From a virus, in the IMG/VR virus record IMGVR_UViG_3300028394_000037: a DNA stretch of 64,000 nt. One strand, given 5' to 3'. Positions 1-64,000 of this stretch are shown piece after piece (position 1 is the first letter of the stretch; every line of letters begins with the position of its first letter). The notes under the pieces were generated by a model. That model was not told where the DNA came from. It did not search any database and saw only the letters and a list, made by a program, of their open reading frames with translations. Position numbers and translations under genes: made by a program.

Positions 1-492
1 CGGATCATCTAATTTTATATCAAAAATTGGTTTATATCCTAGAATTCTATTTAAAATTAACATTGATTCTATTGATATATTTCCTTGAAGATGTTCTTTA
101 AAAATTAGTGGATGTTTTTTTCCACTAATTAAAAACATTTTATCAAAATTCTTTGCCTCAAAAACCTTCTCAATTTCTTCTTTAAAAATATAAGAAAGGG
201 ATTGAACTTTTCTTTGCCATTGTTTATATTGAGTTTCTCCATTTTTAATAATCTCACCAATCCAAAGTGATTGTGGATCATCACAAGAAACAAAACTTGC
301 AACAAAAAACTCTTCTACTTCTTTATTTGTTTTTTGCCTGGATACTTTTTCAAACCAAAAACGATCTTTACGTTTATAGAAAGAATTCAGTGATGCTCTA
401 CTTTTTCCACAATATTTGTGATAATCGTAGTTATCTTTTGTAAAATGATTTTTAAGTGCAAGATAGGTTTTATAACAATCAAATGGTATCAT
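1..492 (-). CDS. gp59: T4 gp59-like helicase loader (3' end truncated by window edge)
   Basis: Manual translation from ATG at 492: MIPFDCYKTYLALKNHFTKDNYDYHKYCGKSRASLNSFYKRKDRFWFEK..., typical gp59 N-terminus; follows gp33. Confidence 0.9.
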   Translation of the reverse strand, partial: MIPFDCYKTYLALKNHFTKDNYDYHKYCGKSRASLNSFYKRKDRFWFEKVSRQKTNKEVEEFFVASFVSCDDPQSLWIGEIIKNGETQYKQWQRKVQSLSYIFKEEIEKVFEAKNFDKMFLISGKKHPLIFKEHLQGNISIESMLILNRILGYKPIFDIKLDDP

Positions 493-552
493 TTTTCAAA
501 AAAAAGTAATATAGAGATTTTTTTCTGGAAAATTTTTCCTCCAAAAATGGAA

Positions 553-810
553 TTAAATAGGCAATTTCGCACGAGAACTCTTTTTTAAGAAATTAAGTTC
601 TGTTGCTTCATACTTAAGTTTTTCTTTTAATTGTTTTGAAAGAAGTTTTGGTACAGATTCAAGATCTATATTATTATTGTCGCAGAAATGTATAATAGCA
701 TCAATATAATTCATATCAAGATTTTTCTTGACAAGACTTTCAACTTCTTGAGTAAAGCGAGTGGAACAAAAGAATTTATTTTCTAATGCTTTTTCTAATT
801 CATTCTCCAT
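553..810 (-). CDS. gp33: Late promoter transcription co-activator gp33
   Basis: F..EVE.LV....NYIDAI..C..NNID.ESVPKL.SK.LKEKLK.EA..LNFLK pattern; probable start MENELEK at 810. Confidence 0.85.
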   Translation of the reverse strand: MENELEKALENKFFCSTRFTQEVESLVKKNLDMNYIDAIIHFCDNNNIDLESVPKLLSKQLKEKLKYEATELNFLKKSSRAKLPI

Positions 811-1480
811 TTGACCCAATATTGTGATGTACAAATTCTTTGATGTAACGAACTAACAATTTAATATACTCGTTTTTGTTTCTTTTGTCAAACACTTTAA
901 CCTCACCACCGGGAGTTACCATAATGGTAATCAACTTTTTTACAGGTATTTCTGTAAGCTCATAATATGCTGATGCATAAAACATTTCTTGCACAAAATA
1001 ATTTTCTAACCATTTTTCTGGTTTGATTTTTTCAGAAGTCTTAAAGTCAATTACTGCAAGCTCACCTTCATATTCTGCAATACAATCAACTCTTCCAGCA
1101 AGACCAAGATACTTTGAATATAAAGTTCTTTCAATTGCGTGAATATTACCTATCTTATCAAGAGATTCTTTTGCATGATGAAACATAAACTTAGAGAGGG
1201 GTTGGTAGTCATCCCAGTTTAATTCCTTGTTTTCCAAATAATCCTGACAGACTTGGTGAAAATCAGTACCTCTTGCAGTTGCCTTGCGAGTAATATTATT
1301 TGCCTTTTCTACACCCACACGCTTACGCCATTCTACAAAGATTTGACGATTATAGAAACTTGTCACAGAAGTAATAGAAGGCACCCACTGACCATCAGGA
1401 AGATGGTATAGGCGGATGCCATTCTGTTCTTTCTTTTCTAATTCAAGATCACCTAAAAAATTATGATGAATAAATGTCAT
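800..1480 (-). CDS. PD-(D/E)XK exonuclease (cyanophage exonuclease A-like)
   Basis: PSITSV, RGT.FH, GRVDCIAEY..ELAVIDFKTS, YFVQ..Y motifs. Confidence 0.85.
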   Translation of the reverse strand: MTFIHHNFLGDLELEKKEQNGIRLYHLPDGQWVPSITSVTSFYNRQIFVEWRKRVGVEKANNITRKATARGTDFHQVCQDYLENKELNWDDYQPLSKFMFHHAKESLDKIGNIHAIERTLYSKYLGLAGRVDCIAEYEGELAVIDFKTSEKIKPEKWLENYFVQEMFYASAYYELTEIPVKKLITIMVTPGGEVKVFDKRNKNEYIKLLVRYIKEFVHHNIGSNGE

Positions 1481-2238
1481 AAATTAAGTTCCATTTTTGC
1501 AATCAGATATTCTTTAATTAAACCTGAACGAATAACATCATTGACACCAAACTCAATAGTCTCAAAAGAAGGCATCGCACCAATAATTCTCATAAAATCA
1601 ATCACACCATTCTTTTCATTTTGTCTAACCAAATCACTTTGAGTAGCATCCCCACAAAAAAGAATTTTTGTATTCTCACCAACACGAGTAATGATTGAAT
1701 CTAATTCATGAAAATTTAGATTCTCAAGTTCATCTACAATAATAACACAATTATCTAAAGTTGTTCCACGAATAAATGATGTGCTCCAAAAACTAATCGT
1801 TTCTTGTGCCTTTAGATTTGCATAAAGCATTTCAAATTCTGCATCATTCGGCATTTGAAACATATACTTTACCATATTCTTATAAGGAATTTGATAAAGA
1901 GATGCCTTGTCTTCGTGAGAACCAGGAAGAAAACCAATTTCTCTGGTAGGAACAAGAGACCTTACGATGTAAATCTTCTCATATGGAGTATAATCATTCA
2001 AAACATCTTGAAGTGCTTTGAAGAGGCATAGAAAGGTCTTTCCACTACCAGCAACACCATGAGCAACTAAATGCTTACCTTCGTCATATGCTTCAAATAA
2101 CTTTCTTTGATTTTCTGTAAGTGGTTCAATATCCAAAAGCAATTCTGAACCAATTGGTTTTCTTTTTTTTGTTTGCTTTGAATTAAAACTAATCTCGTTA
2201 GATTGGTTTTGAATACTCTTTCTTCTACTTCTTGACAT
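1477..2238 (-). CDS. phoH: PhoH-family ATPase
   Basis: G.AGSGKT Walker A, IGFLPG, RGTTLDN..IIVDE, GD..QSD motifs. Confidence 0.95.
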   Translation of the reverse strand: MSRSRRKSIQNQSNEISFNSKQTKKRKPIGSELLLDIEPLTENQRKLFEAYDEGKHLVAHGVAGSGKTFLCLFKALQDVLNDYTPYEKIYIVRSLVPTREIGFLPGSHEDKASLYQIPYKNMVKYMFQMPNDAEFEMLYANLKAQETISFWSTSFIRGTTLDNCVIIVDELENLNFHELDSIITRVGENTKILFCGDATQSDLVRQNEKNGVIDFMRIIGAMPSFETIEFGVNDVIRSGLIKEYLIAKMELNL

Positions 2239-2244
2239 ATGAGT

Positions 2245-2487
2245 TTAGTAAGGTTTTACTTGCGATTTTGGTGCTTTTGATACCCTATGAAGAACATCAT
2301 TCCATCCGGGATATTTTGAAATTAATTTATCTCTCCACTCACCCAACTCTCCACCAGATGCACATCCTTGTGACCAATCTCTTTGCCATTCTGGATTGTC
2401 ATTATACCACTGAGTAATCTCATGAACACTCATTTCAACTACTAGTTTTTCACCAGTTTCTTTATTAACTATAGGATAAATTGCCAT
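2245..2487 (-). CDS. Conserved cyanophage hypothetical protein
   Basis: 80 aa ORF (YP..NKETGE...W...NP.W.RDWSQG); late promoter-like AATAAATA upstream. Confidence 0.7.
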   Translation of the reverse strand: MAIYPIVNKETGEKLVVEMSVHEITQWYNDNPEWQRDWSQGCASGGELGEWRDKLISKYPGWNDVLHRVSKAPKSQVKPY

Positions 2488-2512
2488 TTATAAAAATAAT
2501 ATACAAAAATAT

Positions 2513-3211
2513 TTATTCTATCATAATAGAGCGTTGATATTCACAAGGCTCACATTCCTCACGAGTCCATTCAAGAGCAGCAGAGATTGCAGGAAACTGA
2601 CAAGTAAAAATACAACGAATTGCTTCTGCAACTTCCATGTGCTCTCTCTGCGTCCCGTGAGCACTTCTAAGAGTGATGTAATGAATCCAGGAGCGAACAC
2701 TTCCACTCATATAAAGTCGCGTCTGAGTCGCTTGTGGAAGCACAAAACGAGCACATTCTTTTGCAACACCCTGAGCAAGAAGAAGATTGTAAATATTCAA
2801 ACTCTCTTCAAAATGCTTTTTAATCAACAAACTCATAGTTTCTTTTAAATCACTTCCAAGATCATCTGTACTATTTTGTCTATTTTTTGTATCTTGTCTC
2901 CGCAAATCAGGTACAGGAATTTCAAGTTGAAGTTCTGTACTATCTGCATACCTCTGACTGAATTGCTGAAAAGTAAAACTCCGATGACGGAGGATTTGCG
3001 TAGCAATCGCAAGCGAGGTATTAATCTCAACTGTAAGGAATGCATGTTCAAAGATGCTCCAGTGTTGATTCTTGATACAATATTTAAGCAATCCTTCAAA
3101 AGAATCATTCTCTTGATTTTTTGGATTACTCACCCGAGCACAATAAGCAATATGCCTTTCTGCATCAGGAGTAACAGAGATTAATTTTGCTAACTGAGTC
3201 ATGAAAACCAA
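2513..3211 (-). CDS. thyX: Flavin-dependent thymidylate synthase
   Basis: HWSIFEHA and RHRSFTFQQFSQRY ThyX signature. Confidence 0.96.
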   Translation of the reverse strand: MVFMTQLAKLISVTPDAERHIAYCARVSNPKNQENDSFEGLLKYCIKNQHWSIFEHAFLTVEINTSLAIATQILRHRSFTFQQFSQRYADSTELQLEIPVPDLRRQDTKNRQNSTDDLGSDLKETMSLLIKKHFEESLNIYNLLLAQGVAKECARFVLPQATQTRLYMSGSVRSWIHYITLRSAHGTQREHMEVAEAIRCIFTCQFPAISAALEWTREECEPCEYQRSIMIE

Positions 3212-3429
3212 CTTCCCTTTAATGTTTTATAAGATTGACGTAGTGATTTAGTGAGTTTTTTGATTTGCTGATATGCTTCTTCGGTTGATATTTTTCCACT
3301 GCTTGCAAGTGCAGAAATATACCCGACGTGAGTAGCATAGACACTAAGATTATTCTGTGCCGCAATATCAAGAAAGTCTCCGTCTCCACTTGGTACAGCA
3401 AAAATAAATTTTTCAGTTTCTTTTTCCAT
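3199..3429 (-). CDS. Hypothetical protein
   Basis: ORF track; probable start MEKETEK; VGYISAL..SGKIS.EEAYQQIK.L resembles a small cyanobacterial protein family. Confidence 0.6.
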   Translation of the reverse strand: MEKETEKFIFAVPSGDGDFLDIAAQNNLSVYATHVGYISALASSGKISTEEAYQQIKKLTKSLRQSYKTLKGSWFS

Positions 3430-3448
3430 AGTAGTTTTAATAGTAGTT

Positions 3449-3616
3449 TTAGTCGTCGTCATCTTCAAAAACCTCATCATAATCTTTTATGTCTCCAATA
3501 TATGGAGCATTCTTTTCATACATATAAGATTCTGGACTTGAATACACTTCTGCTTTTATAGAATCAACCAGAAGTTCCAGATTCTTAATTAGTATTTTAA
3601 GCTTGTCTTGATTCAT
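3449..3616 (-). CDS. Small acidic hypothetical protein (55 aa)
   Basis: Manual translation MNQDKLKILIKNLELLVDSIKAEVYS...DYDEVFEDDD; directly downstream of a consensus sigma70 promoter. Confidence 0.7.
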   Translation of the reverse strand: MNQDKLKILIKNLELLVDSIKAEVYSSPESYMYEKNAPYIGDIKDYDEVFEDDDD

Positions 3617-3639
3617 TTCTTTTCATCCTTAACAAAGAT

Positions 3640-3676
3640 ATTATACACAAAAAAAGAGAGGGTGTCAACCCTCTCT
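3640..3676 (-). promoter_or_regulatory. Sigma70-type promoter embedded in an intrinsic terminator hairpin
   Basis: TTGACA(3668-3663)-17 nt-TATAAT(3645-3640); -35 lies at the apex of the AGAGAGGG/CCCTCTCT hairpin, followed by a T-run. Confidence 0.85.
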
Positions 3677-4387
3677 TTAAAATTTTATAATTTTAAATAT
3701 TCCATCTTTCTCTACAATCGCAGAACAGGTATCCGTCCAGTCTCCACAACACATATAGATTGTACCATTCTGTTCACGAATATTTGCGTGATGAATATGC
3801 CCCACAATCACTCCGTCATAAGAAGCAAACTTTCTTACATAACGAATTAAATCCATTTCATAATTATCAATAAATCTCTTTCCTCTTGGAAGATCTTTCA
3901 GAAAGTTTACCAAAGAAAATCCAATAGTTTTATTCAGAAAGTTATTCAATGGAGTGATTGTCTCATATCCTTTATTCATAAAATATTGCTTCCAAGAACC
4001 AGAAGAGAACTCAGAATACATATCACCGTGAATACATAGAAACTTTTTATTTTTCTTACTGGTATGAATATACTCATCACAGATGACAAGATTATCAAAC
4101 TTAAAAGATTTATTATTCACATATTTTCTTGCCACTGCATCGTGATTACCAAGAACATAAATCACTTCGGTTCCCTTTCTACAAATATCAAGTATTTTTT
4201 CTACTGCCTTTGTATGCCTTGCTCTCCAATGCGTATTGTACTTTTCCATACAATGCACATCAAGAATATCGCCAACCATTACAAGTTTCTTGGTATCAAG
4301 TTCATTTAGAAACTTGAGAAACTTTTCAATATTACATCTGTCTGTCCCCAAATGAACATCAGAAATAAAGACTGTATCGTAAGTCAT
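3677..4387 (-). CDS. Calcineurin-like metallophosphoesterase, PlcP/LpxH-like
   Basis: ISDVHLG, VGDILD, GNHD, HGD, GHIH, GDW motifs. Confidence 0.85.
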   Translation of the reverse strand: MTYDTVFISDVHLGTDRCNIEKFLKFLNELDTKKLVMVGDILDVHCMEKYNTHWRARHTKAVEKILDICRKGTEVIYVLGNHDAVARKYVNNKSFKFDNLVICDEYIHTSKKNKKFLCIHGDMYSEFSSGSWKQYFMNKGYETITPLNNFLNKTIGFSLVNFLKDLPRGKRFIDNYEMDLIRYVRKFASYDGVIVGHIHHANIREQNGTIYMCCGDWTDTCSAIVEKDGIFKIIKF

Positions 4388-4719
4388 CGTTCTATGTAAG
4401 AGAGTGTATGATTTGTTGAGTATAACTGACGAATAATCATATCACAACCCAGTTTTGGATTGGAGTTTCCACAGGTATAGACATCTACTGCTGCCTTACA
4501 TTCTTCAGGCCAAGTATGAATACTAATATGACTTTCTGCGAGCAAACAGATTACAGTCACTCCTTGCGGATCAAATTTTTTATAAATTGTTTGAAGTACT
4601 GTAGCACCACTCAAAATTGCTGCTTCCTCTAATAATTGAAGAAGATAATGCTCGTCGTTCAAAAGAACAAACGAGCATCCATATAAATTTAATAAGTAGT
4701 GCTTACCCATCTTCGGCAT
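4384..4719 (-). CDS. speD: Pyruvoyl-dependent S-adenosylmethionine decarboxylase family proenzyme
   Basis: F.PQGVT..LLAESHISIHTWPE...AAVDVYTCG; E-S autocleavage site. Confidence 0.92.
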   Translation of the reverse strand: MPKMGKHYLLNLYGCSFVLLNDEHYLLQLLEEAAILSGATVLQTIYKKFDPQGVTVICLLAESHISIHTWPEECKAAVDVYTCGNSNPKLGCDMIIRQLYSTNHTLSYIER

Positions 4720-4885
4720 TATTTGACAATAGACTATTTACGATATTTTCATTTCCATCCATAGTCTTAATTGCAAATAATGGAGATTTCATATATTTTT
4801 TAATTTTTTTGTAATTCTTCAAAATTTTTTCAACTTCATCTTTATACACTGTTACTTTCGCAACATTATCAAATCCTTCTTTCAT
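4703..4885 (-). CDS. Hypothetical protein
   Basis: 60 aa ORF overlapping neighbours in operon fashion. Confidence 0.6.
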   Translation of the reverse strand: MKEGFDNVAKVTVYKDEVEKILKNYKKIKKYMKSPLFAIKTMDGNENIVNSLLSNNAEDG

Positions 4886-5241
4886 TTTCTTTTCTTTTTT
4901 CCTTCTGGTGCTTTATATCCCCACATTTTAGGGCTTAACTTTCCATATCCAAAATCAATCTTTTGAATTGATCCTGGACCATAATTATCATAATACATAT
5001 CAAAAAGATTTGATTTCTTTTGTGTACGACAAAGATCAATATATTCTATTTCATCAACAATATACCAAATTAAATAAGCATCTGTAGGAAAACCTAAATC
5101 TGCTGATCTTTCTAGAGTCGTTTTTTCCAATAAAATTTCACACCCATACTTAGAGGGAACAATAGATTTTTCTTCTTGTGTAGATTCTTCCATTTGTTTC
5201 TCCGAAGTATTTAAGACTAATCTCAAGAACGTCCTCCCCAA
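4882..5241 (-). CDS. Conserved cyanophage hypothetical protein
   Basis: ORF with P.DAYL..Y, FD.YYD.YG, I.FGYG...P..WG. Confidence 0.7.
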   Translation of the reverse strand: MGRTFLRLVLNTSEKQMEESTQEEKSIVPSKYGCEILLEKTTLERSADLGFPTDAYLIWYIVDEIEYIDLCRTQKKSNLFDMYYDNYGPGSIQKIDFGYGKLSPKMWGYKAPEGKKKRK

Positions 5242-5813
5242 ACAATGTCTGGATAAGATTCTGAAACAAGTTCTTTCGTAATATTATACTTGGTAGTAAG
5301 TTTTTTATCCTTTACGAGACAAAGAACTTCTGCTTCCTTTGGATGTAATCCCTGAAGAATATTGATAAACATTGTTTCTCTACGAATCGTAGAGAGTGTA
5401 TCATTTCCACCTTTCACAAAATGGTATAGGTTTTGATACTCTCTTCTTAAAGAAGTTTTTCCTCTACCTTCAAGATCTTGCTGTGTTGCAGATTCACCAC
5501 CACTTGCTTCCCGAATTAAATTATCTGAAAGATTTCCAGAATAAATGTTCTGATCCTTCAAATCACTATAAGGAACATCACCTTCTGGAAGAAGTGAAAT
5601 AATAGAGTCATCAAAATTCCAAATCAAAATAGATTTTAAAGAATCGTGTTCATAAGTTTTGAGAACTTCAATCTTCTTTTCATTTGTATTTTGACTTGAT
5701 ACTAAGTCAAGAATTTCAAATACAAATGGATTTGAAGGAAGTTTTATAATTGTTTCAGTTACTTTTCTAACTGTCCTCTTCGTCTTCGTCGTCTGAGTCA
5801 TAGTCATTTTCAA
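5223..5813 (-). CDS. Conserved T4-like cyanophage hypothetical protein
   Basis: IWNFD...SLLPEG.VPY, RRETMFINILQGLHP.EAE pattern. Confidence 0.75.
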   Translation of the reverse strand: MKMTMTQTTKTKRTVRKVTETIIKLPSNPFVFEILDLVSSQNTNEKKIEVLKTYEHDSLKSILIWNFDDSIISLLPEGDVPYSDLKDQNIYSGNLSDNLIREASGGESATQQDLEGRGKTSLRREYQNLYHFVKGGNDTLSTIRRETMFINILQGLHPKEAEVLCLVKDKKLTTKYNITKELVSESYPDIVWGGRS

Positions 5814-5994
5814 ATCGTACTGCTAAAATTTCGTCAGGAAAAATATTCCCATTTTCATCATACATTTCAGGATGGAGATTATTGATATAATTTAATTCAT
5901 AAAAATGTTGTTTCAATAACCAACCTAACATACCACCAACAAAAAAGAACATAATTGAAACTAAGGTTCCTATCGTGAGTGTTACTGCCAACAT
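5767..5994 (-). CDS. Hypothetical membrane protein
   Basis: N-terminal TM helix, HPEMYDENGN, acidic tail; probable start MLAVT. Confidence 0.65.
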   Translation of the reverse strand: MLAVTLTIGTLVSIMFFFVGGMLGWLLKQHFYELNYINNLHPEMYDENGNIFPDEILAVRFENDYDSDDEDEEDS

Positions 5995-6010
5995 TTTTTT
6001 CTCCTGAGAG

Positions 6011-6205
6011 TTACTTTTTTTTAATATCCAAATGAAAATCAAAGTGGATGTATATCTCTCGTTGAAAGAGAGAAACCATTTTCCCAAACATTAATTGAAA
6101 TGTTTTTGGTTTTTCAGGTTTCCTCCTCCTATTCCTAAGTAACAATTCAAAACCCTTGTTAATTTGGGGGCTATCTTTATTTAGATTATTTTTATCATAG
6201 TCCAT
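6011..6205 (-). CDS. Hypothetical protein
   Basis: INKGFELLLR... ORF; probable start MDYDK. Confidence 0.6.
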   Translation of the reverse strand: MDYDKNNLNKDSPQINKGFELLLRNRRRKPEKPKTFQLMFGKMVSLFQREIYIHFDFHLDIKKK

Positions 6206-6444
6206 TAGACCAAATTTTGTTCTTGTAGATATCTTACGGTATCTGAACAACCACCAAGATGCTGATTATCATTCAAAACAACCTGAGGAAACGTAGAACC
6301 TTGTCCAAACTGAGCATAAAACCCGTCACGCTCAAAGTGTTCTCCGAGATTATAAACAATATGTTCAAGATTTGCTAATTGTAGCACCTGTTTGATTTTA
6401 CTGCAATATGGGCAGCCATCTTTTGAATAAACTGTGAATTTCAT
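6205..6444 (-). CDS. nrdC: Glutaredoxin
   Basis: CPYC active site, TFPQV, GGCSD. Confidence 0.93.
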   Translation of the reverse strand: MKFTVYSKDGCPYCSKIKQVLQLANLEHIVYNLGEHFERDGFYAQFGQGSTFPQVVLNDNQHLGGCSDTVRYLQEQNLV

Positions 6445-6536
6445 ATAATTAAAATTATTGGTATAAGTAAAGTTAAAATTCCTATCACAAATCCCCCTAC
6501 TTGATAAAATAGGGGGTCTATACTGTCAGGATCCAT
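6441..6536 (-). CDS. Putative 31-aa single-TM peptide
   Basis: MDPDSIDPLFYQVGGFVIGILTLLIPIILII; ATGA overlap with glutaredoxin start; TATAAATA at 6564-6557 upstream. Confidence 0.45.
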   Translation of the reverse strand: MDPDSIDPLFYQVGGFVIGILTLLIPIILII

Positions 6537-6568
6537 AAATTTCTGTTATTGAATTTTATTTATAGGTT

Positions 6569-6688
6569 CTAACGAATCACTATAATTGAATTATGTTTTT
6601 CTGGCGTATTCGCACACATTTGTGCAAGCGAAACTCCAATACACATAAAGATAATAAAACTAATGGGAAGAGAAATCCATTCTTTCAT
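6569..6688 (-). CDS. Putative 39-aa single-TM peptide
   Basis: MKEWISLPISFIIFMCIGVSLAQM...; ATGA overlap with upstream stop. Confidence 0.4.
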   Translation of the reverse strand: MKEWISLPISFIIFMCIGVSLAQMCANTPEKHNSIIVIR

Positions 6689-6939
6689 TGAGTACAATCC
6701 CCAGTACGAGTTCTCCAGGAAATCAAAAATAAATCAATTACATTTTCTCTACAAGATTTTTTGGAAGAACCTTGCTCACCAGCCATAATGACAGTTGGAG
6801 GAACGACTATAGGAGAACCGCCGCCACCAGGAGAGTAGAATGATGGGGGATTATATTGAGAGGTTTGATACTGAGCATTAGCAATGGTTGGAGTAAAAAG
6901 AACCAACGCACTCACGACAAAAAAAGAACGCGAAATCAT
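6685..6939 (-). CDS. Hypothetical secreted protein
   Basis: Signal-peptide-like N-terminus (..ANA-Q); sigma70 promoter upstream. Confidence 0.6.
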   Translation of the reverse strand: MISRSFFVVSALVLFTPTIANAQYQTSQYNPPSFYSPGGGGSPIVVPPTVIMAGEQGSSKKSCRENVIDLFLISWRTRTGDCTQ

Positions 6940-6963
6940 GATAAAGTCTAGTTGGACAAACTC

Positions 6964-6992
6964 ATCCTATCACGAATACCTTAGTATGTCAA
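6964..6992 (-). promoter_or_regulatory. Sigma70-type promoter
   Basis: TTGACA-17-TAGGAT. Confidence 0.7.
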
Positions 6993-7010
6993 CCAAGAAT
7001 CATAAAAAAT

Positions 7011-7394
7011 TCAAGATGCATTATTTCTTCTTGGTCTATACTTATATAAATTTTCATTAGTTTTAGGTTTCATCCAATTCAGTATAGCAGTCATTCGCTC
7101 TTCTGAAAAAAAGTATTGATTATAATACCAAGTTTCCCAATCAGTATGCGCCTTAGAGCGATTACATTCTTCACAGCAACATAATACATTTGTAAGAAAA
7201 TCACTACCACCTTTACATTGTGGAACTATATGGTCAATTGTAAGTTTGTTTGTGCATCCACAATAAGCACATTTATTATTCCATTTTTCTCGAATTGACT
7301 TTCTCCACATTCGTTTTGCTTCTGATGATGAACTTGTATGTAACTGATACAAATAATCTGAAGAAGAATTGTAGAGTTCCATGTAGGAAAGCAT
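7011..7394 (-). CDS. Free-standing HNH endonuclease
   Basis: CAYCG...LTIDHIVP..KGG....N...CCEECNRSK. Confidence 0.9.
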   Translation of the reverse strand: MLSYMELYNSSSDYLYQLHTSSSSEAKRMWRKSIREKWNNKCAYCGCTNKLTIDHIVPQCKGGSDFLTNVLCCCEECNRSKAHTDWETWYYNQYFFSEERMTAILNWMKPKTNENLYKYRPRRNNAS

Positions 7395-7414
7395 CTATGA
7401 GTATTTATTTGTAT

Positions 7415-7443
7415 AAAAAAACTACCCCGAGTGGGGGTAGTTA
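7415..7443 (-). terminator. Intrinsic terminator after psbA
   Basis: AACTACCCCC/GGGGGTAGTT inverted repeat followed by a T-run on the minus strand. Confidence 0.8.
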
Positions 7444-7464
7444 AACTCATGTTATGAGTAGTTA

Positions 7465-8544
7465 TTAACCGATAGAAGGTGCAGTAAGAGCAACTTGAGT
7501 TGTCTCAGCAGCAGCAAGATCCAAGGGGAAATTGTGTGCGTTCCTTTCGTGCATAACTTCCATTCCAAGTCCTGCTTTGTTAAGAATATCAGCCCAAGTA
7601 GGAATTACTCGGTTTTGACTATCAAGCAGGGACTGATTGAAGTTGAAACCATTCAGGTTGAACGCCATAGTAGATACACCAAGAGCGGTAAACCAAATAC
7701 CCACGACGGGCCAAGCAGCAAGGAAGAAATGCAGACTACGAGAATTGTTAAACGAAGCATATTGGAAGATGAGACGACCAAAGTACCCGTGTGCCGCAAC
7801 AATGTTGTAGGTTTCTTCTTCTTGACCGAACTTGTATCCATAGTTTTGTGATTCATTTTCAGTAGTTTCACGAACCAGTGATGAGGTTACCAAACTTCCG
7901 TGCATCGCAGAGAACAATGAACCACCGAAGACACCAGCAACTCCCATCATATGAAAAGGGTGCATCAGAATGTTATGTTCTGCTTGGAAGACAAGCATAT
8001 AATTGAATGTGCCAGAAATACCAAGAGGCATAGCATCAGAGAATGAACCTTGACCGAAAGGATACACCAGGAATACAGCAGTCGCAGCAGCAACAGGTGC
8101 CGAGTATGCAACGCAAATCCAAGGACGCATACCTAAACGGTAAGAGAGTTCCCATTCACGTCCCATATAGCAGAAGATACCAATGAGAAAGTGAAATACA
8201 ACAAGTTGAAACGGACCCCCATTGTAGAGCCATTCGTCTAAACTTGCAGCTTCCCAGATAGGATACAAGTGAAGTCCAATAGCATTAGAGGAAGGAACAA
8301 CAGCACCAGAGATGATGTTATTTCCGTACATAAGTGAACCAGATACAGGTTCACGAATGCCATCAATGTCCACAGGGGGAGCACCGATGAATGCGATGAT
8401 AAAGCAAGTGGTTGCAGCAAGCAACGTTGGAATCATCAGAACACCGAACCAACCGACATAAAGACGGTTATCGGTAGAAGTCACCCAGGAGCAGAATTCG
8501 TCCCAGGCATTAAAAGTTTTGCGTGTAGCAATTGTAGCAGTCAT
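7465..8544 (-). CDS. psbA: Photosystem II D1 protein
   Basis: Full uninterrupted D1 ([35 protein letters not shown] + C-terminal extension). Confidence 0.99.
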
Positions 8545-8559
8545 TTTTCTTAAAAGGGT

Positions 8560-8665
8560 AAGTAGTAGTTCAGGAGGTGCTGAACGGTAAAAGTATTCCT
8601 ATGCAACCCTCCTGCATAGGTATGAGGACGGATTTTACTTGCCTAGTCCTGGTGCGGCAAGGTGA
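8560..8665 (-). ncRNA. Structured psbA 5' leader, PhotoRC-II-like RNA motif
   Basis: Three hairpins (CTTGCC/GGCAAG; CCTATGCA/TGCATAGG; GTTCAG/CTGAAC) with potential loop pairings AGGAC:GTCCT and GGAGG:CCTCC; lies directly upstream of phage psbA. Confidence 0.7.
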
Positions 8666-8671
8666 AGAAAA

Positions 8672-8723
8672 GTTACATTCCTTAACACCTATTTATCATA
8701 GCATTGTCAGGAAATCCTGTCAA
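8672..8723 (-). promoter_or_regulatory. psbA promoter: sigma70 plus overlapping late promoter and HLR1-like box
   Basis: TTGACA(8723-8718)-17-TATGAT(8700-8695), overlapping GATAAATA; GTTACATT-CC-TTAACACC at 8672-8689. Confidence 0.8.
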
Positions 8724-8812
8724 GACATAAAAAAGGACCCCTTTCGGAGTCCTCTTGAAAGTTTTAGTTGGTAATCAAATTTCAGAAAACAGTGCAACTC
8801 TATTTCCAATAG

Positions 8813-9328
8813 TCAAATTGTTTTGTATCCATAAAACACAGTTTGACCTATACCGCTATTATTAGTAATACCAAACGAAAAAGTATTAGTATTACTGACA
8901 GCGGGACTAGATGTACTTATAGATCCAGATGTGCCGATTATTTGACTTGGTATTGATGTTAATACTAATTGATTTCCAGCAATATAATACCAACCATATT
9001 GATTACCTATTACTGGAACATTTGAATTTGAAATGGAAACAGTAGCATTCCAAATACAAATACCATTTGATATATTACCTCTCATCCACATCACATAATT
9101 TGCATTTGCTGGTACAGTAAAACTATAAGTACCAATACCAGTAGATACAGTCCAACTACCTTGATTTCCACCACATATCGCCAACCCTCCCATAGTTGAT
9201 CCATCGGATAAACTTAAAGATGTAATATTAGGATCATAAAATATTTCTCCTTCATTTCCAACAAATTGGGTTGGTTGTGAATCTCCGAGTTTTTCAACAA
9301 GAATTCTATAGGTAGTGTTAGTAATCAT
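8813..9328 (-). CDS. Putative virion structural/fibre-associated protein
   Basis: S/T/G/N-rich beta protein, FVGNEGEIFYD N-terminal motif, late promoter AATAAATA at ~9357-9350. Confidence 0.55.
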   Translation of the reverse strand: MITNTTYRILVEKLGDSQPTQFVGNEGEIFYDPNITSLSLSDGSTMGGLAICGGNQGSWTVSTGIGTYSFTVPANANYVMWMRGNISNGICIWNATVSISNSNVPVIGNQYGWYYIAGNQLVLTSIPSQIIGTSGSISTSSPAVSNTNTFSFGITNNSGIGQTVFYGYKTI

Positions 9329-9462
9329 TTTTTTAGGATATTTTATTTTTATTTATTAAATCCTACATAACATTATTAATACAATAATTATTGTTGCACT
9401 ATAATTCGTGGATATTTATATTATAATACAAATTTCCTAAATATTTCAAGAACCTTCCAATA

Positions 9463-9651
9463 ATGTCTAGGGACTTCAACACTCCGATTAGAGAACCGTG
9501 GAATGGTCCTATTCATAGGATATTGAAGGCAATAGATAATCATACAGACATTTATATAAAAACCGGAGATACCTGGCATGAAGAACAAGCCAAATATCTC
9601 CGTCAATATGTTTATAATTTAAAAGACTGGATAATCAGTCAAGAAAATTAG
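9463..9651 (+). CDS. Hypothetical protein (only credible + strand gene)
   Basis: 62 aa ORF with CTAAATA late-type promoter at 9437-9443. Confidence 0.65.
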
Positions 9652-10322
9652 ATTACATTACAACATCTTTTGTAATACATCTTACGATCATCCAATCCAT
9701 TATAACCACCATTTACTCTGAGAGTAACCTGATCTACGGTTGGATTTGTATCACATAGAGAATTCATTTGATTATTCATCCACCAGAAACCAGCACTGGT
9801 AAATGGATAGCGAGTAGCAACATATGATACACCACTCATCACTTCTGGATCTTTAATATAGTTAGCAAATGCCTGATAGTTTGCTCTACCAGTCAGTTGA
9901 ATATACCCAGCACCCTTATACTTCTTACCATCACCAGATTGAGTATTACCAAGATCATCACGACCCTCATAAGCATCACCGGATGCCAGTTCCATTTTAT
10001 ATCTTCCACCACCAGACTCATGAGAAATCTGTGAAAGAAAATGACGAATACGAGAAGGAGTAGTAATATCAAAAGTCTTCAGGCACTTATTCAGTTCAAC
10101 AATTTCTGTATCTTGAATGAGTTTAGTAGTACAGCCCCAGATGAATGCAAGTTGTTCTTTTGAAACAAGTTGCATACCATAAACTGGTGGTTTTGTTCTA
10201 TAGAGTTTTGCAAACTCTTCAAGAATATCAGGTGCTACGTGCTGTTGAAGATACTCCCATGCTTTCAGTTGCTCTGGAGTATTCTTATTATACTTAATCG
10301 CATCTAAAAAGTTAATAGTCAT
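9648..10322 (-). CDS. Glycoside hydrolase family 19 endolysin
   Basis: [19 protein letters not shown]...[26 protein letters not shown]; probable start MTINF overlapping upstream stop. Confidence 0.9.
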
Positions 10323-11011
10323 GTGAAAATCCTTCCCCATCCATCGTTCCCATTTGGGCACCAACGAGCAACTAATTCAGACTTCTTATAGATAGCACCC
10401 TTACCATTATAAACATCCCCAGTATAACCATCATTAAGTGAACCATAAGGATCATTTACAACATAATCACCACCTTCTGTCTTACCAACTACAACGACCA
10501 TGTGGCCCCCAGTAGGATTAGACAAAGAACCTCTATGAAGAATGCCAATAACCACAGGTCGTCCAGCAGACAACTCACAATCAAGATCTGCGAAAGACAG
10601 ATTGTAACTAAACTCAGAACGGATACCGTAGTCAGATAATGCCTTTGTTTGAACTTCGTGATCTGTTGTATCACCGATTGAAAAGACTTTGCGAACATAC
10701 GCATCATCTCCTTTTACTCCTATTAAAGTGCCTGGTTTAAAATACTGAAGACACATCGCACAACTAGAACTATTACAAGTGCGCGATGCATCTGTATAAT
10801 TATCAGTTTGTGGATAATAAGGAACATCTAAACGAATAGATGATTTTGGCCTTTCAATTTTTGTTCTGTAAATGCGAACCCAATTTGCACTATCTTCAAG
10901 AAGTGCTGCAGCATACTTTTCAATATTTGATTCAAGTTCAGCTACTGCAGCAACGTGTTTTGGATTTTTTGCATCATAATTCTTAAAAAAGTTATGCAAA
11001 TCTATTTTCAT
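10319..11011 (-). CDS. Peptidase C39-like protein
   Basis: [11 protein letters not shown]...[22 protein letters not shown] (Q-C-H-D catalytic pattern). Confidence 0.85.
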
Positions 11012-11040
11012 ACAAATCTCGCGTATGCCTTTTATTTATT

Positions 11041-11250
11041 TCACCATAACCCAGGAATAATCTGCCCGGTCACAGCATAAGCACCAAGAGCAGCAATTAC
11101 TCCCAGCATCGCAAAACGACCATTCAGTTTTTCTGCACGTTCGCTATAAGTTTCTTGTTCGTGTTTCATTTGATCTTCCTCTGTGATATACATTTTGGGT
11201 TCTCTGGCGAACATATTTTGGCGTCCACCGTCTTCAGTCGTAACAGTCAT
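11041..11250 (-). CDS. hli: High light-inducible protein
   Basis: AEKLNGRFAMLG...YAVTGQIIPG chlorophyll-binding motif. Confidence 0.95.
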   Translation of the reverse strand: MTVTTEDGGRQNMFAREPKMYITEEDQMKHEQETYSERAEKLNGRFAMLGVIAALGAYAVTGQIIPGLW

Positions 11251-11256
11251 TATTGT

Positions 11257-11315
11257 TTTATGAAGTTTTACAACAATATTATATAGAAAAAAAGAGAGGG
11301 TGTCAACCCTCTCTT
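11257..11315 (-). promoter_or_regulatory. Terminator-embedded sigma70 promoter for hli with HLR1-like box
   Basis: TTGACA(11306-11301)-17-TATAAT(11283-11278) in the same hairpin sequence as at 3650-3676; TTTATGAA-GT-TTTACAAC at 11257-11274. Confidence 0.8.
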
Positions 11316-11324
11316 GAAATTAGA

Positions 11325-12209
11325 TCAGAACTTGAAACCAAGTCCGACAGTGCCGGTTACATTGTAACCTTGACCACTGCCGTAGTTGTAGGTAGCCCTA
11401 CCAGCCCTGACAGATCCAAAGGTTTCGGCACCAGTGTTGCTGAAAGGAATCTTGGCATCGGCAAACAGAACAATGTTCTTTGCTACTGATACTTCAGCAC
11501 CTGCGACACCGATACCAGCACCCTGATTGCCACCAACCTGTCCACCAGCACCAAGATAGATGTTAGCAGTAGATACCTTACTACCATCAGCAAGAGTACG
11601 ACGGGCAATAGGAATATCCAGAGTAGCAAGTCCACCACCGAATACACCGCCACTCACATAGTTAGGAGTAGAAGTGAATGTTACATAAGGACGAGCAGAC
11701 ACTGCATACTGACTACCAAGATCAAATGCCTTTACACGACCTTGAAGAGTGATACCTGACTCATAAGCACGGGAAGCAAGAGGAGTAATACCAGGATAGT
11801 TAGCAGCATTGCCAGAAAAAGCAATACCACCATAGTTACCAACACCGAGTTCACGACGTTGAGTGGCAGTCACGGCAGCAACTTCCAACTTGGTTACACG
11901 GTTGCTCACAGCACCGATTTGAGCACGAAGAGCAGCACCCAACTTAGCATCTGCTTCAGTGTAGAATGCAGTGATGTTGTCAAGGCAATGATTTGTCAGA
12001 GCAAAAACTTCATCACGAGTTGCATCAGCAGCAGGCTTAAGAGTGCCGTTAGGATAACCAGCAAGACATCCATAGCGTGAGTTAAGATTTTGAATTGCCT
12101 GATATGCCCAGTCGGTAGGTTGCAGATCCGAATAGGTAGCAGGAGCAGCAAGTACAGGAGCAGAAGTTGCGATAACAGCAACACCAGCAAGAATTGAACG
12201 AGTAATCAT
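11325..12209 (-). CDS. SLH-domain outer-membrane protein (SomA/B porin-like N-terminus, short barrel)
   Basis: Signal peptide, SDLQPTDWAYQAIQNL..RYGCLAGYPNGT SLH motif, coiled coil, C-terminal GLGFKF beta-signal. Confidence 0.8.
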   Translation of the reverse strand: MITRSILAGVAVIATSAPVLAAPATYSDLQPTDWAYQAIQNLNSRYGCLAGYPNGTLKPAADATRDEVFALTNHCLDNITAFYTEADAKLGAALRAQIGAVSNRVTKLEVAAVTATQRRELGVGNYGGIAFSGNAANYPGITPLASRAYESGITLQGRVKAFDLGSQYAVSARPYVTFTSTPNYVSGGVFGGGLATLDIPIARRTLADGSKVSTANIYLGAGGQVGGNQGAGIGVAGAEVSVAKNIVLFADAKIPFSNTGAETFGSVRAGRATYNYGSGQGYNVTGTVGLGFKF

Positions 12210-12260
12210 AAGTTTTATTAAAGTGAAATGTTAAAAGACTTTTTAGGAGTCTCAAGAACC

Positions 12261-12294
12261 TATTTAGTGTAACATATTGAAATGTGAATGTCAA
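12261..12294 (-). promoter_or_regulatory. Sigma70 promoter with overlapping late promoter
   Basis: TTGACA-17-TACACT overlapping CTAAATA. Confidence 0.7.
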
Positions 12295-13115
12295 CCCTCT
12301 TGTTGGGATTGTGCGGCAGAATTTTCGGTTATCCGCCCAAGATAAGGATCATAATCCATATAATCTTTGATGTCAATATTCGCACCATTCTGTGCCCAAA
12401 AATTTGATAGCGCATCATGTGGGGCTTTATGAAATATTGAAACGTGCTCTGGATGAATAGTAGATTCCATATTCAAATTATAAAGAAACAAGGGAATGGT
12501 ATAAGTTTTTCCAGATTCTAAAACAACATCTTCAGAAACTGCTCTTGGTTTTACACCATTATCAAGTTTATATTTTTCTCCTCGCATATGATTTTTTACA
12601 ATTTTAGAAGCATGATGACGAGTAATCAAATAAATTGCCGCAGAAAAATCATTTATAAACCGAATGTGAAGTTTAACGTGAATATCTCCGGTACAAATTG
12701 TAGTCAATTGTAAACAATCCCAATCATGAGGAGTATGAGAAAAGAAATCATCCCAAGTAAAATTCCAATATTTTACAAGATCAAAACTTACATCATCCTC
12801 AACAATTAAGCAATATTCATCTTCAGTATTTTCATAAAAATGTTTAATTGCTTTGAGATGTGACATACAACATCCAAGTTCATTTTGAGTTACATTGTCA
12901 GGTATCCTCCCCTTAAGATATGATGAGACATCATCAATTCTTCCATCATAACCAGAAATTCTGGTATGATTTTTAATATCCCAATACTCAAATTGCTGCT
13001 CCATATACTGGCGCCTATCAGTATCAGAATCAAGATTCAACCAGTAAATATGAGGGATATTTACTAACTTATAGATGGATTTATTCTTGTCCATCACCAA
13101 TTCTTGTCCATTCAT
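12291..13115 (-). CDS. Glycosyltransferase family 25-like
   Basis: YWLNLD....RR..M, ELGC.MSH.KA, LIVEDD. Confidence 0.85.
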   Translation of the reverse strand: MNGQELVMDKNKSIYKLVNIPHIYWLNLDSDTDRRQYMEQQFEYWDIKNHTRISGYDGRIDDVSSYLKGRIPDNVTQNELGCCMSHLKAIKHFYENTEDEYCLIVEDDVSFDLVKYWNFTWDDFFSHTPHDWDCLQLTTICTGDIHVKLHIRFINDFSAAIYLITRHHASKIVKNHMRGEKYKLDNGVKPRAVSEDVVLESGKTYTIPLFLYNLNMESTIHPEHVSIFHKAPHDALSNFWAQNGANIDIKDYMDYDPYLGRITENSAAQSQQEG

Positions 13116-13905
13116 TGGGAATTAAATCTTTAGTATCGTGATTTTTAGTATAACCAATATTGCCAAACCATTGATTTGGTGATATTACTTTTTTATTTTG
13201 ATTTGAAGATAACCATGCTCCCCACCAAGAAAATGTAGAGTTTGCAATAATAAAATCATTGCAAAGAGACATTAAGCAAAGATCAACTCTATTATCAATA
13301 TTTTCTGAAATCATAAAGCGATCATCGGAAAATAATGTTTGATCATTACACCATTTGGGATCGTCTGAAAAAACAATCACATTACGATCATCATCAAAAT
13401 ATTTTAGAGCATCCTCATAATATTTAAGAGATAAGTTAAAATGATTTTCACTATTGGTAAGATAATCTGTGCGGCGAATATGAAGTGCAATTGGATTTTC
13501 AACTGAAGAAATCATCTCCTTACATGGATTTAAAATTTCATCTTTGAAGATAAAATCTTCACGAATCTCTGTCTCAATATGTTTGAAGTATTTTTCAGAT
13601 TGAAAAAATCCATGAAGAGATACGTGATCTGGACAGAGTTTGAAAAGTTCTTCATCAAAATGAAAAAATCTTTCTTGAACTACTGGTGCATTTCCATTGT
13701 TGAGTAATCCAATATTTGCCCTAAGATTAAAACTGTCAAATAGTTCTGAACGAAGTTTATTGCCAATTCCATCATCTACTGCATCCTTATAATAAGGAAC
13801 AATAATATCTGCTCCTACATTTCTAGCAATACCTTTGAGAGATGCATACTGAAACATCTGATTTGCCAGACGACCCATCCTACCAAGAGCATTAAATCCT
13901 ATCAT
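13081..13905 (-). CDS. GT11 alpha-1,2-fucosyltransferase-like
   Basis: GRLANQMFQYA, G.FQSEKYF, HIRRTDY, IIANSTFSWWGAWL. Confidence 0.9.
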   Translation of the reverse strand: MIGFNALGRMGRLANQMFQYASLKGIARNVGADIIVPYYKDAVDDGIGNKLRSELFDSFNLRANIGLLNNGNAPVVQERFFHFDEELFKLCPDHVSLHGFFQSEKYFKHIETEIREDFIFKDEILNPCKEMISSVENPIALHIRRTDYLTNSENHFNLSLKYYEDALKYFDDDRNVIVFSDDPKWCNDQTLFSDDRFMISENIDNRVDLCLMSLCNDFIIANSTFSWWGAWLSSNQNKKVISPNQWFGNIGYTKNHDTKDLIPNEWTRIGDGQE

Positions 13906-14708
13906 ACCAATTCTTGTCTGCGTTTTTTTAGATAGTCCAGATTCTCATAATACTGTATCAATTGATTTTTGTCAAATGTCTTGATTTGATTCCACAACTG
14001 ATAATTATTATTAAAATTTGGATTATTAAACCAAGAGTTTGGGGTTCTTGAATGCTCTAAATGATATGCATAATTATCAATTCTTGCAATACGATTACCA
14101 AGGACACTCATACGATAATAAAATTCATCATCCTCACATCCCCATGAAATAAAGTTTTCATTCATCATAAAGGAGTCAATATAAACTTGACGGTTTATAA
14201 ATTGACTCCATCCAATTGTGGAATTATAAAGTGTTTTATTTTTATCTAATATTCTTGTATCCAGATTTAAAATAAATTCATCATAGATGTCAAAATTATA
14301 TTCTGCTTTCCATTGATAAACACCACACTGATATGGATAAACCACATCTGCATGATTTTCATTAATCAATTGATAAGCATCAAAATATGATTGAACGGGT
14401 AAAATTGCATCAGCATCATAATTTGCTACGACTTTTGTGTTTGATGCAACAATTAGATCATTCAATACTTTACTTTTACAGAACCAAGGTTCAAAACTTT
14501 CTTCATAAAAATAAGTCAGATTAGATGTATCAACATACTTTCTAATTTCTGGAATTGCTCTAAATTGAAAAGTAGGATGATTTGATACTTCCTTTACAAT
14601 TACCTTTGCAGGAATATGTTTAAGAAGATAAGAAACGGAAGAAATAATATTCCTTAAACGATCTTCGGTTTCAATTTTAGTGGGAATTAAAAAAGTTAAA
14701 TCCATCAT
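13902..14708 (-). CDS. GT-A glycosyltransferase (GT2/GT7-like)
   Basis: DAD motif, NENF..WGCEDDEF..R, YHLEH. Confidence 0.8.
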   Translation of the reverse strand: MMDLTFLIPTKIETEDRLRNIISSVSYLLKHIPAKVIVKEVSNHPTFQFRAIPEIRKYVDTSNLTYFYEESFEPWFCKSKVLNDLIVASNTKVVANYDADAILPVQSYFDAYQLINENHADVVYPYQCGVYQWKAEYNFDIYDEFILNLDTRILDKNKTLYNSTIGWSQFINRQVYIDSFMMNENFISWGCEDDEFYYRMSVLGNRIARIDNYAYHLEHSRTPNSWFNNPNFNNNYQLWNQIKTFDKNQLIQYYENLDYLKKRRQELV

Positions 14709-15559
14709 ACCTCAACAATTTTTCTTTCAATTTCTGTAAAATAATTTGGATGCATATCACTGGTATCCAAATGTAAAAGTGCCTTTCCAAACCATGGAGT
14801 AGGTACATAAACTTTTTTATTTTTATTAGAACTCAACCAAGCAATCCACCAAGAAAATGTGCTATTTGAAATAATAAAATCAGAACACAAAGATGATACA
14901 CACATATCAAAATATCCTTTACGAATATTTTCTGGCGTTTCTTCTACAAAAATAAAATTAGTACCATTAAATATTTCCTTACACCATGAAATATCATCAG
15001 ACGTAATTAGATATTGTCTATCTTTTCCCAAAAGATTAATGCATTCATAATAATAAGATTCTGTACAGGGAGCATGATAATTTTGAAACTTTATAAAATC
15101 ACCACGTCTTGCATTAATACAAACAGCATCTTGTATATTATTTTTACTATGAAACTTTTGAGATTCTTCTAATATATTAGACTTAAATGTAAAATCAGAT
15201 CTAATTTCTTCTTCAACATTTTGATAATACTTATGACTTTCAAAGTGGCCATGAAGAGTTACATTATCAGGACATTCATCAAATAGTTCTTGACAAAAAT
15301 GATGCTGCTCTAATTCAACAATATCACCCTCAACTTCACCGAATCTATTGCCCAGATGAGTCATTTCAAAGCAATGTTGAAGTTGATGATATACAGTAAC
15401 AATCCCATCACCCTGAGGACGATCAAACCAAGTTGCTTGAGAATGATCTGGAATACAGAAATCAAATCCTCTATTTTTTGCTATACCGACTAAAGCAGAA
15501 TATTGGAACATTTGATTTCCAAGTCTGCCATTAGCTCCCAAAGAATTCATACCAATCAT
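14705..15559 (-). CDS. GT11 fucosyltransferase-like
   Basis: GRLGNQMFQY, RRGDF, IISNSTFSWW.AWL. Confidence 0.9.
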   Translation of the reverse strand: MIGMNSLGANGRLGNQMFQYSALVGIAKNRGFDFCIPDHSQATWFDRPQGDGIVTVYHQLQHCFEMTHLGNRFGEVEGDIVELEQHHFCQELFDECPDNVTLHGHFESHKYYQNVEEEIRSDFTFKSNILEESQKFHSKNNIQDAVCINARRGDFIKFQNYHAPCTESYYYECINLLGKDRQYLITSDDISWCKEIFNGTNFIFVEETPENIRKGYFDMCVSSLCSDFIISNSTFSWWIAWLSSNKNKKVYVPTPWFGKALLHLDTSDMHPNYFTEIERKIVEV

Positions 15560-15562
15560 AAA

Positions 15563-15943
15563 TTAGTCTCCTTTTGAAAGTCTATAACTATCTTCATCAA
15601 AATGCTGTGTAGAAAATTCAAATAATTCTGTATCTTCTAAAGCAAACATCTGATGCCGAAGTCCTCTGTAAATATGAAATTTATCTCCCATATTCAATAC
15701 GATTTCATCAGCATATGCCATCTCATCGCCATCAGAATATTTGAGAAGTATCTTCCCACTTTGAATGTAAAAAGTTTCATCTTTCAACTTATGGTAATGC
15801 CAAGAGCATTTCTTACCCTTTACAAAATAAAGAAGTTTGCCGCAGTATTCTTCTGTATTAACAATCCACTTTTCAAATCCCCATCCTTTTGGAACAAAAT
15901 TAATCTGCAAAGAATTCATCTGAATTAATCCCTTTGTCATCAA
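15563..15943 (-). CDS. Cupin-fold sugar isomerase
   Basis: VPKGWG.E.W..N...YCGK.L, SWHYH..KDETFY, H..F.ST.H. Confidence 0.8.
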   Translation of the reverse strand: MMTKGLIQMNSLQINFVPKGWGFEKWIVNTEEYCGKLLYFVKGKKCSWHYHKLKDETFYIQSGKILLKYSDGDEMAYADEIVLNMGDKFHIYRGLRHQMFALEDTELFEFSTQHFDEDSYRLSKGD

Positions 15944-16226
15944 TGTAAAAATTACCAGAAGGTTTTCCTAAAAATAATTCATGATATTTACATTCCCACA
16001 ATCTCAATTGAAGTTCTGTAATGTCATAAAATCTTGATTTTGCCAGATCAGCATTATTATTGTACCGACCCATTCCTCTGGCAGTTAGATATACAATGTA
16101 GTTTCCTTCATCATATAACTTATTTATTTTGTCTATTCTATCATAAATTGGAAGAGCACTTGAATAATCACCATTAGTTACTGATGTACAAATAGTTCCG
16201 TCAATATCAACAACATATTTTTTCAT
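15900..16226 (-). CDS. Minimal HAD-superfamily phosphatase
   Basis: VDIDGTIC, TARG, GKP...YIDDK. Confidence 0.85.
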   Translation of the reverse strand: MKKYVVDIDGTICTSVTNGDYSSALPIYDRIDKINKLYDEGNYIVYLTARGMGRYNNNADLAKSRFYDITELQLRLWECKYHELFLGKPSGNFYIDDKGINSDEFFAD

Positions 16227-16624
16227 GATTGATTTTGTAATTGCTCTAAAAACTTGGTAGTAGAATATTCACCGTACCTATCAAAGAATCTTACCTCATG
16301 TGCAAATTTGCCTCCCACTATTTCACCATTTCTCCAGTCACCACCCTTGACCAAAATATCTGGCCTATACAATTCTATCAAACGCTCAAGTTCAAGATTG
16401 GTATTAAAAGTCAAAACAGTATCAATATATTTGATTGATTCTAACATCAACTTTCTGTGAGATAATGTATTGATAGGCCTACAGTTTCCTTTATCAATTT
16501 TAATTTTTTCATCAGTATCTGTAGCAACAATCAAACGGTCACCAAGAGACTTTGCAATTTTAAACAATTCAATATGTCCAGGATGAAGAATATCAAAACA
16601 CCCATTCACAAAAATAGTTTTCAT
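16223..16624 (-). CDS. HldE/RfaE domain II-like heptose-1-phosphate adenylyltransferase
   Basis: NGCFDILHPGH, KG..RPIN, PDILVKGGDW, YSTT. Confidence 0.85.
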   Translation of the reverse strand: MKTIFVNGCFDILHPGHIELFKIAKSLGDRLIVATDTDEKIKIDKGNCRPINTLSHRKLMLESIKYIDTVLTFNTNLELERLIELYRPDILVKGGDWRNGEIVGGKFAHEVRFFDRYGEYSTTKFLEQLQNQS

Positions 16625-17397
16625 GATAAAAATTCTTTTACAGTTTTAAACTCATAATCCAACCATTCAGATTTGGCACAAGTATAGTCCTGATACTTTC
16701 CTACCAAGTGCTGTGGGAATGGAACATAATTAATACTTCCATTATACTTGGAAGCAACGCATTCTGCAACATGCTGAAAACTTACAGGATTACCAGTGCC
16801 CAGATCATAAATTCCAGATGGTCTGTTATTATTAAGCACAATCTCAACCAAGTCACCAACCCAAATAAAATCTCTCAAAAACTTATCAGACCCTTCAAAC
16901 AAATTTAACAATCCAGTTTCTTTGATTTGTTTGGCGAATTTACTTACAGGACTTGCCTGATCTCCTTTGTTTTGCTCACCATCTCCATAAACATTGAAAT
17001 ATCTAAATCCTTGAATATGAGAAAATTTATCAATATTATCAGTAACCCAATAATCTATTTGAAGTTTAGAAATTGCATAGTAATTCAGAGGATTAAAAAT
17101 ACCTTGCTGATTGCCATAAACAGAAGCTGATGATGCATACTTTACAGGTATGCCATACTTAATTGCAAATTCAAATAACAATAAGGTATAATCAACATTC
17201 CATTTATGAATTTTATTAACATCAGTTTCAATGGTAGATGAAATTGCTCCCTGATGAAGAATTAGAGAGACATCATCCCATTCTTTAAACTCTCTAAAAA
17301 ACTGCCAACAATTATGTTGATCCAATTCAACAACATTATCTAATTTGGATTTAAAGTTTTTTCCAATAAATCCACTGGCACCAGTAAGTATAATCAT
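16621..17397 (-). CDS. hldD: ADP-L-glycero-D-manno-heptose 6-epimerase
   Basis: TGASGFIG, HQGA.SST.E, YASSASVYG, PLN.YA.SK, GFRYFNVYG..E..KG..AS, RDFIWV, YQ.YT.A. Confidence 0.85.
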   Translation of the reverse strand: MIILTGASGFIGKNFKSKLDNVVELDQHNCWQFFREFKEWDDVSLILHQGAISSTIETDVNKIHKWNVDYTLLLFEFAIKYGIPVKYASSASVYGNQQGIFNPLNYYAISKLQIDYWVTDNIDKFSHIQGFRYFNVYGDGEQNKGDQASPVSKFAKQIKETGLLNLFEGSDKFLRDFIWVGDLVEIVLNNNRPSGIYDLGTGNPVSFQHVAECVASKYNGSINYVPFPQHLVGKYQDYTCAKSEWLDYEFKTVKEFLS

Positions 17398-18122
17398 ATT
17401 GTAGTCACTCCCCTTTGAGATACAACTTTTGAGGCACACTGATTTGCATACTTAATACTATCCCCAACATCATCAGTCTCTAAAAATTTAACTACAAATG
17501 CAGATATGAAGGTATCTCCTGCACCAGATAAATCCCGTACTTCTACTTTCTTTGTTGGGTATCTTTTCCCCCGATACTCACAACCCAATCCTCCCATTGT
17601 ATGAATAATTTTTTCCGATAACTCTTTAGTCAAAAACTGTTTTGAATTTTCATATTCAACATCATTAATTTTAATGAATCTTGCTTTGCTCGCCCAATCA
17701 CCAAGAATTTTTTTAGTATCAATAAAAACATTAGGATGATTTTCACAAATATAACTAATATCTTCTGAGGTTAAAAATCCTTTATTATAGTCAGATATTA
17801 CAATAGCATCATAATCTAGATCTATTTTTTTAACATTTGTTCTTTTTATTTCTTGAGTGGTATCAACTCTAAAAAACATATGATTAGTTTCTTGATGAAC
17901 ATATCTGGTTTTGGTTAGTTGATACCAATCCTTATTTGTATGAATATCAACCTTTCCATATATACTTTCAATATTTCTACGAACGTTTCCAGCCATTCCC
18001 GGATTTTCTCTTTGATCTATAATGTTTAATACTGGAACAGGTGCTTCTGGACATAATCTATTAGAATTACAATATACAAAAATGTCTCTGCAACTTTCAC
18101 CAATTACAAGAATTTTCTTCAT
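17394..18122 (-). CDS. HldE/RfaE domain I-like heptose-7-phosphate kinase (PfkB fold)
   Basis: R.CPEAPVPV, GMAGNV, ISDYNKG, V.D.SGAGDTF. Confidence 0.85.
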   Translation of the reverse strand: MKKILVIGESCRDIFVYCNSNRLCPEAPVPVLNIIDQRENPGMAGNVRRNIESIYGKVDIHTNKDWYQLTKTRYVHQETNHMFFRVDTTQEIKRTNVKKIDLDYDAIVISDYNKGFLTSEDISYICENHPNVFIDTKKILGDWASKARFIKINDVEYENSKQFLTKELSEKIIHTMGGLGCEYRGKRYPTKKVEVRDLSGAGDTFISAFVVKFLETDDVGDSIKYANQCASKVVSQRGVTTI

Positions 18123-18970
18123 GCATCACCAAGATAAGATTTGTAAAAATAAGCAATATCTTGTGGAGAGTGTGGATTAAAGTAGGAATACATAAATCCA
18201 CAGTTTCCACTCAATAAATTAGAAGTGATATTTGCATCATGAGTTTTCACATACAATTTTTCTTTTGGAAGTCTTTTTGACGACAAGATAGAACAGAAAG
18301 AATCACATCCGGCATAATATTCACAGTGTGCGACAAGATCTACAACTAATTGAATATTTGGATTAACCAAAAGATCATAGTTAGACAAAGGAATATTAAT
18401 CTCATGATCAGAAATTACAATGACTTTCAAATTTGTTTTCTGAGATAATTCTTCAACAAAGTTCCAATCTCTATCATCAATTTGACATATATCTTGCTTT
18501 GGTCTTGTAGAGGTTGGATAATGAAATAATATGTAATTTTTGTGTGGAGGAAGTTTTGCGTACTTCAAAAAAGTGGACTCATAAAAAAGTTGCTCTTTAG
18601 GTAATCCTCTTTTTACTCCATCACAAACTTCAGCAAAAGTTCCTGCAACATCGATTGCTTGAACTTCATCTGAATTTAATCCAAATAGAGATAATCCGAT
18701 TTGAAAACTTCTAGCAAAGTCAGGTCTGAAATGCCAAAAAGGAACAGCAATAGGATGAAGTTGATGCATTGCATTTTTTCCAATTTCATCATCAATAAAA
18801 TATTGATTTTTTAAATTTGGATATCCTGGATTGTTTTCCATCAAAGGAGCAAGAACTTTTCCAAATCTACATGCCCAATAGATTTCTGCTATACTCTCTC
18901 GCTCCTCTTCAACCAAAAGGGAATCTAGACACAGCATGTCCCCAATTCCCACAGAAAGATACGTCTTCAT
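18119..18970 (-). CDS. Hypothetical protein, possible GT-B (GT9-like) glycosyltransferase
   Basis: GIGD at N-terminus, YILFH.P, YAGCDS resembling GT9 GxDSG motif. Confidence 0.45.
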   Translation of the reverse strand: MKTYLSVGIGDMLCLDSLLVEEERESIAEIYWACRFGKVLAPLMENNPGYPNLKNQYFIDDEIGKNAMHQLHPIAVPFWHFRPDFARSFQIGLSLFGLNSDEVQAIDVAGTFAEVCDGVKRGLPKEQLFYESTFLKYAKLPPHKNYILFHYPTSTRPKQDICQIDDRDWNFVEELSQKTNLKVIVISDHEINIPLSNYDLLVNPNIQLVVDLVAHCEYYAGCDSFCSILSSKRLPKEKLYVKTHDANITSNLLSGNCGFMYSYFNPHSPQDIAYFYKSYLGDA

Positions 18971-20172
18971 CAGAAAAACTTTTTATGCTCAACAACCATT
19001 ACTGGCCTATCACTCTTTTGTGCATATCGATATGCTGCAAGAACTTCATCTGGACTTTGAGGATCTAACACAGGGAAATCTACCATTTCGCGGAATAGAT
19101 TAGTGAAATCTTGTTCGTGTGTTGGACCAGAGTAGAAGAGAGTGCTATCGTCAACAACTGTTTTGAGAATAACAGGGCACTTAAATTCACCATGAGAAAT
19201 TCTTTCAATTTTATCTACATGATTACCAATTGCATCAGCAGCAACAAGCATAAAATCATGCCTCTCAAAATACACTACAGGTCTGAATCCCTCAAAAGAC
19301 ATACCAATTGCGAGACCAACCATAAGATTTTCTGCGACTGGAGTTTCAATCTTTTGATCAAGACTTACATTTTTGAGGGTTTCCATTGCATCACCGGGAA
19401 CAATACTATACCCAATAAAAATATTCCCATCGTCTCCCATTTCAGTCATTGCTAGAGTCACAGACTCTTTGAATGAAAGATCAGTTTTTTGAATATCAAA
19501 ATTTACAGGACGTTCCTCAAGACGCGGGAAATATTCTTCATCTGTTTTCATTACAGATTTCATAACACTCAAAGGAGCAAAGTTTCCTGTGCGAATGTGT
19601 GGTCTACTTTTATTATAGTGATACCTAAGAACGCAAGGGGGCCATTGAATATCATCATCTTTCCCCCACCGCGACTTCTTGGATGCATTAACTGCCATTC
19701 CATCATCTTCGATAACAAAAGTTACTGGGAGATCCCAACCATCTACATAACGAACTGCTTCAGCAAAATGTCCTGTATCCTCAATTCCATCCCCAATAAA
19801 GCACCAAACTCTTTGATTTGATTTTTTTCTTTTCAGAGCGTATCCAATTCCAACGGCAATGCCAGGGGTTCCGCCAATGATAGCAGAAACATAAAAGTTT
19901 CGTTTACGGTCAAACATAAACATGCTTCTACCTTTGCGAATTTTATCCTCTACCTCCTCGGGTGGAATTCCGTGAAGAAGTGCATGATAGGAATTTCTAT
20001 GAGTGGAAAGAACATAATCTCCCTCATTAATATTTGCAAAAATGTCAATTAATTGTTGTTCATTTCCACCACACAGATGAACGGTAAATGGCAGATATCC
20101 AGCATCATGAACTTCTGCGATGTGATCAGAAAACTCAATTAGTTTTTCTGGTGTCCAATCAGTTCCTCGCAT
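18970..20172 (-). CDS. TPP-dependent enzyme, fused E1-alpha/E1-beta (transketolase-like)
   Basis: HL.GGNE, STHR..YHALL.G, IGDG TPP motif; ETPVAE..M.G.AIG.S..G..P, GPTH. Confidence 0.85.
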   Translation of the reverse strand: MRGTDWTPEKLIEFSDHIAEVHDAGYLPFTVHLCGGNEQQLIDIFANINEGDYVLSTHRNSYHALLHGIPPEEVEDKIRKGRSMFMFDRKRNFYVSAIIGGTPGIAVGIGYALKRKKSNQRVWCFIGDGIEDTGHFAEAVRYVDGWDLPVTFVIEDDGMAVNASKKSRWGKDDDIQWPPCVLRYHYNKSRPHIRTGNFAPLSVMKSVMKTDEEYFPRLEERPVNFDIQKTDLSFKESVTLAMTEMGDDGNIFIGYSIVPGDAMETLKNVSLDQKIETPVAENLMVGLAIGMSFEGFRPVVYFERHDFMLVAADAIGNHVDKIERISHGEFKCPVILKTVVDDSTLFYSGPTHEQDFTNLFREMVDFPVLDPQSPDEVLAAYRYAQKSDRPVMVVEHKKFF

Positions 20173-20177
20173 GTTTT

Positions 20178-21188
20178 TTATTCTCCTATTTTAATCATAA
20201 TTCTACCAGCATTTCCAGTTTTTAGCAAGTCAAATGCTTCGTTAATTTGGTCTAATGTAAATGTATGTGTTATTAGTTTACTTACATCCAATAGTCCTTC
20301 CTTATGTAGTCTAATATACCGAGGGATGTCTTCCTGAGGATTTGTTCTACCACCTTGAGTTGCTTTAATACTTTGTCCTATTCCATTAAAAAGATTGACG
20401 GCATTCATTACTTCAAGAAACTTTCCTGGAGCAGGTTGTCCTACAAGAATCATTCTACCAGTATTTGATAGAATAGAAATACCTTGACTAATAACTTCTG
20501 GAATTCCCGTAGTATCAATTACAATATCCACCTTTCCTTCAATTTGATCGATAGAAGTATAGAACTTACTTGCACCAATATCAAGACACATCTGTTCTTT
20601 ACTGATATTATTATCCACTGCAATAATAGGGCAAGCACTCTTCATTGCTGCTGCCTGAATCAAATTCAGACCAACACCACCAGTTCCAATAACTGCAACA
20701 CTCTCACCAAATTTCAAATCAACTTCATTATCAATAATTCCCATAGCAGTCGTAAGAGCACAACCAAGAATGGCACAAAGTTCGGGGGGAGTATCTTGTG
20801 GAACTGATGTCAATCTATTTTCAGAAACAATAGAGTATTCATTGAGAGTAGTGACCTTACCACTGCTCATAGATTTTCCATCAAGAACATAACTTGGGAA
20901 TGGTGCCTCAATGCCAGTTCCAGGACGCCAGTGCATTACAACCTTATCACCCACTTTAACAGTTGTTACACCGTCTCCGACTGCCTCAACAACTCCACAA
21001 CCTTCATGTCCCATCAAATGTGGAAGGAACTTAGCATTTCCTTTATGCCCCCTAATCTCATGAAGTTGGGCACCACATAGTCCACTTACAAGAACTTTAA
21101 CAAGAACTTGACCAACTTTGAGTTCGGTCAATTCAACATCCTTTACTGCAAGAGGTGCATCAATTTTTACCAATACTGCTGCTTTCAT
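20178..21188 (-). CDS. Zn-dependent medium-chain dehydrogenase/reductase
   Basis: SGLCG, GHEGCG, GTGGVG. Confidence 0.9.
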   Translation of the reverse strand: MKAAVLVKIDAPLAVKDVELTELKVGQVLVKVLVSGLCGAQLHEIRGHKGNAKFLPHLMGHEGCGVVEAVGDGVTTVKVGDKVVMHWRPGTGIEAPFPSYVLDGKSMSSGKVTTLNEYSIVSENRLTSVPQDTPPELCAILGCALTTAMGIIDNEVDLKFGESVAVIGTGGVGLNLIQAAAMKSACPIIAVDNNISKEQMCLDIGASKFYTSIDQIEGKVDIVIDTTGIPEVISQGISILSNTGRMILVGQPAPGKFLEVMNAVNLFNGIGQSIKATQGGRTNPQEDIPRYIRLHKEGLLDVSKLITHTFTLDQINEAFDLLKTGNAGRIMIKIGE

Positions 21189-21193
21189 AATCT

Positions 21194-21949
21194 TTAATTA
21201 ATATACTTCCATTTTTTACTACAATGGTCTTTCATATAAGAAAAATCATTTGCTCTATTTTGTGGTGTTGGTTTTGCGTAAATGTAAACATTTTCCAAAT
21301 TAAGTTTTTCTAAAATGTAGTATACAGATGTTTCTACGGTGTGAATTTCTTTGGCGTTTTCAAATACTTTAATCCAATCAAATAAATTTACATCATCATA
21401 AAATTCCATGTAAATATTTTGATAATCATTACTTGGAATTAAATCATCTCTGGTTCCATAATTAGGATATGTTCCAGAATTTTTATTAATAAGATTATAT
21501 GGTTTTGTTATATCCAAACCAATTCTTTGAATTAAATTATTTTCTCTTTCTTCATTTCGGTTGAAATTCAAATAATTTTTCCAATCTAAGTAATCAACAT
21601 TGCAAAAATCGTACTTCATGTGTCCATGTGCTAAGTTGTTATTATGACACTTACATACTTTTTGAACATAGTCAGATGTTTGGAGTGGGACAAACAAATA
21701 TTCATCAGTCTGCACCATGTATAAACTGTCTGAATTATAAATTTCTTTATAAGGAAATTCTTGATTTTCATCAACAAACTCAACACCATCTGCAATCATA
21801 TAATTTTTCAAATAAGAATATGTTGAAGTGACTGGCCAGATAACTTTTTTATATTCGGTTTCTGTTCTGACAGATTGTGCTATTTTTTGGCAGAAAAATA
21901 TATCTCCAATTCCTGCAGGTTGTTTAATTATACAAACTTTATGATTCAT
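21194..21949 (-). CDS. Hypothetical protein, possible glycosyltransferase
   Basis: QPAGIGDI N-terminus, A.EIHTVETS; within glycan island. Confidence 0.5.
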   Translation of the reverse strand: MNHKVCIIKQPAGIGDIFFCQKIAQSVRTETEYKKVIWPVTSTYSYLKNYMIADGVEFVDENQEFPYKEIYNSDSLYMVQTDEYLFVPLQTSDYVQKVCKCHNNNLAHGHMKYDFCNVDYLDWKNYLNFNRNEERENNLIQRIGLDITKPYNLINKNSGTYPNYGTRDDLIPSNDYQNIYMEFYDDVNLFDWIKVFENAKEIHTVETSVYYILEKLNLENVYIYAKPTPQNRANDFSYMKDHCSKKWKYIN

Positions 21950-22574
21950 CTAATTTAACCTTCCAATAACTATCCCATTCTCTTTCATCAGATGGAATAT
22001 CTTTTTCTTTAACTATTGTTCCATTTAATCTACCCAAAGAAGCATGAATAAATTCATAATTTTCAGATAAAATTTGTTTGAATTCATCAAATTGATTATC
22101 TAATCCATCATACAGTTCAAAACCATTTCCATGAGTTTCTAAAAAAAGTTCTCCAATTTTTTTAGAATCAATAAAATCTTTAACAGTTTTTAATACATTT
22201 AAATCACTACCTTGAATATCTGATAGATAATAATCAATATATTCTACATTATTATCTTTTAAATATTTTCCCAGGTTGATTGTTTTTACTGTTATTTTTT
22301 TAAGCATTTCTGGGCATCCCAATTCCTTTTCACGTAAAGAAACATCTGCCAAACTACTTGAAACTCTATTGGGAGTGACATAAAAATCTTGTTCTCCATC
22401 AGATTCGGAACAAGCAGCATTAACTAAAGTAACCCATTCAAATTGTTTAAATCTTTTATTTAATTCGATAAACATTTCTGGGTCTGCTTCAAATGCATAT
22501 ACAGAATCATACTTATCAAACATTCCCCACAGAGAATTTCCAACATTAGTGCCAACGTAAACTAAAGTACTCAT
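21939..22574 (-). CDS. FkbM-family methyltransferase
   Basis: VGTNVG, YAFEADP, N.ACS, SDIQGSDLNVL. Confidence 0.8.
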   Translation of the reverse strand: MSTLVYVGTNVGNSLWGMFDKYDSVYAFEADPEMFIELNKRFKQFEWVTLVNAACSESDGEQDFYVTPNRVSSSLADVSLREKELGCPEMLKKITVKTINLGKYLKDNNVEYIDYYLSDIQGSDLNVLKTVKDFIDSKKIGELFLETHGNGFELYDGLDNQFDEFKQILSENYEFIHASLGRLNGTIVKEKDIPSDEREWDSYWKVKLDES

Positions 22575-22578
22575 AAAA

Positions 22579-23166
22579 TTATCCTTTTTTAGTAATTAAA
22601 ATTGACATACAATCATATCCAATATATGTTTTATATTTAACTTCATAATTTTTAAAGCATGAAACAATATTTTCTATAGAGATATCATCCCAACCAATCC
22701 AACCTCCACCAAATAAACGATAATCATCAATTACTATGATTCCAGAATCTGGTTGATAAAAATTATCAATAGAAGCACATTCTTTAAATAAGGGACACGA
22801 TTCGATGCCAAGAGCAGTATCTCCACCAGACCAATGACCATCAAGCCAAAAAACTGATTTATCTTTAGATTCAATACATTTTTGTAGAATCAAAGGCAAA
22901 ATATCTATAGTATCTCCAAAGTGATTGATAATTTTTTTATAGTTTTTTTCTTCAATAATTTTATCAAATCGTTCGTAATATTTTTGATCCAATTCAATTG
23001 TATGAAGAGTTTCAAATTCATTATATAATTTTTCTGGAGTTTCACCAGAATTAGTACCAGACTCCACAAACATCGTATATTCAGTTTTATCTTCACCAAA
23101 ATCAGAAATTATTTGCTGCAACATTTCTGGATATAATCCACCCTCGGTCCTTTTTTCAGTTGTCAT
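22579..23166 (-). CDS. SAM-dependent methyltransferase-like protein
   Basis: FVESGT, HTIELD, GD, FWLDGHWSGG, IVIDD.R. Confidence 0.65.
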   Translation of the reverse strand: MTTEKRTEGGLYPEMLQQIISDFGEDKTEYTMFVESGTNSGETPEKLYNEFETLHTIELDQKYYERFDKIIEEKNYKKIINHFGDTIDILPLILQKCIESKDKSVFWLDGHWSGGDTALGIESCPLFKECASIDNFYQPDSGIIVIDDYRLFGGGWIGWDDISIENIVSCFKNYEVKYKTYIGYDCMSILITKKG

Positions 23167-23962
23167 TGAAATAATTTCTCCAAATAAAATCTTCTAAAAT
23201 TTCCATTTTTTTAACCCTTTCCAAGTTATCTTTGATAGCATCCATCTTACTATAATACAATTCATCAGAAACGTCAAACTCTTCACTTAGGTCAATAATA
23301 CCATCTTTATTAAAATAATCTCCAATATTAGGAGCACCAAGATAGACAGGAATAGTTCCTGTAGCAAAACAATCCAAAAGTTTTTCTGTAAAATATGTTT
23401 CATATTCGGCATTCTCAATCGCAATAGAAAACATATAATCACAAAGACCTTCTTCTTTAGTTGAAATTTCATTGAAACCACGTCCAAAGAAATCAACTTG
23501 ATCTTTAAGTCTCTCAACCCATTCAAGACGCTTACGATGGCCCTCACACATATTTTTGTTGGATGCAATCATAGAAATGATTTTTGTCTTATCATATACT
23601 TTCAGATCTTTAATCCAAGTTCCTTGTGCAGGAACCCATTTAAATTTATCTGGATCAATCTCAATGAGTTCTTGATTGTGAGTAAAAATGATATCAAATG
23701 TATTCATTACTAAATTTGAATTCAACTTAACCCAATCAGTAATTTGAGGAAGAATTGCAGCAGATTCAAGAATCCAAGCATATTTGGGTCCAGATCGTGA
23801 ATCATCAAATGATAGTCCAATAGCAGAATCAATGTAAAAAGTTCCATCACCACCATCATCAACCCATTCAGTAAATTTAGAACTTTTTCCTGCTACTGAA
23901 CATTTAGGAGCATCAATATAATTGAAAGTATTTCCAACAAGATTAAATTTATGCTTTTGCAT
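23156..23962 (-). CDS. GT10 fucosyltransferase-like
   Basis: YMFSIAIEN....YFTEK..DCF..GTIPVY.G. Confidence 0.85.
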   Translation of the reverse strand: MQKHKFNLVGNTFNYIDAPKCSVAGKSSKFTEWVDDGGDGTFYIDSAIGLSFDDSRSGPKYAWILESAAILPQITDWVKLNSNLVMNTFDIIFTHNQELIEIDPDKFKWVPAQGTWIKDLKVYDKTKIISMIASNKNMCEGHRKRLEWVERLKDQVDFFGRGFNEISTKEEGLCDYMFSIAIENAEYETYFTEKLLDCFATGTIPVYLGAPNIGDYFNKDGIIDLSEEFDVSDELYYSKMDAIKDNLERVKKMEILEDFIWRNYFNDN

Positions 23963-25007
23963 TTATTTGCTCCACAATCCAATCATAAGTTTTTGAAATT
24001 CCTTCCTCTAAACTTTGAGAATAATCCCAACCAAGTTCTCTACGAACTACGTCATTATTAGAATTGCGACCACGAACACCAAGAGGTGCATCCAACTTGT
24101 GCATTTTTTGCACATCTTTACCTGCAACTTTTGCAGCAGTTTCCACAAGTTGATTGATAGTTACCATTTCTTCTGAACCAATATTGACTGGTCCAATGAA
24201 ATCAGATTCCATCATACGACGAGTTGCTTCAATACATTCATCAATATAAAGGAATGAGCGAGTCTGTTTACCGTCTCCCCATACTTCAATACTTCCACCT
24301 TCTTCAGGAAGGTATGCTACTTTACGACAGATTGCTGCTGGTGCTTTCTCACGTCCACCTTCCCATGTTCCTTCGGGTCCAAAGATATTATGATAACGAG
24401 ATACCCTAACAGGTATGCCATGATTCCTATGATAGGCAAAGTAAAGTCTTTCTGAAAAAAGTTTTTCCCAACCATATTCAGAGTCTGGTGCAGCAGGATA
24501 AGCAGATTCTTCACGGCAGTCGGGATTATCAGGATCAAGTTGATTATGCTCTGGATACATACATGCAGAACCAGAATAGAAGATCTTGGTCTTATTGACA
24601 CCAATCCGTTCATTCATTTTATGTTGCATCTCAAGAACATTGAGATTAATTGTAACTGAATTATGCATAATGCCTGCATCATTTTCTCCAGTGAAAACAA
24701 ATCCAGCTCCACCCATATCAGCAGCAAACTGATAGATCTCATCAAATGATTGAATATAACGATAAGGAACCGAATGATAGAAGTTGCCCCTATCGCCCTT
24801 ATATTCAAGAACACGACGAACAAAATCTACATCACGAAGATCTCCCTGAACAAATTCATTTGCTTCAGTAAGAGAATACTCAGGCCTCTTGAGATCTACG
24901 CCTCGGACCCAGTATCCTTCGGAACGTAGTCTTTTAACCATATGACTTCCAATAAATCCACCAGCACCAAGAACAAGTGCCTTTTTAGTACAATTTGCCA
25001 TTATCAA
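23949..25007 (-). CDS. GDP-mannose 3,5-epimerase-like SDR
   Basis: GAGGFIG, AADMGGAGF, SACMYPE, YGWEK, GGREKAPAA.CRK, GVRGRNS. Confidence 0.88.
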   Translation of the reverse strand: MIMANCTKKALVLGAGGFIGSHMVKRLRSEGYWVRGVDLKRPEYSLTEANEFVQGDLRDVDFVRRVLEYKGDRGNFYHSVPYRYIQSFDEIYQFAADMGGAGFVFTGENDAGIMHNSVTINLNVLEMQHKMNERIGVNKTKIFYSGSACMYPEHNQLDPDNPDCREESAYPAAPDSEYGWEKLFSERLYFAYHRNHGIPVRVSRYHNIFGPEGTWEGGREKAPAAICRKVAYLPEEGGSIEVWGDGKQTRSFLYIDECIEATRRMMESDFIGPVNIGSEEMVTINQLVETAAKVAGKDVQKMHKLDAPLGVRGRNSNNDVVRRELGWDYSQSLEEGISKTYDWIVEQINAKA

Positions 25008-25017
25008 ATAAATAAGT

Positions 25018-26316
25018 TTAAAGAATTGTCTGGATGTATTTTACCACAACATCTTCTATGTAGTCAATCATTTCTTCAGTAATTACCGGGGAACATCCTA
25101 CAAAAAATACATTATCAAGAACTTTCATCGCATTTGGGTAGTTAAATGCAGATTCAAGATGACGATATGCTGGGTGAATAAGAAGATTTCCAGCAAAGTA
25201 ATTACGAGTTTGAATTTTATTATCTTCTAAGAATTTAACAAGTTCAGTTTTATCCCCATTACAAATAATGGGAACACCAAACCAACTTGTCTCTGCATCG
25301 GGAAGTTCACCAACAACACGAACTCCAGGAATTGTTTCAAAAATTTTATGAAGTCTTATTTTGTTGGATCTACGTTTTTGATGAACCTCATCAAATTTTT
25401 TAAGTTGAATAGATCCAATAGATCCAAGCATATCAATTGGTTTTAGATTATATCCAATTTGACCAAAAACATACTTATGGTCAACTACTTTATCATATCC
25501 TATCAACCAATTATCAAATCTTTTACCACAGGTTCCACAACTTAACAAATTCTGTGATCCTACACAGTAACAATCTCTACCCCACCAAGCAAAACTACGA
25601 GCAAGATCTACAACCTCTTTAATATTTGAAGATACCATACCACCTTCAATTGTAGTAATATGGTGGGCAGGATAGAAAGAGCAAGAAGAAGCAACTGCAT
25701 GATCTGTAAGATACTTACCTTTCCACTTACTACCTAAACTATCACAATTATCTGCAATTAGGTGAATATTATATTCATTACATATGCTAATAATTTCATC
25801 ATAGTTGTATGCATTTGCAAGAACTGGGGAAGAAAATAATGCTTTTGTGTTTGGTGTAATTTTTTTACGAATCTGTTCAATGTCCCAATTTAGATCGGAG
25901 TAGTCAATATCAACAAAAACTGGTTTTAGATTATTCTGGATAATAGGGTTAACAGTTGTGGGGAATCCGCAAACAGATACAATTATCTCACCACCATCAT
26001 TCCAACCAAAATATTTCTTAAGTGCTGCAATCATAACAAGATTTGCAGAACTTCCAGAGTTAACCATCACAGAATAATCAAAGTTAAATTTCTTTGAAAA
26101 CTCCTTCTCAAACTTATTTACATTTTCACCTGAAGAAAGCCACTTACCAGTTAAAAGGGTTTTTAAAGCTGCTTCAATTTCTTGGTTGTCCCAATATGGG
26201 CCAGAATAAAAGATATTGCTTTCTCCCTTTACATAATCATTGTTATAAAGATACGGAAAGAAGTTATCTTCAGTATCAAATAAATTGTCAATAAATTGTT
26301 TTACTTGTTCTTTCAT
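25018..26316 (-). CDS. rfbH: CDP-4-keto-6-deoxyglucose 3-dehydrase (E1/RfbH/DdhC)-like
   Basis: NSGSSANL, DNCDSLGS, SFYPAHHIT (His replacing Schiff-base Lys), WGRDCYC...CGTCGKRF cysteine cluster. Confidence 0.85.
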   Translation of the reverse strand: MKEQVKQFIDNLFDTEDNFFPYLYNNDYVKGESNIFYSGPYWDNQEIEAALKTLLTGKWLSSGENVNKFEKEFSKKFNFDYSVMVNSGSSANLVMIAALKKYFGWNDGGEIIVSVCGFPTTVNPIIQNNLKPVFVDIDYSDLNWDIEQIRKKITPNTKALFSSPVLANAYNYDEIISICNEYNIHLIADNCDSLGSKWKGKYLTDHAVASSCSFYPAHHITTIEGGMVSSNIKEVVDLARSFAWWGRDCYCVGSQNLLSCGTCGKRFDNWLIGYDKVVDHKYVFGQIGYNLKPIDMLGSIGSIQLKKFDEVHQKRRSNKIRLHKIFETIPGVRVVGELPDAETSWFGVPIICNGDKTELVKFLEDNKIQTRNYFAGNLLIHPAYRHLESAFNYPNAMKVLDNVFFVGCSPVITEEMIDYIEDVVVKYIQTIL

Positions 26317-26318
26317 GT

Positions 26319-27053
26319 TTATTCTACAATATAAGAGAAATTTTCTTTTAGGCAACCCTGCCATGCCATTTGCAAAATTCTTTCAAACCAATGCGATTCT
26401 ATTGGATTATTATTATAATCAGTATAGTGCATCATTTTTTTATAAAAATTTTTGCTGTATTTTAAAATACAATTTTTAGGAACTGCATAATTTGCACCAG
26501 GAGCAAAACTTAAAAATTTAGGAGTATTATCCATAACAAAAAGATCTTTAATAAATTCTTTAAGATTAGAAATTCTGGGATAGACTTTCATATTCCTGAT
26601 TTCTTCAAATTTTTTGCTTTCAATTTTTTCTTCCCATTCCATTGGTTGTGCAAACCAATTGTCATTGACAAATTGGGGAAAATAAGAATCGCATAATGTT
26701 CCACCATCAATAGGAACAAACCAATTAGATTCTAAAGCATAAATGAATCTTTCTTCGGTTGTATATTTTTTTTGAAGAAGATTGCCTTTAATATGTATCA
26801 TCATATCTGGTAGATTATCATAATGATCAAAAATATATCTACCAATATCATAAGGATTTGATCCTACATTTGGAGATTTTATTACTTTTCCAAGATGATC
26901 TATTTTTGATTTTTGAGGAAAATCATCAGCAGTTCTATCATAGATGATAGTGTTTTCTGGGGAAAAACCATATTCGTAAGTTAGTCTCAACCATTCCAAA
27001 TCATGATTTGCATGATTACTCACCACTAAAGTTTTAGATAGGCTCATCAACAA
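26319..27053 (-). CDS. DUF3431-like protein
   Basis: L.W, PNVG......I.DHYDNLPD...., FAPGA.Y.V.K..I, H.FER. Confidence 0.7.
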   Translation of the reverse strand: MLMSLSKTLVVSNHANHDLEWLRLTYEYGFSPENTIIYDRTADDFPQKSKIDHLGKVIKSPNVGSNPYDIGRYIFDHYDNLPDMMIHIKGNLLQKKYTTEERFIYALESNWFVPIDGGTLCDSYFPQFVNDNWFAQPMEWEEKIESKKFEEIRNMKVYPRISNLKEFIKDLFVMDNTPKFLSFAPGANYAVPKNCILKYSKNFYKKMMHYTDYNNNPIESHWFERILQMAWQGCLKENFSYIVE

Positions 27054-27075
27054 ATAATTATTTTTTTCATTTTTA

Positions 27076-27918
27076 TTATATCATATCACAAAGAATTTGT
27101 AAACCATTATGAAAATTGGTATCACAAGAAAATCCAAGTGATTTCAATTTATCATTATTCAATGTCATATTTTTGACTTGTATGAATTCTTGATCTGGCG
27201 GTATGAGTACATCTATAATTTCACTTGAACTATTAACAATTGATTTTGCATTTTCTATAATTTTTCTAAAAGATAAAGATTCTCCAGAAGATATATTATA
27301 AACTTCATTAATATTTCCAGAGTCTATAATCAATTTTATAGATTTACATATGTCTTCTACAAACATATAGTCTTTCAAAAAATTTCCACCATCATAAAGT
27401 TTGATTTGTTTATCTTCCTTTAAGAGTCTTACCATATAAGCAAGAACATTCTTTCCTGGGGAAATTGTTTTATCCAAACCATAAACATTACCAATTCTAA
27501 AAATTCTATATTTAATTTTAAAAGTTTCACAAAAAGAAATTAAAAGTTGCTCTGCACACCTTTTAGTAATTGAATAGAATCCAGTTGGATTGCAACAATC
27601 AGTTTCCTTTGCATCTATTATATCATTTCCATAAACAAAACCAGAACTTATAAAATTTATTGTTACATCTCTATTTTTACAATTAGAAAGAAAGTCAACA
27701 AATAATTTTAAATTAGTATCAATATCCACATGAACATCTTTAAAAACATTTTGATTTGTTGTGGTACTTATAAAATAAAGAACTTCATTCGTATGAAAGT
27801 TTTTACTATCTCTTGGAATAAGAGTAACATTTTCTTTGTACATTCTTGAAAATGTTCCACCAATAAATCCAGTACCACCAAAGACAGATATTTTATTCAT
27901 ATTTTTCATATTCAACAA
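27076..27918 (-). CDS. NAD-dependent sugar epimerase/dehydratase (WcaG-like)
   Basis: GGTGFIG, FISS..VYG, Y..TK, R..NVYG. Confidence 0.88.
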   Translation of the reverse strand: MLNMKNMNKISVFGGTGFIGGTFSRMYKENVTLIPRDSKNFHTNEVLYFISTTTNQNVFKDVHVDIDTNLKLFVDFLSNCKNRDVTINFISSGFVYGNDIIDAKETDCCNPTGFYSITKRCAEQLLISFCETFKIKYRIFRIGNVYGLDKTISPGKNVLAYMVRLLKEDKQIKLYDGGNFLKDYMFVEDICKSIKLIIDSGNINEVYNISSGESLSFRKIIENAKSIVNSSSEIIDVLIPPDQEFIQVKNMTLNNDKLKSLGFSCDTNFHNGLQILCDMI

Positions 27919-27974
27919 AAAATTTTTTTACTTTATCCTTTAATTTAGTTTCAATTACATTCGTATCATTGATT

Positions 27975-28012
27975 TTATTATAGCAAAAAAGGAGAGTTTA
28001 TGCAACTCTCCC
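27975..28012 (-). promoter_or_regulatory. Terminator hairpin with embedded sigma70-like promoter for the glycan island
   Basis: GGAGAGTT/AACTCTCC hairpin + T-run; TTGCAT...TATAAT on minus strand. Confidence 0.65.
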
Positions 28013-28014
28013 AT

Positions 28015-28117
28015 TAGGTCTTTCAGGCTCGCCACTTGCTCTTTGACTAGAAGCAAGAAACTAGGCGGGAGAGAGTCCCATCCGCACCAACAATTCTTTA
28101 AGGAAATTGTAAACCTA
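28015..28117 (-). ncRNA. wcaG RNA motif-like structured RNA
   Basis: Closing stem TAGGT/ACCTA, two hairpins (ACAATT/AATTGT; CTTGCT/AGCAAG) each followed by UGGYG (TGGTG, TGGCG); upstream of a WcaG-like epimerase in a cyanophage. Confidence 0.75.
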
Positions 28118-28315
28118 TTTACAACTCACAAAAGAATTAATTTTCTCCGCAAGTTTTTCAATATTCTCATAAGAAGGATATTGAGGATACTCCGTAGTAT
28201 CATCCGGATTTAGATCTTTCAATCTATCCACTGTAGCAAAACTAGTATGAAATTCTTGATCAGCAAGAGTTTGTGCTTGCCTAAAGATTTCAAAACGAAG
28301 TTCGTAAGGTGTCAT
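28115..28315 (-). CDS. Small conserved phage protein (MTPYELRFEIF...)
   Basis: 66 aa ORF with strong AAGGAG RBS, preceded by a CA-rich tract. Confidence 0.75.
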   Translation of the reverse strand: MTPYELRFEIFRQAQTLADQEFHTSFATVDRLKDLNPDDTTEYPQYPSYENIEKLAEKINSFVSCK

Positions 28316-28372
28316 TTGTTTTCTCCTTTAATGTGTGTGTTTGTGTGTAACCATAGGGTCATAATTGACTCC

Positions 28373-28444
28373 ACCAGTACTTTTAAAGTCTCTCCGTGAC
28401 TTGCAGGGGTCCCCGACCAGTACTTTTTAAGTCTCTCCGTGACT
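28373..28444. repeat. Two 29-bp direct repeats (period 43), each with a hairpin
   Basis: accagtactttt(a/t)aagtctctccgtgact at 28373-28401 and 28416-28444, 1 mismatch. Confidence 0.9.
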
Positions 28445-28527
28445 ATTGGTCCCAATCAAGAATATCATTAGGATCCATATAACAAGGATCATCGCTCAAC
28501 CATTTCGGATTGCTAAAGGAGCCAGAC

Positions 28528-28674
28528 TTACTTATTATTCCACATTTTTTCCATTGGGTCAACACCAGTTCTCATTACTTCACAAGCTCTCTTGTAGAAC
28601 ATATTTTTAGTGTTTCCTGATGCCTCCATAGTATCCTTAATCTTTTGCCAGTTTTCCCGAGTTCTGTCGTCCAT
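28528..28674 (-). CDS. Small hypothetical protein (48 aa)
   Basis: MDDRTRENWQKIKDTMEASGNTKNMFYKRACEVMRTGVDP..; start overlaps upstream stop. Confidence 0.7.
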   Translation of the reverse strand: MDDRTRENWQKIKDTMEASGNTKNMFYKRACEVMRTGVDPMEKMWNNK

Positions 28675-28925
28675 TAACGTACCTCAAAATCTAACTTACG
28701 AATTTTACGATTTGCTCTTGCGTGTTGCCAAGCAAGTTCTTCTTCAGTAAAATAAGATTTTTTTTCTTGTGGACGCATTGAATTTAGCATCACAACACTC
28801 TTCAAATCAACTGCTGTTATTTTTTCACCAACAACAGTAGTCATATTTGTACATCCACAAGAACGTGTTTGTGTAGGATGACTGGATAATTCTGTATTAC
28901 AGAGTTTACAACGTACTTCAACCAT
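28674..28925 (-). CDS. Small Cys-rich putative Zn-binding protein
   Basis: RCK.C...CGC.N pattern. Confidence 0.7.
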   Translation of the reverse strand: MVEVRCKLCNTELSSHPTQTRSCGCTNMTTVVGEKITAVDLKSVVMLNSMRPQEKKSYFTEEELAWQHARANRKIRKLDFEVR

Positions 28926-28932
28926 TTTATTT

Positions 28933-29370
28933 CTATTGTAAATGTGATCTTAATTGCCAAACAAATTTTCCGTGAGATTCCATCAAATCTTGAACCAAAT
29001 TAGCAGTTGCGTATTGATTTTGTGTTTCAGATTCTTTGGAAATTTCAACAAATATCTCACATATCTTTTTATTATCTTCTAAAAGTTCTGAAAGCATTTT
29101 ATCTGCTGTAGTTGAACTTGATGCTTCTTGAACTTGAGTCACTTCAAGCATTCTTGAAAGAGAACTTAAAGGTTTAATATTTAAGTATCTCATATGCTCA
29201 GATAATCTGTCAATCTCTTCAAACATAGTTTCATATTGACCACCAAAAAGTTGATGAAGTTGAGTAAAATTTTCACCAACAACATTCCAATGAAATGCCC
29301 AAGTTTTATGAAAGATGACAAAAAGTGAAGATTGAGCATCACTTAAAAGTTTGAAAAGTTTTTCCATCAA
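28933..29370 (-). CDS. dps: Dps (ferritin-like DNA protection protein)
   Basis: FHWNVVG..F..LH.LF..QY......D...E ferroxidase motif, H.K..W.L; TATAAATA at 29389-29382. Confidence 0.92.
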   Translation of the reverse strand: MMEKLFKLLSDAQSSLFVIFHKTWAFHWNVVGENFTQLHQLFGGQYETMFEEIDRLSEHMRYLNIKPLSSLSRMLEVTQVQEASSSTTADKMLSELLEDNKKICEIFVEISKESETQNQYATANLVQDLMESHGKFVWQLRSHLQ

Positions 29371-29399
29371 AGTTTTTTATGTATTTATATGAAAGAAAG

Positions 29400-29471
29400 A
29401 GCGGATGATCGGACTTGAACCGACGACATCTAACTTGGAAGGATAGCGTTCTACCACTGAACTACATCCGC
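29400..29471 (-). tRNA. tRNA-Gly(TCC)
   Basis: GCGGATG/CATCCGC acceptor stem, D-arm GTTCAGTGGTAGAAC, anticodon loop CTTCCAA, T-loop GGTTCAAGTCC; CCA not encoded. Confidence 0.93.
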
Positions 29472-29876
29472 ACGATTTTCTTTTGGACAATCAGGAACCC
29501 AAGAACCACATATTCTCATTTCACCACCTAATAGTTTTTGAGCATTGCTCTTATCAGGTGCTTTCTCTGAAAAATATGATGGACTTATTCTAACACTCCT
29601 ATCGTCCCCTGTCAAGTCCTCATAATCTTTGATTGCCTTGTCTACATCTCTATGAACTCTGCGGTCCAAAAGTTGTGGAGTATTTATGAGTATATCATTC
29701 AAATCAGTTTGTGGAAAGTATTTTCTCTGAACCTCATCAATAAAATCGTAAATGTTTTCTTCTGGAATATAAGTACATTGTGATACTCCCGTCACCAAAG
29801 AAGTGAATACAACTCCTATTACGGCATATCTAAAAATAGTCTTTGGTTTCTTTCCAAATTGAAAATTAAATTCCAT
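29451..29876 (-). CDS. Hypothetical membrane-anchored protein
   Basis: TM segment near N-terminus; last 21 nt overlap the tRNA 5' end. Confidence 0.65.
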   Translation of the reverse strand: MEFNFQFGKKPKTIFRYAVIGVVFTSLVTGVSQCTYIPEENIYDFIDEVQRKYFPQTDLNDILINTPQLLDRRVHRDVDKAIKDYEDLTGDDRSVRISPSYFSEKAPDKSNAQKLLGGEMRICGSWVPDCPKENRADVVQW

Positions 29877-29911
29877 AAAAAGGGAGGCAATTAACCTCCC
29901 ATATTTATCTG

Positions 29912-30280
29912 TTAGGCAGGAGCATAACAGACGTTAGCAACTCCTTGTCCTGGAGGCGCAATTGCCACAAACGCCCCGTAGGACAAGTCAAGGTCTCTTC
30001 CTCCAACAAAAGGACCTCTATCATTTACACGCACAACAACTGACTTACCATTTGCCTGATTTGTCACTCTAAGTTTGGTTCCAAATGGCAGCCAACGATG
30101 TGCTACCGAATAACCGTATGCATTGAACCTTTCGCCATTGGCAGTTGTCTGCCCATTATATCCATCCCCCACACCATAGTTAGAAGCAAGACTGCATGAA
30201 CTTGCCGGGGATGCTGCTTTTGCTGTTACGGGTGCTACACCGACAAAACCAAAAGCAAGAAGTAAACTGAATAAACGCAT
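29912..30280 (-). CDS. rlpA: RlpA-like (DPBB) lytic transglycosylase
   Basis: Signal peptide, TANGERFN, AHR.LPFGT.LRVTN, VRVNDRGPF...R.LDLS. Confidence 0.92.
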   Translation of the reverse strand: MRLFSLLLAFGFVGVAPVTAKAASPASSCSLASNYGVGDGYNGQTTANGERFNAYGYSVAHRWLPFGTKLRVTNQANGKSVVVRVNDRGPFVGGRDLDLSYGAFVAIAPPGQGVANVCYAPA

Positions 30281-30408
30281 TTAAAAAAATAGAACTCTAC
30301 ATCCGTATAGGTAAAGGAGAAGTTCCCATCCTCTCGGAGGGCATTACCCACGGCTCTAATTGCACTCAAAATCTCATAATAAAAAAGACACTTTAATTGT
30401 GCCTTAAT

Positions 30409-30437
30409 AGTATAAGTGATTATTTATGAATTGTCAA
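30409..30437 (-). promoter_or_regulatory. Sigma70 promoter with internal late promoter upstream of the rlpA leader
   Basis: TTGACA-17-TATACT; CATAAATA in spacer. Confidence 0.7.
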
Positions 30438-30444
30438 GGAATCA

Positions 30445-30645
30445 TCACTTTACGTCAATTTCCTGATCCCCATACTCTTCTTTTGTTTCCAAAGAAAAAT
30501 ACTCCAATTCTTCCTCATCTTCTGGGTCTAACCATTCTAGAAATTCTTCTGTAATAGCAACAGCAATATCATAATTTTCGGTAGATTGAATTCTTTCAAT
30601 TGCCCAATTACGTGCTTGAATAACAGGTTCAATCTTTGTTGCCAT
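30445..30645 (-). CDS. Small acidic hypothetical protein
   Basis: Probable start MATKIE; EEFLEWLDP. Confidence 0.6.
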   Translation of the reverse strand: MATKIEPVIQARNWAIERIQSTENYDIAVAITEEFLEWLDPEDEEELEYFSLETKEEYGDQEIDVK

Positions 30646-31063
30646 AATAATCTTTTCGGAAATACCTGGAGAGGATGTTGCTATTGTAGTATGCGGGCAT
30701 TCCGTCGTCAAGTGCTTCCGTGAGGACATTGTTTGTGAAGAGTTGTCGTGTCTCCTCAAAATTTGTTTTGCCCTTTGTTTTGTGTAGTGAAATAATAGTT
30801 CTTGAAAAATTTTCTTTACCGTATTTTTCAATATCTTCTTTAAGTTCCGGACAAGATCCATAATAATTCTTCCAATCCGATTCTGATTTTACTTTTCTAT
30901 TTTTTCCTTTCGGCGTTCTAAATTGCCATAAGTACTTTCTACCAATATAACAGCGGTGATTAATATTATTTCGTATATGATATACAAACCCATAGTAATC
31001 TTGGATTTGATCTGAGTCAAAAATTTTTCCTTCATAGATCCAAGGATTATCGTAACTCATCAA
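30629..31063 (-). CDS. GIY-YIG-like nuclease-fold protein
   Basis: GFVY.I.N......YIGRK, ESDWK.YYGS, YYN.NI. Confidence 0.75.
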   Translation of the reverse strand: MMSYDNPWIYEGKIFDSDQIQDYYGFVYHIRNNINHRCYIGRKYLWQFRTPKGKNRKVKSESDWKNYYGSCPELKEDIEKYGKENFSRTIISLHKTKGKTNFEETRQLFTNNVLTEALDDGMPAYYNSNILSRYFRKDYYGNKD

Positions 31064-31196
31064 TATAATCCAACACTCTATTCAGATATTTATTGACTAC
31101 TAATTTATCATTTGAAAAAACAATTTCTTCGTTAACTTTATGCTTAAGTTTATAAATTTTTGCCTTTAAAGCGTAAATATCTGTGATATGAATCAT
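31047..31196 (-). CDS. Small hypothetical protein (49 aa)
   Basis: Manual translation MIHITDIYALKAKIYKLK...KYLNRVLDYIDELR. Confidence 0.55.
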   Translation of the reverse strand: MIHITDIYALKAKIYKLKHKVNEEIVFSNDKLVVNKYLNRVLDYIDELR

Positions 31197-31235
31197 AAAA
31201 ATAGGGGAGATTTCTCTCCCCTATCTATAACGGAT

Positions 31236-32423
31236 TCAGAGTTTGAACCCACTAAATGTGTCCTTTTTCACATCTTGTTTTATTCCACCGACTACATAAC
31301 TTTCAACTTCAGTTTCCTGTGGTGCTACTTGAAGTCCTTTAGAAGAAATCCAGTGCTGAGTCCAAGGAAGAGGATTGTTATTTGCGGAAATATCATATTG
31401 TGGTTTTAAACCAATCCCTTTCATTCTTCGGTTTGCAATCCATTCAATATATTGTTGAAGAAGTTTATCATTAAGTCCAATCATGCTGCCATCTTTAAAG
31501 AGATAGTCAGCCCATCTCTTTTCTTCCATTACTGCACGATCAAACATCATAGTAACCCATTCTTCTTCTTCTTTCGCAATTTGTTTCATTTCAGGATCAT
31601 CACCTTCTCTCCACTTATTCATAATATTTTGAGTGATTGCTAAATGTTGATTTTCATCTCTTGCTATGAGAGAGATGATTTTAGCTGATCCTTCCATAAG
31701 CTTAAGTTCACCAAAGGCGAAACTGCAAGCAAAACTAACGTAAAACCGAATACCTTCAAGAATGTTAACGTTTGCAACTGCTCTGTATAATTTTCGTTTG
31801 ACATCATTGAGTGTTTCTTTTGCTAATGGAACTCCTTCAAGTTGATGCACCCATTGGTTGGATGATCCATAATTTTGTGCTGCTTGAATAAAGTCATTAT
31901 ATGACCCTGTAACGCTTTCAGCACGTTCCAGAATACGTTCGTCGGAAATAATAGTATCAAACACTTCTGATGGGTCAGAATAAATGTTCTTGATGATATA
32001 AGTATAAGAGCGACTATGAATCATCTCCATAAACTCCCACACTGTCATACACGCTTCAAGTTCAGGAAGTGAACAGTATGGCAAAAATGCCAATCCTGGA
32101 CCTCTCCCTTGAACACTATCTAACATAATTTGATATTTCAAATTTGAAGTGTAAATATGCTTTTGCTCAGGACGAAGGGTTTGATAATCTCCACGATCTT
32201 TCTGAAGTGAAACCTCTTCAGGTCTCCAGAAATATCCTAGCTGTTGAGTTGTTAATTTTTCAAAGATTGGATATTTGTATGAATCATACCTTTGGATTCC
32301 CAAAGGTTTGCCGAAGAACATTGGTTGTTTTTTAGTATTGACCTGATCCGTGTTGAAAACAGTCATGCCTTTTACTTGCGTATGTTCCTCTTCATTAAGA
32401 ATTTTAAACTGCACAGGATTCAC
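31236..32423 (-). CDS. nrdB: Ribonucleotide reductase class Ia beta subunit
   Basis: FWRPEEV, E.IHSRSY, EGIRFYVSF, RDENQH, VAPQETE. Confidence 0.97.
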   Translation of the reverse strand: MNPVQFKILNEEEHTQVKGMTVFNTDQVNTKKQPMFFGKPLGIQRYDSYKYPIFEKLTTQQLGYFWRPEEVSLQKDRGDYQTLRPEQKHIYTSNLKYQIMLDSVQGRGPGLAFLPYCSLPELEACMTVWEFMEMIHSRSYTYIIKNIYSDPSEVFDTIISDERILERAESVTGSYNDFIQAAQNYGSSNQWVHQLEGVPLAKETLNDVKRKLYRAVANVNILEGIRFYVSFACSFAFGELKLMEGSAKIISLIARDENQHLAITQNIMNKWREGDDPEMKQIAKEEEEWVTMMFDRAVMEEKRWADYLFKDGSMIGLNDKLLQQYIEWIANRRMKGIGLKPQYDISANNNPLPWTQHWISSKGLQVAPQETEVESYVVGGIKQDVKKDTFSGFKL

Positions 32424-34701
32424 ACTCCCCTTCCTCTACTTTACTTAACTCGTCAACCAATTCAGACAAAGTAGGTTTTGACTCCTCAACTTCATCAGTT
32501 TTAATATCGTATGTATTCTGATAATATGAAGTCTTCCACCCATACTTATATGTAGTCAGAAAATCATTTGCCATCACAGAAACTGGAACCTCATTGTCGG
32601 AATAGTTCTCCGGATTATAACTCCAATTTCCAGAAATTGCCTGGTCAAAGAACTTTTGCATCATTGCAACAATTTTAATATATCCATCATTACTCTTCAT
32701 ATCCCACAACAGAGTATAATTATGTTTCAGTGTTGTATATTGTGGAACAATTTGCTTCAGAGGTCCTTTCTTTGACTTTTTAATTGAAAGGAATCCTCTA
32801 GGTGGTTCAATACCATTTGTCGCATTAGAGACGACAGAACTACTCTCTGAGGGCATTTGAGCGGAGAGGGTGGAGTGCCTAAGTCCATACTCTAAAATAG
32901 ATGCTCGGAGTGCCTCCCAATTATGTTGCAGTGAAACAGAAGAAATCTCATCAATATCTTTCTTATAAGTATCAATAGGAAGAAGACCATCGGAATACTT
33001 AGTTCTTCCAAAATATTCACAATGTCCCTTTTCCTTAGCAATTTGATTTGATGCCTTTAGCAAATAATATTGAAAAGATTCTGAAAGTCCATGAACCGCA
33101 TCCCATGCCTCTTGAGAATCATATTTAAATCCTAATTTGGCAAGATAATGAGCCAGACCAATAAACCCTATTCCAAGAGAACGACGTGCCTTTGTAGCAA
33201 CTTCTGCAGCAAGTACGGGATATTTTTGATAGTCAATCAATTCTTCTAAACCACGAACAGAAAGTTCACATAGTTCTTCCAGTTCTTCATCAGACTTTAC
33301 TTTACCAACATTAATAGCAGAAAGAATACAGAGAGCAATTTCACCTGTTGTTTCATCAATATGTTGAATTGGATATGTTGGAAGGGTTATTTCTTGACAG
33401 AGATTACTCATCTCAACTTTATCCTTAAAAGATGAGTGAGTATTGCAATGATCAATATTCATGATGTAAATACGACCAGTTTCTGCACGTTCCTTAAGAA
33501 GACTAAGAATTAATTCTTGTGCCTTAACAGTTTTCTTTTGAATGGACGGATTATTTTCATACCCAATGTAGAGAGAGTCAAACTCAATTGTTCCGAAAGA
33601 ATCATAAAGTCTAGGTACGTCATGTGGGGAGAAAAGTGTAATCTCACCATCTTGAATAAACCTTTCATAGAATAACTTTGAAATTTGAATGGAGTAATCC
33701 AACTTACGAACACGATTATCTTCGGTTCCCTTGTTGTTTTTAAGAACTAGGATGTCTTGGATTTCTTGGTGCCAGATAGGAAAATGAACTGTAGCAGAAC
33801 CACCTCTGATGCCGTTCTGTGTGCAGCATCTGACAGTTGCCTCAAACTTTTTAAGGAAGGGAATAACACCTGTGTGCTGTACCTCTCCACCTCTAATTTT
33901 AGCGTTGATGCCACGGATTCTACCTGCGTTGATGCCGATACCAGCCCTTTGTGAGACATACCTGCCAATAGCCATATCACTGCTAAAGATACTATCCAGG
34001 GTGTCATCAACATCAACGAGAACACAAGATGCAAATTGACGAAGGGGTGTTCTGACCCCTGCCATGATTGGTGTTGGAATGTTGATTCTGTGCCTTGAGA
34101 TTGCGTCATAATACCTCTTGACGTATGAAAGACGGGTTTCCTTAGGATACTCTGCAAAGATAGTCAGAGCAATCATCATATACATGAACTGTGGAGTCTC
34201 ATATACTCCACCGGTACTCCGATCTTGTACAAGATACTTATCAACAACCTGCCTAAGTCCAGCATAGGTAAACAAATAGTCCCTATCGTGCCGAATAAAA
34301 GCGTTTGCAGACTCAATTTCTTCCTTAGAATACTTGGTATAAATGTCTCTATCATAGACTTCTGCAGAAACACAGTCCATGATATGAGTTTCAAGATGAG
34401 GAAGTTCTTGCATCTTCCCATAAAGTTGCTTACGAATGGAAAAAAGAAGCAAACGTGCAGCAACAAACTGATAATTCGGATGCTCCAAATCAATCAAATC
34501 TGATGCAGAGCGAATTAAAATTTCTTGAATTTCTGCTGTAGTAATTCCATCATAAAATTGAATGCCAGATTGTATTTCAACTTGTGATGCAGAAACTCCA
34601 GCAAGATTCTTACATGCCTCATCAACCATGATGTGCATTTTATCAAGATCTATTTGTTCAACTATTCCGTTTCTTTTTTTGACTTTAAGTTCGTTACTCA
34701 T
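32404..34701 (-). CDS. nrdA: Ribonucleotide reductase class Ia alpha subunit
   Basis: ATP cone, PTPIMAG, SCVL, SNLCQEI, C-terminal CESC; no intein or intron. Confidence 0.97.
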   Translation of the reverse strand: MSNELKVKKRNGIVEQIDLDKMHIMVDEACKNLAGVSASQVEIQSGIQFYDGITTAEIQEILIRSASDLIDLEHPNYQFVAARLLLFSIRKQLYGKMQELPHLETHIMDCVSAEVYDRDIYTKYSKEEIESANAFIRHDRDYLFTYAGLRQVVDKYLVQDRSTGGVYETPQFMYMMIALTIFAEYPKETRLSYVKRYYDAISRHRINIPTPIMAGVRTPLRQFASCVLVDVDDTLDSIFSSDMAIGRYVSQRAGIGINAGRIRGINAKIRGGEVQHTGVIPFLKKFEATVRCCTQNGIRGGSATVHFPIWHQEIQDILVLKNNKGTEDNRVRKLDYSIQISKLFYERFIQDGEITLFSPHDVPRLYDSFGTIEFDSLYIGYENNPSIQKKTVKAQELILSLLKERAETGRIYIMNIDHCNTHSSFKDKVEMSNLCQEITLPTYPIQHIDETTGEIALCILSAINVGKVKSDEELEELCELSVRGLEELIDYQKYPVLAAEVATKARRSLGIGFIGLAHYLAKLGFKYDSQEAWDAVHGLSESFQYYLLKASNQIAKEKGHCEYFGRTKYSDGLLPIDTYKKDIDEISSVSLQHNWEALRASILEYGLRHSTLSAQMPSESSSVVSNATNGIEPPRGFLSIKKSKKGPLKQIVPQYTTLKHNYTLLWDMKSNDGYIKIVAMMQKFFDQAISGNWSYNPENYSDNEVPVSVMANDFLTTYKYGWKTSYYQNTYDIKTDEVEESKPTLSELVDELSKVEEGECESCAV

Positions 34702-35666
34702 ATTTTTTTCCAGGTTGTAAATTTAAGTTTTGCTTCTAATCCACTGTATGTATTTAATTCTATCACTTCCTGAACATTGTGTCCAGTGAGTACCATATCA
34801 TTTATATCCTTTTCCTTTATTGATGAAGGCCAGATGACAACTTTTTGTCCCATTTCAATAACACGGGAAATTCTTGATAGGATTTCTGAATTACGTGGTT
34901 CGTTATCATATATCCACACAGGATTGTCAATCCCCCACTTACCAACATCACCATCAGCTCCACAAAGAGCAATCGCGTTTGAAATAAATGTTGAATCAAA
35001 GGGACCTTCGGTGATGTAAACAGTTTGATCCTTTTGCACTTCATCAAGACCGTATATTTTTGGGGCATTGTCACATAGCATCACAGTAATGTATTTAACC
35101 TTGCTTGGACCCAATGCTCTTCCCTGAAATCCTATGAGAGCATTTTGATAAAACATTGGAATGATAATCCTTGATTCATCATACTTTGTATTCTCAAAGG
35201 TTTGTTTAAGAGAATTAGTCCACTCCTTAAATTTTTCCGCATAATAAAATTTATCTGGATTTAATTTTCTACCTTGCAAATATCCAGATGCACTTAGATT
35301 TTCAGATGCTTTGGGTAAATCAAGTTTTGGTTTAAACTCAGGAACTTTAAACTCAAATTTAGGTTCTTCTACTGTAAAATTCTTACCAGTATGCCCTTCT
35401 TTAAATTTATCAAAAATATATTGCTTATGAATCTCTATATCAAGTTGTTTTAAAAAATTATTAAATGATATGTTAATACCACAATTATGACACTTATAAT
35501 TTGTATTATTTTTAACCTGATAAAGATATCCTCTCAACTTATTCTTATTCTTTTGGGAATCCCCACAAATAGGACAACGAAAGTTATAGAGATTGTTCTT
35601 TACCTTTTTAAATTTTTGAAGGCGAGAAGATATCAAATTGATGTACTTAACATCAATAAAGTCCAT
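34698..35666 (-). CDS. gp61: DNA primase gp61
   Basis: CPICGDS..CHNCG Zn finger, EGPFDS, DNEPRN, KDINDM. Confidence 0.95.
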   Translation of the reverse strand: MDFIDVKYINLISSRLQKFKKVKNNLYNFRCPICGDSQKNKNKLRGYLYQVKNNTNYKCHNCGINISFNNFLKQLDIEIHKQYIFDKFKEGHTGKNFTVEEPKFEFKVPEFKPKLDLPKASENLSASGYLQGRKLNPDKFYYAEKFKEWTNSLKQTFENTKYDESRIIIPMFYQNALIGFQGRALGPSKVKYITVMLCDNAPKIYGLDEVQKDQTVYITEGPFDSTFISNAIALCGADGDVGKWGIDNPVWIYDNEPRNSEILSRISRVIEMGQKVVIWPSSIKEKDINDMVLTGHNVQEVIELNTYSGLEAKLKFTTWKKI

Positions 35667-35725
35667 AAAATCACATAATCATTGATACAAGTTTAGCAGA
35701 TTATCTTATTTTGTCAAGACATATA

Positions 35726-36145
35726 TTAGTTAGTTTTATGTTGATGATTTATACGTGCAGAATCTTCCATTCCGGCAGGTGTCCACCAACCAGATGCAAG
35801 AGTTGACATAGATGTGGCAAGAATAGCAAGAAGAACTCCACAACCAATAGTCATCCATTTGATTTTGGAAACATCACCTAATTCTTTTTCCAAAATAGTA
35901 ATTCTGTCCCCAGATTTTCTATGTTCTTTCTCATTATCTTCTTTTAAATTATCAATCATTTTAAGAAGTAAGTCATCAGTTCTTTGCTGATACTCAATTT
36001 TTTCATCGTGTACAGCAAGCATCTTAATTACATTCGTATTAACTTCACTTAATTTTTGAATGGCATCATCAAGTTTGTTGACTATATTTGCAAAGTCAGC
36101 AAACTTTTGCTCTAGCACAGCTACTTTTACAATTTCTTCTGACAT
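35726..36145 (-). CDS. Coiled-coil protein with C-terminal TM
   Basis: MLAVHDEKI coiled coil, hydrophobic C-terminal segment. Confidence 0.7.
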   Translation of the reverse strand: MSEEIVKVAVLEQKFADFANIVNKLDDAIQKLSEVNTNVIKMLAVHDEKIEYQQRTDDLLLKMIDNLKEDNEKEHRKSGDRITILEKELGDVSKIKWMTIGCGVLLAILATSMSTLASGWWTPAGMEDSARINHQHKTN

Positions 36146-36213
36146 TGTTCTAAAGCAAAGTATAGTTTTAAATAAAGAGCACTTTGCTAATATAATTCGT
36201 TAGATACAATTAT

Positions 36214-36429
36214 TTATTCTTTTGGTTTCATCCATTTTTTACGAGAACCTAATCCCAAGTATATACTCTTTTTCTTATTTTTGAAAACTGGAGGATTACC
36301 TGGATCTGCTTGAGGAGTACCTGCAATTTTCCCCCCACCAACAGAATTGGTTGGTCCTCCAACAACCATACCATCCTCTTTCAATTGCCTAAATGCATTA
36401 ATTATTTTTTCCAGTTTATTATTTTTCAT
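36214..36429 (-). CDS. Hypothetical protein
   Basis: PTNSVGGGKIAG...PPV; probable start MKNNK. Confidence 0.65.
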   Translation of the reverse strand: MKNNKLEKIINAFRQLKEDGMVVGGPTNSVGGGKIAGTPQADPGNPPVFKNKKKSIYLGLGSRKKWMKPKE

Positions 36430-36802
36430 TGTAAATTTTGTAAAGTTCTGAAAGGCAATGAATATCAACTTGAATATCGTGAATTGAAGATTTTGGATAT
36501 TCAGGAAATTTTCCCAAAAATATAATAAAAGTCTTCATTGCAGACCATAATTCCTTTTCAATTTTAAAAAATAACATTGGAGTTGTTGCTTCACCAAATA
36601 TATTATAAAGAATAATAAAATGGTTAATAAGAAGGTGAGTTTTTAGGTCACCAGTATTCTTATATCGTTTCAAAAGTCTTTTGATATATTTAAAATGATT
36701 CAAATCCTTATCAAAATCTTCTCTGGTTACTGCCTGAGGATTTTCATAATGTTTAATTGCAAACAAGAGGAAATTGTCCTCATTCAATTCATTGAAAATC
36801 AT
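36419..36802 (-). CDS. Conserved T4-like hypothetical protein
   Basis: F.ELNEDNF.LFAIK.Y.NPQ...F..DL..FKYIKRL. Confidence 0.8.
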   Translation of the reverse strand: MIFNELNEDNFLLFAIKHYENPQAVTREDFDKDLNHFKYIKRLLKRYKNTGDLKTHLLINHFIILYNIFGEATTPMLFFKIEKELWSAMKTFIIFLGKFPEYPKSSIHDIQVDIHCLSELYKIYNEK

Positions 36803-36808
36803 TTATTA

Positions 36809-37843
36809 TCAAGCAACAGTAAGTGTAGTTGTTCCAATACCAACATCAGAAGTTGTTCCTGAACCACCAATATTGCGAAGAAGAACATCACCAAACTGTG
36901 AGGTGAATGAACTAATTACACCAACAGCACTTGAACCATCAGTAATAACGCCAACAAATCCACTTGGAAGATCAATTTTCAGTTTTGTTGCATTCGTGCG
37001 AGTACTAAATGTAACTAAAAGTCCTTGAGTAATTGTTGATCCAATTGTGCTACCAGTTCCAATTTGAACAGAAGTAGTCCCAACAGCAACAACAGGAACA
37101 TTTGTAAGTTTACCTGCTACTGTAAGAGAACTTCCAATAGCAACACCTGCTACTGAATCAACAAAGATATTAGTTCCACCAATCGCAACAGTTTGTCCCG
37201 ATGTGGTTAATGTTGTTGAGATTGCAACGTTTGCAGAAAGGACTGTACTTGGTGCAGTAAATGCAAATGATACTCTGTTTGTAACTTGACCATTAAAGTT
37301 TGTAAACACATCTGGAGATCCGTGCAGAGCAGCCGTTGATGACCAGGCATATTGAGTGGATCCTGATGATGATGCAGTTGCAACGATTGCTGTGGATTCG
37401 TTTGCATTATTTGCATCAAAGGTACGAATTCTCATCGTTGCACCAGCACTTGCAAAAACAAGCTCATTGAATACAACGTGAATATACCCAGTAGTGTTGG
37501 TAGCAATACCAGTAGTTGCTCCACCACCGATGGCAATTCTTGAGGATCTATTTGGATCTTCAAAGAAGACCGCAACAGGACCAGCAGTACCGATACCAGT
37601 AGCACCAGCATCTCCAAGTGTTGAAGTACTGTTCAATCCAACAACTGGAACTAAAACTTCATCATAATAAGATGATGAAAGACCAGAATGTTCGCTAGTG
37701 CCATATCTTCTGTAAACCCATCCACGTACATCTGCAAAGCAATTCCAAGGAGTATTATTTCTATCATTCTCAGACAGATGTTTGGGAATAGCATAATTGT
37801 TTGCTGCGGTTTCAGTTGTTGTGGAAATGCCCCAGAGTGCCAT
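36809..37843 (-). CDS. Virion structural protein (MALWG-type, T/G/V/A-rich)
   Basis: MALWG N-terminus, GWV...Y.EVLV motif, beta-rich; TATAAATA at 37883-37876. Confidence 0.7.
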   Translation of the reverse strand: MALWGISTTTETAANNYAIPKHLSENDRNNTPWNCFADVRGWVYRRYGTSEHSGLSSSYYDEVLVPVVGLNSTSTLGDAGATGIGTAGPVAVFFEDPNRSSRIAIGGGATTGIATNTTGYIHVVFNELVFASAGATMRIRTFDANNANESTAIVATASSSGSTQYAWSSTAALHGSPDVFTNFNGQVTNRVSFAFTAPSTVLSANVAISTTLTTSGQTVAIGGTNIFVDSVAGVAIGSSLTVAGKLTNVPVVAVGTTSVQIGTGSTIGSTITQGLLVTFSTRTNATKLKIDLPSGFVGVITDGSSAVGVISSFTSQFGDVLLRNIGGSGTTSDVGIGTTTLTVA

Positions 37844-37899
37844 TCTTTTTACCTATAATTCGTTAATCTAAGAAGTATTTATAAAAAAATGAGACCTCG

Positions 37900-38067
37900 T
37901 TAATTAGAGGTCTCATTATTTTTTGAGAGAACTATTAAAATATTTCGTATAAACTGATATACAGTATTTGCCTTTATTTTTTTATTTTGTCCAAGATATT
38001 CAGAAAAGGAAAACAACAATCCAAGGATTACTGTTATTCCCCAATTTGCTACTAAACAACTAATCAC
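37900..38067 (-). CDS. Small membrane protein
   Basis: GTG start overlapping upstream stop; NWGITVILGLLFSFSEYLG..K.IKAN.VYQ. Confidence 0.5.
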   Translation of the reverse strand: MISCLVANWGITVILGLLFSFSEYLGQNKKIKANTVYQFIRNILIVLSKNNETSN

Positions 38068-38237
38068 TTGCAGTTCTTCAGAAGAGCTACTCTTACTGTT
38101 GAGGCAATTACATTATCAATATCGTTATCGGTTGTTGCGACATAACGATCAATCAAATCCACAACCAGTTTCTTTACCTGGCATGAATTCATAAACTGAA
38201 TCAAGATTGGTTTTAAAAGATTTACTACATTAGCCAT
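38064..38237 (-). CDS. Small hypothetical protein (57 aa)
   Basis: MANVVNLLKPIL...TTDNDIDN..; CTAAATA upstream. Confidence 0.65.
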   Translation of the reverse strand: MANVVNLLKPILIQFMNSCQVKKLVVDLIDRYVATTDNDIDNVIASTVRVALLKNCK

Positions 38238-38295
38238 TTTGAGAATCCTATTACAACAATATTATTTAGGGATTTTACCTAATTTTAATCATTTA

Positions 38296-39627
38296 TCAAC
38301 CACCTGTAGTTGTTCTTGTACTTCTCCTCATCTGATCAAGATAATATTGAGTATGAGGTCTTGCTTTACTAGTATCCCCTGCTTTTAATGCCTTGGCTGC
38401 TGGACCACTATCATTTCCCATCATAGCATCAGCAGCAGCAGCAGAGTACTCTCTAGACATTCCTCCCGTTTGCCCTCTGTGCTTAGGAGATCCAGCTTCT
38501 GCTGCTTGCGCTTCAAGTCTTTTTCTTAGATCAGTACTAGAAGGTGGTTTTTCCCCTTTTTTGTGAGTAAATCTTGCCCTATTTAAAGTGTCTCCAGTTT
38601 TAATACTACCAAGACCCTTTCCACCACTCATTTGATTGATAGCACCTTTGCTAATTGGTCTCCATCCTTCAATAATAGATTCTAACCAAGCATCACTCAT
38701 ATGCTCTACAATATTTTCTGCTGAATCAAAATTTTCAGCAAAACAATTATCAACCAAAGTTTCAATTACATAATCATAAATGTTTTCAGTTTCTTCCCTC
38801 ATTGCTTGCTTTCTTTTCCAAGCATAATAAATTTTTTCACCTTTTTCTGCTCCATACTCTTTCATCATTGCCTTTTTTGCTGAAGAAGTTTTCTTTCCAA
38901 GTGCTTCTTCCTTTCTTCTTTCCACAGAAGTCATATGTCTTTCATCAAGTTCATATTCTTCAGTATTAAGTGGAAGTTTTCCTTGCTTTAATGCATTGAT
39001 TTTAAATTGCTGTTGCTTTCTTACAAGATTTATTAATTCTTGTGGAGTTGGTTCTTGTTGAGTTGGTTCTTGTTGAGTTGGTTTTTTTGATTGGGAATCA
39101 ATTTCTTCCTTTCTTAAACTTTTAAGTATTTCATCAGGAGATTTTGTAATAGTATCAGATTTTTCACGGGGAATTTGTTTTCTTTTTGCTTGCAATTTCA
39201 AAAGTTTCTGTCTTCTTCTTCTGAGTTTTTCTTCTCTTTCATAATCTGTTTCTTCACCAATTTCAACCATTTCAATCAATTCACCACCCAATTCAGAGGC
39301 AATCTGAATCATCTCAGTATTCATCGTTGGATTGATTTCAACTATATTATTTACCTCTTTTTCTTTAATTTGTTTTTTATTTTGCTCATTATCAACTAAA
39401 TCAGCAATTTCAAATAAATCATCTCTCCAATTTGATAATGATTCTTTACGAGTTTTAATTACAGAACCTATTTTTCTACGACGATTTAAAAGATACTTAT
39501 CGGTCTTTGTATTTTTTTTACGATCATTATCAATGTCAGAATCTTCTTGTCCTACTGGATCAAGTTTTTCAGATACAATTTTTCCAAAATAAACCTTTGA
39601 AATATCGTTAAGAATATTATTAGACAT
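38296..39627 (-). CDS. Charged low-complexity protein, putative internal head protein
   Basis: Late promoter TATAAATA at 39668-39661; contains a diverged copy of the YD....L.D..FAE...AE.I..MS..W..SI module. Confidence 0.65.
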   Translation of the reverse strand: MSNNILNDISKVYFGKIVSEKLDPVGQEDSDIDNDRKKNTKTDKYLLNRRRKIGSVIKTRKESLSNWRDDLFEIADLVDNEQNKKQIKEKEVNNIVEINPTMNTEMIQIASELGGELIEMVEIGEETDYEREEKLRRRRQKLLKLQAKRKQIPREKSDTITKSPDEILKSLRKEEIDSQSKKPTQQEPTQQEPTPQELINLVRKQQQFKINALKQGKLPLNTEEYELDERHMTSVERRKEEALGKKTSSAKKAMMKEYGAEKGEKIYYAWKRKQAMREETENIYDYVIETLVDNCFAENFDSAENIVEHMSDAWLESIIEGWRPISKGAINQMSGGKGLGSIKTGDTLNRARFTHKKGEKPPSSTDLRKRLEAQAAEAGSPKHRGQTGGMSREYSAAAADAMMGNDSGPAAKALKAGDTSKARPHTQYYLDQMRRSTRTTTGG

Positions 39628-40915
39628 TAGAATAAATGCTTTTTTTTATTTTTCTATACTTATTTATAAATTCTTTGATAGCATAATATTTTGCACCAGA
39701 TTGTAAATTTTCTTTTCCAGTTTTAATTGCTCCTGGAGTTTGTTTTGCTGCGTATTTAGCTGCCCCAAGAGTTCCCGTTAAAGTATTTGGTTTACCAGGC
39801 TCTCTATACATACGGTTCATATTTTTTTCAGTATATTCATTCAAATCTTTAATCCAAGACTTAAACATAATATCATCTTCGGTAACACAAATTAAATAAT
39901 TAGTTCCTCTACGAATTACTTTTCCAGTCAATCCAGTATTCATATTTTCTACAATATCACCAATTTTAAAAATTTTATTTTGAACATAATTTTCTCTCAA
40001 ATTTTCATTATCCAATTTTGGAGCAATTTGCCACAAATTAAAATTTTCTTTTATTGAAATTTCCATTCCTTTACGAACATCATTAAATAATTTTTTCGTT
40101 TCTTTATCATCAAGTTTTTTAGGAACTCCTCTTCGGAAAGTTTCAAAATCATTTTCTGCTGCTGCCTTTCTCATTTTAGATGCCGACATTCCTGATGCAT
40201 TTTTATCAGAATCTGCTGTTCCTGCTGCAACTACATTGATTTGTGAAAAATTATATTCAGAACCATTATACTTATTTGCAAGATTTTTAATCTCTGCTTG
40301 ACGATCTGAACCAACAACAATATTTACATTTCCATACCCATCCTCAGAAGTTGCCCTCAATACATCAAAGATATTTTGCATATCCGGATTATTAATTATA
40401 TTTTCACCAAATTTAGGAAACATTTTTCTCATATATGAGATTTTTGTATTGGGATCCAATGGATTCTTTTTTGGATCTTGAATCCTAGATGGATAAATTT
40501 TCAATTCTCCACCAATAGAAATACGATCTGCAGTCTTAAAAAGTTTTTCGTGTCCTATTGTCGGTGGATTAAATCTTCCAAAAATAATTGTAGAGAATTC
40601 ATCATTTTGTTGTTGTTCTAGAGATTGCTGTTGTTGCTGTGGCAATTCAGATTGTATTTGTTGTGTTGGTAAATTAACTTGAGTTCCTGCGACTTGTTGA
40701 TTTGCTTTTGTTTTTGGACCATCTGGAATATCTCTTTTACCTACTCTTTCACCACGATTAAAAAATTCAAGTTCACCCCCAACAGTTTTAGCAACAAATT
40801 CTCCACGAGAATCATACCAATCCCCGTGCCCATCACCTTGCAATCCAAGTTTTTTGGCTTGTTCTGATGCTTTAGTTTTCTTTGCTTCTATTAAGAACTG
40901 AGAAAATCTCTTCAT
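39620..40915 (-). CDS. Cytidylyltransferase-like (HxGH) nucleotidyltransferase with CTS-like leader
   Basis: FGRFNPPTIGHEKL, VVGSDR, GMSASKMR; N-terminal MKRFSQFLIEA. Confidence 0.85.
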   Translation of the reverse strand: MKRFSQFLIEAKKTKASEQAKKLGLQGDGHGDWYDSRGEFVAKTVGGELEFFNRGERVGKRDIPDGPKTKANQQVAGTQVNLPTQQIQSELPQQQQQSLEQQQNDEFSTIIFGRFNPPTIGHEKLFKTADRISIGGELKIYPSRIQDPKKNPLDPNTKISYMRKMFPKFGENIINNPDMQNIFDVLRATSEDGYGNVNIVVGSDRQAEIKNLANKYNGSEYNFSQINVVAAGTADSDKNASGMSASKMRKAAAENDFETFRRGVPKKLDDKETKKLFNDVRKGMEISIKENFNLWQIAPKLDNENLRENYVQNKIFKIGDIVENMNTGLTGKVIRRGTNYLICVTEDDIMFKSWIKDLNEYTEKNMNRMYREPGKPNTLTGTLGAAKYAAKQTPGAIKTGKENLQSGAKYYAIKEFINKYRKIKKSIYSNV

Positions 40916-40939
40916 ACTATATTATTTTTTAAATATTTA

Positions 40940-42418
40940 TCAATATAGTTTTAAATGAAATGATGCACTAATCTTATTTGGTGCAATTTGGTTTGCCATA
41001 AGAATAGATCTTGCCTTATCATCTGCCTGATCTTGAGTTAAATTCTTTTGTCCAATTTTTTTAGATTTATTGTATATATTTTTTCCTATTCTTTCAATAA
41101 TTTTTTCAGAATCCTTTCTATTCAAAATCCCTTTACTTACAATTCCAGACCATAAATCCAAAATAATTTCATCTTGTTTTTTTTGATTTCCTGAATTTTG
41201 AATTGCAAAAGCAATTTCTAATTTATTTTGTGCATTTCTATAACTTCCAATATATGATGATAGTGTTTTATTTTTAACTGATGGATCTATATTTTTTGCC
41301 AACACATCCATATACTTTTCTGAATTTTTCTTTTTATCATCATAACTTTTACCAATCATTTCACCATTACTAACAATATCAGGTGATAATGATTTGTTAA
41401 ATACTTGACCACGAATAGATTGCATCTTTCTAATAGCACCAGAATTATACAAAATAATATTTGCACCACTCATACCCATTGATCCCCCAGCGGCAGTCTT
41501 AAATTGTGCTTCTTTTTCAACTTTAAGAGATGAACTAGCATTATTATATCTAATACTATCAGTTTCTCTCTTATAACTAATTTTTCCATTTTTTTCCAAT
41601 GTTAGTTGATCTACTTCAACAACATATTTGAGAGTTTCATCAACTTTATAATATGTTGATTCATTTTTTATAGAATTAGTTCTAGATTTAACTGATGGAG
41701 GATTTGGTAGAGGTATTTCTTTTGATGGAAAATTTACAAATCCAATTCGTGAAGAATATACACCTTTAGTTGATGTCGCTTTCTTAAGAGAAATTGGTGC
41801 TAATTTTTTTTGTTCATATAATTTATAAATTAATCTATTCAAACCTACAATATCATCTATAGCATATTTTTTTTGAACATCATTTGGCATATTTTGAAAT
41901 GCATTTCCCATAACAACAGATAATTTGATATATTCTTTTATTTTATCTACTGCAGACTGATCAAAGAACCAAACATCAGCAGGATTCCATCTATCAGATT
42001 TTACATTAATTTTAAATGTACCCATATACACTTTATTTAAAAAAATACCAATATTACTAATTTTATAAAAGTAATCTTGTCTACATATTTCTAATTTTTT
42101 AGTAAATGAAACTTTTGGATTTTTTAAAAAATTTTCATTTTGTGATTTTAATGCTCCGTGCCAATCATCAGTTACAAAAAATGTTTTAGCATTACCCAAT
42201 TTCCTATTAACTGTAATAACATCCGATTTTAAATTTGAAAATTCATCTAATATTCCAAGTTTTTCAAGAGATCCAGTCAATTTATCTTTACCAGAAAAGG
42301 CATCAATCCAAAAATCTGGAGTTACTTCAATACCTCTTAATGTAAAATTTTGAGATTTTTTTTGAATGACATAATATACAGTCCACATTGTCTCTAAAAC
42401 AGTTGCAGTTGCAGCCAT
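40940..42418 (-). CDS. Large basic protein, putative PD-(D/E)XK-like nuclease
   Basis: WNPADVW...PISLKK motif; very AT-rich; CTAAATA upstream of MAATAT start. Confidence 0.5.
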   Translation of the reverse strand: MAATATVLETMWTVYYVIQKKSQNFTLRGIEVTPDFWIDAFSGKDKLTGSLEKLGILDEFSNLKSDVITVNRKLGNAKTFFVTDDWHGALKSQNENFLKNPKVSFTKKLEICRQDYFYKISNIGIFLNKVYMGTFKINVKSDRWNPADVWFFDQSAVDKIKEYIKLSVVMGNAFQNMPNDVQKKYAIDDIVGLNRLIYKLYEQKKLAPISLKKATSTKGVYSSRIGFVNFPSKEIPLPNPPSVKSRTNSIKNESTYYKVDETLKYVVEVDQLTLEKNGKISYKRETDSIRYNNASSSLKVEKEAQFKTAAGGSMGMSGANIILYNSGAIRKMQSIRGQVFNKSLSPDIVSNGEMIGKSYDDKKKNSEKYMDVLAKNIDPSVKNKTLSSYIGSYRNAQNKLEIAFAIQNSGNQKKQDEIILDLWSGIVSKGILNRKDSEKIIERIGKNIYNKSKKIGQKNLTQDQADDKARSILMANQIAPNKISASFHLKLY

Positions 42419-42444
42419 ATTCTTTGCATCTTTCTTATATTTAG

Positions 42445-42478
42445 AAAAAAAAAGACCCCCCTTGTGAGGGGGGTCTCT
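42445..42478 (-). terminator. Intrinsic terminator
   Basis: AGACCCCCC/GGGGGGTCT hairpin + T-run. Confidence 0.8.
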
Positions 42479-42499
42479 GTACAAATTTGTAAATAGTTT

Positions 42500-43066
42500 T
42501 CAACCTAGAATAGAATTTCTCCAATTTTCACTCATATTCACCATAATTCTTTCTGCTGCTTCTACAGTTTCAGCATATCCTTCATCTAAAAGATGTGAAA
42601 GAATGAGGTCATAGAGGTCATAAGAGTTGTTTAGATTTTTTCTATTATTATAAACTGCTTTTACCGCATTAAATGAAACTCTATCCTTTTTCTTTTCATC
42701 ATCAGAGAGATTGGAATATGGAGTATTAGCAAGTACTGATCTTCTTTCTTTTTGTTCTGGAGTTTGATCGGCACTTGTTTTTGCTGTTCTTGCCCATCCT
42801 TGGTGAACTGCATCGGAACCTGCTTCGGTTGAAGTTCCACTACCACTTCTTTCACCTCTTCTGAGAGCACGAAGAGCAGCAGCAGCAGAAGAACGATTTG
42901 CTGCTCTACCAAAAGAATGTTTATCTCCAGTTGCTCTACCATATCCATATCTAGAATCTAATGCAGCATCAGATGCTTTTTCATAAGGACTATCTTCCTT
43001 TTCCATAATATTATTATAAACATCTAAATATGCTTCTTGAAGATTGCGTAATTCTTGTGAGTTCAT
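42500..43066 (-). CDS. Modular protein: leader + RyR-repeat-like domain + conserved C-terminal module
   Basis: AVHQGWA...PYSNLSDDEKKKDR; C-terminal DLYDLILSHLLDEGYAETVEAAERIMVNMSENWR; TATAAATA at 43094-43087. Confidence 0.7.
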   Translation of the reverse strand: MNSQELRNLQEAYLDVYNNIMEKEDSPYEKASDAALDSRYGYGRATGDKHSFGRAANRSSAAAALRALRRGERSGSGTSTEAGSDAVHQGWARTAKTSADQTPEQKERRSVLANTPYSNLSDDEKKKDRVSFNAVKAVYNNRKNLNNSYDLYDLILSHLLDEGYAETVEAAERIMVNMSENWRNSILG

Positions 43067-43659
43067 CTGTATGATTACTTTTTAGATATTTATAAAAAAA
43101 GACCCCTTGGAGAAGTCTTGGAAAAGTTTGGAAAGTGGTTTTACTAATAAGTTGACTATGGTTTTGAAAGAATTGGATCAACTTTAACATTTGAACCTGT
43201 TCTGTCATTTCTTCTTGCCGCTGCCTGATGGGCGTTACGTCTTTGAAAAAATTCTTTTGTAGGCGCTCCAGTATCTATGTCTCGTCTATCTCTTGCTCTT
43301 AATAATCCTGCTACTTTTTTATCAGAAATTTCATTAAGTTTTGAAAGAATTGGATCAACTTTAACATTTGAACCTGTTCTGTCATTTCTTCTTGCCGCTG
43401 CCTGATGGGCGTTACGTCTTTGAAAAAATTCTTTTGTAGGCGCTCCAGTATCTATGTCTCGTCTATCTCTTGCTCTTAATAATCCTGCTACTTTTTTATC
43501 AGAAATTTCATTAAGTTGCTCAAACTCTTCAAAAATACTTTCTCTCCAATCTTCGGACATATTCACCATAATTCTTTCTGCTGCTTCTACAGTTTCAGCA
43601 TATCCTTCATCTAAAAGATGTGAGAGGATGATGTCATAGAGGTCATAAGAGTTGTTTAG
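42533..43659. repeat. 102-bp dispersed direct repeat (42533-42634 and 43558-43659)
   Basis: catattcaccataattctttctgctgc...gagttgtttag with 3 mismatches; encodes the shared module. Confidence 0.92.
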
Positions 43660-44028
43660 TGCTCTTGTTATTCTAGTAACATTTGATTGAGTTCTGTCTC
43701 TATTATCCCCAATACCATAAGGAATATTGCTCATTATTCTACCATATCCACCTTTCTTAGGTTTTGGGACAGTAGTTCCTGGGTTTGCAATTTTATCATC
43801 TGGTTTTTCGAACTTCTTTGGTCCACCATATCCAGTTCCGTCTCCCTTTTCACCTGAAAGTGGTTTTGATGGAGGTAAAGGAGGAAGTTTTCTGGCTACA
43901 TAAGGTTCTACCCCAGGTGCTCTTGCTTCACCAAAAATCAATCCATTTTCTTCCATTGCATCACGAAGTTCTTCATCATATACTGCCTGATATGCAAGTA
44001 AAGACTCTACTAGAATTCTTGAATCCAT
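43156..44028 (-). CDS. Modular protein with shared module and duplicated C-terminal 59-aa unit
   Basis: Same LLDEGYAETVEAAERIMVNMSE module; TATAAATA at 44063-44056. Confidence 0.7.
   Translation of the reverse strand: MDSRILVESLLAYQAVYDEELRDAMEENGLIFGEARAPGVEPYVARKLPPLPPSKPLSGEKGDGTGYGGPKKFEKPDDKIANPGTTVPKPKKGGYGRIMSNIPYGIGDNRDRTQSNVTRITRALNNSYDLYDIILSHLLDEGYAETVEAAERIMVNMSEDWRESIFEEFEQLNEISDKKVAGLLRARDRRDIDTGAPTKEFFQRRNAHQAAARRNDRTGSNVKVDPILSKLNEISDKKVAGLLRARDRRDIDTGAPTKEFFQRRNAHQAAARRNDRTGSNVKVDPILSKP
43161..43517. repeat. 177-bp tandem duplication with no differences seen
   Basis: LNEISDKKVAGLL...KVDPILSK encoded twice; copies start at 43161 and 43338. Confidence 0.93.
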
Positions 44029-44103
44029 TTTACCTAGAATAGTATACTCTAAGTTTATTTATAAATAAAATAATTTTTCCATTATCTGGAAAAATATATA
44101 AAA

Positions 44104-44511
44104 TCACTTATCGTTAGGATCTCTATTTTCGGAGCGATAAACATCAAAAGCACCTTCGGGATAACGCTTACTGAGTTTTAAATAGTTACGTTCTAGAACT
44201 TCCTCAAAAGAAACATCAAGTGCCATACAGGCTTGTGCGGCATACCACATAATGTCACCAAGTTCAATTTTCAAATGTTCTATATTATCTTCATTATAAG
44301 GTTTTCCTTGAAGAAACATTTTCTTTACAATTTCAGTAAACTCACCTGCCTCTGCACTCATACCAAATGAAGCAGTAAGAAGACGAGGAACATCAGCATC
44401 AGCAAGTTCTAATTCAGTCAAACGAGCAAAAAGTGCTGCAAAATCAGTGCTTTCTTTACTTGTAGTTTGACGAACAAATTCAATATATTTTTGTGTATCT
44501 ATTTTAGACAT
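44104..44511 (-). CDS. mazG: MazG-like nucleotide pyrophosphohydrolase
   Basis: EAGEFTEIVKK, ELGDIMWY, N..KL..RYP. Confidence 0.92.
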   Translation of the reverse strand: MSKIDTQKYIEFVRQTTSKESTDFAALFARLTELELADADVPRLLTASFGMSAEAGEFTEIVKKMFLQGKPYNEDNIEHLKIELGDIMWYAAQACMALDVSFEEVLERNYLKLSKRYPEGAFDVYRSENRDPNDK

Positions 44512-45890
44512 TAGAATTTAAATCCCTCGAATGATTTTTTAGGTTTTTTTTCTTCTTCATAAGTATACTCTTCTTCCTTTCCATTGTCAATAATATCATC
44601 CTGTGCTTTTTGTTCACAATCATAAAGACGCATTTTAGCACGATCAATACCAACAACAAATCTTTTATTCATTGTTGGATCATTATATCTATTCTTCAGT
44701 TGTTTCACCATTATCTGTCCAAGTTGTTCCAACTCTTCAGTGCTAATAAGGGCAAACATAAGATCAGCAGTAGCAGGGAGACCAAAGGATTCAGAAGTAT
44801 CAGTAAGTTCAACATCAGAGTTACCATAACCACTACGAGTAGTCTGGGTAGCAGAAACAATTGGAACATTAAATTCAACTGCAAGACCTCTAAGTTCTTC
44901 AGCAATAGACTTGATATATGAATAAGAATTTGCAGAACCATTTGCTTTGTGCCTGGAGGAAGCACAAATATTAAGGTAGTCAATGAAAATAATATCAGGT
45001 CTAAATGATTTCTTAAGAGCAAGTTCATTCAAAAGTGCCTTAAAATGTCCAGAGTGTGCCGAAGCAGTTGGATATTCTTTAATAATAAAAGTTCCTTGTG
45101 TTTTCTTTGCAATACTATTTACCTTAGATTCAAACATAGACCTTGGCAAATCAGTAATATCTTTAATATTAACATTTAATAAATTTGCGTCAATTCGCTC
45201 AGCAATTTTCTCCTCTGCCATTTCAAGAGTGATGTAGAGAACGTTGCGCCCTTGCAATAAGACGGAACTAGCAACGTGGCACATAAAGAGACTCTTTCCG
45301 ACACCTGTACCAGCAAGAGCGATATTGAGAGTCTTAGTAGGTAAACCACCTTTAGTAATTTTGTTGAAATATTCAAGGTCAAATTCAATCTTTTGCTCCT
45401 TTTTATGGTAAGATTCATAACGTTTTTCATAGTCTAACAGATAGTCGTGTCCGATTGCAGTATCAAAAGATACTGCTAGGGCATCAGATAAGATTGATGG
45501 AATGCTATCACGATTTTTCTTTTCGTCTTTACCATCAGCAATATGAATAGATTCCATTAGAGCCAAATAAATGGCACGGTCACGACACCACTTTTCGGTA
45601 GTATCAACTAACCAATCAAATTCTATAGGAACATCATCAAGACATTCAATTAATTGTAAGACTTGTTTAAAACTATCTTCATTAATATCTTTAGATTTCT
45701 CAACTTCAATACAAAGAACTTCTTTTGTAGCAAGTTGATTATACTTTTGAACAAAATTTAAAATTTCCTGAAATACAATTTTTTGATTCGTGTCTTCAAA
45801 ATATTCTGGTTTAACGAAAGGAATAACCTTTCTTGTATATTGTTCATTATGTAAAAAATTTCTTAGAATCAAAAATTCAACTTTATCCAT
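44511..45890 (-). CDS. gp41: Replicative DNA helicase gp41
   Basis: AGTGVGKS, ITLEMAE, IDYLNI, SATQTTR, KQLKNRY. Confidence 0.96.
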   Translation of the reverse strand: MDKVEFLILRNFLHNEQYTRKVIPFVKPEYFEDTNQKIVFQEILNFVQKYNQLATKEVLCIEVEKSKDINEDSFKQVLQLIECLDDVPIEFDWLVDTTEKWCRDRAIYLALMESIHIADGKDEKKNRDSIPSILSDALAVSFDTAIGHDYLLDYEKRYESYHKKEQKIEFDLEYFNKITKGGLPTKTLNIALAGTGVGKSLFMCHVASSVLLQGRNVLYITLEMAEEKIAERIDANLLNVNIKDITDLPRSMFESKVNSIAKKTQGTFIIKEYPTASAHSGHFKALLNELALKKSFRPDIIFIDYLNICASSRHKANGSANSYSYIKSIAEELRGLAVEFNVPIVSATQTTRSGYGNSDVELTDTSESFGLPATADLMFALISTEELEQLGQIMVKQLKNRYNDPTMNKRFVVGIDRAKMRLYDCEQKAQDDIIDNGKEEEYTYEEEKKPKKSFEGFKF

Positions 45891-46890
45891 AACTAAATTC
45901 TTTTCGTGCTGTCTCATCAAGTGCTTGCATTACTTCAGGTGTGAAGTATTTTTCAGGATTTTTTAGAATCTCTTTTGCATAGAGTTTCTTTCCATCTATC
46001 TCATAACGTCCAGCAACATTCTTCCAAAGTCCACCAAGTTCTCCCAATTCAAGAAGTCCATAATACCTATCTAAACCACGCTCATCATAGAACAAACGGA
46101 TTTCAACATCTTTATTTTCTTTACTTAAACGCGACTTAGCAGTCTTTGCCTTGATAATGTTTCCAATGACTTCTGTTCCATCTTTTTCTTTTTTCTTGCT
46201 GAGATACACGATAGTAGAACTGGCATACTTAAGACCAGAACCACCACCCATTTCTTTTGTAGGAACATAAGCACCGATGACATCGTAGGTATGATTGGTT
46301 ACAATCATTGGAATTTTTGCTTGACCAAGTTTGAGCGTAAGCATTCGGAATGCACCCTTTACAAGTTGAGATTTGGTCATATCTCTGACTTGCTTTTCAT
46401 TTAGGGCATCAGTAATCTCTTTATCAGTAGAAAGCATACCCAGAGAATCTAACACAAACATACAAGGTTTGCGATCATCCACTGGTGACTTAAGATATAT
46501 ATCTACTGCTTTCAGTGCCTTATTTCTAAAGTCTTCAATTGTAACGACTCTTACAACTACAAGACGTTTCGTATCAACACCACGACTTTCTAGAAGTGAT
46601 TTGGTGATTGCTGCCTCAGTATCAAAATAGAGACAATATCCATCAGGATTACTATCAAGAAAATTCTTAACGACAGCCAGACTGAAGAAAGTCTTTCCTG
46701 TAGAACTTTCACCTGCGATTGCAGTAATCTTGTTACCAGATACACCACCAAAGATACTCCCACTGACAAGAGCATTAAAGATGTATGAACCCGTATCCAC
46801 ATAAGTTTCAGTCTCATCAATATCTGATGCCAACTCTGTGTAGTCATCGCCAATTTCTTTTACAATATCTTTAAGAAAATCCATAATCAA
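45883..46890 (-). CDS. uvsX: RecA-like recombinase UvsX
   Basis: GESSTGKT, YFDTE, LDSLG, MGGGSGLKY. Confidence 0.96.
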   Translation of the reverse strand: MIMDFLKDIVKEIGDDYTELASDIDETETYVDTGSYIFNALVSGSIFGGVSGNKITAIAGESSTGKTFFSLAVVKNFLDSNPDGYCLYFDTEAAITKSLLESRGVDTKRLVVVRVVTIEDFRNKALKAVDIYLKSPVDDRKPCMFVLDSLGMLSTDKEITDALNEKQVRDMTKSQLVKGAFRMLTLKLGQAKIPMIVTNHTYDVIGAYVPTKEMGGGSGLKYASSTIVYLSKKKEKDGTEVIGNIIKAKTAKSRLSKENKDVEIRLFYDERGLDRYYGLLELGELGGLWKNVAGRYEIDGKKLYAKEILKNPEKYFTPEVMQALDETARKEFSYG

Positions 46891-47024
46891 TCATCCTTTT
46901 TTTCATTTTTATTCAAATTATTCATCTTATAACTCCATAGTTTTTGATATAGTGCAGTATCACCCCCCAGTCTTAGAGCACTAAGAATAGTTTCAAGTTC
47001 TTTGTCGTTAATTGGCAATTCCAT
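46887..47024 (-). CDS. Small hypothetical protein (45 aa)
   Basis: MELPINDKELETILSALRLGGDTALYQKL...; start overlaps gp43 stop. Confidence 0.6.
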   Translation of the reverse strand: MELPINDKELETILSALRLGGDTALYQKLWSYKMNNLNKNEKKDD

Positions 47025-49519
47025 TAAGAGAAAAATAATTCAAGGTTTACAGTTTTTTCCACGTTCCATCCAATGGCATCAAGAATTGATTTAAGAGGAT
47101 CTAGAAATGCTTTCTCAAATTGTAGGTCATAATCCACATATTTATCAAGTCTAATTTCTTTAGGAAATTCTGATATAAATGAAATTACATTCTCGTGAAT
47201 TGGATTTGGTTTCTTTAGATATACAAACTTAATCTTTTCACCACTTTGTATTAATGAATATTTATTTGTTAGTTTTGCCTCTTTAATATAATGATTAAAG
47301 AGGAGCGCCCCACGAACGTGAATGGGTGTCCCTTTTGTATAAATTGAAGATGATGATTTGTATTTGTTTGTATCAGACACAGAACGAGGAAATGAAATTT
47401 GCTCAGGAGGAAGTTTTTTAAAGTTATTACGACACTTATCAATATAATCAATAACTTCATCTTCAGTGCCACTCATCATTAGTTTAAGAGCATCCTTAAT
47501 CATCTGACGGCAAGGAGCAGGAGTTGAGGATTTAACAGCTTCAATTCCCATCATCTTGAGTTTGGGTTCAGTATATGCCACACCCTCACTATTCCATACA
47601 TTGAGAATATAACGCTTCTTGGCAGTCCAGATTCCACGATCAGCAATATTCTCACGCTTCATCTGCATCTTCTGATCATAAGCATTCACATAGGTTGCCA
47701 GTTCTTGGTAAGAACCCTCAATATATTTTTCAAGTTCCATCTCACAGATCTTATCAAGGAACGAGACAATGCTTTCAGTAGTTTTCTCTCTTCCCTTGAA
47801 TACAGTTTCAACCACAGGACCCATATTAAGATAAATGGAATCGGTATCAGAAGCAATGACATAATCTACATCCTCAGTCTTAAGAAGTTTATTGATATAA
47901 GAATTCATCTTGGATTCAATCCAACGAATAGAAACCTGACCAGAAAGAGTGATTGCCTCAGCATTTGCTAGTTTATAATACCGGAAATACTGGTTACCAA
48001 TAGCACCATAAGCAGAGTTAAGAGAAATTTTCTTTGCCATTTGAATATTATTACATCTGGCAATTTCTTTTTCCAACTCCTTAGACTTATTTTTTTCATA
48101 TGATTTTTTGGCATCAATCATCTTCTTTTTAAAGATAACTCGCTCATTGTACATTTTCTCCATAAGTTCAGGAAGAATTCCACGAACATCCTTACGGTAC
48201 ATTGCACCATTTGCACATACCGCATAATCATTATACCCATCAAAGTCAATCTCTTGATTAAGAATTTTATCAACAGTTGCAGTAGGATGACGTTCATCAA
48301 CCAAAGTTTCAGGAGAAATATTATACTGCATAATCAAGTGAGGATACAGTGAGTTAAGGTCAAAGTTCACCACCCAATCATACTTACCAGGAATTGGTTC
48401 CTTTACATAAGCACCAGCATATTTTTCATTCTTTTGAGATTTATTTTTTGGAGGAATTACAATATTACGTTTCTTGAGATAATTGTAGATAATATTATCC
48501 CACATACGAACCTGATAAAAAACATCATTAAAATTTACTTTGGCATCAAATGCCATTGTAATTGCAAGTTCAATGAGTTTCATTTTATCTTCTAGACGAT
48601 CAACAAGTTCCACATCAATGATGTTATACTCAATAAACTTTTGCCAGTTATTTGTATAAAATTCTTTAAATGTATCAAACTCAGAGTGATCTAGTTTCTT
48701 TTGCCCAAGTTCTACCTCAGCAATATAATCCAAACGATAGGATTCTTGTGCTTTATAAGTAAACTTCTTATAAAGATCCAGATAATCTAAAACAGTTACA
48801 CCACCAATATCAAATACTGTATGTTTACGTCCATTAATATAAATTTCATCCTCAGTTACAAGTCCCCAAGGAGAAAGTCTCTTCATTGTTTTTTCATTGA
48901 GAATTCTATTGAGACGCTTGGCAATATATGGAATATCATATAATTGAACATTCCATCCAGTAATAACTTCTGGAGTTTGTTGTGACCAATAATGAATAAA
49001 AGAATTTAGAAGATCATATTCAGAGTTACATTGAACATATTTTACATTTTCTTGCTTATTTTCAAAAGGTTTAATTCCCCAAGTTATAATCCTTTTGGTA
49101 TTATAATTTTGAATAGAGATTGCAAGAATTTCCTCAGAACAAGATTCAACATCGGGGAATCCTTCTTCTGATGCAACTTCAATATCAAGAGTTATAAGTT
49201 TGATTTTACTAATATCAAACTTAATTTCATCTTCTGGATATTTTTCTGAAATATATTGATAAACATATCTATCTTGCCCATATACATCAAATCCTTCAAC
49301 ATCTTCATACCTTTTAAAAAATTCCCTACAATCTTTAACTGTTCCCGGTTGAATAACCTCAACCGGTTCTCCGCTTAATGTTTTATACTTAGTTTCTTTT
49401 TTAGTTTTTACAAAAAGAGTTGGAGTAAATTCTTCTCTTGTTTCAAAATTTTCTCCATTTTCATATCCACGAATCAAAACTTTATTTCCAATTAACTGGA
49501 CATTAGTATAAAATTTCAT
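47024..49519 (-). CDS. gp43: Family B DNA polymerase gp43
   Basis: DIE exonuclease, DLNSLYP, K..LNSAYG, SDTDS, KKRY; unsplit. Confidence 0.98.
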   Translation of the reverse strand: MKFYTNVQLIGNKVLIRGYENGENFETREEFTPTLFVKTKKETKYKTLSGEPVEVIQPGTVKDCREFFKRYEDVEGFDVYGQDRYVYQYISEKYPEDEIKFDISKIKLITLDIEVASEEGFPDVESCSEEILAISIQNYNTKRIITWGIKPFENKQENVKYVQCNSEYDLLNSFIHYWSQQTPEVITGWNVQLYDIPYIAKRLNRILNEKTMKRLSPWGLVTEDEIYINGRKHTVFDIGGVTVLDYLDLYKKFTYKAQESYRLDYIAEVELGQKKLDHSEFDTFKEFYTNNWQKFIEYNIIDVELVDRLEDKMKLIELAITMAFDAKVNFNDVFYQVRMWDNIIYNYLKKRNIVIPPKNKSQKNEKYAGAYVKEPIPGKYDWVVNFDLNSLYPHLIMQYNISPETLVDERHPTATVDKILNQEIDFDGYNDYAVCANGAMYRKDVRGILPELMEKMYNERVIFKKKMIDAKKSYEKNKSKELEKEIARCNNIQMAKKISLNSAYGAIGNQYFRYYKLANAEAITLSGQVSIRWIESKMNSYINKLLKTEDVDYVIASDTDSIYLNMGPVVETVFKGREKTTESIVSFLDKICEMELEKYIEGSYQELATYVNAYDQKMQMKRENIADRGIWTAKKRYILNVWNSEGVAYTEPKLKMMGIEAVKSSTPAPCRQMIKDALKLMMSGTEDEVIDYIDKCRNNFKKLPPEQISFPRSVSDTNKYKSSSSIYTKGTPIHVRGALLFNHYIKEAKLTNKYSLIQSGEKIKFVYLKKPNPIHENVISFISEFPKEIRLDKYVDYDLQFEKAFLDPLKSILDAIGWNVEKTVNLELFFS

Positions 49520-49776
49520 TTAATAAGATCCTCATATTTTTTCAATAATAAATTATTTGGATCAACAATTGTTAGGATTTTGTCAGAATGTATCATAAAA
49601 GTATTCTGTGACGAATATTCCATCATCCAAGGAACTAATATTTTATCATCAGTAATTAAAAAAGGCTCAATCAATTTACAATCAGGTTCACCTAACTCAG
49701 ATCCAACTTCTTCAATCTGAGTTATCAGAATTTCCTTGTTCAGAAGAACTAAAATTTTTATCATTTTCATTTCCAT
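49516..49776 (-). CDS. Conserved hypothetical protein (Sm-like fold candidate)
   Basis: ELGEPDCKL..P, PW, SDKILTIVDP. Confidence 0.7.
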   Translation of the reverse strand: MEMKMIKILVLLNKEILITQIEEVGSELGEPDCKLIEPFLITDDKILVPWMMEYSSQNTFMIHSDKILTIVDPNNLLLKKYEDLIK

Positions 49777-50080
49777 AATTCAATACATCCTCTAAATACA
49801 TTTCTTTAAGTTTTTCTACAGGTTCAACCATTGTAACAACCCACTCAGTAGTTAATGGAATTGTTTTATCTTTGCTTAGTGGCATCCAAGGATACAAAGA
49901 AACTTGAAATGCTGCTTTTTGATTTTGATCAACTTCTTCAGTCAATACATTTGGATTTCGCATTTTAACAATGCAAGGTTTAGTTAAAAAATATCCAATA
50001 ACTAAATCATCTTTAACCATCTCTTGAATATCTGCGATTAGATCTTCTCCAGATTTCAATAAAACAAGTTTTACAGTCAT
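49712..50080 (-). CDS. Conserved hypothetical protein (Sm-like fold candidate)
   Basis: KL.LLKSGED.IAD, PW.PLSKD, WVVT.VEP; probable start MTVKL. Confidence 0.7.
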   Translation of the reverse strand: MTVKLVLLKSGEDLIADIQEMVKDDLVIGYFLTKPCIVKMRNPNVLTEEVDQNQKAAFQVSLYPWMPLSKDKTIPLTTEWVVTMVEPVEKLKEMYLEDVLNYGNENDKNFSSSEQGNSDNSD

Positions 50081-50099
50081 AGTTTTCCCATACCTCTTA

Positions 50100-50155
50100 G
50101 TATTGTAGCACAAAAAAAGGGGAGGCACAACTGGTTTTTGCCAGTTACCTCCCTG
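50100..50155 (-). promoter_or_regulatory. Terminator hairpin after hsp20 with embedded sigma70-like promoter
   Basis: GGGAGG..AACTGG/CCAGTT..CCTCCC + T-run; TTGTGC...TACAAT. Confidence 0.6.
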
Positions 50156-50182
50156 CGACAACGATAGTTAGCTCAATATTAT

Positions 50183-50626
50183 TTATTTAAGTTCATATAC
50201 CTTTCTCTTTTGGTGTTCTGGAATAACTCTATTTAATTTGACAGTCAGTAGTCCATCTTCAAAAGAAACATCACCAACGACCACATCATCAGAAAGAGTC
50301 CAGGTGCGTGTGAATGCTCTCTTTGCCAATCCCTGATGTAGATATTCATCCTCAGATTTACGAACTTTTCCCGATTCCACAAAGAGTTTATTCCATTCTG
50401 TAGATACTCTAATATCATCTCTTTTGTATCCGGCAAGTGCAATTTCTAATCTAAAATCAACATTACTTTCTTTAACTAGATTATATGGTGGATAGTTGGT
50501 ATGCGATTCATACACAGTATCAAACCTTTTGAACCACTCATCTAATCCAATACTATTTCTCTGAACTTCCATCAGATACTTTGCAGTTTCTGGTACTGAG
50601 AGTGTAAGCGAACTTGTTCCAAACAT
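50183..50626 (-). CDS. Small heat-shock protein Hsp20
   Basis: NYPPYNL, EIALAG, H.GLA.RAF.R.W.L, F.DGLL; AAGGAGG RBS. Confidence 0.93.
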   Translation of the reverse strand: MFGTSSLTLSVPETAKYLMEVQRNSIGLDEWFKRFDTVYESHTNYPPYNLVKESNVDFRLEIALAGYKRDDIRVSTEWNKLFVESGKVRKSEDEYLHQGLAKRAFTRTWTLSDDVVVGDVSFEDGLLTVKLNRVIPEHQKRKVYELK

Positions 50627-50732
50627 GATAGACCTCCTTAAAGCGTCTGTAAATTAATAATGTCCCCGAAGGCAACATCATTAGTATATATTCCGAACAT
50701 AAAAAAAGCGGGATGTTGTTTCCCGCCCATTT

Positions 50733-51179
50733 TTATTCGGTTTCCTGTTCCTTACTACGTTTACCAATATTATATTTTTGTTCCAAAATCCAATCTCCCT
50801 TATCCTTATAAGCAAGAACTTTGATTTGATTTAGAGGAGCAATATCTGTCACAGAATCTGGATTTACGATAGTTATAAGTCCCCAATCAGCAAGTAGACG
50901 AACGATACGATTACGTCTTTGAACATCATTCACAGTCAGATTAGCATATTTACCATCCAAAGCAAATAATTCTTTGAAATGTACAATATAATATCTACCT
51001 TGCTTGTGAAGAATATGGCAAGATTGGTATATTTTTTTCTCTTTACGAGATGCAACTCCGATTCGTGTTAAAGTCTCACGAACTTTTAAAAAGTCATCAG
51101 GTTCATTTAAAATCACCTCAACCATCTGGTCTTGTGACCAATGAACTTCAGGTTCTACTGTTGTGTGTGCAGTAGTCAT
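50733..51179 (-). CDS. regA: Translational repressor RegA
   Basis: DDFLKVRETLTRIG.AS....YQSCHILHKQGRY.IVHFKELF.LDG. Confidence 0.96.
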   Translation of the reverse strand: MTTAHTTVEPEVHWSQDQMVEVILNEPDDFLKVRETLTRIGVASRKEKKIYQSCHILHKQGRYYIVHFKELFALDGKYANLTVNDVQRRNRIVRLLADWGLITIVNPDSVTDIAPLNQIKVLAYKDKGDWILEQKYNIGKRSKEQETE

Positions 51180-51562
51180 TTTGTTCCTCCAGTATCAAGT
51201 CGTTGTTTAATAAAGTTAATTTGGTCTTTTGATAAAATTTTTAGAGATTGGGATGCCTTTTCATTACTATAATTATAGTATTTTTTTACGCATTCTAAGT
51301 CTGTGACTTTATCCTTTCGGAGCCAAGGAGAATATCTTTTCCTTTTCCTTAGACTATTTAGATAAAATGAATATTGCATATCTTTATCTAAAGAATGATG
51401 AAGATTCATTTCATTAGCAAATAATATGCAATCAATATGACCAGATAAACAACGATTAATTATATAAGGTGCATAATCTTTTTTTGCATTGGGGTCTTCA
51501 TTCATCAGATTCTGCTTTGACTGATTGATTGAATTCAACCAGTCCTTCAGTTCGTAAGTCAT
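51176..51562 (-). CDS. gp62: Clamp loader small subunit gp62
   Basis: Y.PYIINR.LS, ANEMN, YY.YS.EKA; upstream of regA. Confidence 0.92.
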   Translation of the reverse strand: MTYELKDWLNSINQSKQNLMNEDPNAKKDYAPYIINRCLSGHIDCILFANEMNLHHSLDKDMQYSFYLNSLRKRKRYSPWLRKDKVTDLECVKKYYNYSNEKASQSLKILSKDQINFIKQRLDTGGTK

Positions 51563-52472
51563 AATTTAATAGCAAAAGTTCTTTTCTTTGTTTTTGATCG
51601 CGCATATATTCACCAACAGAACGCATTGTATAAGTTAAGTCAAACTCATATGCTTTCCAGTCTTTTCCAGAAAAACGATCCTTTACAAGTTGGTCTGAAT
51701 TATAACTCACCATCATATTCATATTTGTGTTATTACAAACTTCGGCAAACTTATCGTGATCAAATCCCTTATGAATTTCTCCATTCTTTCCATAAAGATT
51801 ATCTTTAATATCATAAGGAGGATCTAGATAGATAAAAGTATTTTTATCATCAGTCAACATTTGCTCATAAGATTTATTGGTAATCTTCCAATTTCCAATA
51901 AGTTCTCCATATTCAGGAAGTTTCCCAATTCCCCTAGTAGAAAAATTACTAATAGATGCCTGTTGAGAAAAAGATGAAGATGATGTCAACCCAGAAAAAG
52001 AACATTTATTGGCAACATAAAAAGCAGCAGCTCTTTCCAGAGCACTAGATTCTGTTCCGTTTGCAATCTCTACTGACTTGTGAAACAAGTCTTTTGCAGG
52101 ATAAAAAAGAGTTCCTTTATAATCTTTATCATCTGCTTTTTTTACTTTCTCCTTCTCAACTTCTTCAGGATCTGGATTGGGATGCTTATCCTTAATATCC
52201 ATTAGTAGATCATGAAGTTCATTAGGTTGATATCTTAACTGGCACCAAAAATTATATAAAGGTTCGTAAAGATCATTCACCCAAATATTCAAGTTTGGAT
52301 ACTTCTTTGTAATGTGAATTGCAACACTTCCACCACCAAGGAATGGTTCACGAAACTCATCATAGTCTCGTAGATCTGGAAAGTATTGGTCCATCTTGGC
52401 GCAGGCACGGGACTTGCCGCCAGGATACCTTAAACAGGTTTTTAGTTGTTTTTGACTAAATGGAGTTTTCAT
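51498..52472 (-). CDS. DNA adenine methyltransferase (Dam/D12 class)
   Basis: LRYPGGKS, EPFLGGGSV, VND, YLDPPY. Confidence 0.92.
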   Translation of the reverse strand: MKTPFSQKQLKTCLRYPGGKSRACAKMDQYFPDLRDYDEFREPFLGGGSVAIHITKKYPNLNIWVNDLYEPLYNFWCQLRYQPNELHDLLMDIKDKHPNPDPEEVEKEKVKKADDKDYKGTLFYPAKDLFHKSVEIANGTESSALERAAAFYVANKCSFSGLTSSSSFSQQASISNFSTRGIGKLPEYGELIGNWKITNKSYEQMLTDDKNTFIYLDPPYDIKDNLYGKNGEIHKGFDHDKFAEVCNNTNMNMMVSYNSDQLVKDRFSGKDWKAYEFDLTYTMRSVGEYMRDQKQRKELLLLNYDLRTEGLVEFNQSVKAESDE

Positions 52473-52987
52473 ACCAATTGCTCAATTAATTCATAAAGTT
52501 TAATAGAAAAATCTTGCTTTTCTGCCGGAATAACATTTTTTGCCAGAAAAGTAATATCATCACAATCAACTCTAAACCCAACATTTGCATCCTTAAGAAT
52601 TGCATTTTTTATACAAGCATCCCAAGAACAAATTCCAACACTATAATTTTTAGTATCCCATAGAAGCATATAATCAAAGGTTTTTTCTGGAAGACCCAAA
52701 TTTTTGCCCTGAAAATTCTTTAAGGTAATTTCTTTAGTGTAAGGTACGGTTTTTTGAAATAACCCATCCATCCCTTTAGATTCATAATTTAGTTTATCCA
52801 AAATACCAATAAAATCTTTTCCATTTTCAGTATCTCCAACATATTTCAATTGTCCTCCACTATACTTAGCAATAGCAATTTCTTGAACTTCTGCTCGTAA
52901 TGGTCTTGTTTGATTTCGTTTAAGTCCTTCAGTAGATTTAATTACACCAAAAATAGAAGAAAAATCAAATAATTCAAAGTTGATCAT
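52469..52987 (-). CDS. Hypothetical protein, possible PD-(D/E)XK nuclease
   Basis: E...G.DF.......ESKG spacing; coupled to the methylase. Confidence 0.45.
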   Translation of the reverse strand: MINFELFDFSSIFGVIKSTEGLKRNQTRPLRAEVQEIAIAKYSGGQLKYVGDTENGKDFIGILDKLNYESKGMDGLFQKTVPYTKEITLKNFQGKNLGLPEKTFDYMLLWDTKNYSVGICSWDACIKNAILKDANVGFRVDCDDITFLAKNVIPAEKQDFSIKLYELIEQLV

Positions 52988-53174
52988 AATTGGGTTGGTT
53001 ATATTTCAAGTATTCAAAAAAAGTTAATTTCATTTCTTTATTAGTCATTCCACAATGTCTTGCTGCTTCTGGAAGATTCCACTTAGCACGAAAAAGATTT
53101 TCATTTGATTCCTGAACATTTTGTGGAGTAGTTTTAACTTTACCCTCTTTAAGGTCTTGATAATTAAATTTCAT
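52974..53174 (-). CDS. Hypothetical protein (HTH-like)
   Basis: WNLPEAA.HCGMT..EMKLTF. Confidence 0.65.
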   Translation of the reverse strand: MKFNYQDLKEGKVKTTPQNVQESNENLFRAKWNLPEAARHCGMTNKEMKLTFFEYLKYNQPNYDQL

Positions 53175-54127
53175 TTAAACTCACATTCACACATAATTTC
53201 AGTTAGTGCTGCAAGAAGATTAATTTCCTGATCTGCTACAAATGCAATTTGATACTGATACTTAGCAATAATAAGTACAGCAGCAGGAATAGTGGTGGGC
53301 ACCAAAGAGTCGTAAAGTGAATCATAGACTCTACGAAGAATAACACTAGAATCGTTATCCAAATTGGAAACAACCCATTTACGAACTTCTGCAAAGTTTT
53401 TCTCCTTAAGATATTTAATCAGATCATTTACTGAAACGTCTGAAAAAGATGCAAGAATTGCTGCGTCAATTTTACCCCCCACCGAATACCTTTGACATTC
53501 GTTAAGAATTCTTCTCCAGTCGGGAAAGTGCTTATTGATGAGTTCTGCAAGGACTTTTGCATCAAATTCTACTTGCTCGTGAACGAGAATTGTTTGAAGT
53601 CGCTTGAAGAATTCTCCTGCAAGTTGAGGCTTTTCTTTTCCTTTGATTCCAAACTCCACAACGGCACAACGGGAATGAAGGGGTTCAATGATTTTGTTTT
53701 TGTAGTTACAGGTGAAGATGAATCTACAGTTGCTACTAAATTCCTCAATAGACGCCCGTAAGAGGAGTTGAACATCGCTGGTTGTGTTATCTGCCTCATC
53801 AATGATGATGACTTTGTGTTTAGCAGTTGAAGAAAGTGAGACGGTAGAAGCGAAGTTCTTCGCATTGTTTCTGACAGTATCAAGGAATCTACCTTCGTCG
53901 GATCCATTAATGACATAAAAATCTACTCCCAATTCATTACATAATGCCTTTGCTACCGTAGTCTTTCCACAACCGGCAGGACCAGCAAGAAGAAGATTTG
54001 GCATCTCTCCGTTATTTACAAAGTTCTGAAATGTCTTCTTGGTTGTGGCAGGTAAAATACAATCTTCAATAATCTTCGGGCGATACTTTTCAACCCATAG
54101 AAATTCATCACGCATAATCAAATCCAA
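53171..54127 (-). CDS. gp44: Clamp loader large subunit gp44
   Basis: LWVEKYRP, GPAGCGKTT, IIDEAD, SRC. Confidence 0.96.
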   Translation of the reverse strand: MDLIMRDEFLWVEKYRPKIIEDCILPATTKKTFQNFVNNGEMPNLLLAGPAGCGKTTVAKALCNELGVDFYVINGSDEGRFLDTVRNNAKNFASTVSLSSTAKHKVIIIDEADNTTSDVQLLLRASIEEFSSNCRFIFTCNYKNKIIEPLHSRCAVVEFGIKGKEKPQLAGEFFKRLQTILVHEQVEFDAKVLAELINKHFPDWRRILNECQRYSVGGKIDAAILASFSDVSVNDLIKYLKEKNFAEVRKWVVSNLDNDSSVILRRVYDSLYDSLVPTTIPAAVLIIAKYQYQIAFVADQEINLLAALTEIMCECEFK

Positions 54128-54645
54128 TCAGGTTTCCGTTCTGGACGGCGAAGATAATTATCGCACACCCAGGGTTTAGATGCAATATACATCTTATAAG
54201 CAGTGAAGGTATCAATACTATCATCAAGTTTATATTCATCAGGCATTGCCCGAGTGAATTCTTTTACATTAGTATGCTCGGAAATAGAAATCTTAGCATT
54301 GTTATGAAAGATTACCATTGCTTCTTCTAGTGTACTCAAACAAGAGTGTCGTTTTTGATACCGATGTTCGTACTCAAAGCATAAATGTATTCCGTGTGTA
54401 ATCAACCAGGCAAGATTGTAGTGATTATCTGCAGCCCATTTAGTGCAGGGATGATTACGAAAGGCACCCTTTACTGTACTATAAGGAGTGCCGTCTGTTT
54501 TATTAATTGTACCCCAATCATAGTACCACTTAGAGTATATGATGGAGACCATCTGACAGGTCTCCAGGGGCATTTTCACGACGTGTTTATCAGGAAGTAC
54601 TTGAGCAGACTTACTGGGGGACACGTCAGTTACAAAGATATTCAT
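54118..54645 (-). CDS. Pyrimidine-dimer DNA glycosylase-like (DenV/Pyr_excise family)
   Basis: MNIF......A..L.DKH.VKM.LE..QM, NHPCT.W, EY..RY.K.H. Confidence 0.8.
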   Translation of the reverse strand: MNIFVTDVSPSKSAQVLPDKHVVKMPLETCQMVSIIYSKWYYDWGTINKTDGTPYSTVKGAFRNHPCTKWAADNHYNLAWLITHGIHLCFEYEHRYQKRHSCLSTLEEAMVIFHNNAKISISEHTNVKEFTRAMPDEYKLDDSIDTFTAYKMYIASKPWVCDNYLRRPERKPDWI

Positions 54646-55310
54646 CAGTTAAAGGTGGAATCAGGCTCTAGAGCAATATAATACTTCAAATCTCGGTCAG
54701 TGCTCGTAAATCGTGACAAAAGTTTTTGTGACACAACCACCTCGTAACTGCCAGGAAGAATCTTGATATTCTCTACCTTAAAGTTAAAGGTAAACGTGTC
54801 ATCAGTCTCACCAACCACAATAGAAAAATCATTTGACGTATCATTCTTCTTGTCACGAACCAGTAGTTTTACCACACCTGCCTCACCAACGGCAGAAAGA
54901 TCTGGAAGTTGATAAATTGCTGCTGCCTTAAGTAACTTATCCATTTGCTGAGTACTCAACTCAAAACAAACATCTTCACTGGGAAGAGAGATTTCTTTAT
55001 CAGGAGGAGTTACAATTACACTGGGATCCGCAAAGAAATACTTAGACCGCATCTTACCTTCACGAATCATCACATAACCATTATTCTCAAAATCCAATTC
55101 AGCTTGCTGATGTAGATTAAGTCCGTTTAGAAATTGATTCAAATCATAAATGCCAAAATCTTTAGGAAACTCTTCTGTAATAGTTGCCTCGGCAAGAATA
55201 TTCTTCATCACAGAAATTGTGCGAAGAGAACTACCTTCTTTGAATAAAATTGATTGATTGATTCCAGAGAAGTTCTTTAATAATGCCAGAGTTTTATCAG
55301 AAAGTTTCAT
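54645..55310 (-). CDS. gp45: Sliding clamp gp45
   Basis: MKLS..T...LKNFS.INQSI, FGIYDLN.FL, Y.IALE. Confidence 0.95.
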   Translation of the reverse strand: MKLSDKTLALLKNFSGINQSILFKEGSSLRTISVMKNILAEATITEEFPKDFGIYDLNQFLNGLNLHQQAELDFENNGYVMIREGKMRSKYFFADPSVIVTPPDKEISLPSEDVCFELSTQQMDKLLKAAAIYQLPDLSAVGEAGVVKLLVRDKKNDTSNDFSIVVGETDDTFTFNFKVENIKILPGSYEVVVSQKLLSRFTSTDRDLKYYIALEPDSTFN

Positions 55311-55887
55311 AGTTTGATTTCGCAGTTTCATTATTAAATCCGGCAAAGTGATACAGAAGAACACCGTAATGGATAATCTTCAGTGCGTCAAGACGGGACA
55401 TTCCATCTTTCTTACCGAAACGAGATGAATACTTGATGAGATTATCACGACAGAAAGGAACACCATCACCAATTGCATCAATCATATCCAGAACCTGAAC
55501 CTTAGACTTTTCAGATGCATAATGTGAATGATATGTACTGACAATATAATCATTCACTGCCTTTAAAGTTTCACCTTCACCAAACTTCCAAAATTGCTCT
55601 TGACTTGATTTTTGTGAAGTAGTCAGATTAATATTCTGTGGAGTTTTATTTAAATTAAATGACTGAGAACTAAAAGTTGTACTATGATTATTTCCAAATG
55701 TTACTGCGGCAGCAGGTCCTCCCAGATTGAAAACATCTGGAGAAGCATATGGATTTCCAGTCAAACTGAATCCATCATCCTCCCAATAGTTATTCGTATT
55801 AAACGAAATATGGTCATCACCCATTCCACCAGGTAAATTAGATCCAATGTAAGTGACATTATTTTTCTTTTCAGGAATTTTAGACAT
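55297..55887 (-). CDS. DUF3310-like protein with low-complexity N-terminus
   Basis: HY.......D.I..IG....FCR.N.IKY..R.GKK....D..K..HY. Confidence 0.6.
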   Translation of the reverse strand: MSKIPEKKNNVTYIGSNLPGGMGDDHISFNTNNYWEDDGFSLTGNPYASPDVFNLGGPAAAVTFGNNHSTTFSSQSFNLNKTPQNINLTTSQKSSQEQFWKFGEGETLKAVNDYIVSTYHSHYASEKSKVQVLDMIDAIGDGVPFCRDNLIKYSSRFGKKDGMSRLDALKIIHYGVLLYHFAGFNNETAKSNYETF

Positions 55888-55936
55888 AACTTTTTATATA
55901 CAACACCTTAGATAATAGCATCTGAGAATTTCAAAG

Positions 55937-57649
55937 TCAAGTACCAATACGACTAAATCCCTTAATTTTTTCAAATTTAATTACGCTCTCAAATTTATCA
56001 AACAATTCAGATTTATGTGATATTACAAATATATTAGCATCTTTAATTACAAAACGAATAATTTTTAAAAATTCTTCTGTTCCAAAACCATCAAGAGAAC
56101 TATCAAAAACTTCATCCAATATTAGTAAATTTGTATTTACAGAATTTTTAAATCTTGCAACTTCACGCCAAGTAAAAAGAAGAGCTAAATCAATTCTCAT
56201 TTTTTCACCTTCACTAAATGAAGCATAAGAAAAATCTTCGTGAATCGGTGATTGAACAGTTTCATTAAATTCTTCATCAAGAGTAAAGTTAATATAAAAG
56301 TCCATCATCTGAAGATAACGATTAACTTGTTGATTAATCAGAGGCAAATATTTCTTAATAATTTTAGATTTAACTCCACCATCCTTCAGAAGATTGTATG
56401 AAAAATCGTAATACCCAATCTCATCTTTTTTCTTTGAAAGATTTTCAAAAGTTTCTTGAAGTGATTTTTTATATTCATCTAATTTTTCATGTTCAATATT
56501 TTGATTTTCTATTTTTTCAGTAATAGTTTTAATTTCAAATTTCAAATCTTCAATTTGTTTATCATATCCAGAAATAGAAAGATTGTTTTGAGAAATCTTA
56601 TGATTTAGGGAAGTGATATCCTTTGATAATTTAATAAACTCATTTTCTCTATTCTCTTCATCTTCAATTGCTTTCTCAAGTTCTTGATACCCTTTCTGAA
56701 GTTCTTTAGCATTTGATTGGGCATCATTTATTTTATCTAAACGAAATTCTTCTTGAATTTCCTGCTTGCAAGTAGGACAAACCGTATTTTCAGTAAAAAA
56801 TTTATGTTGTTCTGTAATTGAAGATACTTTTTGTTGAACCTTTCCTTTCAATCCAACAAGTTTTCTAAGTTTATCTGATGAACCAGAAAAATTTTCAAGT
56901 TCTTTATTTAAACTATCAACTTTAATTAATATATTTTTTATATCAATTTTTAAATTTTCCTCTAACTTAGAAAGTTCTTTTATTTTATTTTCTTTTTCTT
57001 TTATATTTTCTTTTCCTCTTTGTTCTAATTCATCAATAAATCCATTTTGCATTTCAACTTTATCTTTGAGAGATTGCCTTTTAAGTTCTAATGTTTTAAT
57101 CTCATCTTTAATCTCACGAATCTTATCTTTGATAACAACATTCATAGAAGAAAAGATTTTAATATCTAACAAATCTTCAATGACTTCTCTGCGATGAGCA
57201 GTAGAAAGTTGCATAAAAGGAACAAAAGTACTACTACCAAGAATTACAATCTGAGTAAAAGATTTATAATTCATTTTAATTACAGTTTGTTCAAACCATT
57301 TTTGTTGATCAATTGTAGCAGATACTTGATCTAAAAGTTTTCCATTATTATAAATTTGAAATGTATTTGGTTTAATTCCACGTACAACTTTCCAATCAAT
57401 ATTGGAAATTGAAAATTCAACTTGAACAACACAGTCTTTTTCATTGACTGTATTAACAAGTTGTGATTTATTAATTTTACGAAATGGTTTTCCAAATAAA
57501 GCAAAAGTAAGAGCATCCAAAACAGTGCTTTTACCTGCTCCATTATTACCAATAATTAAGTTGGTTGTATTTTTAGTAAAATCTATTTCTGTCCATTGAT
57601 TGCCTGTGGATAGAAAATTTTTCCAAGAAATTTTACGGAATAAAATCAT
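55937..57649 (-). CDS. gp46: Recombination endonuclease ATPase subunit gp46 (SbcC/Rad50-like)
   Basis: GNNGAGKST, CPTC hook, FSEGEK, LILDE. Confidence 0.96.
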   Translation of the reverse strand: MILFRKISWKNFLSTGNQWTEIDFTKNTTNLIIGNNGAGKSTVLDALTFALFGKPFRKINKSQLVNTVNEKDCVVQVEFSISNIDWKVVRGIKPNTFQIYNNGKLLDQVSATIDQQKWFEQTVIKMNYKSFTQIVILGSSTFVPFMQLSTAHRREVIEDLLDIKIFSSMNVVIKDKIREIKDEIKTLELKRQSLKDKVEMQNGFIDELEQRGKENIKEKENKIKELSKLEENLKIDIKNILIKVDSLNKELENFSGSSDKLRKLVGLKGKVQQKVSSITEQHKFFTENTVCPTCKQEIQEEFRLDKINDAQSNAKELQKGYQELEKAIEDEENRENEFIKLSKDITSLNHKISQNNLSISGYDKQIEDLKFEIKTITEKIENQNIEHEKLDEYKKSLQETFENLSKKKDEIGYYDFSYNLLKDGGVKSKIIKKYLPLINQQVNRYLQMMDFYINFTLDEEFNETVQSPIHEDFSYASFSEGEKMRIDLALLFTWREVARFKNSVNTNLLILDEVFDSSLDGFGTEEFLKIIRFVIKDANIFVISHKSELFDKFESVIKFEKIKGFSRIGT

Positions 57650-57905
57650 AATCTTTAGGTGGTATTACAATATCATCGGGTGTAATAATCGTATAACGAT
57701 AATCATGAGTCTCACAAGTTTTTATCATTACTTCATCTTCTATTTCAATTACATGCATTTCAGGATATCCATCCTCTTCCATTAAAAGAGCATATCTAAC
57801 TGCATCATCTTCTTCTTGAAAGAGATATAAAATTTTATCTCCTTCATCATCAAGTACAGAATATGCCCCTTCAGTTTCCCTTCCATTAATTGTAAGTATA
57901 AACAT
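57633..57905 (-). CDS. Conserved hypothetical protein
   Basis: EGAYSV, FQEEDDAVRY, DDIVIPP; between gp47 and gp46. Confidence 0.75.
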   Translation of the reverse strand: MFILTINGRETEGAYSVLDDEGDKILYLFQEEDDAVRYALLMEEDGYPEMHVIEIEDEVMIKTCETHDYRYTIITPDDIVIPPKDYDFIP

Positions 57906-58939
57906 TACATCATCTCACAAGCTTCTTGATATATTGATTGAATCATAGTTTTAACCAAAGATTTGTCAAGTTCTATTTCTGCTTCTTCAACATATCTATT
58001 CAAAATTGAAAGTGTATCTTCAGATTCTGTTATTTCAAATTCTACATTTTCTTCAACCTGAAAATTTTCAACTATTTTAAGTTCTGATATATTTGAACTA
58101 TAAAGTTTATCAATAAATTTTTCAAATCTTTCAGTATTTGTTTTTTTACGAACAATTACTTTAACAATTTTTCCTTCATATTCTGCTGTATCAAATGTCT
58201 TATAATCTAAATCCTCATAATAAATTACATAATACATTCTATATGGATTATTGACTGGAATATGTTCTAAGGTTTCAGTATCAAAAATATGAAATCCACG
58301 AGTATCATTTAAATCATTCCAAAACATTTCATATGGATTTCCCAAATAATATACTGTTCCATTATCTGAACGGGTATGATAATGCCCAGAGAATACTTTT
58401 TTGAATCCACTAAAAACTATAGAGTCCATACCATCATCCATAATATGTCCCCTATATGCTTCAAATCCATTCAACTCCAAATGACCCATCGCAATTTTAC
58501 AACTATTATTTTTAATCAGACGTAAAGTTTTTTCTTCATTATCAGCGCATATCCAAGGAATAAAAAGAATATTTAGATTTCCAATCTTAACAACTTCCGG
58601 ATCACTATAAGTCTTAATATTTGAATAATTTTGAAGTAAAAGATTTGGTGAATTCACATTATTAGTATTTTTATAATATGCATCGTGATTACCAATAATC
58701 ATATGAACATCACAAGACGAGAGAGGATCTAATACAACCCGTTTTGTCCATTCTAGACTTTGATAATCTATTGATTTGCGACTATCAAAAGCATCCCCAA
58801 GATGCAATACGGTAGTAATCCCTTCTTTTTCTAATGTTGGGAAAAAAATATCATTATAAAACATTTCAAAATAATCATGAAAAAGTTTAGAACCTTTTCT
58901 TGCTCCCCAATGACTGTCTGTTAAAATAGCCACTTTCAT
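57905..58939 (-). CDS. gp47: Recombination endonuclease nuclease subunit gp47 (SbcD/Mre11-like)
   Basis: D.HWG, LGD.FD, GNHD, SGHYH. Confidence 0.96.
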   Translation of the reverse strand: MKVAILTDSHWGARKGSKLFHDYFEMFYNDIFFPTLEKEGITTVLHLGDAFDSRKSIDYQSLEWTKRVVLDPLSSCDVHMIIGNHDAYYKNTNNVNSPNLLLQNYSNIKTYSDPEVVKIGNLNILFIPWICADNEEKTLRLIKNNSCKIAMGHLELNGFEAYRGHIMDDGMDSIVFSGFKKVFSGHYHTRSDNGTVYYLGNPYEMFWNDLNDTRGFHIFDTETLEHIPVNNPYRMYYVIYYEDLDYKTFDTAEYEGKIVKVIVRKKTNTERFEKFIDKLYSSNISELKIVENFQVEENVEFEITESEDTLSILNRYVEEAEIELDKSLVKTMIQSIYQEACEMM

Positions 58940-58981
58940 AATTTTACGTTTCCTTTATGGATTTTTAGAAAATGTATTTGA

Positions 58982-59476
58982 TCAATATCTAAATTTAGAA
59001 TAAACAGCATCTTTAATACTATTATAATCTGAATAATTTTCGCCATCAATAAGATTATTATCTACAAATACATTATCAAATCCAGTCTTTTCAAGAATCT
59101 TATTCTTAATTTCCAATTGTTTTTTTTCTTTTTGAATTCTTCTTAAAAAAGCATAGTAAACAATTTGAGTAAAATAAGCAAATGGATTTGTACGTTCTAC
59201 ATCAAATCTGTCAATATATTGTACACAATTTTCTATACCATCACAAATCATATCATCCTTAAACATATAATTTACAAAATTTGGTTTAAAGGATAAATGT
59301 GTAGCAATCTTTAAAAAACATTCACCAAGATAGTTTGTAATTCTTGGTTTTGGATTGTTGCCAGATTCTGCATTTTCAACTTCTTTTTTGTACTTAATAA
59401 GTGCATCCAAAAAATCTTTATTATTAACATAATGCTCTGACCTCTTTCTTTTGGTCATAACTGTTGTTGTAATCAT
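58982..59476 (-). CDS. gp55: Late sigma factor gp55
   Basis: HYVNNK.F, DMICDGIENC, NPFAYFTQI.YYAFLRRI. Confidence 0.96.
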   Translation of the reverse strand: MITTTVMTKRKRSEHYVNNKDFLDALIKYKKEVENAESGNNPKPRITNYLGECFLKIATHLSFKPNFVNYMFKDDMICDGIENCVQYIDRFDVERTNPFAYFTQIVYYAFLRRIQKEKKQLEIKNKILEKTGFDNVFVDNNLIDGENYSDYNSIKDAVYSKFRY

Positions 59477-59503
59477 TAACTTAATTTACTTTAGTATCTA
59501 GAC

Positions 59504-59554
59504 ATTATAATATTTTTAGTCGTAGTTGACAAGTGTATTGAAAATTGATACAAT
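59504..59554. promoter_or_regulatory. Overlapping divergent sigma70-type promoters
   Basis: Minus: TTGTCA(59532-59527)-17-TATAAT(59509-59504) toward gp55; plus: TTGACA(59526-59531)-17-TACAAT(59549-59554). Confidence 0.75.
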
Positions 59555-59582
59555 AACCTTTGTGAGGGTTGAAAGAAATGTA

Positions 59583-59975
59583 TTAGTTATTTTTATAGAG
59601 CTTCTCTAAGCTCTTCTTGGCATCATCAATATTGGAAATATATCCCATTTTTCTATTTAATTTGGATTCATTTGATTTTAACTTATCACACTGTCTCACA
59701 TAAGACTGATACATCATTATCATTTCAATATCAGAAGATTCTGTCATTGTGATAATATCATTCAAATTAATAATAAACATATCTTCTGTGGTAGTTTTTA
59801 ACCAAGGCTCTACTTTATAACCAAATTGACCTATCTTATTTTTATATTCAGATACAGTAATTGGATGAGTAACTATCAATAAAGTTCTGTCTTCTTCTTC
59901 AGAAGCTGCCACTCTACAGAAAATTTCCTCTCCTGATTTTAATTTTAAAGTTGCATAAAAATCTTCTTCTATCAT
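59583..59975 (-). CDS. Conserved hypothetical protein
   Basis: FYA.LKL.SGEEI, EPW.K, MGY...; between uvsW and gp55. Confidence 0.75.
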   Translation of the reverse strand: MIEEDFYATLKLKSGEEIFCRVAASEEEDRTLLIVTHPITVSEYKNKIGQFGYKVEPWLKTTTEDMFIINLNDIITMTESSDIEMIMMYQSYVRQCDKLKSNESKLNRKMGYISNIDDAKKSLEKLYKNN

Positions 59976-61444
59976 TTTTTTAATTGAATAGTGGTTATTT
60001 CGTAATTAAATTTTTCTTCATTATAAATTTTAATTCGTTCTATCAAATGATTGAGTGTATAATTTTTTCTTGAATTATGAGTACAATCATCTGCAATATC
60101 ATAAAGAACTGCTTTTGTTTTATTTTTACCTTTTCTCAGTACTCTTCCAATTGATTGAAGATTTCTGACTCTTGATTTACTTGGAGAAGCAAAAATAACA
60201 TTATGTAAATTTTTGATATTGATTCCAGTGGAGAAAGTACCGTAAGAAGCAACAATAATAGCGTTAATTTCCTTTTCAGTAATTTCTCTAACTAATTCTC
60301 TTTCTTCAGTATCCACTCCACCGTGAATAAAAAAGACTTTACGATCATTTCGCTTATTACTATTTATCATTTCGTATAATATCTTACCATGCGCTTCTAC
60401 TCTTGAAAAAAGAACAAGTGTATTTCCTTTCAAATCTAAAGTAAGATTTGTAATAAATTTATTTCTTTTTTCGTGAGAAATTAAAAATTGTATTTCATCT
60501 TCATAAGTTTCAAATTTTTGTGGAGAATGTTTAAGAACAATGCATTGAATATCTAACTGTGAAAGATGACCTTGTTCCATCAATTCAGCAGTTTTAGTTA
60601 CTTTGTATGAAGGTCCAAATAATCCTTCAAGAACCCATTTATGAGTTTGAGTTCCATCTAATGTTCCAGTGAATCCAAATCTATATTTTGCATGATGAAG
60701 ATTATTCATAATATTAATTAAAGATTTGCTCTTGAATAAATGAGCTTCATCACCTATAATTACATTATAGTCTTCAAAAAATGAACGCTCTAATTTATAA
60801 ATGGATTGCCAAGTTGTAATTGTAACTGGTGATTCGTTTGTTTTTTCTCTACCTGAATAAATTTTATGACAATATGATTCAGCATTCCAACCATAATCCT
60901 GAAAATCTTTATACATTTGCTCTACAAGACTGGTTGTTGGAACGACTAAAAGAATTTTTTGATTCTTATCAACATAATAACGCACTAAAGAATAAATCAT
61001 CAGACTTTTTCCTGATGCAGTAGGACTTATCAATAACTTCCTATTGTTCTTTAATGCGCCGTATACGCCTTCTATTTGATATTGGCGAGGTTCATGTACA
61101 CAAATAGACTTCATGTAGTCTTTTACACCTTCAAGAGAAATTAACTCATTGATTTCAAAAGGTAATCCATAAAATTTATTATTTTCAAATTTATAAGTAT
61201 ATCCATATTGCTTACAAAAATCTATAACTTTATCTAAAAGACCAACATAGATTTGCTTAGTTCTTGTATCAAATAAATGTATTTCTCCATTCCAATTTCT
61301 ACCTCTATACTGAGGCATAAATTTTGCATTAGGAACTTCAAATTTGAAATGATCTCTAAGTTCATATTCAATATGAGGTTCTGTTTGTATTTTTAAATAA
61401 ACTTCGTTTGACTTGCTAATAACCAGATTTGTAGTATCAACCAT
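59972..61444 (-). CDS. uvsW: SF2 DNA helicase UvsW
   Basis: SPTASGKS, DEAH, TGT, QSIGRVLR. Confidence 0.96.
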   Translation of the reverse strand: MVDTTNLVISKSNEVYLKIQTEPHIEYELRDHFKFEVPNAKFMPQYRGRNWNGEIHLFDTRTKQIYVGLLDKVIDFCKQYGYTYKFENNKFYGLPFEINELISLEGVKDYMKSICVHEPRQYQIEGVYGALKNNRKLLISPTASGKSLMIYSLVRYYVDKNQKILLVVPTTSLVEQMYKDFQDYGWNAESYCHKIYSGREKTNESPVTITTWQSIYKLERSFFEDYNVIIGDEAHLFKSKSLINIMNNLHHAKYRFGFTGTLDGTQTHKWVLEGLFGPSYKVTKTAELMEQGHLSQLDIQCIVLKHSPQKFETYEDEIQFLISHEKRNKFITNLTLDLKGNTLVLFSRVEAHGKILYEMINSNKRNDRKVFFIHGGVDTEERELVREITEKEINAIIVASYGTFSTGINIKNLHNVIFASPSKSRVRNLQSIGRVLRKGKNKTKAVLYDIADDCTHNSRKNYTLNHLIERIKIYNEEKFNYEITTIQLKK

Positions 61445-61874
61445 ATCCTGCCTGGAATCTTATAAATTCAATTGCATTTTTAATTTGATAAGTACGATTT
61501 TGTATTACTTTAAGAATGCTCTCTAAGTAATTTAGCATAGTTTCATAGTAGTCAATTTTTAAAGAAATTTGTGATAATTTTTCATCAGCATCAAGATATT
61601 TTTGTAAAGTATCTTTATCTCTTATTTTTTTAGGAAAAGGATTGTCTATGTAAATTTCTGGATCGGATTTGCCAGAATAATATTCGTATCTTTCGTGACG
61701 AATATTTCTTTTTTGTTGCTCTGCTCTTTTTCTTAATAGAATTATATTATTATAAAGATCAAAATATTTTGCATGTAATGATGGGATTTTTAAAGATTCT
61801 GTATGAAGATTATCTGGATCAATTTTAGAATCTTCTTCCCACATTTTTTGAATCATTTCAATATCAAAACTCAT
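61437..61874 (-). CDS. uvsY: Recombination mediator UvsY
   Basis: W..DSKID...L..ESL.IP.LHAKY, R.YQIKNAIE. Confidence 0.93.
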   Translation of the reverse strand: MSFDIEMIQKMWEEDSKIDPDNLHTESLKIPSLHAKYFDLYNNIILLRKRAEQQKRNIRHERYEYYSGKSDPEIYIDNPFPKKIRDKDTLQKYLDADEKLSQISLKIDYYETMLNYLESILKVIQNRTYQIKNAIEFIRFQAGYG

Positions 61875-62419
61875 AAAGGATTTCCACTTAAATCTGTTAT
61901 ATTGTAAATAGTATACTTGAAACTTATATCTGCCGTAAAGTATTGTATATCAGTATCTGTAGCATCAAAAATAATTGTTGATAGTGAATATGGAAATAAG
62001 TCTTTAAATATAACTTTAAAACGTGGTACTAAATTGCTACTTAAAATTTGCAAAGTACCATCAGAATAAATGTCCATTCCACGTTGAGTGTATCTTGCAT
62101 TTATAAAACCATTATTTTGTAAATTATAAATTTCTTCTAAACTTTCTGGATATCCAAGACCACGAATCCAATTTTGCAATTCCATATAATTTTCAAGATT
62201 TTCATCAACTAAAAATCTCAAATTCAAATCACCAAAAATTATTTTATCTCCTGGTTGGTCAATATCTTTTAAGTATGATGGTTGAACGGCAATACCCAAA
62301 TTAATATCTGGTATATTTGCTTGATTGCAAAAAAATGCTACTTTGGGACTTCTATTTAAAGAAAACTTAAACCCTGTAGGCGATAAAAAATTGCGATTAT
62401 CTATTTGATTTGATGACAT
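61871..62419 (-). CDS. gp3: Tail completion / tail tube terminator gp3
   Basis: NFLSPTGF.F, PGD...FGDL..RFLVDENL.NY, F...FP.SLS; CTAAATA upstream. Confidence 0.88.
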   Translation of the reverse strand: MSSNQIDNRNFLSPTGFKFSLNRSPKVAFFCNQANIPDINLGIAVQPSYLKDIDQPGDKIIFGDLNLRFLVDENLENYMELQNWIRGLGYPESLEEIYNLQNNGFINARYTQRGMDIYSDGTLQILSSNLVPRFKVIFKDLFPYSLSTIIFDATDTDIQYFTADISFKYTIYNITDLSGNPL

Positions 62420-62438
62420 TTTTTTTAAATATTTAGAC

Positions 62439-62468
62439 AAAAAAAGGGACCCCTTTTGAGGGTCCCTT
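62439..62468 (-). terminator. Intrinsic terminator after gp23
   Basis: AAGGGACCC/GGGTCCCTT hairpin + T-run. Confidence 0.85.
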
Positions 62469-62485
62469 GAAAACTGCATGTAAAA

Positions 62486-63916
62486 TTACATGAGATTTTT
62501 TACAGAAACACGTCTGTAGTAACGGTTTGCATTAACTTGCAATCTACCTTGACCTTGAGTGGTTCCTTCTGCAAATGGGTTAGCAACAATACCGTAACGA
62601 GTCTTGAAGCCAATCTTTGGTTGGAAGGAGTTCTCACCAACGGCACGAACCATTTGGAGAGGAACATAAGGACAATAGAAGAGTCCAGCATCATAAGGGG
62701 ATGTACCCTTATAACCGACAACATAGTACTGATTAGTACCTTGTGCAAGACCAATGTTGTTAGCAGCGAGGTTAGCAGAATATGGGTCAATATATACGCG
62801 GAATTTGCCCATCAATGTACCAGCAAAAGTATTGCCAGTGTCATCAACGTTAAGGTTAGCGTTGAGTGCAGGGGTGTAGTCAAGAACACCAGCCATGGTA
62901 AGTGCTGAAGCAACGTCAGCAGAACACATGATGATGTTGCCCTTTCCACGACGAGTTCTTTGTGCGATTGCGTTAGCATCACGCTCAATTTGGAACAAGA
63001 GACCCTTGAACTTCTCAACTGACCAACGACCGTTGGAATCAACGTCAAGGTCAAATACACCAGCAGTAGCGGTGTTTTGAACAGCACCTTGCTCAGCAAC
63101 CTTGTAGATGGTACGAATAACTTCGCGGTTGATTTCAGCAAGAATCTCAGTTGAGAGAATGTTTGCCAATTCCGCTTCAGCATTCAGACCATGAATTGCC
63201 TTAAGGTCTTGTGCGAGTTCTAATGAGTACTCAGCCTTGAGTGCTCTAGACTTTGCAGTAACAGTGACCTTCTCAATTGAGAATGCCATCTGGTTGAACT
63301 GGTCACCACCAGCGCCATCTCCAAGTGCTTCTGCATCACCAGTCTGCATTCCGTTACCAACGTTGTATGCAGTTTGATCGCCAGCACCACCAACAGGGTT
63401 AAGAACTGATGGGTTGGTTCCAGATTGTGAAGTAGTACCAATACCAGCAGCAGTGCTACCAAATCCAACGTTATCAAACGCTGAATTTTGTCCAGAGAAT
63501 GCTGAATCTACTTCATTGTAGAATGCTTCATTACCGGATTGATTGGTGTAACGTGAACGCATTGCGAAGATGAGTCCAGTAGGACCGCTCATTGGTTGAA
63601 CACCTGCGAGGTCATAAGCGACCAAGTTAGGCATTGAACGACGAATGAGTGAGATTAGAACTGGATCAAAACCTGCGGTAGGACCACCAGAAGCAGAACC
63701 ACCACTGAAACCACCAGTACCAGTTGAGTTAGTTGGTGATTCCATGAGCATACTCATGGATCCATTATCAAAAGAAGATTGCTCTCTTAAGAATTTTTCT
63801 TGATTTTCTAGCAGGACTGCGGTTACAGCTCTACGATGGGAATCTTTAATTTGATCAAGACCCTCATAGTTGAGAAGTGGTGCCCACTTTTCCTGCAGAT
63901 GTTCTGATTGAAACAT
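62486..63916 (-). CDS. gp23: Major capsid protein gp23
   Basis: EKWAPLL, GVQPM.GPTGLIFAMR, KSRALKAEYSLELAQDLKAIHG, FQPKIGFKTRYG. Confidence 0.99.
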   Translation of the reverse strand: MFQSEHLQEKWAPLLNYEGLDQIKDSHRRAVTAVLLENQEKFLREQSSFDNGSMSMLMESPTNSTGTGGFSGGSASGGPTAGFDPVLISLIRRSMPNLVAYDLAGVQPMSGPTGLIFAMRSRYTNQSGNEAFYNEVDSAFSGQNSAFDNVGFGSTAAGIGTTSQSGTNPSVLNPVGGAGDQTAYNVGNGMQTGDAEALGDGAGGDQFNQMAFSIEKVTVTAKSRALKAEYSLELAQDLKAIHGLNAEAELANILSTEILAEINREVIRTIYKVAEQGAVQNTATAGVFDLDVDSNGRWSVEKFKGLLFQIERDANAIAQRTRRGKGNIIMCSADVASALTMAGVLDYTPALNANLNVDDTGNTFAGTLMGKFRVYIDPYSANLAANNIGLAQGTNQYYVVGYKGTSPYDAGLFYCPYVPLQMVRAVGENSFQPKIGFKTRYGIVANPFAEGTTQGQGRLQVNANRYYRRVSVKNLM

Positions 63917-63972
63917 TTGCTTTTACCTTTAGTAAGTGTGTTTTTTTGCGTTTGATTTAATATTAAAATCAG

Positions 63973-64000
63973 TTATTTGCTGAATGCTGAAAGAGTTTTC
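63973..64000 (-). CDS. gp22: 3' end of prohead core scaffold gp22
   Basis: ...KTLSAFSK* immediately upstream of gp23; assignment by synteny only. Confidence 0.55.

Follow-up and report, generated by a model that had tools for sequence, protein, structure and literature searches.

A putative late cassette of virion-carried proteins in a T4-like cyanomyovirus, with a T4-type tag on its nucleotidyltransferase

Introduction

Are the products of a row of apparently late genes, set between mazG/gp41 and a primase gene of a T4-like cyanomyovirus, carried in the virion, and what would mark them for it? A preliminary description of this locus proposed a single modular system in which a leader and a shared module target variable effectors to the prohead for injection before transcription starts. 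We analysed the window, a 64,000-nt stretch of viral DNA (IMG/VR record IMGVR_UViG_3300028394_000037), together with the genomes and published virion proteomes of related cyanophages.

Results

A conserved island of genes with late-type promoters

The five consecutive genes previously described, E, D, C, B and A, are all present as open reading frames on the minus strand at 38296-44028 (Table 1), with gp41, UvsX and gp43 upstream and primase and nrdA/B downstream. For gene C, the ATG at 42418 is a likelier start than the listed TTG; it lies downstream of both a terminator and a promoter motif. With the adjoining MALWG-family gene, the late island reaches past the region first described.

Each gene had been credited with a late promoter of its own, and some pairs of genes with a terminator between them. 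Both statements hold: motifs stand 18-33 nt before the starts, and terminator-like hairpins follow E and D. The stretch 36500-44600 contains 12 such hairpins, compared with 2.7 +/- 1.9 in shuffled sequences. Across the window, TATAAATA is not over-represented (8 copies seen vs 8.3 +/- 3.2 in shuffles). Its placement is non-random despite this chance-level frequency: seven of the eight copies are on the coding strand, and 12 of 23 coding-strand copies of NATAAATA fall within 60 nt of a gene start, with five in a row placed ahead of E, D, B, A and the 344-aa MALWG gene. The replication block (44.5-62 kb) has four NATAAATA copies, all of them away from gene starts. The window also encodes a homologue of the late sigma factor gp55 (58982-59476). 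A, B, D and E thus have the -10-type motif and, with gp55, the features of T4-type late genes; C has only CTAAATA. Judged from these motifs, the evidence supports late promotion of the cassette.

Table 1. Positions of genes, motifs and protein segments in and beside the cassette
Feature	Position	Strand	Remarks
Gene E	43156-44028	-	290 aa; leader, basic spacer, module, basic tail; from ORF list
Gene D	42500-43066	-	188 aa; leader, helical domain (residues about 50-145), C-terminal module
Gene C as listed	40940-42484	-	TTG start
Gene C from ATG	40940-42418	-	492 aa; MAATATVLE
Gene B	39620-40915	-	431 aa; HxGH nucleotidyltransferase
Gene A	38296-39627	-	443 aa; NDISKVY start, DPVGxEDxDxDND motif, diverged module, basic tail
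Next late gene	36809-37843	-	344 aa; MALWG family, G/T/S-rich
TATAAATA	44056-44063	-	27 nt ahead of E start
TATAAATA	43087-43094	-	20 nt ahead of D start
CTAAATA	42438-42444	-	19 nt ahead of C ATG; weakest motif of the set
GATAAATA	40934-40941	-	18 nt ahead of B start
TATAAATA	39661-39668	-	within B 3' end, 33 nt ahead of A start
TATAAATA, sixth motif	37876-37883	-	ahead of 344-aa MALWG gene
Terminator-like hairpin	43099-43119	-	after E; T run
Strong terminator hairpin	42451-42478	-	after D; T run; 12 pairs, 7 G-C
Bidirectional terminator	37888-37917		beside 344-aa MALWG gene
E leader MDSRILVESLLAYQAVY	43978-44028	-	L-V-E at residues 6-8
D leader MNSQELRNLQEAYLDVY	43016-43066	-	L-Q-E-A at residues 9-12
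E module copy	43525-43647	-	40 aa, acidic; I-F-E follows
D module copy	42503-42622	-	C-terminal
A module copy, diverged	38665-38787	-	I-I-E follows
E tail tandem duplication	43161-43514	-	2 x 177 nt, perfect (100% identity), repeat family D1; two 59-aa repeats
B tag MKRFSQFLIE	40886-40915	-	residues 1-10, then Ala; resembles T4-type capsid-targeting sequence
B beta mini-domain	40757-40849	-	residues 23-53; LGLxGDGHGDWY...VAKTVxGxLxFF; invariant columns; pLDDT 84-87
B nucleotidyltransferase domain	40046-40597	-	residues 107-290; Rossmann-type; TIGH, SASKMR
B small beta-barrel domain	39836-39955	-	residues 321-360, from model; phrog_4808 matches residues 300-361

Relatives of the cassette proteins are virion-associated

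The same gene order recurs in phage S-SCSM1, where phmmer and the shared phrog_1462 pair D/E, C, B and A with genes 89, 90, 91 and 92, respectively. All four of these are annotated as virion proteins, and NATAAATA lies upstream of each. E matches S-SCSM1_89, and gene C belongs to phrog_1462, which S-SCSM1_90 matches at E 3.9e-66. The orthologue of B, S-SCSM1_91 (E 1e-138), agrees with it in neighbours and promoter position; that of A is S-SCSM1_92 (E 3e-21), and its promoter likewise lies inside the 3' end of the B counterpart. S-SCSM1_95, the counterpart of the MALWG-family gene, is annotated as both tail fiber and virion protein.

The S-SCSM1 paper describes mass spectrometry of CsCl-purified virions. 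Similar papers on S-CREM2 and S-SZBM1 place a cytidylyltransferase/NMNAT in virions of these phages as well as of S-SCSM1 and cite further cases; the S-SZBM1 virion list also includes a prohead core protease. In S-SCSM2R, ORF205, which starts with the module described below, is unmentioned among the 23 virion proteins named in the main text. These whole-virion proteomes and annotations, all from related phages, support virion association of the cassette's relatives, and suggest that its own products may be carried in virions.

Gene B combines a nucleotidyltransferase with a T4-type tag

B matches phrog_395 (E 4e-101), and annotations vary between cytidylyltransferase and NMNAT-like. A Foldseek search with its structural model returned NaMN/NMN adenylyltransferases and PPAT (E 3e-5, probability 1.00). 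The hallmarks of an HxGH nucleotidyltransferase are present: a Rossmann fold, TIGH, in which H122 is invariant, and SASKMR, in which R249 is. B itself has no Pfam match at E <= 0.01, many of its homologues carry PF01467 (CTP_transf_like), and a sequence-profile search of the PDB with B found nothing.

T4 IPIII starts MKTYQEFIAE and B starts MKRFSQFLIE-A. Section 2.6 of PMC9026906 assigns residues 4 and 7 of IPIII to targeting and residues 8 and 10 to processing. B agrees with IPIII at all four functionally mapped positions (F4, F7, L8 and E10), which bears out the earlier comparison of its leader with the T4 capsid-targeting sequence. The strict motif MK-x-[FY]-x-x-F-[LIVMF]-x-E at residue 1 is kept in 93 of 99 B homologues. 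In an alignment of 40 homologues, K2, F4, F7 and E10 are each at least 90% conserved, and the first ten residues are better conserved than the linker after them. A processing-type motif, L8-I9-E10-A11, is present; the prohead protease gene lies outside the window. B was the only match in a six-frame scan of the window with the tag pattern.

The GDGHGDWY mini-domain of B is a second shared N-terminal module, missed in the preliminary description; phmmer also finds it in other cyanophages, on kinases and large proteins that were detected in virions.

As a positive control, the same DNA tag pattern was run on the T4 genome, with the reversed pattern as a negative control; it gave five matches, two of them the starts of ipII and ipIII, and the reversed pattern gave none. 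The whole S-CREM2 genome has three matches, gp6, gp13 and gp154, and the published virion proteome contains all three products, together with the GTG-started kinase gp14 (VKRFDAFLTE) and gp12, where the copy of the tag is internal. Carriers of the tag in S-CREM2 and S-CRM01 comprise cytidylyltransferase, kinase, SAM hydrolase and small proteins. Two small proteins with tag-pattern starts, SSCSM1_30 and SSZBM1_191, are absent from the respective virion annotations or lists.

A, D and E belong to a mosaic leader-plus-module family

A, C, D and E are without a T4-type tag. The leaders of A, D and E read as previously quoted, but the three 'similar helical leaders' are not the T4-type tag, whose pattern fits none of the best 150 module proteins. 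The D leader is kept in 116 of 120 homologues among the matches listed, and metagenomes contain 3277 D homologues; the E leader is a minority type, shared with family members P0239 and P0246. In an AF2 model of D (mean pLDDT 69), confidence is 73-92 over residues 51-140 and low in the leader helix.

The shared module, in turn, is real at the DNA level: over 126 nt the D and E copies share 91% identity, and the A copy reaches 68-71%. All three copies have the invariant columns L11, A17, A23, I26, M30, S31, W34 and I38. The module profile finds 3434 clusters (50% identity) at E <= 0.001, a mosaic family that is partly covered by PHROGs 3708, 22522 and 3477 and for which our searches found no description. 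Its members combine an N-terminal amphipathic helix containing L-x-E-A, the acidic module and variable, mostly basic segments. Leader and module are both acidic, in contrast to the basic cargo segments (pI 9.7-11). Gene C encodes a basic protein (pI 9.6) that has neither leader nor module.

The module is predicted to be a helix-turn-helix that pairs with itself. Its homodimer model scores 0.58 (best control 0.01) with 100% contact agreement over three runs and a pLDDT of 90; of 30 proteins whose structures were solved as pairs, 20 reached this score, as did 1 of 23 solved as single chains. The predicted interface uses invariant columns of the module alignment (A1). An [LI]-x-E motif, the form of a protease-type site, occurs within the leader in 99 of 111 anchored family representatives, within 10 aa past it in 89 of 111 (vs 17% of 1946 background windows) and directly after 124 of 175 modules; the motif is short and falls in Glu-rich helices, where its conservation could reflect folding alone. 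The gp23 of the window has L-M-E-S where propeptide cleavage is expected.

The idea of leader and module on variable cargo stands in that very many unrelated segments are joined to them, and falls short in that only three of the five genes have the module. Calling the cargo 'effectors' is unproven, since scans of 87 family members brought up no enzyme domain in the cargo, which is mostly basic, low-complexity sequence. D-type genes also occur at other genome positions, for example beside psbA/psbD, and phages that package the enzyme can lack the module. The module is absent from S-CREM2, S-SZBM1 and S-H34; because the enzyme is virion-detected in the first two, the module is not needed for its presence in virions.

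Discussion

Our data favour, with a probability of roughly 0.55, a conserved cassette that is transcribed late and encodes virion-carried, non-structural proteins, with B tagged in the manner of T4 and A, D and E representing a mosaic family. The ten-residue tag would dock B onto the prohead scaffolding core, and a gp21-type prohead protease would cut it off after Glu10, leaving B in the head with the DNA to enter the cell at infection. In A, D and E, leader and module would serve as assembly handles, possibly removable by the protease, that load the basic segments into the particle. It is from these resemblances that we infer residence of the cassette proteins inside the capsid, their cleavage and ejection, and any role in the host.

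A rival reading, which we think unlikely, holds that the products are abundant late cytoplasmic proteins that merely co-purify, B being an auxiliary metabolic enzyme (e.g. of NAD or nucleotide-sugar metabolism), the other genes encoding late host-takeover or DNA-binding factors, and the likeness to the T4 tag being coincidental or serving another purpose. The proteome papers themselves caution against possible co-purification of abundant late proteins, and they report few unique peptides for the enzyme, three in S-CREM2 and two in S-SZBM1. Two tag-pattern proteins, moreover, are neither detected nor annotated in virions. Against this, the enzyme was detected in three independent phages and laboratories, and all three S-CREM2 pattern matches are virion-detected although only 52 proteins are. 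Conservation of the first ten residues of B above that of the linker would also be unexpected for a plain cytoplasmic enzyme.

The nature of A, D and E raises a separate question. They could be prohead core or scaffold-like proteins, or DNA-condensing head fillers, trimmed by the protease and not delivered as effectors, with variability arising because disordered segments are loosely constrained and the module recombines often. Their basic, disordered composition and lack of detected enzyme domains are consistent with such a role, as are the predicted self-pairing of the module and the [LI]-x-E motifs at its borders, which recall the T4 core proteins that get cut up; the 91% identical module DNA of the paralogues D and E would favour recombination. 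S-SCSM1_89 and S-SCSM1_92 are nevertheless annotated in mature virions, so at least parts persist, and the absence of the family from several T4-like cyanophages excludes an essential scaffold; we consider this role improbable. Far more doubtful still is an external position as fibres, whiskers or baseplate decorations. The adjacent MALWG family does carry a tail fiber and virion protein annotation in S-SCSM1, and a B-like N-terminus is filed under 'tail fiber protein' in phage RB11-B, but B is an enzyme with a head-targeting-type tag, and A, D and E are charged, largely disordered and without fibre-like repeats or beta-rich folds.

A wider scheme can be tentatively envisioned. Marine T4-like cyanophages may load their heads combinatorially, using two types of address. 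One would be the ancestral T4 tag, often followed by the GDGHGDWY mini-domain, on enzymes such as the nucleotidyltransferase, protein kinase, SAM hydrolase and large nuclease-like proteins. The other would be the leader class M-N-S-Q-E-L-R-N-L-Q-E|A... together with the self-pairing acidic module, loading thousands of different basic peptides. Recombination at the module DNA could shuffle cargo, cleavage by the prohead protease at flanking [LI]-x-E sites could free it for entry into the host with the DNA, and module-module pairing could let untagged partners ride along. We regard this scheme as possible rather than probable.

Should the tag act as in T4, it would supply a mechanism for the repeated and unexplained presence of enzymes (NMNAT-like transferases, kinases and SAM hydrolase) in cyanophage virions, and a sequence rule that predicts packaged proteins straight from genomes and metagenomes. 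Proteins delivered before phage gene expression would be prime candidates for counter-defence or takeover in the first minutes of infection of Synechococcus and Prochlorococcus. For a hypervariable arsenal of such delivered proteins, the leader-plus-module family offers a candidate that can be tested, and the tag might also be used to load cyanophage heads with foreign proteins.

Comparison with known systems

B has a close parallel in the T4 internal proteins. Positions 4 and 7 of its tag are hydrophobic, and the [LI]-x-E at 8-10 is followed by Ala; late-type promoters, basic mature parts and the use of one tag on several unrelated proteins are further likenesses. Unlike the T4 proteins, those described here belong to a phage of cyanobacteria and are known from sequence, B is a 431-aa nucleotidyltransferase with an extra conserved beta mini-domain behind its tag, and A, D and E bear a different leader. 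Our literature search found no capsid-targeting sequence tied to cyanophage proteins; the one paper in which both terms occurred was a T4 review that has cyanophages only in its references. B is an orthologue of the virion NMNAT/cytidylyltransferase of S-SCSM1, S-CREM2, S-SZBM1 and S-CBWM1; the accessible parts of those papers report detection only, with no mention of a targeting tag, the shared mini-domain or the families to which the neighbouring unknown virion proteins belong.

The module resembles LisH (PF08513) in its first helix and turn, LILSHLLDEGYAET, and in its predicted symmetric dimer, and differs in its greater length and in a second conserved helix, which ends in MSExW. Four of 87 family members score 24-29 bits for LisH on the module (Pfam gathering cut-off 21.6), reached with the whole protein only and with no single stretch, and the window's copies fall below the cut-off (D module, 12.7 bits at an E-value of 0.14). 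Because of these low scores, the greater length and the extra conserved helix, we do not file the module as LisH.

Repoila and colleagues reportedly described, in 1994, a hyperplastic IP locus of T-even phages. That locus likewise places variable cargo behind a conserved short coding segment that may be a recombination site; in our window, by contrast, an internal module of 126 nt is what is conserved, and the genes are scattered over several genome positions.

Layout of the late island

The window belongs to an uncultured T4-like cyanomyovirus. Nearly all of its genes lie on the minus strand, and PHROG scans place gp23, UvsY, UvsW, gp55, gp47/46, gp45, gp44/62, RegA, gp43, UvsX, gp41 and MazG upstream of the five-gene cassette (E, D, C, B and A in order of transcription), with primase gp61 and NrdA/B downstream. 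The gp41 protein is ~80% identical to gp41 of Synechococcus phages Bellamy, S-SM2 and S-SCSM1. No close nucleotide relative of the window occurs in the phage collection, and the sole nucleotide match of the region among phage records is 352 nt at 76% in the S-SRM01 cytidyltransferase. All five open reading frames are present with the anatomy that the preliminary description gave them; none of A-E matches a Pfam family at E <= 0.01.

Coordinates of the cassette, its repeats and the predicted domains of protein B
Feature	Position	Strand	Basis
Gene E	43156-44028	-	ORF
Gene D	42500-43066	-	ORF
Gene C	40940-42418	-	ORF, counted from ATG
Gene B	39620-40915	-	ORF
Gene A	38296-39627	-	ORF
Next gene, 344 aa, MALWG family, G/T/S-rich	36809-37843	-	own TATAAATA
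Bidirectional terminator of next gene	37888-37917		
Module copy in E	43534-43659	-	nucleotide repeat
Module copy in D	42509-42634	-	nucleotide repeat
Module copy in A	38674-38751	-	nucleotide repeat
B N-terminal helix	residues 4-22		AF2 model
B small beta mini-domain	residues 32-53		AF2 model, pLDDT 84-87
B disordered linker	residues 57-103		AF2 model
B Rossmann domain	residues 107-290		AF2 model, pLDDT about 90
B small beta-barrel	residues 321-360		AF2 model

Promoter-like motifs do occur where they had been reported, 18-33 nt upstream of the starts. The motif TATAAATA is not enriched across the whole window (8 copies vs 8.3 expected), and seven of the eight copies are on the coding strand. 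Five successive coding-strand copies of NATAAATA precede E, D, B, A and the next gene, and all four coding-strand copies in the replication block are distant from starts. Terminator-like hairpins are enriched (12 vs 2.7 +/- 1.9), with strong ones directly after D and after E. The 344-aa MALWG gene has its own TATAAATA and a bidirectional terminator, and its S-SCSM1 counterpart is annotated as both a tail fiber and a virion protein, which extends the late island to 36.8-44.1 kb.

Relatives of the cassette proteins are virion-associated

The proposal that these genes encode proteins carried in the virion is well supported through relatives. In the mazG-primase interval of S-SCSM1, genes 89, 90, 91 (NMNAT), 92, 93, 95 (MALWG) and 97 follow one another in this order, and all are annotated in GenBank as 'virion protein'; for ORFs 89, 90 and 92, virion status is taken from these product names. 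The available text of the S-SCSM1 paper reports that mass spectrometry identified 45 proteins in virions purified on CsCl, of which 13 have no known function, and it names ORF91. S-SCSM1_89, a module-bearing protein that starts with MDSKTFNSLSEAYAAVY, is matched to both D and E (E 5e-9); S-SCSM1_91 matches B (E 1e-138); and S-SCSM1_92, which starts MTHLNDISKVY, matches A (E 3e-21). BLASTP between S-SCSM1_90 and C is not significant (E 0.15), and their correspondence rests on common membership of phrog_1462 (E 3.9e-66 and 1.6e-8, respectively). A copy of NATAAATA lies upstream of each S-SCSM1 gene 89-92, and that of gene 92 is embedded in the 3'-terminal part of the enzyme gene, an arrangement found also for A in the window. 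According to the available text on S-SZBM1, a 457-aa protein adjoining the enzyme was also detected in virions.

Searched against phages by tblastn, A and C gave short or weak matches only, to the module region of S-CRM01 for A and to a P-SSM3 hypothetical protein for C. Residues 17-38 of A (window 39514-39579) and S-SCSM1_92 (locus L038, 6243-7805) have a common segment, DPVG-x-ED-x-D-[IV]-[DN]-ND-x-K-K-N-T-K-[ST]-D-K-Y-L-L-N-R-R, matched by phrog_4359 and phrog_38880, which may resemble the calcium-binding loops that read Dx[DN]xDG. C and S-SCSM1_90 have short colinear patches, W-[NS]-P-A-D-[VI] and [IV]-S-L-K-K; a Pfam search of both at E <= 10 gave nothing meaningful. In the protein atlas, C falls with viral hypothetical clusters only, bar one restriction-endonuclease lead (HpaII/HaeIII; 0.85-0.86) that is under threshold, and we do not claim this activity for C.

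A probable T4-type targeting tag on the nucleotidyltransferase

B matches phrog_395, 'cytidyltransferase' (E 4e-101). Foldseek relates its predicted Rossmann domain to NaMN/NMN adenylyltransferases and phosphopantetheine adenylyltransferases (E 3e-5), and its TIGH and SASKMR motifs are conserved in the homologue alignment; a sequence-profile search of the PDB with this alignment gave 0 matches. The capsid-targeting sequence of T4 IPIII is MKTYQEFIAE (PMC8442874, available text), in which residues 4 and 7 serve targeting and residues 8 and 10 serve processing (PMC9026906, available text). Compared with this tag, B, whose first ten residues are MKRFSQFLIE, carries F4, F7, L8 and E10, followed by Ala. 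The strict motif at residue 1 is kept in 93 of 99 metagenomic homologues of B, one of which reads MKTYAQFLIE, and tblastn with residues 1-57 of B found 294 phage records, cyanophage or marine virus without exception. The analysis strongly suggests a T4-type targeting tag on B.

We back-translated the tag pattern M-K-x4-F-[LIVMF]-x-E to DNA and scanned several genomes with it. T4 yields five matches vs 0 for the reversed control pattern; three are assigned, two to the ipII and ipIII starts and one to small ORF 61.1 beside the primase gene. S-CREM2 (174,876 bp) yields three, gp6 (SAM hydrolase), gp13 and gp154 (cytidylyltransferase), and the published proteome of its virions lists all of these, with 19, 1 and 3 unique peptides, respectively (PMC10665884, Table 3, available text). 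The S-CREM2 kinase gp14 has a GTG start and reads VKRFDAFLTE, gp12 carries the motif behind a 16-residue extension, and both are in the same published table; the motif is absent from neighbouring non-virion S-CREM2 genes. S-SCSM1 has four matches, among them the starts of the NMNAT and of the 106-aa SSCSM1_30, a hypothetical protein by annotation, and an out-of-frame site within gene 31. The single match in S-SZBM1 is the 105-aa SSZBM1_191, which is not among the proteins listed as virion-detected in the available text. Given the matches in these three cyanophages, the tag follows virion detection well for larger proteins, with two small proteins as exceptions. S-CRM01 and S-H34 have runs of adjacent genes in the mazG-primase interval with tag-like starts: MISFDQFLSE (kinase), MKKLDQFLTE, MKLFNQFFKE (cytidylyltransferase) and MKELSKFLRE. 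The S-CREM2 paper, in its available text, states that the S-CRM01 kinase is found in virions.

Behind the tag, residues 16-56 of B (LGLxGDGHGDWY...VAKTVxGxLxFF) are near-invariant among aligned homologues. Phmmer finds one or two copies of this mini-domain at the N-terminal ends of the kinases of S-H34 and S-CREM2 and in S-CRM01 g128 and S-H34 gp182; their S-CREM2 counterpart, gp12, has it by eye. Two of the proteins bearing it are virion-detected (PMC10665884, available text). Searching the first 56 residues of B against longer proteins (756-2155 aa), we found none that scored, which is weak evidence, and other searches recovered kinases of 675-821 aa with the mini-domain. It went unmentioned in the preliminary description and is the clearest instance of 'one address, different enzymes'.

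A mosaic leader-plus-module family

The ~40-aa acidic module shared by A, D and E also stands out as a nucleotide repeat: over 126 nt, D and E are 91% identical, and the A copy is 68-71% identical. Such repeats could serve as homologous-recombination sites that swap flanking segments. D has 3277 metagenome relatives of similar length; among the 120 listed, 116 keep the leader, and the tails after the module run from 6 to 156 residues and are unrelated between proteins. A module profile built from 14 sequences (41 columns), searched against clusters at 50% identity with E <= 0.001, found 3434 clusters, 2465 of them at <= 1e-10, and many proteins have two or three copies. Among the best 150 module proteins, 147 start with Met and 100 match a leader pattern. 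The view that helical leaders and a shared module are attached to many unrelated segments is upheld. The reading of these leaders as merely diverged T4 tags is rejected: their hydrophobic spacing differs, and the T4-type pattern matches 0 of the same 150.

The cargo was scanned with Pfam in 87 of the best 150 module proteins, the shorter ones being left out. No enzyme domain was found; the scan gave four weak LisH matches, each falling on the module, plus three chance matches below threshold. In the model of D, residues about 50-145 form a confidently predicted helical domain; the leader helix is floppy, and the module is built as helix-turn-helix-helix. Foldseek against the PDB found no match at E <= 0.001, and the protein atlas no usable match. 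Module-module pairing is predicted with a score of 0.58 vs 0.01 for the best control (three runs agree fully; pLDDT 90); among solved proteins, 20 of 30 pairs and 1 of 23 single chains attain that score. The predicted dimer interface involves the invariant residues, and the modelling lends support to a putative self-binding of the module. Charge differs between the parts: leader and module handles are acidic, variable segments basic (pI 9.7-11). That the leader and module of A, D and E serve to target 'effectors' is a hypothesis with some supporting features.

The tail of E contains a perfect 2 x 177-nt tandem duplication (window 43161-43514) encoding two identical 59-aa basic repeats (LNEISDKKVAGLLRARDRRDIDTG...); such perfect agreement suggests either that the duplication is very recent or that it arose in assembly. 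A similar segment directly follows the leader in other family members (L019, 7752-8486).

The family is mobile within genomes and not bound to one cassette. D-type genes lie after mazG, beside gp41, between psbA and psbD, and after gp46, adjoining a vWA-zincin 'peptidase'. On one 247-kb contig they directly follow three genes starting MKTFKEFLEE, MKTYQEFISE and MKTFKEFIEE, and in S-CRM01 leader and module are encoded by different small genes that follow psbA. The gene for a ~720-730-aa HExxH protein, annotated 'peptidase' and located after gp46, repeatedly adjoins leader-plus-module genes (L001, 675-3817, S-SRM01 gp230-231; L011, 4750-7782; L034, 4892-8432).

Candidate processing sites

T4 gp21 cleaves after Glu in [LI]-x-E. 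A review mentions the gp21 cleavage logo in its available text (PMC9026906). In 99 of 111 leader-anchored representatives, [LI]-x-E stands at one fixed place in the leader (N-L-Q-E|A, Glu being residue 11), and a second copy lies <=10 residues past the leader in 89 of the 111 vs 17% of 1946 background windows. [ILV]-x-E immediately follows 124 of 175 modules; the others mostly have I-L-D-E or, as in D, the protein end. This placement fits trimming at module borders, yet it could equally reflect helix packing. The gp23 of the window has M-L-M-E-S at the expected position of propeptide removal.

A G-rich segment (GGFTGSSAAEGPTAGYDPLM) occurs in the small virion proteins S-SCSM1_97 (L038, 9303-9488) and S-CREM2 gp160 (L006, 9343-10236). 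It and gp23 residues 57-87 (window 63655-63750), just after the presumed propeptide cleavage site, coincide in the positions of phrog_696 ('major head protein') that they match.

Comparison with known systems

Virion-associated NMNAT-like enzymes of cyanophages are already published. The tag, the common mini-domain and the mosaic leader-plus-module family appear to be unpublished: in a literature search of limited scope, no cyanophage paper used the term 'capsid targeting sequence' and no relevant paper on the module sequence turned up.

The C-terminus of the 69-aa S-SCSM1_93 (L038, 7808-8017; annotated virion protein), ...KKKRTFKEFLEYIE, is tag-like; compare T4 Alt, which is reportedly processed at both ends. 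In T4, the 54-aa ORF 61.1 (NC_000866, 18966-19130), directly upstream of primase gene 61, begins MKTFKEFIKE, a look-alike of the capsid-targeting sequence. The cyanophage cassette occupies the gp41-gp61 interval, which is equivalent to the site of this T4 gene.
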